Below, in pieces: positions 1-64,000 of a stretch of 64,000 nucleotides of DNA. The position numbers and the translations under genes are program-made. This DNA is from Diadema antillarum (taxonomy: Eukaryota), in contig NW_027271657.1 of assembly GCF_040938485.1 (NCBI RefSeq), positions 496,001 through 560,000 of the forward strand, read 5' to 3'. Each line of letters starts with the position of its first letter. Position 1 is the first letter of the stretch. A model generated the notes under the pieces. It worked only from the letters and a program-made list of their open reading frames with translations, was not told where the DNA came from and ran no database searches.

Positions 1-13725: not shown

Positions 13726-14045
13726 CTCCACAAAGACCTTGTACACGTTAGGTTCCTCTTTGAACATTTAGGCCTTCTGAGATATTTTCACTTGTTAAGT
13801 TGGCCACTTCTTGTTTTACGTTTCAGAGCCAACGCTGGTTTGGGCTCTTCTGTAAACGATACCTACTTTAATCCAAGGGTACCTGAGAAAAGTTTGAGGA
13901 TACCAACGCATTGAATTGCAGGTATTGGAGGTCTTGCAGACGTTCAGTTTTTCATCGGAGTTACTCATGAGACAGTTATTAAGGATGTTCGAATGCATAT
14001 TGGAAATGATCTCTGGAAGTACTACGCATACTAGCTTCTTTCTAC

Positions 14046-14051
14046 TTTATT
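14046..14051 (-). terminator. Candidate poly(A) signal of FUT-B
   Basis: AATAAA on the minus strand 35 nt after the stop. Usage unproven. Confidence 0.35.
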
Positions 14052-14085
14052 AGCATGTTTCCTTCAAATACAGGCCCATTTACAT

Positions 14086-15423
14086 CTACTTCCAGGGTTT
14101 CCATTCGCTCAGCCGTTGGATTTCAGTAAAATTGTGTCTTTTGTAGATCTTGATATCGTGCCTGCAAGAGTTAAACCACTCCGAGTCCTTCAGCTGCGTT
14201 CTGTGATTTGGAACAGAGTCCAAGTAAGGTAACACGTCACAAAAGTAATGCGTCTGCAGCTTGGGGTATTTTTGGAAGACTGTTCCATCTTCCCGCCATC
14301 GGAAGTAGCTGTTGTACAGCTTGGCGTCGCCTGCCACGCGCAGGATGTATCGAGCCAGCTCCTCTACCGAGGAAAAGTCACTAACATGAATGTACGAGTT
14401 TGGTGGAGCATACTTCTCATAGTCAGCCTTTCGTGGACCGTACACGATAGGGATGACATCGTTTTCGAGAGCCGACGCCCAGATCTTTTCTGTCAAGTAA
14501 TCGTCACATTCTGAGTTCTCGATTGAGAGGTAAAACTTGTACTTTCTCAACATTTTAATACACTTTTCAGATAGGCGCGGGAGGCAGGTGAGGTTTCCGC
14601 AACGACCATACGTGTCGACAGTTATAAATCGTTGAAGCTCGGTTATGAACTCATTTCGAGGCCAAAAAACCTCTTTGCAATTGCTGGCCATCCACGCAAC
14701 AAGCTCTGTTTTTCCTTCCAGCCAGTTCCTATTCACCATGCTAGTATTTTTGTGTTCGTATGGTTGGAAATACGCGTATGGGATGCTGATGTTGGAATAT
14801 GAACCGTAAGTCATGTCTATATGATACTTCATGATACCAAGTCGGGAGTTCCATTTATGCATACGTAGCGCGTTCTCCATGCTGTAAAATACCACCAGCT
14901 GGTCGTTTGGTGGTGTGTAGCCAAGAACCTTTTGAAAAGAATGAACCATGGTGAAAGGAGACAGACCAAACAAGATTCCATCCATGGTCCTAGCTTCCTG
15001 CAAGTCTGTTCCAAGGTTTATCTCTAATTGCTGATCATGGTTAGGACAGCGCACCATACAGGGCTTGGTATCTGGCTCGCCTTCTTTCACCCGTACGCAC
15101 AAAACCAAGTCCTGGAGTTCGTGCCAAGTCAATATTGCTCTCATTTCGCAGTAAATGTATAAACGACGCTTAACATTTTTAGGCAGATGAGATTTTCGAG
15201 ACACTTTGCTTGATTGGCGTTTTCCAAGATGTGTTCTCGTTTCATCGCCGTTTTGTGTATCACGTAACTCTGGCTCCTGGTTAGTTCGAACGTTGTCTCT
15301 GCTGGCGCCATTTTTGTGATGCCCCGTGCCCGGTACTGCGATGTAAGTAAAGGTCAAGAAGCTACAGATGCAGACAAGAATTATAGCTGTGGCCTTGAGA
15401 TGGAGGAGACTCACTCGCCGGCA
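14086..15423 (-). CDS. FUT-B main exon: GT10 alpha-1,3/4-fucosyltransferase, type II Golgi membrane protein, intact
   Basis: Acceptor TGATTTCTGCAG|TGCCGGCGA (CRRVSLL), then TM, stem and catalytic domain with YSMEN, AWMASNC, WPR, VDTYGRCG, YKFYLSIENSECDDYLTEK, PIVYGP, YIHVSDF. TAG at 14086-14088. The track's start at 15414 is GTG, not the true start. Confidence 0.95.
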   Translation of the reverse strand, partial: CRRVSLLHLKATAIILVCICSFLTFTYIAVPGTGHHKNGASRDNVRTNQEPELRDTQNGDETRTHLGKRQSSKVSRKSHLPKNVKRRLYIYCEMRAILTWHELQDLVLCVRVKEGEPDTKPCMVRCPNHDQQLEINLGTDLQEARTMDGILFGLSPFTMVHSFQKVLGYTPPNDQLVVFYSMENALRMHKWNSRLGIMKYHIDMTYGSYSNISIPYAYFQPYEHKNTSMVNRNWLEGKTELVAWMASNCKEVFWPRNEFITELQRFITVDTYGRCGNLTCLPRLSEKCIKMLRKYKFYLSIENSECDDYLTEKIWASALENDVIPIVYGPRKADYEKYAPPNSYIHVSDFSSVEELARYILRVAGDAKLYNSYFRWREDGTVFQKYPKLQTHYFCDVLPYLDSVPNHRTQLKDSEWFNSCRHDIKIYKRHNFTEIQRLSEWKPWK

Positions 15424-16101
15424 CTGCAGAAATCAGAACAATGACAATCATAATCTAACGATTACATATCATCAACAAAATGTTTGTTTGCTGATTCTGA
15501 ACTGATAATCAAAAAGAATCATGCTAAATATGAAAAGAAAGGAAAGATATATACGTCTATGTATACTTCTACGTTTCGGTATGTTTTTCGTATTGAATAT
15601 AATAAATGTAATGTTTGATTACGTTATGTTGTCTTAAAACGTAAAATATTACATGTTATCTTTATATTTTGACACTTATGTCACCTTTATGTCATTTTAT
15701 AGTATGTTGTCGATGGTAGGCCCTACTTTGTTTTGTCTTAATAAATGTACCACAGTATGTCGGTGTATGCTCAAACAGGACCCTCGAAAAACAATCAATT
15801 AAACATGAAACGGCTCTGCAAGCCTTGCCATATTGAAGGTGTTCTGGATAAAAATCGAAAATCGAAATAAAGACAATTAACGATCGAATAAAAAGACTTA
15901 AATTATCTTGTAAATTATTGAAAAGCATGTTTGAAAATTTTAGTTTCAATATACATCATGTAGTTCTGAAAGTTTTTATTCATATGTCCGATACTCAACC
16001 ACCAACAGTAATATTATTTGACATTCACATGACTTGATCATGATTATGAATGCTTGGGTTCTTGTCCGCAAAATGTAAAAAATGTTTAAAAAAAGGTTTA
16101 C

Positions 16102-16164
16102 CAGTAATCTTTTACACGTTCTGCTGGCTCCCATCGTGTCTGGCTGTCTAGACTCTCCGTTCAT
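16102..16164 (-). CDS. FUT-B first coding exon (MNGESRQPDT-MGASRTCKRLL), within exon 16102-16216
   Basis: Acceptor TTTTGGTTTTCAG at 16217 and donor TTACTG|GTAAAC at 16101. In-frame ATGs at 16164 and 16134 (the latter in strong ACGATGG context). Phase 0 joins the main exon, giving 466 or 456 aa. Confidence 0.75.
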
Positions 16165-16998
16165 CAGGTCACGTTAGGAATACAGGAACGGTCTCCCGTC
16201 AGAATAACGTCAATATCTGAAAACCAAAATAACAAAAGATCAGGATATTTCAAATGAAAACAAAACATATTGATTCTATATCCAAAATAATCAATGAGTA
16301 AGATAAAAACACAACAAATTATATTGCTCAAATCCCCTGTTATTTTCATGGACTCTTGTCGGAGAAGATGACTGCATGAGTGAAGATCCTCGGAAGAGTT
16401 TTCATTTAGTGCTGTATATGCCGTCAAAGCATTTTCACTTCAAGCAATACTTTAAGATAGTAACTGTCACTGAGTCTGTGGAACCGTACTTGAGAGTAGA
16501 TTATGCCACGGTTAGTGTTTATTGATTCAAACTTAGACATCAACTACAGTGGCTGGAAGGAACGTTCTTCAATACGTCTGTATCTCAATTTTATATTTTG
16601 GCTATTTATTTTCCCACCACAGTGCATTTCATTATCGCCTTGATAATTCGTAAAGGATACAAATAATCAAATCTTCCATTATGGTACCCACAACAAAACG
16701 ACAGGTCATTACACTGCATAATATCACATTGCATTACATCTTGAGTAACCATACTCTCCTTTAGAAACCTTTAATCGTGGAACTTAATGTTTGCATGGGT
16801 GAAGTGTATACATAATAGACCGGTGAATACATACGCCGTTAATCATCCGATTCACAGGTCGTATTGCGATCATGCTAAGAAATACACATGTTCTATTTGA
16901 AGGGTTCCCTTCATACCCCGACACGATTATGAATACCTCGGTCTACGGATCTGAGAAAAAGCAGTATGCATCCGTACTAGGTCTGATATACTACTCAC

Positions 16999-17037
16999 GG
17001 CGCCCTGCATCTTGAAACGCCTCGCCTTCTTCCGCAT
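16999..17037 (-). CDS. Possible alternative FUT-B first exon (MRKKARRFKMQGA)
   Basis: ATG at 17037 (A at -3), 13 codons, then the consensus donor GCC|GTGAGT, phase 0. Basic peptide typical of Golgi cytoplasmic tails. No transcript evidence. Confidence 0.35.
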
Positions 17038-19129
17038 TTTACACTTCAGGGAGCAATCTGTACAGCAGCGCTAAAGGCCTCGTGTAGAAAACACTTCCAC
17101 TGCCTATAGTGAACAATTCATTGTTGCATAGCAGACATAGGCCTATATGTCGGCCATTCTATAGAAGTCTTACGAATACATGCCCGAACACATGCAGCGC
17201 CTGTTAGCTGTACAGGCATTATTTCTCCGGTTCGTTGAAAGGTGATTTGGGGAAACAAACAAGTGGTACACCAGTATTTGCCCTTTGTTATGCGCTAAGC
17301 CAGAGTAAGGACGGTCTGCTAATTACGTAACGATAGGCTGCTGTCTTCTTGTCACTTGATGATCACGTTTACCAGGCTTCTTGAAGGAGTTGTAAGGCCC
17401 CTTTCTCAACCTGCCTACGGTTGTCATTTATGAATGGGCACACGACTTTTTTTCTCCATTCAATCAAGGGATATCAGCCCTACGGGGAAAAAGCAAACAA
17501 GAGTCAACAATACGCCTTACTTAAAATATCTGGTGAGTTAAGAGATGGGACTCAAGGAAAAGATTGACGGTAGGAAGGCGTCCGTAGAAACAGGTGCCCA
17601 CATTCTTTCATTTTAAAGTTAGAAAGGCTGCGACATGACACGATCTACGTAGCCTATTGGTTGTTCCAAGACTAGTGCGTCCAGTATTTCTAGACATGGG
17701 AAATGAATCAAAGGTAAGATAACAATACTTGGCTTTAAATCTCAGCTTACGTTCACTTCTAGAAGAGCTTATTATGTACTGTCAGTTATTCTTCAACAGC
17801 TCTGTTTGACTGTGATTTTACGCTGGCTATACTTCCCCGGGACTGCTGCAGTGTTTATGTACAGTGTGTAGCTTTGTCTCAGCCTGGATGTGACGGAATA
17901 ATTGATTATTGATTTACTTTGACCTTCCATGTTGTTGTTTTTTAAGTGCAAGAAAAAAAAGAACTCACCTTAGAAGTGAATTAGTTAGAAGTGAACTAGA
18001 CTAAAGCTATTGGTTGCTGTCGAGTATAAAATGTGCGTTTTCGATCACAAACTTGGACATCGTCATACGCACGCTAGCTAGAAGACAACATTGGTTTTCT
18101 AAGAGTAGTCATTATTCGATTAATTATCTTATTTGGGTTCGGGAAAAAGGTCTGTAAAGCTTAGAACAAGCACTACTAGCATTACATGTTTTCAACATAA
18201 TAAGTGTTATCTAAAGTGCTATTCTTTAAAGTGACGACAACGGTCACTCTTTGTAGAGACAAAGGAATAGGCTTATACTATGAAGTTCAATTCTACGCGA
18301 CATTTGAACTTTCATAGAGTAAATATCAGAAAAAAAAAGATGTAGAAGTTTGATCAAAATCGGGCTGAGGATATGAAAATTAACAAATGTTAAAATTGCA
18401 TGTGTTTTCACCGACAGGCAATGGAATATAGTGATATTGCTTACAAATCAATTCTGCCACTTTGCAAATTTCCTTAGATGATGCCATCACCTTCTATCGC
18501 TCCCGTCGGTTTGTGCAAAATGACATCATAAAATCATGCTTTTGATCAATGATATAACAACCCTTTCCGTCAAAAGTGATGATTTATGCAGCTACACTTG
18601 TAAGATAATACAGCACAGCGGATTATTATTGCTACGTAAACAGATATTCCGATTTACCAAAATAAAATCTCTATCCCAAGGCGCGATGGCGCACGTTATT
18701 TAGATGTTGCTTGATAATTTTCTAAGATATCGAGGATAGAGGGTTTTTACATTCAATAATCCACATAACTACATCGTCCTTACAACGCATTTAAAATAAA
18801 CGTGTAACTATTGCATCCAACGTTTCAATCTAGGCGTAAATAAACAACTGAATGATACGCCCCTCAAAAATCAAAATGATAATAATGATGATAATGATGA
18901 TAATAATAACAACGACGACGGCAACAATAAAGAGTGTCATGACTGAAATAGTATCCCTGCGTGTATTCGTTTCTTGAAAAAATGGATTATCAACCACATG
19001 CTATGAATATAATCACAAACATATAGATGACCAATGCCAGCATCAAAAGTGGTATAAGAATGTCAGTAACATGAGTATTTTGAGTATTTGTTTCCATTAG
19101 GATCGATTACTAGTAATAGGCCCTATCTA

Positions 19130-19700
19130 TCTGTACTTCGTTCTTATCATTCGTATACTCTGGTACACCTGATAAATGGTACAGCATGCATACAGCATGG
19201 TGCTTGATATTTATCCCGCTTCCCACAAACGCATTGGATGGTGAGACCATGGTTTCCAACGTCACAAGTGGCGGGTAAACATTCAGTTGAGAAAAGCTAT
19301 GACACTTGACTCCGATTGCAGGACAATGGAACAGTGATTGTAGAAAAGATAAAGGCCCACATAAAGAAAGTAAGGGGACGAGAGTGGAAGGGCTGGGCAA
19401 GAAAGATATTAGGAAAGATGGGAAAGGGAGTTCAACCAAGAAGACAAACAATGGATGCAATTCAACAAGAATGGCCTGCAAATAGAGACGGCATTATAAT
19501 AGCTGTTGACAGACGGATTTAACAGATATGATGAGACACGATAAAACAAAGAGACTGCCTAGAGGAAGAACGTCTTTAGACTGTGTGGTTATTGTTTCTG
19601 TTTCCCGCTTGCAGCAGAGATTAACTTGTAGAAAAGAGAAGGATAGTACAGTATCGACCGTCTCTGTTATGTCTGTTAGCCAGTGGACAAGGCTGCACAT
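19130..19700 (+). mobile_element. Possible decayed non-LTR retrotransposon fragment
   Basis: Coding-like, purine-rich stretch with broken frames (W/K-rich segment, then R-L-C-G). Resemblance only, no clear domain motif. Confidence 0.25.
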
Positions 19701-20700
19701 TTGAGTTGAGTTGTGAGGTATACAAGTGTGATCGTGACATACAAAGTAGTTCTGGACTCGATCATAAATTATCGCAATCACTAGTTGTCGGCCATAATTA
19801 TGTAGTATTAACTAGGCCAAATTTGAAAGGAACAGTTGACTGCAATGCTCAAATGCATGAATCACATCAATGTTGCAACTATTGCAAGATTTGTGGTTAA
19901 TCGTAATACGATTATTCTAATGTAAAGGGTCATGACGTCATATGCATTGGAATCGATGTGTCAGCACTGAAAATGAATAGTCAGTATAATTATGACATGA
20001 TTGTGCGCAAAGAGGTGAAGTGGGTTTTATATTTGGATCAATCATACATAAAACCCACTACTCATACATTTCATTGTAATGATGCGATAAAAAAAAAATA
20101 AACAGCAACACACAAACAAATCGTGCACATTATTCTAGTAGCATTTTTAAAAATCAAATATCAGATCTATGTGATAATACAGAATAATGAAGAAACGTGA
20201 GTTATTATGAGCTTAGAGAACAATGTGTAAACTCGCTGGGTTTTTTTTTTTTCCTCTGGAGTACCAATATACGATAGATGATTATATGCCATCTGCTCTC
20301 ATCTCCTCAATTTTAGCCCTCACCATTTAAATGCAAGATTCAAACGATCGAACTTTCTGTTGTGCAGTAAAGGAAAACTTAAACCCTTTTAACTGTTCAA
20401 CAGAAGGTTTAAGTCCTTTCTCCCTGGACAAGGGTTAGTGTCAGTCTTCTAGGAAAATGGGTTTAAGTCCAGAAGTGCATTTTATTTTGTGTTGTTTCTT
20501 TGTTTGTTTGTTTTTGCATATTCATTGGGCAATGAAAAATGAGGGTCCATCGGAATTGCCTTATAGCGCTGATATCAACACGTTTTGAGCACTTTCATAA
20601 TAATTTAGCAACACGCTATATCTGCTGTTACAAATAGCCAAGAAAGAGAGTTGTCACGTTGCAAGTATTCGTGGTTTAGCTAGCTGTAGGCCTAAATGAC

Positions 20701-20906
20701 CGTATCCGGGCAATTACCCCCAGAGGGCAATTACCCCCCGACTAAATACTGGTTAGTGGTAAGCTTATAGAGTAAAGACTAAGGTTAGGGTTAGGGTTAG
20801 GGTTAGGAGTATGAGTTAGGGATAGGATTAGGTTCAGGATTAGGATTAGGATTAGGGCCAGGGGAAGGGTGCAGGGTAATTGCCCAGGGGCTAATTGCCC
20901 TAGACC
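20701..20906. mobile_element. Mutator-like MITE with telomere-type (TTAGGG)n core and 10-bp TSD
   Basis: Exact direct repeat CCTAAATGAC at 20691-20700 and 20907-20916. Subterminal GGGCAATTACCCC x2 / GGGTAATTGCCC x2. GGTTAGGGTTAGGGTTAGGGTTAGG plus degenerate GATTAG units inside. Confidence 0.8.
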
Positions 20907-21181
20907 CCTAAATGACATATTTGTTTTTGTGAAAACATTCAAATGACAACGCTTCGTGACGCTCTGTTAAATGCCATTGGAATCCCCGGCTACAGTGCAA
21001 AGAGTAGACTCGTCCTTCTCCGAAACAACCTTGTTCAGCAGAAGGCATGGTCTTTACTTTGCTATACAGTGTGTAATAATGTATCATCACAATCATACTG
21101 ACTTTTGTATATGCAGAGGTGTGGTTTTGAAAATCAGTGGGCCTCCATTGACCGGACCTGTATTATCACTGTATAACTTTC

Positions 21182-21546
21182 TTAAAGGGGAAGGCTAGTA
21201 ACTGATCAGTGGGAATCAGTGGAAATGCTGGGAGATGATTGTTCCAATCCTTATGGGATTCATTCAAGAGTTCATTGTATATCTATTGTTGTGTGAAAAT
21301 GATTTGCTTCAGAATGGTCTCATATTCAAGTAATGTGCAGTTTAGTGCTTCCAGGTTAGCGTCCCTGGTCAGTGACGGAGCATTAATCTGCACATTACTT
21401 GAATATGAGACCGTTCTGAAGCAAATCATTTTCACACAACAATAGATATACAATGAACTCTTGAATGAATCCCATAAGGATTGGAACAATTATCTCCCAG
21501 CATTTCCACTGATTCCCACTGATCAGTTACTAGCCTTCCCCTTTAA
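21182..21546. mobile_element. Near-perfect palindromic Kolobok-type MITE (365 bp)
   Basis: TTAAAGGGGAAGGCTAG...CTAGCCTTCCCCTTTAA. ~159-bp arms with only 2 mismatches seen. Explains the twin ORFs 21239+ and 21283-. Confidence 0.95.
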
Positions 21547-22199
21547 GGCAAGATATGAAGTTTTATTTGATTATTATAGGTTGCCACTGCAGTAATGGGA
21601 TTGATAGCTATGTCGCTATGTGTACTGCTTGTAGAATATCGTTTTCAATGTGACTTATCATGGAGACGTTTTATAACTATTATGGCAATCATTTTCGTCT
21701 TGCCTCTTTAAAGAAGGTTTGAAGTAACAGACTGATCCATAACATGTCGACGCAATCTGGAATAATGGACATTATACAAGACTGACAAAACAGAAATAGA
21801 TCAAGGAATTAAAAAAAAGATGCGTTTCCGTAAACGGTAGTAAGGTTGCTTGACGAAACCATGGCACAATAATGATATCAATAATTATTGTATGACATAA
21901 TGTCTTACGATATGCAGAGAGTGAGGGAATATCAAAAAGAGGGACGATTTCTTCGACAGAATTCATTACTAGTATTCAATTGTTGACCTTACGAGCTCGC
22001 ATTCAAAACGGCCGAATTATAACTTGGCATTTTACCAATGCCAAATAACTCTTTCCTGAGACTGCTCTTTATACGACACGGTCGTAAAACTCACGTATTG
22101 TGTTGCTCATTTACGCCTTAAAGCAGTCCAGGCACTAACTTCGATCAAGGAGCTTCAAAACAGCTCCTTGCTTCGATGAAACCTACTCAAGAAATGTGA

Positions 22200-22650
22200 A
22201 CAATAAACGAAGGTCAAAACAGATTCTTCATACTCACAATAGGATAATGGAGTTGTTGATCGCAGAAGGACATCGCATAAAATGGGTGTCTTAATAGCTT
22301 CAGGTTGAGGAAAGAGTTTAGGAAGACTCGATCATAAACGCAGCACACTATAAGACGGTTATCCCCACTTCTTTCTAGGTGTGGAATAGGTATGTGCGCT
22401 AGCAGCCGTGCATGAATTTGCCCAACCTCTCGATCCAAGCAACCACTTCTACGAACTGAAATGTCGACTTTGGTCAACAAGTTATGTTTGCCCAAAGGCA
22501 GGTTGGGTTTCATAGGGGCCAACAGACCGACAGGTTATCCAGTACAGGTATCATTATTTCTTCATGCCTTGGTTCACAGCGGCAATATTAAGAAGGTTGT
22601 ATACCTGTCGATGGGGCATCGATGTTACGAATGCTTTCTACTTTCTGCGT
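22200..22650 (-). mobile_element. Decayed LINE (L2/CR1-like) apurinic endonuclease fragment
   Basis: Across frames, ordered relics SIRNID, NIAAV, HNLLTK..RRSG, EV..I.AR, LIVCCVY match the order of APE motifs (RSL.NK, DI..ITETW, Y..F.K.R...GGGV, E.LW, I.V..VY). Heavily degenerate. Confidence 0.4.
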
Positions 22651-24617
22651 GGTCGTTCATCAAATCATTAACATGAATAAATGAATCACGATAACTGATG
22701 CATTTTCTGTAACAAATGCGAGACACTGATTAAGAAGTTCATAATAATTTCCTGAGTGTCTCATGCGGATGACTGTGTACACGTTATGTGGCTGCATATT
22801 AGGTGGTATCAATTCACACACACACACACACATAACTGAATGTTCGATCATCATGATCATATTGCATGAAGGAGTTTCTTCTTTCCCCCGATCTCCATAA
22901 TTGACCAGTTTAGTGTTATGCACTTGTTGTGGCGTATCTCTGAACCTTTGGACGTTAATCGTAATGTCAATGTGGCCACAATGTTTCACAGAGAAATCAA
23001 ACTTTGATCCCATCTTATTTGCATGCCACTCTCTTGACGAGCAATTACGTTAATTGCATTACAAATACATTTAGCTCAGTCCTTATTTTCGTGTGGGTTT
23101 TGACCCAAATTTGCAGCGCAACCATGAAGTGTGACTTCAGAGTGGAAAATGTGTGATTGGAATTATAGCCTGCATTGAAGATCTGTGAAAAAGATCTGCA
23201 AAATTTAAAAGGAACCACAAAACAAATTACAGCAATGTATCTTTTATCGTGTAGGGATCATCAGGTAAACATCAAATCAGAATGCATCTTAGTAAAGAAA
23301 CACTGTATACGCCATGTTCTTATATTGCTGTCTTAAAGGCCTACGGTGGCATTCAATATAATTAATGTTTCCAAATTACAACTAACTAAACATTGTAGTA
23401 TAATTCATACTTACACGTATGTGTATGTTTGTTAGTGTATGTATACGTTTGCGTTTGAGTGCGTGTGTTTAATATACGTGATTTTCAATACGATTTGTCC
23501 ATATAGCGAGCCTGGTGTGCATGATTTGATACCGATAATGGACAAAACCTGCAATTGTATCTGAATTATTTGATGAAAAATATTGATGGCATTAATGCTT
23601 CTAACTTTTATTTTATGACGTCTATGATCACAGATCCTGATGTTGGTAGACACTCAAAATGTTCCCAATGAAAAGCCGCGAACCGATTTCGGGGATTCCT
23701 GACATCCTGACCAAGTCTAATTTATCACCTGCATCATGATGACAAGCGCCACCAAGAGTGCGAGATGGGAATCTTTTCTGGAGGCGCTCAGACGGGCAAT
23801 GCAGCTATTGGTCAGTTGTGTGACGGTAAACATCCATCTGTCTCCTTTTAACTCAATCCGGAAAGTGGGAGACTCAGGGAGAGAGCGACCAACTTTCCTA
23901 TTTCACTTCTAACACGTCTACATCTACTTAAGAGAAAAAATGTCTAATGAGTTAATCAAACCATTATGTTTGGGTATATATAAAGCAAGGCAATATATTG
24001 ATAGGAGCAATGGTGACTGTGAAAGAGGCATAAAGAGATATATTTTGCTTTACTATATACAGTGTAATACTGGAACTAACCAGAGAGATGGGAAGATCTC
24101 TTCCCACCTCTCTGAACTAACACACGTGAACGCTTTCCATGTCATTCCTAAAATCATCCTACGATACATCAAGTATACGAATTTAACAATCCGTGTTCAG
24201 ATAAGACACTAGTTTTCAAAACAGATCGAATATGATACTCTTTCAGAGAGAGGTATAGTTCAATTTCCCTTTTGATTTAAAACAACAACAACAAACAAAC
24301 AAACAAACAAACTAACTCCCTGCCTCACTCCAAAGGCTGTTATCATGCTAATCTGCAGAGACATTCAGCTCCGTCTCTTGTCTGTGACGTCACTAACACT
24401 TGCATTTCCTAATTTTGTGTGCTTATGGTAACATTACTTTTACCTTAATGAAAACACGAAGATATCATTAAAATCATTGAACTATCACCTTGTATTTTCT
24501 GAGAAAATAAATAAACAAACAAACAAACAAACAAGAAGTTGACTGATTGCCGCTATATTGCTATAGTTTGACTTTTTATTAAACACAACGAATAATGATT
24601 TCTGCGTAAGTTACGCC

Positions 24618-24659
24618 ATGGTCATGTTGTCAGCTATTCAATGTCATTACAGAATGGTG
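24618..24659 (+). CDS. FUT-C first coding exon (MVMLSAIQCHYRMV)
   Basis: Kozak GCCATGG at 24615-24621, 14 open codons, donor GTG|GTAAGC at 24660, phase 0, matching the phase-0 acceptor at 26489. C..R-hydrophobic-hydrophobic ending parallels the FUT-A/B tails. Inferred, no transcript. Confidence 0.6.
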
Positions 24660-24700
24660 GTAAGCTAAATTACTTATTGGTAAATAATATGTCGTAAATG

Positions 24701-25854
24701 TTTTTATGCCTCCGCCACGAAGTGTCGCCGGAGGCATTATGTTTTCGGGTTGTCCGTCCTTCCGTCCGTCCGTCCGTCCGTCCGTAATCAATCTTGTGGG
24801 CAGGGTAACTAAAAAACCGTTTGAGGTATCCTAATGAAACATGGCATGTATGTGTATGAGTAGGAAAAGTTGTGCCTATCAACTTAAAGGTGCACATGAT
24901 CAAGATCAAAGGTCGACGGGTCAAGGTCAATTGCTCAAAATTTCACTATTTCCCCCATATCTATGTAATGCCGGAGGTATTTTCTTGAAACTTAGTGTAT
25001 ACATGTATTACCCAATAATTCTCTAGAGAGAGTTTCGAGCTATGAGGTCAAAGGTCAGAGGTCAAAGGTCAAGTGAATATGTTAAAATTTCACTTTTTTC
25101 TCCATATATATTGGAAGTGGTTCACGGTGTCTTCATGGAACTTGGTACATAATTATACATGTACTGACTGGCACAGATTATCTTGGGAATTTTGGGGTCA
25201 CCGGGTGAAGGGTCAAAGGTTAAGGTCAACTCCTCAAAATTTCACTATTTCCCTCATATCCATGCAATGCCTGCAAGTTTTTTCTGAAACTTAGTGTATA
25301 CACATATTACCCAATAGAGATTTGCTTGGAAAGGTTTTCGCCAAAAGGTTAAAGGTCAAGTGAACATGCTAAATTTCATTTTCTTCCTCCATATCTCGAA
25401 AATCGCTCAAGGTATCATTATCATTATGAAGCTTTGTACATATGTATGCATGTACTGCCTGACAGTGATTCTCATGGGAATTTAGGGTTATAAGGGTGAA
25501 AAGTCAAGGGTCAAATGCAATGTTAAAATGCTAAAATTTTACTATGTAATACTGAAATTACACTTTTTCTCCATACCTTGGAAATAAATCAATTCATAAA
25601 GGATCAAAAGTCAAGTAAAATTCTTCAAAACCCCAATACCTGCTCTTTTTGATAGACAATAGCCAGTCATCAAATTAAACCTGGTTCAAGGAAAGTGAAC
25701 AATCAACACATTTGGGACAAACATGTCATTTTAATATTTTCCCAGTTATGTCAAACTGCCATCACGCATTGTCAAGTCATTCTATACGTAGACCTAGTGG
25801 AGAACCATGCATTATGGCGGAGGCATTCCAGTCGCCACAGCGACATTTCTAGTT
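24701..25854 (+). mobile_element. Helentron-associated non-autonomous element (HINE / DINE-1 / Pearl / Tsp type)
   Basis: 5' subTIR ATGCCTCCGCCA with nearby partner CCGGAGGCAT, (CCGT)n microsatellite ~24755-24784, ~150-bp core repeats, 3' subTIR TGGCGGAGGCAT (25815-25826), stem-loop GTCGCCACAGCGAC, T-rich ends. Sits in the inferred FUT-C intron 1. Confidence 0.9.
25045..25071 (+). promoter_or_regulatory. Four AGGTCA half-sites in DR1 spacing
   Basis: AGGTCA-A-AGGTCA-G-AGGTCA-A-AGGTCA read directly. Nuclear-receptor binding is inferred only. Confidence 0.45.
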
Positions 25855-26489
25855 GTGTTTCTATTTTACGACTTCTGATTCAATAAGGATGCGTGGCACG
25901 GCTAATGTGGAGACAAAGCATGAAAGAACTGTACATAGAGTGGTTACATGATATCACTGCTTATGGTGAAAGTGCATTATTTAGGTGATGGGGGAAAGGG
26001 TTGACTACGTGACAAAATGATGCTTGTCGGAGAAAAATCTAAGGACGTGAATTAGTAAATGGGGTAGAGAATGGACTGTCAGTAGACCACGAGAAATGTT
26101 AAGAATGATGGCCACAAGACAGTGCAAGAAGTAGAGGTATTAATAGGTTATTGGCCGGGCATAAACTTTCAATCTGGGCATAGATTCCCTGCAATTATAA
26201 TCACACGTGGTGTTCTGAAAACACAAGAAATTCCTTTGATTGATTTCCAGAAACTTTACTATAATCCATTGCGTGGAGTGCATCGATTTCATATTATTAA
26301 AAGTTCCGTCGAGAAAGATTTCGCCTCCAGTCTACCTGACAGACTAAGTAGGACCTACAGGACTGTTTTGAGCTTACATTTCGCTGTACTCATTACCTGA
26401 ACGATAGATTACTATTCGATTGTATCACTTGTTATCCTGAACAGTTCTTAGCAATATGATAGACGCACTTTTCTGTTTCCTGCACACAG

Positions 26490-27749
26490 GCATGGGTGTC
26501 CAGGTCATGTCTTTATCCCTACGCCTTCTTCTTGGGAATCGTCACCGTCGTAGCCGTCTTCCAAGTCATCAACCTCATCGATCCACCCTACGTCATCAAG
26601 TTCCAAGGAGCCCTGGAAGACAGAGTGGCCTTGTCAGCTCCGGACGGATCACTTCCGGAGTGCGTCTATGACGTCCTCATCTTCGCTAAACCAATTTTGC
26701 TGAGTCGACAGTCTGAGTTTCTTAGTCTGACGTCACAATTGAAGAAAGTTGCTGGTCATAGACGTGATATCAAGGTTGAATGTGATGCGGAGCCAAAGCA
26801 AGTACAATGCTCTCTCCAAGTTAGTGTATCTGCCAATGAGACTGACCTCAAACACAGGGATGTAGTTATCTTTGGTCTGTCTCCTTCATCGTTGAGAGGA
26901 AGGATAGACGGTCTGAAATCAGATTCCCTACATAAACCCAACCAGCTCTGGGTTTTCATGTCGATGTTAGCACCACTTAAAGCCATAAAACTAAATCCCA
27001 AGCTTGGAAGCTTTCCCGTTCATCTCTCTTGGACATATATGTCTGCATCTGAGCTGACGACACCGTTTGGGTATTACATTCCAGATGAACCAATGGACAC
27101 CAATGTGGTCATTCCAAATCATTCAGGAAAACGTAAAATAATGGCGTGGATGGGTAATAACTGTGGGACGGACACATATTGGCCTCGAGACGCATACTTG
27201 AACGAGCTCTCCAAACACATTCATATCGACCGATACGGCCCTTGTACCAATCTCACTTGTCTTCCCATGGATTCAGAACAATGTGGAATGCTAATGGGTC
27301 AGTACAAGTTTTTCATTGCCTTTGAAGACGCAGAATGCCAAGAGTACATCACGAACCAGTTCTGGCAAACTGCCCTCCTTCATTACACCATTCCTGTAGT
27401 ATACGGCGCCAGAAAAGTCAGCTTCCTCAAATTCGCTCCACCAGGCTCCTACATACATGCTGCTGACTTTGCTTCACCCAAAGCGCTCGCCGATTACCTT
27501 AAGGTAGTTGCCAAGAATGACGGATTGTACCTCAAGTACTTTAAGTGGAGGAGCTTGGGATCAATCAAGAAGGCATATCCCCCCTTTCGAAGGGAGTCAC
27601 TGTGCAGATTATTGCCTCACATCCGGGACGTTAAGGTTGGGAGGTTACAGAGAAAACCCTTGTCTGAAACCAAGTGGTATCAGAGTTGCCGCAAAGGACA
27701 AAATACTTCTCAAATATCATCATTGAAAACATGGGTCCCATGGAGATGA
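26490..27749 (+). CDS. FUT-C main exon: GT10 fucosyltransferase-like protein, intact ORF but catalytic motifs degenerate
   Basis: Acceptor TTTCCTGCACACAG|GCATGG. TM (AFFLGIVTVVAVFQVI), DVVIFGLSP, AWMGNNC, WPR, IDRYGPC, YKFFIAFEDAECQEYITNQFW, PVVYGA, YIHAADF, terminal WVPWR-TGA. 433 aa with the upstream exon. Confidence 0.92.
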   Translation, partial: AWVSRSCLYPYAFFLGIVTVVAVFQVINLIDPPYVIKFQGALEDRVALSAPDGSLPECVYDVLIFAKPILLSRQSEFLSLTSQLKKVAGHRRDIKVECDAEPKQVQCSLQVSVSANETDLKHRDVVIFGLSPSSLRGRIDGLKSDSLHKPNQLWVFMSMLAPLKAIKLNPKLGSFPVHLSWTYMSASELTTPFGYYIPDEPMDTNVVIPNHSGKRKIMAWMGNNCGTDTYWPRDAYLNELSKHIHIDRYGPCTNLTCLPMDSEQCGMLMGQYKFFIAFEDAECQEYITNQFWQTALLHYTIPVVYGARKVSFLKFAPPGSYIHAADFASPKALADYLKVVAKNDGLYLKYFKWRSLGSIKKAYPPFRRESLCRLLPHIRDVKVGRLQRKPLSETKWYQSCRKGQNTSQISSLKTWVPWR

Positions 27750-27802
27750 TTAAAAACCAGAAAACAATTTGGCTGCACATTTTACGGCCACTTAATATCG
27801 TC

Positions 27803-27808
27803 AATAAA
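27803..27808 (+). terminator. Candidate poly(A) signal of FUT-C
   Basis: AATAAA ~54 nt after the stop. Usage unproven. Confidence 0.35.
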
Positions 27809-29699
27809 ACACTTCAGAAGCAGTAACACGGTGATGAGAAAAAAAACCCACATTCTGACCAAAGTTCAGAGATAGAGCAGATTAGTGCTCCTCTCTTTAT
27901 GTTGCTCATTGCTAATTCAGGAAATCATCAAAATATAATCCTCATTTTCTCGTCCTGGAAGCTACAATCCATATTCTACGAAAAATGCTTGTTATCAATG
28001 CTGAGGCTTAATCATAATCATTGTTGTTATCGCTGTCATTACCGTTATTGTTATGATTCCACCGCTGTCATTACTACATTGGAGGTGCGTTGGATCGATT
28101 GTTTTTATGTAAGATACAATGCAATCTGTATTGTAACGTGTGTCAAGAGCAAAATGTAACTGCCATGTCGAGGCATACGATATTATGCTCCTGGGTTTTT
28201 GAGAAATGGCTACCAGGTGCACTGGTCATAGTTATCTCCTGTTTAATCCGCTGCCTCTGAGCTCTCTGCTATAGACCCACATTGTGACATACAGTGTAGT
28301 GTGTTACTTGCAGGGCCGGCGGAATCGGGGGGGGGGGGGGGGGCGTAAGTGGCACTAGAAAGAAATACATGTAGATAGAATTATACCTTTGAAGTGAAGG
28401 CTTTGTTTTTACGCTGAATTCCTTTTTTTGTGTGACTGACACTATTGAAATGAGTATCTTGAGTGAAGTCTATATTATATAGTTGTTATCAAAGACAATG
28501 TATAGTAATAATATGATCTTTTTTTTTTCTTTATAGTGTATACAGGTATAGCTGTTGCCACTCATTGCTCATGGATATTCTATCTGACATTAATGCACCC
28601 TTCAATAATTTGTCATGCTTGTGTATAATTAAAGCAGGGTCTACCCATGATTCTCTGTTTAACTTGTTTCATCCTGGAGAATTTTGGATGATAATACAAA
28701 TAAAATTTGCAATTTACATTCTGAGATGAAAATGTGTAGCTTGTAACTGTCGGTATAGAGGGAACTCATGGAATGTTTTATTCTGTGCACACATTTGAAA
28801 TAAGTATGCTAGCATTAGATAGTATTCTAGCATTAAATGAGTATTTCAGATCCAGAGGTTAGAACATAATATTACACGTCCTACGATAATCATTCTGTTG
28901 CATCATGAGGATAAGTCAAAGTACTTTTAAGAGCAGATACAATTAACTTGTCAAGAAACCGCTAAGCTTTAATTCAAGATTGCCTTCAGTTTGGCACTTC
29001 GAAGACCTGGGCTCACTGTAATTACGTGGATGGGCAATAATCACAGTCATTCCCGCATGTGTTGGAAATGATCTGTCATTAACTAATTTTCGTTCGTTTA
29101 GCATTGCATCATAGAACACATAACTCCGTTTTGTCGATTGCTTTCATTAATGATTGTTCTCTCGTTTGGTATCGTTTGTCATATCATTGTTTACACAAAG
29201 TTTTATTCCACTGTGGCTCTACGTATCATGTCAAATCTAAATTCGAGATACCGACATGACCGAAGAGATTTTGACAAAATATCGACATGACCCTGGGCTC
29301 TGATGCATCTGTATTAAATGTTTTACACTTGCTTGATATGGAAATGTCTTTCTTTTTGATTACCGATGTTCCTTCATGTTAGCGTACCATGAGCTTGGTA
29401 GTAAACAGTTCATTTTGATATTATTCCCATCGTCATGGCTGCAAAATCTACAACATCAGTGTCCATATCATTATCATCTTTTGTTTGTTTATACTGTGTT
29501 TTCATGGACGATATAGAAACTGGTCACCTTCAAACATTTATAATAAGCGTGACGCAGTAGAGGTACCATACGATTTTATTTCTGCTCCATAGTCACCCGT
29601 ATACTATTGATTATGAGCTGGAAAAGCGCAAACAGCAGTGAAGCCTTGCTCAAAATGATATTTTATATTAGTATTGCAATAATACATGTATAATATACA

Positions 29700-30086
29700 G
29701 GGGTCATCCCACTAGACCGACACCCACGAGTCATACAGCCCACGAGTTCGACATTGAAAACAGGTCCATGAGTCATACAGCTCACGAGTCATACAGCCCA
29801 TGAGTTCGACACTAGGCAAATAAAGCCCATGAGTTTGACACTAGGTAAAAACAGCCCACGAGTTCGACACTAGGTAAAAACAGCCCACGAGTTCGACAGA
29901 TACAACACGGCGCTTAATGTGTCGGTCTCGTGGGCCTTGTTAATTGGCTTAGTGTCGAACTCATGGGCTGTATGACTCGTGAGCTGTATAACTTATGGGC
30001 TATATGACTTGTGAGCTGTATGACTCGTGGGCTGTATGACTTGTGAGCTGTATGACTCGTGGGTGTCGGTCTCGTGACGTGAACCC
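29700..30086. mobile_element. Foldback element family F, copy 2 (best preserved)
   Basis: GGGGTCATCCCACTAGACCGACACCCACGAG ... CTCGTGGGTGTCGGTCTCGTGACGTGAACCC, with 14-bp and ~29-bp subrepeats in both arms. Confidence 0.85.
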
Positions 30087-32343
30087 TAGTGCTTGCTTAC
30101 ACTTTTACGCACAGAACGCGATCAATTTGCGCAAACCGAGTGCAATGAGGATAAAATGGACAATCAGGTTTAGTGGCAATGTGAATAAACAGATTGAATA
30201 AAGATACTTCATGGTGGTCTGCCGCTTCCTCTCCTTTCTCTTTCTCCTCCCTCCGACTGGTTCCCACTTTTTTGAGCAAACAACTTTTAGAGACAGTTGT
30301 AAACTTTCGTTGGGGCCCATGGTGTACATGTTTGTATGTGATGCATGAATGGAATGGGTGTATGCGCGTTTGATAATTTCAGTTTTCATGCGTTTGTTCG
30401 TTATTATTATTATTATCATTATCATATTTTTATACATATTTTTTTTTGTGAGTGGGGGTTCGGTTGAAATCCGATTGGTTAAGCGTGACTATTATAAAAG
30501 TCGTGACTATATAGCAGATTTCATATTAATTGATGCATTTTTATAGTATCGACCTTTTAAAACTATAGTTGGCGAGCCATGCAATGTTTCACATGGGTAT
30601 TACGTCACAGCTCATGGATCCCGCGTGAGGAGGAGGGGCGTGATTTTAAAGTGCGAGCTCTCTTGGAAGATGCAGATTCTGTGATTAAAAGGAAAAACAA
30701 AATCAGGAGAGTAATGGTGAAATAAACTAAAGCAGAGCTAATGTGGAAACTTGAATACACTAATGTTATTATAGCTTACACTCCACACACTAGTTTATAG
30801 CCAAGAAGTCAATAGACAACGAATTTAATTGCCACCTGATAGCAGATACGTATTACGTGCCGCACATCAAGGGTACAAGCTTGATTTACTTACTGACGTT
30901 TTATGACCATCACCTTCACAAAAATGTGTCGGATTCTTATGAGCGGTTGTCTATACTATACTTCCCGATATTCTACTTTTATCAGCAATAGAAGAAAACA
31001 ATTTTCTTGAGATTGTATTTTTGGTTTGGAAGGATGAAACTATTTGAAATAATGTAAACGGACATTTCACAGTATAATATGTGACTGTATTATTATCACA
31101 TCAGTCAATAAACCGCTCGGGTAAACAATGCTTCCAAATTTAGGACTCTGCCTCAATGTACCTATAACGAACTCATGTTATTATTCTAATCGTTAACAGT
31201 AAGTGTTTGTTTTTCGATTGATCACTATATTTGAGTCTGAGTGTTTCTATAAATACATCTTTGCGATTAACCATTATCATCTATCAGACCAGATCGAAAC
31301 TTGAAAAAGAAAACTATTTGTGTGTGTATGTGTGTGTGTGTGGGGGGGGGGGGGGGAGGGGATGAAAATGTGTCAAATCGCTTAATGAATGGTGATCAAT
31401 ATGCATTATGTCAACGTCTGTAGAGAGACTACCTATACGAGGAGAAATCGCAATGTTAGTGTACTACATCACGTATATAGTTTTAAAGTGCTACGCGTCT
31501 TAATGGATGAAAATGAATTCGACAAATCGAAATATAACGCTGTTTAGGCCTAATTGATGTCGACTTTCACAACCAGTTTTACTAGTAGGCCTATATAGGC
31601 CTAGGCCCTACATACCACGGGGGGAGGGGGGAGGGGGGGGGGGGGGCTCACACAAATTGTACATCATTCTCACCAACCTAGGGATGCATACTAGACAGTA
31701 TAGGATCCGTAAGAACCGTCCAATCCCCAAGATTATCTTCCAAAGGAAGGAAGACGGTGTAAGATGGCGAGAGTGAGTAATCTGGATATTTTTGTTTTTC
31801 TTTAAGTTTTACTATAACATTACAGGACCGTCACCGTTAAGCCGATACAGATTCTATGTACATATCGTTAACCTCCCTCCCCCCCCCCCCCCTTTGATGT
31901 TTTTTTGGGAAAAAAGACAGTCATTAGGGGATGGCCGGGGCATCATATTATACAGGGTGCCTATACAGATCATGTCAGAGACAGGTCGAGTTACTCATTG
32001 ATGTATCAAGTGGAGAAATTTAGGTCGCATGGAGTCACCCGCAGATAAGGGTAGATTCTGTACAATCCTCCCGACAAAAGTCGCACTAATAGGTGCCAGC
32101 CGCGTAGAATCAGGTCAAGGTACCACCTCCATTACGATACGAGCGAGGGAGGTACAGGTGATGCAGTGTCTAGGTCAGTCAGTCTCGCCGATCAGCTCAC
32201 ACCAAGCACACAAGGTACATAGTGCTAGCTCAGGATAACTCCATCGGGTCGGATCGGGATCGCGGGCGCTCGTCGCTAGCTAGCTGCAGGTACAGGTAGC
32301 TCTTCACGGTGGGGTACGGTCAACCGTATACATTACAGACAAG

Positions 32344-42062
<9,719 letters not shown>

Positions 42063-43487
42063 TGTCATCAATGGAAGAGTAAAGAATAAATGCTGCAGAG
42101 ACTGAGGTGAAGGGAAGATATTCAGTGATTATTTGATCTATCCAGACATGATGGTGGATTTAGTGTATTAAATGGAGTCCTGTAAAATATCTCTGCTACC
42201 CAGCCCACTTACAGAGGCATTAAAGGAATAAATTACTTACAGTCTAGAATAGAGTTAGACATGCAAATCCAGTCGTCTATATGTGAATCATCTAACCACA
42301 CAGTATTTCTAGATTGATATATGCTGCTGTTGCATTTGAACATTTATCTGTGTTCAATAATGTGCGAAGGAAGTGAACTACAATGGAACCTGAAAATGCT
42401 GCATCATTTATTCTATCTCTCTGTGATCTGTGTGATTGTTGCTAAACTTAGTAACTGTGGTTACAATTAGTGATGCCTAATATAAACTTACTAAGCTGCA
42501 TTAAATATGCACCTTATCTCGCACACATATATGACCTGTTTACATAAGCCTCACACAGTGCCTAGCACTGACATTGTGTGTACGTAGGGGGTTCATAGGT
42601 TCTGATATAATTGTTTGCTATACAGAGATATGATTTGACCTGTAGAAACTGTACTATAAATTATTTCCTTGACTTCAGATTCTCTGCGAACACCTATATG
42701 TTGTGTGGATCACAGCATCAGATTTAGGAATGCATGCAAGCTGTATTCTTGGATTAGCGAGTGGGATTAATTTTAGCTGTATTGGAATACATGCAGCCTG
42801 TATTCTGAGATTAGTGATTGAGACCTATTTTTGAAGTTTATTAGAGTCTCTACATGTACACTTGTATGTAAGATTCTGCTGATTCATGTATTTGCATTAC
42901 TCTGTAAAATAGCTCTGACATTTGCATACAGTGTATGCAGGTTTGTGTGAATATGATATGTGTATGGCTTTGTTTATGCTGGTATTGATATATTTTCATA
43001 CTGATCTAAGTACACATGTTGAGAATGTGATAGGATATTAATTACATTGCAGTCAAAATTAAATAGATATATGGAGACTGAGAAGATTTCATATGAATGT
43101 ATTTTTTTGTGCATGACACTGAGTAATGGCTGCCTTACAGGAAGCAACTCTCAAGACAAGTTGAAAAAAAAAATTGAGTGTAACATGATGCCTCTGCAGT
43201 AATACACAGTCTCTTTCTATTAGCTCAGTTGAAAGGAAGCCTAAAGCATGTCCTGCACTTACTCATGTAAAGTATGTTTATGTGAAATGTTACGCTCTCA
43301 ATCAGCCAAAATTAAAAATCATGAATTGAAGTCTACAATATTAATCTGAAGTGTGTCAAAAATGGCAACTCAGATGGAAGTTTAGGAGCTGTACTGGTAT
43401 ACCCCATTCTCACTCTAACAATAGGAACCCATTTCACATTTTCTACCTCAGAGTCACCAAGTGAGCCTGTTACTATGGCAGTATCTA

Positions 43488-43675
43488 CAGTGGACTCCCG
43501 TCATAATGAAGTCCTCGTGATGACCAACAGTTTTCTTTCGTTATATCGAAATTTCGTTATAACCGAACAAATAAGCAATAAAATACATAGAGCGGATACT
43601 GATGTAGCCTGAAATTTTACTTCATCATAACCATAATTTTGTTATAACCGTGTTCGTTATAATAGGAGTGCACTG
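43488..43675. mobile_element. pogo/Tigger-type MITE with TA TSD
   Basis: TA|CAGTGGACTCCCGTCATAA ... TTATAATAGGAGTGCACTG|TA. Confidence 0.8.
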
Positions 43676-44013
43676 TATTGACGTCCTTGTTTAGGACCAA
43701 ATGCTAGACATGTATATTTATTGATACTGCCAGCAATCTTAATGACAGGGTAGTATGGGAACAAGAGGTTGGCCAAATTGAATTGATCTTCATCACACTG
43801 CTCACCGGGATACATAAGAATACCATATACTAGAATAGAATTGCACGTCCGTGTACAAGTGCATGGTAGTATATGCTCATCAGTACAGTCAACTCCAGGC
43901 AAGATTCTTTGGTTGCATGTCTGCTATGCACAATTTGTTACAGAGATTCCAAAATACATTTGATTCTGGCCAGCCTTTTTATTATACAGTCTCCCAATGC
44001 TCCAAGGTGTTTA

Positions 44014-44475
44014 TACTGGATGTCCCCCCAAAAAAATTACAACCGGATTTTTGCATTGATAACTTCCGACATTTAACTATCTGCATACTGTTCAGGGTCT
44101 TGAAATATAACATCATAGCTATATTTTGCAAGAAACCCCATTCAATTTTATTAAATGGTCACAGAGAAATGTCGATCATTTTAAAGCAGGTCATGGGTCT
44201 GATTTTTCCAAGTTTAGCACTTGGATTTTCTTGTAACTGCATACCAATGTGTGAACACAATGGACAGAACTTAGAGGGAAGGGAGTCCTAACATGCTCTA
44301 CAAAAGTCCTAATTTCTCTGTGACCACTGAAGCAAATCGAATGGGTTTTTTTTTTGTAAAATGTGGGTAATAAGTTATAGTTTCACACCCTGAAAGTATA
44401 TTTGGATTAATTCGCTATTATTAAAGTTATTGGTGCGGAGGGTCCCGCTGTAATTTTTTTCTGGGACATATGGTA
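44014..44475. mobile_element. Tc1/mariner-type MITE
   Basis: TACTGGATGTCCCCCCAAAAAAATTACA / TGTAATTTTTTTTCTGGGACATATGGTA. Internal IR GGTCACAGAGAAAT / ATTTCTCTGTGACC. Confidence 0.55.
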
Positions 44476-46324
44476 CTAGATGTCACACTGACCAGATGAT
44501 GGCAAATGAGTGGTCTAAAGAAGCCTCCAAGAATCCCCGTGTTCTTACTGTCTGTCCATTCATCTCCCTTCCCTCTTGCCTCCAAATAGTCCTAATAAAG
44601 ACTTCTACCACATTGTGAAGCCATAGGCCATCAGCATCAGAAACAATATCATTTACCATGTTTGTTTCTGTACAGGTACACCATAAACCTGTTTGGTCTG
44701 TGTGCTGCTTTTTATGCTAAAGTAACGGTATATAATTCAGCCATAACTAGGGGCTTCATGCCTAACAATATTCAATTTATGCACTGATTATAGCAATGCA
44801 CTTGACTCATTGTATAACCCAGTGAATCATCTGATCTTAATTTGGAAGCCCCACCCCTAGTTACGGCTGACATAAGTTACAGTGCCTTAAGACTGAATAG
44901 GTCTATAAAATGCTATATATAACAAGGGACAATACTGTGAAAGACGAAATTATTTTTTGCATGTGAATAAGATCTTTACTCTACATTCCATTAATCAACT
45001 CTTGCTTCTTTAGAAGAAAATATTAACTTTGACATTAATGCAGAATGATGGAGAGATGCAAGAGGACATTCAGAGCTCACCTAAAAAATGTCTCTCTCAA
45101 AGTGATTACTTTTGAAAGGAATAGGCATGTAAAACATTGTTATGATATGAATGTTTATGAATGTCCAATAAAGAAAGCCAATAAGATAGATGTCTGAGTT
45201 TTACTGTATTGAAAGCAAGATATCATGAAATGTACAAGTGTTATGAAATTTGATTGGAGAGGGAGCGGAAATACAGTAGTGTCATTAATATTTCAATATA
45301 CCACATAATATTAGATTTCAATTATGTACACTGACATGTTTGAAAAATACTACTCTTTTTGATTCCATGTCTCAAATCAAAATGAAACTATTAAAGAAAT
45401 GAATCAAAATTTTGTAATAAAATGCAGGTATCATAAATTGTGCTGTTGAATTAATTACCCAGCATTCCCACTGTACATCATCTGGAACTATCATTTGATT
45501 GTTGTTCCTCTGATGATCACCTGAATCAGATCCAAATAATATGCACAAACACCACATTTTCAGAGTTTTAGTCAAAATACGATCCAACTCTTCTCTACCA
45601 TGCCTCTATACATCATTTATCACGGGCCTTCAGTTCTTACAATGAAGCCATACTACATGTACAATATAAATGTTAATGAATCCAACTTGAGATTTCAGCA
45701 CATTGATTCTCATACACAGTGTACTCAGGGTAACAGCCAAAAACTATTATATAGCTGATGATACTCGAACTTTGCTACTACTTATATCCATGTTTAGATA
45801 TTTACCAAGTCTGTCTCGCCAATTCTAAATTTAACTTCATATTTACTTTGAAATGAAAATCAGGATGTAAAAATAGTCTCTGTTGAGTCACACTCAAATC
45901 TTCTACAAACAGAGACCAGTGTAGATAAATGCAACAAAGTTTAGAGGAGAATTACCATAACAGTAAAGAATAACTTAGAGTTTGGTCAATGATCATGAAA
46001 AGCACTATCACAAGGAATATAAAAGGAAGATAAAGAACTACCCATTAGCAGATTTACTGCTTGAATTATCCTGTTAGCTCTTACTGCAGAAAGGCGAGTT
46101 GGAGTAAACAGTGTGAATAGGGGAGGGGCAGTAGTGAATGCGAAGAAATGCTGGAATAAACACGATAATAAAACGGGAAACGGCATCGATGATGAATTCC
46201 TCTAATTCAGGAGCACAATTTAAAAAACTCAATAGGGCGTATATACACTCCACCACACCCTGGCAATTCACAATTCGTAAAAATAATTGGAAGGAGCTCG
46301 AAGCTCCAAGCATGTGTGTACGTC

Positions 46325-46405
46325 TGCGTGTGTGTGTGGGTGTGTGTGTGTGTGTGTGTACGCGTGCGCTCATGCGTGTGTGTGTGTATGTGTGTGTGTA
46401 CGTGT
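46325..46405. repeat. Imperfect (GT)n/(GC) microsatellite
   Basis: Directly visible. Confidence 0.9.
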
Positions 46406-49055
46406 GCGAGCGGGCTTGTGGACGGACTGCTGATTTTATTTGATGAAAAAAAAATCACATTCGAATATAAAGTGAAATATTAAAGATGTCTTTGTGTGGA
46501 AATAAATTTAAAAAAACACACACACAGAGGGTTGTCCATTATCAGTAGTGACAATGATTGTCACTTTTGATCTTCCACGTAAAATTCCGCCCCATTGGTT
46601 CAACCCCCCTCCCATTAGCAAAACGCTAGATCCGCTCCTGATATTCTATTGAAACATGTGAAACTTTGAGAATACACGTCATTGCTATTTCATGTCATTT
46701 TTTGATGAAAAAAAAAAGTAACATTCTGTTGGTCTGTTTCTACTCTAGTATTTTGTAAGGTTAACAGTCACTGACAGTTGAATATGGACTGGTATTGCCC
46801 TTTCAGATCATTCAGTGATTTGTCGTAGAATGGGGTATTATAATGCATAGGCCGAGATGGACCCATGATATAGGAAGTGAACAATAGCACATTTGACATT
46901 TCTGGTTAGCACGGAAGGCGTCTTAACTGAATACACAAACTCATATTTTGGCAACTTTGTTTGTCCAATATCTTGTGACTTATGGACGTCGTACGAACAT
47001 AGGCCTACCTTTTTGGGATGGTCACCCTACTGAAAAAACCCCCAAAAGAATACAGAGAGTAATCTAAGTGAGTAAACTAACTTCAAAGTAGGCCGCCTAA
47101 CATGAGTTTGGGATATATCAAACTTGAAGTACTAATAGCCACGTGAGTATTATTTGCGGTTTGAGTATTTTGTGTAGGAGAATTAGGATTACATAATCTC
47201 TGGATCTCACCAATGATAGAGAGTCTGACTCTGTTGTTCAATGTTTAGAACGCACTGTTGCGAGGACCATTGACCTTCGTACAGAGAGTCATTGACAAAA
47301 AATTACGAATGAGGGCAGCAAAGACTTTTGTGAGAGCGCTCTGATAAGCTTACCACATTACTCAGACAAACTCTGAATCAGCGCATTACCAGGTCAGGAT
47401 TAAACGTGCTGTGACGAAAGAATAAAACGTACATGTTTTGCATTGAAAAGAGCTTACTGACGTGAAGCCAACAAATCGGGGATATTTGCGGGTGGGCGTC
47501 AGATTATTATAGAAATTTAAGAAAGGAAAATGAAGATCTGTTCGAGGCTGTTGAAAGCACTGAATCTAACGTCCAACGAACCAAAAGCACAGATGTAGTG
47601 TTATAAAGTAAGATGACGGTCTGTGGAAGCGGTTAGTCCAAGAAATAACATTTGCCTGGGAACCCCTCCCCCCCCCCCGAAAAGCAACCAAAAAACAAAC
47701 AAAAACGAAAACAAAAACAAAAACACATTCAAATGTGGAAAAAAAATCCAACTTAACTCTAACCCCTGGCTATTAAAAGCAATTTATTGACATCAAAATA
47801 AATGTTGGATTTCGGGCTGTTTTTTTCTCTCTCTCTCTGCTCGAGCGCATTGGCAAGATGATTGGTCTGCTGTTTCTCTTTCTTTGTGTTTATTTGACAA
47901 GGTATAACATTATTACTGAGTAAATTCTTTTTCCGAAGACGTTCCAAAATGGACTAGACGCGTGATTTTACCCACTAGATTTAGAAACAGAATGTATGCA
48001 AGACAAAACATAAAGCACTTGTCTCCTGTATAGTACGGTAATCCTTTAATACTAATAACAGGTGCTCCGTAATCTTCACTTACGACGTGACGGTGCAAAG
48101 ACTAACAAGGTCAAATTAATCCCTTCGAATCCCTCGATTTTAAGGATATCAAGAAAGAATAATATTCAAACGTTAACGAGACGGTGTCAATATAAAGAAT
48201 TAGCGGACCCCACGTATTCTCTGCCGAAGTCAAAGTCATGAAGGCTACACCCCTATTGACCCTCAGCTTTTAGATTGCACATTGTCAGCTCATCCTCGGA
48301 ATCATCCCTGGATAAATATTCTAATCAAACGTCTTTTACAGGCTTGTCAGCTAAATATACAGATACTTTATACCGAATCGTATGATGTAAAGTAGATAAC
48401 GTGGCCAATCGTGATGTAGTCTTTCTCTCCATTATCATGAGTTCTATACATAATGTACTTTTATCCCGCACATAGTGGTACCTCGATTCTACCCCGCCCC
48501 CACCCCCCCCCCCAAAAAAAAAGAGAAAGAAAATTTTGATCATAATTTTGACATTGAAATAATATATCAGCCACATGATACATGCATGGCATGAAGGCAT
48601 GTTATAGAATATGGCAAGGCTGCTTTCCGTGATTATTCTCGTTTTGAAACAATTAGTGAAGAGCTCAGGAGTTCAAACTCGGTCTTTGTAACAGAAAACA
48701 AATAAGAAACGACTTCGACAGTTAGCAGTAAGATACCGATTATATCACCCTTGAGACAACTGACATTACATGCAAAAATTGCAAAACGCTGGAGTTTAAG
48801 GGAAGATGTGTTTCGTATAACATCTGAAATTGTCGAATTCACCAAGCACTGAGTTCAACGATTAACGGATGTGAGATGCCATATTTCAACTCAGCACTGC
48901 AGCATGTCATCTAATTTAACATTTAGCAATAATGAATGAAAAGATGGAGGAGAATAACAATAATAATACCTGCCTTTATCTTCGTTTAGATGTCCAGTCT
49001 GAAACTTATGGTAGAGCAGTAGCACCACTAAAAATGCTACCATGATGGATGTAGA

Positions 49056-49056
<1 letters not shown>

Positions 49057-49099
<43 letters not shown>
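49057..49099. repeat. (ATT)n microsatellite
   Basis: Directly visible; source of the poly-Ile ORF artefact. Confidence 0.95.
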
Positions 49100-49101
<2 letters not shown>

Positions 49102-50061
49102 GGTTTTCCATTCATTTTCCAACTTTTTTCAATCAATTTCACAAATTTTTACTTCAGTTACGTCGCGGGATTTCGGGAATAGGCCAATCTTACTTTCAAA
49201 TTCGTCTTTCGTCGTTCATTTTCAAATAAAGTCCATTCAATTTAGTCATTTGGCATACATTTTCGTCATTTACAGTTCAAATTCGTCAGTCTCACTCGCA
49301 GCCGGCACTCGAAACAGCAGGATCGCGATTTCGTCTTTTGTCAATCATTTTCGTTAAATTTTCATTCATATTCGTCTCATATCTCTATCCGGTGTGATTT
49401 CCCAATCATTCATGTTTTTTTCTTTTTCTGAAACCGTTCACATTTTACATTCAGGAGTTAACATACACACAAGTGCCCCCCCCCCCCCCCACACACACAG
49501 AACCACAGATACAGACACACACACAAGCAATCCGAGTACACACTGTATATACAAACAGCGCATACGAAAACACTGACAAACGATTTCTAGGCAAACATGA
49601 TTAAAGACAAAATTTTAAGTGTAGAATTTTAGCCTGTTTAATGTCAAAGAATGGATAACATAATTATGGTAGCCATGTTTTTCGTGTGTATTGTCTAAGC
49701 AAATGGTTAGGGAATAATGTGTAACGATGCAATTTACGAGAGAAAGTAAAAATATGTCGGCTTAAAGTTGGTTCACCCTCAAAATGAAGAACCGACAACA
49801 TCTGGCTAATTTGAATTAAAGAGTCATGAAATTTTGTGAACAAAAACGAATTTAATCTTCACATTCTGCGATCCGTCAGCGGGAGGGATAAATTTCAATG
49901 ACAATAGACGATTTTGAATGCTATGTCTTCGAAAATGTTTGACGAAAAACGAATTACAATGACAATTGACGAAATTGAAGTTAGGATTTGCGTTCCACGC
50001 GCTTCTCGGGACGAAATTGAATAATAAATCTTTGAAACTGAATGACAAGAGTGCGAAAACG

Positions 50062-50192
50062 NNNNNNNNNNNNNNNNNNNNNNNNNNNNNNNNNNNNNNN
50101 NNNNNNNNNNNNNNNNNNNNNNNNNNNNNNNNNNNNNNNNNNNNNNNNNNNNNNNNNNNNNNNNNNNNNNNNNNNNNNNNNNNNNNNNNNNN
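50062..50192. other. Assembly gap (131 N)
   Basis: Run of N. Confidence 1.
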
Positions 50193-53100
50193 CATCAATT
50201 CATCCCACGACATTATCATGGATCTAGTCCCAATCAGCGAAGTCAAAAAGGCTCGCCATCTCTCTAGACGTCGATCACCCCACAATCAAATACAAGAAGT
50301 GACAGGAAAGAAGACATCATCTCATTAGTCATCATTACAGTTCCATGTTGATTTGTGTGTGGGCGATCCTGATGGGAAACGGCGTCTTTAGAGGAAATTA
50401 TGTGAAGGGGATTACGGATAATGGCTATAAGTCACCGAAATAGCTTTACCCATGAAATCTAAGTATGACTTGCTGACCGTCACTATGGTTACGAATACTC
50501 GTACAAGACTGAATCTCGGCTAGCTGTAGCAAAAAGGTAGTCCCTAGCTGCTCGACCGGGTTTCCGGGTCTCCCTGCATGCTTTATATCTAGAAAGGACA
50601 GAGTGACATGGCTTGGTAATCATTCATTCAATGACGGCATTTCTCCCTTCTATGGAACTGACTAAAAAAGAGGAGTGTCTGTAAATAAGTAGCTTATACT
50701 TGCCCATGGGTCTACCTTTGCCCCTATAGGCCTCATGTCATGCGCTACGGTTTGGTGGTTTTAAAATCAGCAGTTATATCTCAGGAATGTGGGCTTAGTG
50801 TTGACTTCCATAGTTTGCCCTTCCAGGTTATTATTCCCAGAGTTATTTGGCGGCGGCGTTATTTCAATTGTGTTTGGTTATTTTCGTGATTCCTCTTGCA
50901 GTTATTGACATCTGCCCACTTTGCTTATATCGCTGTAACCTATTCGGTGAAATCAAACAGATAGGAAAGAACGAGACACAATTCCACCAAAGAGCTTTAA
51001 ACATTAAGAGCTTCTTGATTCTAAGCGAAGGCGTGTTTGCCGAGGCGGTGAATAACTCAAAAGCCTGATCATCTGTACAGTTTGTGCACCGGGTGAAGCA
51101 AAACAGACACGCAGGACCAGTGTGCAGCTATAGTGTGGCAATGGATACTTGATTCTGACATTGTGGATTGTACGTAGACAAACTCATTTATCCCCCTGGA
51201 TTGAGGACTACTAGTACTCGATTGTCATAGTGCGTCATCGAATGTAGATATGAATTTGTAACTTTTCGGAACCTGTTCTGTCTGACCTGATTGAAAGGAT
51301 GTAGATGTCCACCTAATCATGGTGTGTTCTTCAGTTGCGATTAGAAGACAATGAATCACAACGTGTCAACGAGAATGGACACGCAGGACGCTATTTTGCA
51401 GTCATTGAGGTAGTTTCTTCCGATATACCAACGCAACGTCTCCATCTTCTGAAGCCCTCGATCATATCAAAATTGTTTGAAAGATTGCGGCTATCAACAC
51501 TTCAATAATCCTTCCATACTCTTCGTCATTTGCCTTACATGCTCGAAACGTCATGAATTTTTGACAATAACATTACTATCATTACTAAAAGTGTCAATAA
51601 GGGATGAGGAAATGCGATGTCGATATTGCCACTAGTCAATTACTAAACAAGCACACTAGAATGACTACTTGGAGATTTGCCATCTAACACCCTCCAGCGG
51701 ACCCTTTGGATTGATTATCATGCAATAAGGATCCATGAGGAATGTTTCAAACAGAACAATGAAAAGCTATTTACAGTTCAGCTTGCACGATCCGTTCAGA
51801 ATACCATCAATATCATAATCATAAAATTCGATCATAGTTTGGTCCCAGTAGAGACAGCCAACCATCTCTGGTATGCAGTGTTTAGGCCTACACAGACAAA
51901 ACTGGAATACATTTCCGCCACCAGGAGGGCTCCTAAATGTGCGAGAGGTTTCCACCACTGGTTGATTTGTTATGATCTCTGCCCCATTTGATCTGCCTTT
52001 TACGCTTGTTGCACTCAGACTGATATTTGTTTACGTCCTGCACTCTTTGCCTGTATGAGTTGGTATTGAAAAAGGAGAGGAAAAAAGAGACAGCTGCAGT
52101 ATTAGGACCGTAGGTATGTGGCACTCGCCTACGCTTGAACCTACGCACTAACTGGTGACTTGCCTCGACATAGGTCAGGTACTAGAGCAAAACCATTGGA
52201 TGTCATCTCAGGGGCACGGAGTGACACTGATCGGGGGAGTTCTGCGATGATAAATCGTGTTTAATTCCTCCTCGCTCGAGAAGACTCTTACCAAGACGCG
52301 TCATTTCAGCTCTACGAGTGTGCAGCGAAGAACAGACGAATGCGGAATTCCGCCGCGAGGTGTATCGAGATATTCCGGTTAAAAGATTTTGGAAATACAA
52401 CTATTGGATATCGAGCGAAATATAGGCAAGGGCATTGCCTCATAGAAGGCTGTAAATACGCCTGAGTCTGTTCGTGTTTGTTTTACACTACAAACTGAGT
52501 GGCACATTACGATTTACCCTCCCAGTTGAACTGGAGTCGTCTGCTTAATTCTTCAGTTACAGAGGTAAGGACTCACTATCAAACAATTTGACGATAGTTC
52601 TTCAATCAACGACCAAGTTTCTTCCATGCTGCAGTTTGCTGGACCTCTTCAATTACTTCATGTCATCTCATTCGATCAATAGAGCAGCAAGCTGTCTGCT
52701 AAATTCTCAAAGAAAGCTCGGAAGCGCGCCCCAATGAGCAGTGCACTGTTTACTGTCTGAATGCAAAGCTATGATACAATAAAGTCATGAAATCAGCTGA
52801 TTGCTTCGAGCTCTATTTTACATCAAAACAAAGCTCTGCATGCTCCACGCTGTTTTATGTTCTCATTACTGGCCTGATCGTGACGTGAAAGGAATTTTTC
52901 GCCAAACTTGCAAGATCACTCAAAGAACCACTCAAGGCATCAGAAAGCACCTGCCATTGACATTACGTAAACTTTGCAATTACCGGAAGTTTGGAAGCTG
53001 TGATTCAAGACAGCTTTGTATCGGAAAGGGGCTTGCGTTTCAACAATGCAACTGTTCAAGAAACGATTGAGACTGCAGGGATGGACTGTGCAACGTGAGA

Positions 53101-53455
53101 TATAATATGACTTGTTCGGTCGGTTTGGAAAACTCACCGTTTATTATCAGGCTTTGAGCGTCATCTACACACGAGTGGAATGATTTTGCTGTGTATTTGA
53201 TAACATTTAACTTTCTCAACAATATTGATATTGCGAAATCTGTAAGCCGTGTGGATGTTATCGCTCGCAAACAATGACTATTTTATTTGTTTGCTCGAGG
53301 GATCCACTGAATTCGTATTCATCATTGCTGTGCCGTTTAATTCTCAGTGCGTTGCACTGTAGGTAAAAACGCCTCTAGTATTGTCCAGCGAAAAATTACC
53401 TTCGCTTCGAGGCCAGTTTTGGCATTATTCCTATCAGCTCCAATACCCAGCCACA

Positions 53456-53645
53456 ATGCCCGATATAGCAAACAAGCGTCGCACGTCTCGGATATCAGTG
53501 TCCAAACTCAACAGGCCGTTTCCACTGCAGTCGCCGGACTTTGTGAAAAAGTTGAATCCAGACAAACTGGGACAGAAACTGAATCCACATCTCGGGAAGC
53601 GGTTTTGGACGTCCATCGGCAACATGTGGTCCAGAATTTACAATG
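53456..53645 (+). CDS. Putative first coding exon of an unidentified gene (63 codons + 1 nt)
   Basis: CCACAATGC start context, open frame MPDIANKRR...WSRIYN, consensus donor AATG|GTGAGT at 53646. Preceded by ~1.2 kb of GC-richer, repeat-poor leader-like sequence with another donor GAG|GTAAGG at 52565. No downstream exon recognised in the window. Confidence 0.4.
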
Positions 53646-54861
53646 GTGAGTTTGACACTTAAAAAACTTCCTTAGTGTACGCCAAATATGAACTACCACA
53701 GTGAGATGCCTTGATAAGGAACTAGTAACAATATTTTAACACTCAGCTATTCATCAATGTCTAGAGGAGTCGAGAACAGACTGTCGTAAATTCCTCATAA
53801 ATACACCACTGTTAAGGTACGTAATAAACATAAGCAAACAGCAATTGTTTCTTTACGATTATTGTTATATCAACGGGGCGAGCACGTCCCGTGGGTTCGT
53901 AGGGCGGAGGCAGGAAGGGGGAATCCCCCGAGCTACCCTCAGTTATTTCTTAACACCGGGCGTGTACACTTCTTTGAAGAGTTTCACCAATCAATATTGA
54001 CAATAATGTTTTGAATAGAAATACTTGAAAAAGCAAAACTTAAAATATGACTTTACTGTGTACAACCATCGATTTCGCAAAACATTATACAGTTGTACTG
54101 GCACCGAGTGACAAACTTATAACATTCAAGGTAATCATCAAGAGGAAATAGATTGGTCTGAATTTGGAGACTAATTAATGGGGGAACGGGCGTGACCTCT
54201 ACACCTCGGCCTCATCTCCCGGTTCCCTAGCCTCAAAGTTTTAGCGTATGAGTGCTACGTACGTTAGATCTCCATGGTTTTTAGACATCTCCGTATCGTT
54301 GAAATCCGAGAGCTAAGTATTTAATTCGTGCCTAGGAAAATATAGATACGCAATTATTAGTCATCACTGCAGCTGGAGACACGGGTGCTGCTGATAAGAA
54401 AATATGTACTGATATTCGAAGTGAGTGTATCACTATATGATTAATATCTTCACCCTATACAGCTGTGATGCTTTCACCAAAGATAATCGTTAATTATTAG
54501 TGTTCTGTGTCAATATTTAGTTACACGGCTGAGTCATTGTTTCATTGTTTAGTGTCTATGAAGACTGACTGGTTTAAGTCGCCTCGTTACGAGATCTCTA
54601 TGACAATAGACTGCATGTTAAACTTAGTATGCCACGTGAGTTGCTCATTTTTGCTGCCAACAAGCACATTTGATTTGGCAGCCAACAATTCCTGTAACTT
54701 ATCAGCCAAAATAAATGAACAACATGCTATTTTTGGCATTGTTATACTCACATCAAGGAACTCATCGTCTCTTCAATGATGATGACATACAGTACGTGTA
54801 AACACATTATTGTTATTGTGGCTCAAAATAAGACAGAAACTCTTGATTTTTGTATGTTTGC

Positions 54862-55024
54862 TACTGTCTAAAAGAAATCGAGTGAAAATATTTACTCTTG
54901 AAGGAGTGAATGCAAAAAAGAGTGAATGTAGAGTGAAAATGGAGTGAATTTTGAGTGAAAATGTTCATTTTCACTCGTTTTAGAGTGACCTCAGGGATCA
55001 CTCCAAAGAGTCTTTTCAAGAGAG
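54862..55024. mobile_element. Half copy of the GAGTGAA-repeat MITE
   Basis: Aligns to the arm of 58423-58723. Confidence 0.7.
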
Positions 55025-55879
55025 CAAATTCAATCCACCAAAATTAATAATTCATTGCGGCTGAATCATAAGATTTTACGTGGTTTGATGGCATTGTTTA
55101 CGTTTATTGGGATTTACCGATGTCATTAAAGAAATAATGTTGTACTTGCGAAAGACATACACTTTTGACAATTGGGGATTACTTTTTAACGCATTGTGCA
55201 TTTTCTTTTGTTGACTACAACTATATTCTCAGTAAATTGCACAGTATTTTGTCTTTGGTCCCTCTTCTCTTCTGTTTTTTTTTTCTTCTTTCTCTTTCCT
55301 TCCCTTTTCTTCACCCAGGGGCGGATCTAGCTTTTTTCCAAGGGAGGGGTTTGAGGGGCTGAGCTGGGTATTGCGAGGGAGCGTAGCGACCAAGCCCGAG
55401 CGAGCGAAGCGAGCGAGGGGGGGGGGGGGAGGGTGTGGGAGGGGGGTATCCCCCCTCCCACAGTAGGGAGATTTTTCATTTTTAGGGTTGCCAGCTTGCG
55501 ATTTTAAGCATACTTACATGCTCTATTTTTTTTCTTTTTTGCCGACCCTGGCTCCGCGGTCCCTGGGTTTGTGATGTCCCAATGGCGATGCAGAGCATCG
55601 TCCACAAGGCGATGTCTGTGAGCCGCGTGGAGCCGCGTGGCGTCGCGCCGATTTTTTTTTTTTTTAGCTATTTGAACCCCGTAAGTGATGTTTTCCTGGC
55701 ATCTACTAACGTAATGGAGAACATAAAAAGCAGTCCATGATATTACGTCTTATTAGAATAAGATCAAATAACAGTTTAAAACAGGCGCGCCGGAAGCAGT
55801 TTTGGATTGGGGGGGGGGGGGGGGGGGGGCAAACATTGGAGGGGGCTCAAGATTAGACCATGCATATGTTACACAATAT

Positions 55880-55918
55880 ACACATACACACACACACACA
55901 CGCACACGCACACACATC

Positions 55919-55965
<47 letters not shown>
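55880..55965. repeat. (CA)n and (TA)n microsatellites
   Basis: Directly visible. Confidence 0.95.
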
Positions 55966-55967
<2 letters not shown>

Positions 55968-56179
55968 AAGTGGCGTACGGTGGGTCGAAACATGGGGGGA
56001 ACCAAAGTAAATAAAGTAATTTTGACGGTCTGTATGCTTGTGCGTGTGTGCGTGAGCAATAATGGGACTACAATACATTACGGAATGTGATACATTCAAC
56101 AACGCAGTCATTGAGGAACATTGTAAGTTTTCCTTACATGGATTATGGAATGACGGTGTGAAACGATCGACAAATTATA

Positions 56180-57070
56180 TACTGTCAGCAACATAAGGTG
56201 AATGGCATAACAATAAAATGCGAGCGAGCGAAGCGAGCGAGCTTGAAAATTTTGATATTCTGCAGTTCCAAAACTGGAGTTTTGTAGCTATATATTTTGT
56301 TTTGGAAATAAATGGGAGCGCATCGGGCGCAACTGCTGGCAATTATTGGCAGCAACATTAGGAGAATGGCATAACGATTCAATGCGAGCGAGCGAAGCGA
56401 GCAAGCTTGAAAATTTTGACATTCTACAGTCCCAAAAAGGGGTTTGTAGCTACAGTATATCTTTCACTTTGGAAATTAATGGGGCGGCGCATCGGGCGCA
56501 ACTGCTGGCAATTACTGGCAGCAACATTAGGAGAATGGCATAACGATTCAATGCGAGCGAGCAAAGCGAGCGAGCTTGAGAATTTTGACATTTTACAGTC
56601 CAAAAACTCCCGTTTGTAGCTATATCTTTCGCTTTGGAAATTAAGGGGGGGGGGGCATCGGGCGCAACTGCTGGCAATTACTGGCAGTAACGTTAGGAGA
56701 GTGGCATAACGATTCAATGCGAGCGAGCGAAGCGAGCGAGCTTGAAAATTTTGACATGTTACAGTCCAAAAACTCCCGTTTGTAGCTATATTTATCTTTC
56801 GCTTTGGAAATTAAGGGGTGGGGGCATCGGGCGCAACTAATGGCAATTACTGTCAGCAACATTAGGAGAATGGCATAACGATTCAATGCGAGCGAGCTTG
56901 AAAATTTTGACATTCTAGAGTCCAACAACTGCCGTCGTAGCTATGTTTTTCGCTTTAGAAATTAAGGGGGAGGCGCACCGGGCTCAACTGCTGGATGCGA
57001 GCGAGCGAAGCGAGCGAGCTTGAAAATTTTGACATTTTACAGTCCAAAAGCTGCCGTTTGTAGCTATATT
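56180..57070 (+). repeat. Tandem array of ~167-bp units (5 plus a partial)
   Basis: (A/G)TGGCATAAC recurs at 56202, 56366, 56535, 56701 and 56870 (periods 164-169). Confidence 0.95.
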
Positions 57071-57791
57071 TTTTCCCTTTTATTCATATATATACATATT
57101 TATTTTATTTTATTTGTTTATTCATTTATTTTTGGCAGCCCAAGGGGGGGGGGGGGGGTTTAAACCCCCTAAACCCCCCCCCCCCCCGTAGATCCGCCAC
57201 TGTCACCTCTCCTGCTTATGGTCTATCTCCTTCACCCTTTCTATACCGAATCTTCCTTCCGATCTGTTGATGTTAACTTTGCTCTCTCCATATTTATGTA
57301 TCATTCAAACCACACTATATAGATAACACAGATATGTGATAGATCATTCAACTTTATGATTATACATGATATTTATGACAGATAGGGTACAATTCGACAC
57401 GTGTACTGTGAGAGATCGAAGTCTATACGAATGCACTCGGATGTCTGAGGCTCAGCTTGATATCATGACATCTTGTCATAACTGTCAACCGATTAATATT
57501 GTACAACACAGAAATTACATAAGGATTTTTGTGTACGTGCAAGAAAATCTTTAGAATTTTCTGTATTGCCCGACTGATAAATGCGTATACTAATAATAAG
57601 AATAAAAAATAACAAATTTCAATCAAAACAAACTAAAAGAGATAAACCAGACCTGAGCATGTGAAATATAAGAATAAATGGTTAAATGAAACAAAAAGTA
57701 TACAAAGAACACTATCTTACGTAACCATCAGCCAGGAAAGAGTTAAATGCTTGTGATGGCCTATATGCATGGCGATTGCTGACACTTGATT

Positions 57792-58369
57792 TTAAAGGAC
57801 AAGTTCACCTTCATAAACACAAGGATTGAGAAAATGCAACAATATTAGTAGAACACATCAGTGAAAGTTTGAGGAAAATTGGACAATCGATGCAAAAGTT
57901 ATGAATTTTTTAAATTTTTGTGTTGGAACCGCTGGATGAGGAGACTACTACAGCTTGTGAGTCATATGCGTACAACAGTATAAAGAAAATATAAAAGAAA
58001 ATTCAACATATTTTCACTTTTTTTCGCATAATAAAAGAGCAATTGACTTGCCTCTTTCTAAAGGCAGGGGGAATAATATTACCCATAACATTTATCGGTA
58101 ACGAGTCAGGGGAATGTGTACTTTTTTCAAAAGATGGAATTTTGTGAAATTCTCTTTATATTTTCCTTATATTGTTGTACGCATGTGGCATCTAAGTTAT
58201 TCATACACTGCAGTAGTCTTCTCATCCAGCGGGTACTGCACAAAAACTTCAAAAATTCATAACTTTTGAACGGATTGTCTGATTTTCCTCAAATTTTCAA
58301 TGATGTGTTCTACTAATATTGCTACATTCTCTCAATCCTTATGTTTATGAAGGTGAACTTGTCCTTTAA
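57792..58369. mobile_element. Kolobok-type foldback MITE, family C (578 bp)
   Basis: TTAAAGGACAAGTTCACCTTCATAAAC / GTTTATGAAGGTGAACTTGTCCTTTAA. Imperfect inverted arms extend ~200 bp. Confidence 0.9.
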
Positions 58370-58422
58370 GTTCTGTAACACAGGAATCCAGGACAAAAGT
58401 AGCAGCTAGCGTTTTTTAAACG

Positions 58423-58723
58423 TACTCTCTCTAAAAAAAGAAAATCGAGTGAAAATTTTCACTCTTGAAGGAGTGAATACAAAAAAGAGTGAAGTTAGAG
58501 TGAAATTGGAGTGAATTTTGAGTGAAAGTTTCTATTTTCACTCATTTCGTAGACGTACGTAGACGTGTGGGATCACTCGAAGATTTTTGAGTGATCCCTG
58601 CATGAGGTCACTCTAAAATGAGTGAAAATGAACAATTTCACTCAAAATTCACCCCAGTTTCACTCTTTTTTGTATTCACTCCTTCAAGAGTGAAAATTTT
58701 CACTCGATTGTTGTTAGAGAGTA
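58423..58723. mobile_element. Palindromic MITE built from GAGTGAA/TTCACTC motifs
   Basis: TACTCTCTCTAAAA...ATCGAGTGAAAATTTTCACTCTTGAAGGAGTGAATACAAAAAAGAGTGAA mirrored at the right end (...TTAGAGAGTA). Confidence 0.85.
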
Positions 58724-61115
58724 TTGATTCACTGGAAATCTCATTTTCCGCATTGGAAAACAATAGACATACAGATGAAAATAGGATAAACACATAATAA
58801 ACATTATCTGTGGAGTGTGTTTGATGGCGGAGGTAAGATGAGAAGTAATCAAGACTGAAATCAATGGGGTTGGGTGAAAGTTTCGAAATCGGAGAAAAAG
58901 CTACCCCTTTTTTTATTAGTTGTCTTGGGTCCGATAGCAAGACTCCACTCCATAGGCTGGCAGGAGTTGTATAGGGAATGTGGGCGTGGTGGCCAGGGTT
59001 CCCCCTTGTAGTTGCCATCGCTCCCAGGTCCGTTCTGGCCTGGTGCAAGTGTACCTGTTAGGGCCCCGTTTATCGGTTGAATAATTGCCTTACTCAAGTG
59101 GTGCCGGTATAGAGTACTGTCAGCCACTGACTGAAAAGAACCACGAAAAGTGAAATAATCTTTAAAGGAGTGCTACAAATCGCGTGATACTACAAAGAAT
59201 TATATTACAGTCTTCCATGCACTGAAGCTGCAGCAAGATTTTCAGTAATCTGTGAAAAGATTGCAGGAGACTGTAACACTAGCAAATTGAATAAAGAACA
59301 ACAAAAAAGATTGGAATAAGAAAGTTAAGCACACACAAAGGCAACATAGCAAACAAGAGCTTTTCGTCTTACCTCCCTGGAAAAATCCACACAAACAATA
59401 TTATTGTGCATTAACCGGGACATTACGACTGCCCGGTATTTGTTACGCTATTCTACCATGTCTACTGTGCAAACTCACCGTTAGTAGTCTGCTGTTCGAC
59501 ACCGTATTACAGTTTGCTTTATTCAACAGAGTAATATCAGACGAAGAAAATAACATAAGATTCATCAAACCGAACGTTACATATGAAAATTATGCCATGT
59601 CGAGGTGTCACGTCTTTACCGAATACACACAAATTGGATGAGGAGATGATCTCGTCAGCCTACATAAACTAGGCCCGTTGGTTTGCTTATCAAAGTATCA
59701 GCTCAAACTCATGGATTTAGGTGGTCTACTTGCAACTGCAATTTTCCGTAAAAACTGGTTACTGCCGGTTTTCCCAAAACTACAATCACATCAGGTGTAT
59801 TCTGAGGTAAAGGATACACGTTATTTCTATATACTGATTCGATATAAAACGAGAGGACCTATGTGGAGACTTGTGTGTACGGTTCGGGGAGGGGGGGGGG
59901 GGTATGAATAAGATAATTTATCATAATTATGTGAAGTGGTGAAATCGTCACATCTATAGAATTCAATACTGGGTTGATACTTCTATCACTGTAATATAAT
60001 GAAACCTCGGCAGTTTTAAAATTTCACAACTCTCTCAACTAAAGTCGGAGTTAATAAACCTCTATATACCATCCTATTCTTGTGCTTTTCTTTATTTCGA
60101 TTTATCAAAGCCAATGCGGACATGGTATTAACTTGCACGCGCAGTTTCAAATAGGAGGAAAATTAGTGCATTAAGTGACGTAACGTGGTATAAGAAAGAG
60201 CGACATAATGGCGTATTGGATAGCACTGACATGACCAGTAAAATAAAGAGCGACAAACTACCTTCGTTTGGGATGTCTTTTTATACCTTTAAAAACATTT
60301 CTTCAGTGACAGGGACATTGTGACACGCCAGTTAAAAGAAAGGCGGAAAATCATTTCGTTTTTCAAAGCGTCAGTTATGTTTCCTTGATTGTCTATAGAG
60401 CTGTAATAGGTAACTTGAGACTTGATATAGGAGAGGTTCTTGAGGAGGAGGAAGTTTTTTTGTTCCTCATGTCGCATCCTGGACATAATTATATCTATTA
60501 TTGTTGTCTTTTAACGGTTCTCAGCTGTTCAGTGCATAATCATTGTAATCCAGAGCATCCTAGCCATATCAGTAACGTGTTACACAATCACAATGATACA
60601 TTATTTCTATTCTAAAGAAAAAAAAAACATATGGAAGATATAAGATATCTTATAATAATAATGTGAGTTATAACAGATATTGTATTTTCATCGTATCTAT
60701 AATTTTGATCCATCTAGCAGGTCTCTTCAGCCATCTAGGCCTATACAGCCATAATGGTCAGATGGCCCTGTAGTTACATCTTGTATTCTGCCGCATAGGC
60801 CTGTAAATTACCATGTATGTGGACCGGAGGGGGGTGGGGGTGGGATCGATCATTCAAGGTAGTTTGCAGGATTCGAAGCTGGGACATCCTCGTTAAAGGG
60901 TTCTGTGCCCTATCCACTAGACCAAGATTCTCCGAGTAGCATGCTGTATTGACATCCCTCTTGACGCAAAACAGTGTAGCTGTGATGAGCACACTCATGA
61001 CAACGTTAATGGTGTGATTTTTCGTGTGGTTTTTCTTGAAGAGCAGAAACTAATATGAAAGTCCTTCATTGCACAAATAAGACTACATTTATTGTAATTC
61101 TCGTTCTTAATGTTA

Positions 61116-61297
61116 TAATGCTGCTAAGCTGTTATTTTCGCGAATTTCGTGAATCACAGTTGGATCGCGAATTTAACTACACGCGAAATTGTCTCCAAGC
61201 GCTGGCATTAACGCAAGCCTCGGCGTCGATTCGCGAAAACATCTCGCGAAACTATGACCTCGTCATTCGCGAAAATATCTTTACAGCGTATACAGTG
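61116..61297. mobile_element. Degenerate family-G MITE
   Basis: Dense TTCGCGAA motifs ending GCGTATACAGTG. Left end eroded. Confidence 0.55.
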
Positions 61298-61559
61298 ATA
61301 ATAGTATAGTAGTAGCAGTAATAATAATGATAACAATGATGATGATGAGGATTATTATCATTATCAATATTTTTGTGCGTTTATGTGCGTACGTAGAGGT
61401 GTGGGTTTGTAATCATTGGGGGATGGGTCATTATTTACTCCTATTTTATGTAAAGTAACATTTCTATTTAAATAATTTGATTTGATTTTTTATTGTTTGT
61501 ATTTCAATAAGTAATCAAGTGTGTAGATTTTAATATTTTACTGTTCAATAATCTCTGAT

Positions 61560-61760
61560 AATGTATGAATGCTAATTTTGTGTTACGATGAATGTTTATG
61601 TATTTTCATCATTGGCAGGGCTCTCTGGAAGAGCAGGACCTGCTGGTCTTGATGAGACTATGCCTACCCTGTGAAAATAAAACCGAAATGAATAATAAAT
61701 GAAATGAATATTTTATCATCATCATTATCATTATCATTTTTATCATCATTATTGGGGCTA
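61560..61760 (+). mobile_element. Probable 3' end of an L2/CR1-type LINE or derived SINE
   Basis: CAGGGCTCTCTGGAAGAGCAG...ACCCTGTGAAAATAAA followed by a GAAAT/ATC-type simple-repeat tail. Recognised from memory of such tails. Confidence 0.45.
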
Positions 61761-64000
61761 TTGATGTTATGTTTATGATTGTTATTGTTCATATATTGCC
61801 ATAATATAATATTATGGTCGTTATCAATATCAAGAGATGCCAGCCTGGCATTGAAATATATAAAAACTTTAATGAGAAGGGCTTCATGTATGTCATGTGT
61901 ATTTATGTTCGTGGTATTCAGCATACCGGTCATTGGTGACTCCTGAATCCGTACAATCGTCTAAACTCTGCAACGTTATCGTGCCTGTGTGATGCAAGAA
62001 TGACGTGCGATCTAAAAGTAGGAGTTAAAAATTCAGGCCAGTTGTACATTAAAAACAAGGTTACTTATAGAAACCGTGTACCAGATTTGATATAGAATGA
62101 ACTGCTAAGAGCAGACACGTTATATAGGCTATGAGTTAAGGATTGAGGAGCGATTAATTATCATGTTTGTCTGAAAGAGGTCAATATGTTTAAACATTTT
62201 GTGATGACGTGATATGAGGTCCAATTTCGTGTGCTTGATATTAATCGCTTATCGAGTACACTGTGAGGTGCATGTTTAGAATGGCCTACATCCAGTTCTC
62301 TTATTACATCACAGCTTGATATTATATATAAAGCAGTTCCTTAGGCCAAGATGGACATATTGCACTAACTCACGAGACAACACAGATTTAAAGACAAATT
62401 CATGTACAATTCTTTTATATATTTCATTCGTGCGTAATGGTTGAACATGCATGCAAAAACATTTAGTAAAGCTTGCACACATATATTACTTGTTCAGATT
62501 CAGGTGGACAGAAATTACGTTTTAGCTTTTATACTACTCTTTTTGAGGCATACAGTATGTAATAATTATAGACATAGAGTAGCAAACACAATTTTACATG
62601 ATTGCATATTAAGCACATTGAACATGGTAAAGATTTGTGTTTAGTTGGATAGATAAAGATGGAGTGATGGGGGGGGGGGGTATAGGGATATTCATGGAGG
62701 GGTAAGTGGGAAACCTTGGTCAAACAGCTACCCTTCTATATGGAAGTGACGGTAACAATTACTATTTTTTCATTTGTCTATTAATAGGGTTTGGGGTGTT
62801 TGTCAAATTTGGCAACTTTTAGGCTATTGTTTTAGGGGTTCACAAGCACTCGACTTTTACTGAGTAAAATGCACATGATGAGGACAAGGGAAAATACATA
62901 CGAATGAATAATAATGGATCCTTTAGAATACAGATATCCTTTGATTAGACATAATAATGATCTTACTCAAGACCGACAATACTGAATTCATAACGAATAA
63001 CACTTGCGGGTGCATAATGTGTCTTTCAGAATGTATTATTATTGAAAACGTCTTACTAATAATGTTACACATTAGTGGTGTGACATTTCACAAGATCTGG
63101 ATGTTATCATGATACCAAAATGCCCCCCACAAAAAAGAGACAAGAATGATGAGCGTTTGGTAAAAATGAGGGCACAGACATCATAAATACGTCACAGATC
63201 ACAAGAGAACGTCACGAGAGACTGGGCCCACTAACACCGTGCTATTTACAGCTATAACTCTCCCTTCCACGGGCCTAATGGCCTCATAGCAGAAATAGAT
63301 TTATAATTGCAAACAAAAAAAATGAATTGAAAAATGGACTCCTCATTGGAAATGACAGATTGGCAGGCTTGTATAAATCCACATCATCCAAACGGCATGA
63401 CCGCTTAGCATTTCCGGTTCATGTATAAATCTGCATGGGAATATTACAAGTCTTGATACGGATGAATATAGTTATAGTTATATATACAGTATCTAGGTGT
63501 GTTCCATTAAAAAAAAAAAAATCATTGGGGGGGGGGGGTCAAAAGAAATCAAAATTTGTACATTGGTCTTTCTGACGTGATGCGAGAAGTAGAGCATTCA
63601 TAGTCACCATTTGTCACTCAATTTGTCGCATCATCGATGTATAATGATGATGGCCCTTATAAGGTTGATCTTTTAACGGTGGAGGGGTATAGGGTGAGTA
63701 AGATCCGCAAGCGCCATGCTATTGTAGGTAGTTTAGGTTTTGGAAAGATCCATACGAGTATTTGTTCACTTTTGTTTTTTTTTTCTGGATGTGAGTTGGC
63801 ATACGCCGCCATTGATTTCCTAACTACCCACGTGAACTGTGGAGTAAAATCCCACGCTCGACAAAAAATAGCGTTTTGCTTTCCTCAGTCTCAGATTTGA
63901 ACATCATTCAAGACGTGTCTTTTTCTCAAACTCACCCTTGCTTTAGCAACATTCGCTAACATTTGACTATCATAGAATAGATGAGAACAGGCAGGAACTT

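Follow-up and report, generated by a model that had tools for sequence, protein, structure and literature searches.

AtFUT11, a member of the GT10 family of alpha-1,3/4-fucosyltransferases, is inactivated by the exchange E158A and binds the pyrophosphate through Asn271 and Lys281. The Glu95 and Glu249 mutants of H. pylori FucT are virtually inactive. The GDP-fucose pocket is reported to be 100% conserved across all human GT10 proteins, the O-fucosyltransferases FUT10 and FUT11 included, and every characterised GT10 protein, even the recently reassigned FUT10/FUT11 (POFUT3/4), retains it.

Inactive paralogues with a glycosyltransferase fold that support an active relative are known, namely Cosmc/C1GALT1C1 with T-synthase and plant GAUT7 with GAUT1. 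Both belong to GT families other than GT10. In the literature that we covered, which is incomplete, no GT10 pseudoenzyme or non-catalytic GT10 partner was found described, and nothing was found on any orthologue accession of the gene presented here.

This gene, FUT-C, lies in a window of 64,000 nucleotides of the sea urchin Diadema antillarum (contig NW_027271657.1, positions 496,001 to 560,000, forward strand). With human FUT9 (PDB 8D0O-8D0X) FUT-C shares the Pfam family, the GT-B fold, the type II topology and the cysteine pattern. It also keeps the motif frame YKF...Y.T..FW and the equivalents of Arg202, Asn195 and the motif Tyr. However, the equivalents of FUT9 Glu137, Asn246, Lys256 and the 'SN' Ser are missing, and in Diadema also that of Glu255. 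FUT10 and FUT11, also GT10 paralogues, have moved away from Lewis-type fucosylation in function, but they are active and their GDP-fucose pocket is whole, whereas that of FUT-C is not kept. FUT-C is probably a conserved, non-catalytic pseudo-fucosyltransferase that is kept by purifying selection. With the base missing, the donor contacts halved and a dN/dS of ~0.1 across urchins, it would be the first well-supported pseudoenzyme of GT10.

Gene structure and fold of FUT-C

FUT-C has two coding exons on the plus strand. Exon 1 (23739..23810) encodes a cytoplasmic tail of 24 amino acids (MTSATK...MQLL). It starts with the ATG at 23739, with a second in-frame ATG at 23736, and is followed by the donor GT at 23811 (GTCAGT). 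Residues 1-24 of protein P0001 match the window at this exon with 100% identity in tblastn. The intron (23811..26489) contains a (GTCC)n microsatellite near 24745-24790 and ends with the acceptor cacag at 26485-26489 (cacag/GCATGG at 26489/26490). Exon 2 (26490..27749) encodes 419 amino acids followed by TGA and comprises the transmembrane helix, a short stem and the entire GT10 luminal domain; stop codons are found directly upstream of 26490. The joined exons give the 443-amino-acid Diadema protein of NCBI (P0047/XP_071505495.1) with zero differences, and spliced 5' exons are present in the NCBI gene models of FUT-C in four species. Ten Logan contigs with a Strongylocentrotus-like orthologue include the intron and the exon-2 acceptor and thus look genomic, so that they offer no sign of expression.

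The earlier note had let the gene start at 24618. This position is intronic, and it is the exon at 23739-23810 that gives exactly XP_071505495.1. A first exon at 24618 would have a plausible ATG and a GT donor, but lacks homology support. The intactness of the GT10 open reading frame was stated correctly, as it is continuous from 26496 to 27749 (417 amino acids) and matches Pfam PF00852.

The match to PF00852 (Glyco_transf_10) reaches 156 bits (cut-off 23.9, E 1e-45), and the N-terminal domain PF17039 scores 19 bits, below its cut-off of 28.7. The AF2 model of FUT-C (pLDDT 86.6, pTM 0.80) has human FUT9 as its best Foldseek match (E 9e-19, TM 0.76-0.77 normalised to the target), and the top matches are FUT9, AtFUT11, mango FUT13 and H. 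pylori FucT. Both the family match and the predicted GT-B fold, which can be superposed on solved GT10 structures, place FUT-C within GT10. The retained motifs that had been listed for it, WMGNNC, WPR, YGPC, YKF, PVVYG, YIHAADF and WVPW, are all present.

A hydrophobic transmembrane segment, YPYAFFLGIVTVVAVFQVINLI (26514..26579, plus strand), is modelled by AF2 as a helix at residues 8-30 of the exon-2 product, so that FUT-C has the predicted N-terminal transmembrane helix of a type II protein. The two exons together specify a type II membrane protein in which the GT10 GT-B fold is complete. Identity of the transmembrane segment to the camarodont orthologues is unusually high (0.75-0.78 vs 0.51 for the whole protein) and about equal to that of the best-conserved luminal stretch. 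Conservation of FUT-C is highest in the C-terminal nucleotide-binding half, with an identity of 0.7-0.8, and therefore some binding of a nucleotide or nucleotide sugar may persist.

Lost and kept residues of the active site

Residue equivalences rest on HMMER and MAFFT alignments. For FUT9, the HMMER alignment to the human protein (8d0o) was used and the numbers were counted against a review (PMC12717137). The codons cited in the earlier note were found as stated upon direct reading: TTA at 26967-26969, GAA GAC GCA at 27324-27332 and AAC CAG at 27354-27359.

The TTA codon (26967..26969) encodes Leu within FMSMLAPL and aligns with the general base, Glu137 of FUT9, Glu158 of AtFUT11 and Glu95 of the H. 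pylori enzyme. This position is L or Q in every urchin orthologue of FUT-C, and E in 30/30 other aligned GT10 proteins. At Asn223-Asn224 (27156..27161) the Ser of 'SN' (AtFUT11 Ser218) is replaced by Asn, and by Asp in most camarodont orthologues, and the following Asn is kept (FUT9 Asn195, AtFUT11 Asn219). E-D-A replaces E-N-S at 27324..27332, aligned with FUT9 Asn246-Ser247; the Asn (FUT9 Asn246, AtFUT11 Asn271) has become Asp in Diadema and Ser in the camarodonts. At 27354..27359, N-Q stands for the E-K of YxTEK (FUT9 Glu255-Lys256, H. pylori Glu249-Lys250, AtFUT11 Glu280-Lys281). The Lys is lost from all orthologues (Q/S/P) and retained, like the base Glu, in all 30 other GT10 proteins, and the Glu is lost in Diadema only. 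The alpha-1,3-FucT motif F-E-N-S...Y-x-T-E-K thus reads FEDAECQEYITNQ in Diadema and FESSECREYITE(S/P) in camarodonts, with the Tyr kept.

The diphosphate-binding Arg233 (27186..27188; FUT9 Arg202, AtFUT11 Arg226) and Asn224 are kept in all orthologues, and in Diadema so is the motif Tyr (Tyr286). The statement that all key catalytic residues had been lost therefore went too far: the base, the Asn of ENS and the Lys of TEK are gone, but FUT-C still has the counterparts of FUT9 Asn195 and Arg202 and of the motif Tyr.

The missing residues are invariant in 28-30 of the 30 aligned relatives and in all human GT10 proteins. The losses concentrate on positions with a known catalytic or donor role: 4-5 of these 8 are affected, against 2 of the 40 conserved ones elsewhere (Fisher p 0.005-0.0006). 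Among the FUT-C orthologues the former catalytic positions are variable (L/Q; D/S; A/S; N/E; Q/S/P), and of 48 positions conserved in the family 37 are unchanged, mostly Cys, Gly, Pro and aromatic residues. This is the pattern expected once catalysis, but not the fold, has been freed of constraint. In the clade alignment, none of the lost positions had gained a conserved acidic or basic residue that might compensate for the loss. FUT-C hence combines homology to an enzyme family with the absence of residues that members of this family have been shown to require.

Orthologues, selection and origin of the loss

Positional orthologues of FUT-C were found in Strongylocentrotus purpuratus (XP_784963.2), Lytechinus variegatus (XP_041458945.1) and L. 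pictus (XP_063953255.1). All three species, as well as a Strongylocentrotus-like population sample, have lost the base, the Asn of ENS and the Lys of TEK, and the three species share the replacement of the 'SN' Ser by N or D. The gene order FUT-B(-), FUT-C(+), SDR(+) is the same in Diadema and S. purpuratus and was partly seen in L. variegatus. A whole-library profile search revealed no further divergent cluster of FUT-C type: the clade forms one 50% cluster, behind which the score drops from 767 to 354 bits.

As dS is saturated between Diadema and the camarodonts, dN/dS was taken only from closer pairs with unsaturated dS. It amounts to 0.06-0.08 for L. pictus vs L. variegatus, 0.13-0.19 for S. 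purpuratus vs its congener, and 0.09-0.13 for Lytechinus vs Strongylocentrotus (dS 0.7-1.0). Within Diadema the comparison comprises two haplotypes, the D. setosum orthologue being absent from the protein collection. The 1260 nt of exon 2 differ by 3 synonymous and 1 nonsynonymous changes and zero indels, where the neighbouring non-coding DNA would predict ~12.8 substitutions and 6.9 indels (Poisson p 0.004 and 0.001). The intron carries 25 substitutions and 12 gap openings in ~2.6 kb. Since the cited codons are identical on the second haplotig (L012), the substitutions are not an assembly slip. The proposal of the earlier note that selection maintains FUT-C is thus borne out by dN/dS, by synteny and orthologue conservation, and by the haplotypes. 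As judged from these comparisons, FUT-C is under strong purifying selection in sea urchins and has been since before the split of Diadema and camarodonts.

In sea stars, the gene in the head-to-head position of FUT-C beside a FUT-B-type gene keeps every catalytic residue. The positional orthologues of Acanthaster (LOC110978133/P0011) and Patiria (LOC119729661/P0010) are sister or near-sister to FUT-C in both trees and share this arrangement, but retain E...EN...TEK and carry a low-complexity stem of ~200 amino acids, which the urchin FUT-C lacks. In the nearest sea-cucumber (holothurian) relative the catalytic residues are canonical as well. Because both groups keep the residues, the loss probably dates to the echinoid stem. 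On that lineage FUT-C would have lost the general-base Glu together with three residues in contact with GDP-fucose: the Ser of 'SN', the Asn of ENS and the Lys of TEK. Diadema has lost the Glu of TEK in addition.

Possible role of FUT-C and competing explanations

With the base and three GDP-fucose-binding residues gone and the gene kept under selection, FUT-C is most likely a preserved pseudoenzyme, which would no longer transfer fucose by the mechanism of its family and would be retained for a non-catalytic job. It might instead still be an enzyme with altered chemistry, using another base (substrate- or phosphate-assisted), using another nucleotide sugar, or acting on GDP-fucose in a hydrolase-like manner. 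We consider this unlikely, although several observations fit it. Arg233, Asn224 and Tyr286 are still in place, which speaks against a pseudoenzyme, the core of the donor domain is the most conserved part, and strong purifying selection agrees equally well with catalysis. Urchins moreover produce unusual fucose polymers whose synthases are unassigned, and there are ~79 GT10 genes in echinoderms. A precedent is POFUT1, a GT-B fucosyltransferase without a classical base, in which the beta-phosphate serves as base (PMC12717137). However, a newly recruited catalytic set is not expected to differ among orthologues as the substituted positions do. At only one family-conserved position, Gly253, does the whole clade share a new residue, Thr, and FUT-C has neither the Lys nor the Asn by which every characterised GT10 protein binds the pyrophosphate.

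Two other explanations carry less weight. FUT-C could bind glycans, like a lectin, or cargo through its former acceptor site and need no fucosyltransferase partner. That dead enzymes can become lectins is well established for other carbohydrate-active families. The fold of FUT-C is intact, and selection acts on its luminal domain. Conservation of acceptor-side positions, however, is only moderate (identity ~0.35-0.55 in the region of residues 150-230 of the entire protein), and those aligned to FUT9 His141 and Trp330, counted from the alignments, are not conserved, which makes this explanation quite improbable. That FUT-C is a young or unitary pseudogene with a reading frame intact by chance, or that its codons are assembly errors, is hardly credible. 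The cluster does include one truly decayed GT10 copy, and a search for sequencing runs listed no RNA run for the locus. But the losses in FUT-C recur at the same locus in three other species under a dN/dS of 0.06-0.19, and both Diadema haplotypes have a complete open reading frame in which substitutions are rarer than in the flanks and indels absent. On the strength of the orthologues, of dN/dS and of the second haplotype we rejected both a young pseudogene and an assembly error.

If it is a preserved pseudoenzyme, FUT-C may sit in the Golgi membrane and act as partner or regulator of active fucosyltransferases via protein-protein or glycan contacts, for which Cosmc and GAUT7 offer a possible working model by analogy. 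Such a role is consistent with the conserved linkage to FUT-B and with the conservation of the transmembrane segment. The first candidate partner would be FUT-B, a canonical GT10 gene on the minus strand (14086..16164; exon 2 at ~14086-15424 and a short exon 1 at ~16102-16164) that is transcribed divergently from FUT-C and keeps SMEN, ENS and YLTEK. Its gene model on L012 has 466 amino acids. The head-to-head pair of FUT-B and FUT-C type is also found in S. purpuratus, L. variegatus and Acanthaster, and the linkage appears to have existed since before the divergence of urchins and sea stars. One of the two copies with which FUT-C had been compared before is this gene, intact at 14086-15414; the other, at 3614-4702 on the minus strand, is a decayed pseudogene with many stops and frameshifts, which sets the intact FUT-C apart from a real pseudogene of its family in this window.

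If FUT-C is indeed a partner of FUT-B, it would be the first pseudo-glycosyltransferase subunit in GT10. An orthologue is present in three urchins kept in laboratories, S. purpuratus, L. variegatus and L. pictus, in which the pseudoenzyme reading is directly testable, with the sea-star orthologue as natural, active-looking control and FUT-B as the obvious candidate partner. In sea stars the two genes stand in the same linkage and both look active, a point against the idea of FUT-B as partner.

According to a profile search and trees, at least four further GT10 lineages of echinoderms appear to have lost activity independently. The set comprises Diadema P0078/P0193, holothurian P0170 and P0185/P0197, and the ENA proteins P0080 and P0115. 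Like FUT-C, these are predicted intact GT10 proteins without the base Glu and the TEK Lys, but they belong to other subclades and lie outside this window. As the subclades are different and separately supported, the losses are independent, and FUT-C is one case of a recurrent pattern. This suggests a general, unrecognised non-catalytic use of the GT10 fold and advises caution in taking each of the ~80 GT10 genes of an echinoderm genome for a fucosyltransferase. A much bolder version, which we regard as doubtful, would be that echinoderms made conserved non-catalytic proteins from fucosyltransferase folds at least five times and that FUT-C is an obligate partner or regulator of FUT-B that tunes which glycans are fucosylated. 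The second dead-looking Diadema gene, P0078, shows a dN/dS of 0.18-0.25 against its D. setosum orthologue.

Gene structure and haplotypes of FUT-C

Three GT10 fucosyltransferase copies are found in the window, whose proteins match NCBI Diadema models (related entries carry the name Diadema antillarum). FUT-B (gene 14086-16164, ORF 14086-15414, - strand) is intact and canonical with SMEN, ENS and YLTEK. Like FUT-C it has two exons, a short tail exon followed by one for the TM and the catalytic domain, and both genes are transcribed divergently as a head-to-head pair. The copy at 3614-4702 (- strand), which is related to FUT-B, is a genuinely decayed pseudogene with several stop codons and frameshifts, although SMEN is still visible, and serves as internal contrast to FUT-C. 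Short-chain dehydrogenase/reductase exons follow downstream of FUT-C (32344-39783, + strand), and N runs are present at 10321-10454 (134 bases) and 50062-50192 (131 bases).

The FUT-C ORF (26496-27749, + strand) is uninterrupted and matches Pfam PF00852 (E 1e-45), in agreement with the earlier note, and every codon cited there was read directly in the sequence exactly as claimed. The proposed gene start at 24618 had to be corrected. The ORF itself lacks an ATG and is preceded by stop codons and a splice acceptor (cacag/GCATGG at 26489/26490). Splicing of a coding 5' exon at 23739-23810 (+ strand) to 26490-27749 reproduces XP_071505495.1 (P0047, the Diadema FUT-C protein, 443 aa) with zero differences; a start at 24618 is not supported. 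The intron contains a (GTCC)n microsatellite at 24745-24790, and a possible polyadenylation signal (AATAAA, 27803-27808, + strand) lies 54 nt past the stop codon.

Another contig of this assembly (L012:1-20470) is collinear with 13297-33701 of the window (identity 89-99%, mostly 95-98%) and, given this similarity, is probably the other haplotype, left in the assembly as an unpurged haplotig. Its FUT-C ORF is complete, and the label "partial" on the NCBI model XP_071496245.1 stems from the annotation. Between both versions FUT-C exon 2 (1260 nt) shows three synonymous changes, one nonsynonymous change and no indels, whereas 39 substitutions and 21 gap openings occur in 3.85 kb of neighbouring intron and 3'-flanking sequence, from which 12.8 and 6.9, respectively, would be expected in the exon (Poisson p 0.004 and 0.001). 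In FUT-B, 16 synonymous and nine nonsynonymous codons differ between the same haplotypes.

Catalytic and donor positions

Residue equivalences were taken from a HMMER alignment of FUT-C with human FUT9 in combination with published residue roles. In FUT9, Glu137 is the probable base, Arg202 and Lys256 contact the diphosphate, and Asn195 and Asn246 are donor contacts (PMC12717137). In AtFUT11 the base is Glu158 and E158A abolishes activity; Ser218, Asn219, Arg226, Asn271 and Lys281 contact the pyrophosphate and Glu280 the guanosine. For H. pylori FucT, Tyr246, Glu249 and Lys250 contact the donor, and mutants of Glu95 and Glu249 are virtually inactive. The pocket is reported to be fully conserved in human GT10 proteins, FUT10/11 included.

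In FUT-C (numbering of the exon-2 product; +24 for the full protein) the base Glu is replaced by Leu160, the Ser of the 'SN' pair by Asn223, the Asn of ENS by Asp280 and the Lys of TEK by Gln290, while the Glu of TEK is lost (Asn289) only in Diadema. The earlier claim that all key residues are lost is therefore too strong: the base is gone, and so are roughly half of the donor contacts, but Asn224 and Arg233, the equivalents of FUT9 Asn195 and Arg202, and the motif residue Tyr286 are kept. When 48 family-conserved positions (each at least 85% conserved across 30 other GT10 proteins) were compared, FUT-C and its orthologues kept 37, the majority of them Cys, Gly, Pro or aromatic. Non-conservative losses concern W74, E160, S223, N280 and K290, additionally E289 in Diadema, and one family-conserved site carries a fixed change in the FUT-C clade (G253T). 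The losses are enriched at the eight positions with a function known from the literature (Fisher p 0.005; 0.0006 counting E289). The GT10 fold is predicted to be preserved, since the confident AlphaFold2 model (pLDDT 86.6, pTM 0.80) finds its best structural matches in FUT9, AtFUT11, mango FUT13 and H. pylori FucT.

Orthologues, selection and origin of the losses

FUT-C orthologues were found in Lytechinus pictus (XP_063953255.1), L. variegatus (XP_041458945.1), Strongylocentrotus purpuratus (XP_784963.2) and a Strongylocentrotus-like population sample; in Lytechinus and S. purpuratus the annotation reads "FUT3-like" or "FUT6". The Diadema window and S. purpuratus share one gene order, FUT-B (-), FUT-C (+), short-chain dehydrogenase (+), which can in part also be seen in L. 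variegatus; the dehydrogenase lies downstream of the orthologue in both latter species. The urchin genes are positional orthologues. All have lost the base Glu (to L/Q), the Ser (to N/D), the ENS Asn (to D/S) and the TEK Lys (to Q/S/P).

FUT-C is under strong purifying selection. The dN/dS is 0.06-0.08 between L. pictus and L. variegatus (dS 0.06-0.08), 0.13-0.19 between S. purpuratus and its congener (dS 0.08-0.11) and 0.09-0.13 between Lytechinus and Strongylocentrotus (dS 0.7-1.0); in comparisons with Diadema synonymous sites are saturated. The expected conservation with dN/dS below 1 and shared catalytic losses is thus borne out, with 0.06-0.19 in camarodont pairs. A young pseudogene is contradicted by the positional orthologues with the same losses, the low dN/dS and the intact second haplotype.

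In trees the FUT-C clade (100% support) groups, well supported, with Acanthaster P0011 (LOC110978133), Patiria P0010 (LOC119729661), Apostichopus P0050 and a crinoid pair. The sea-star relatives adjoin a FUT-B-type gene in the same head-to-head position, and this pair is kept in S. purpuratus, L. variegatus, Acanthaster and another sea star. In contrast to urchin FUT-C, these sea-star counterparts keep E...EN...TEK and the sea-cucumber relative P0050 has canonical residues, so the simplest place for the catalytic loss is the echinoid stem, once urchins had separated from sea stars and sea cucumbers but before the Diadema/camarodont split. The latter is more than 200 million years old. The crinoid relatives have partly degenerate donor motifs, with TDQ in Anneissia and EDA...THK in Antedon; since the branching inside this group is poorly fixed, these were treated as separate events.

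In a whole-library profile search the FUT-C clade forms one 50% cluster, and bits fall from 767 to 354 at the next matches. The eight catalytic/donor positions were tabulated across 149 matched sequences, 88 of which have the full canonical set. Nearly all others retain both base Glu and TEK Lys, and what sets them apart is mainly the 'SN' pair or an Asn-to-Ser change in ENS; both residues are absent in five representatives. P0078 of D. antillarum (L016:3001-4731), a second but unrelated GT10 gene of Diadema, and its D. setosum orthologue P0193 (L017:3001-4734) are single-exon genes for 576-577 aa without base Glu, ENS Asn and TEK Glu-Lys (dN/dS 0.18-0.25, dS 0.12-0.15, flanks 14-19% divergent). 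Base Glu and Lys are also missing in a holothurian clade common to Holothuria (P0170) and Apostichopus (P0185/P0197) and in the ENA proteins P0080 and P0115. These genes belong to different supported subclades of the tree, so that besides FUT-C the residues appear to have been lost independently at least four more times. Catalytic and donor residues are lost or partly lost in the crinoid proteins P0054, P0065 and P0165 as well. With a reported average of ~79 GT10 genes per echinoderm genome, dead-looking paralogues seem to have arisen repeatedly in the course of this GT10 expansion.

Possible functions of FUT-C

FUT-C is an intact, conserved type II membrane protein of the GT10 fold in which the base and three contacts to the donor are missing. 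It has probably lost the ability to transfer fucose by the mechanism of its family and is thus likely a pseudoenzyme. Literature searches found neither a described GT10 pseudoenzyme nor papers citing the orthologue accessions. In other families, Cosmc and GAUT7 are examples of GT-fold proteins that serve as non-catalytic partners.

The main rival explanation is an enzyme with altered chemistry, for which POFUT1, a fucosyltransferase using the donor phosphate as base, is a precedent (PMC12717137), and FUT-C keeps Arg233, Asn224 and Tyr286 together with a well-conserved donor-domain core. However, the lost positions vary between the orthologues and neighbouring residues are conserved. This is the pattern expected from relaxed constraint on catalysis with the fold maintained, and it speaks against recruitment of a new set of catalytic residues. 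A lectin-like role is possible as well.

As a pseudoenzyme, FUT-C may, more speculatively, act on active fucosyltransferases in the Golgi membrane, either as their partner or as their regulator. The first candidate partner would be the divergently transcribed neighbour FUT-B, and the head-to-head linkage kept from sea stars to urchins is a hint in this direction. In Golgi glycosyltransferases TM and stem are usually the least conserved part. A second hint is therefore that, unusually, the TM/juxtamembrane segment of FUT-C (26514-26600, + strand; CLYPYAF...DPPYVIK) shows 75-78% identity between Diadema and camarodonts, compared to 51% for the whole protein, and is about as conserved as the best-conserved luminal part.
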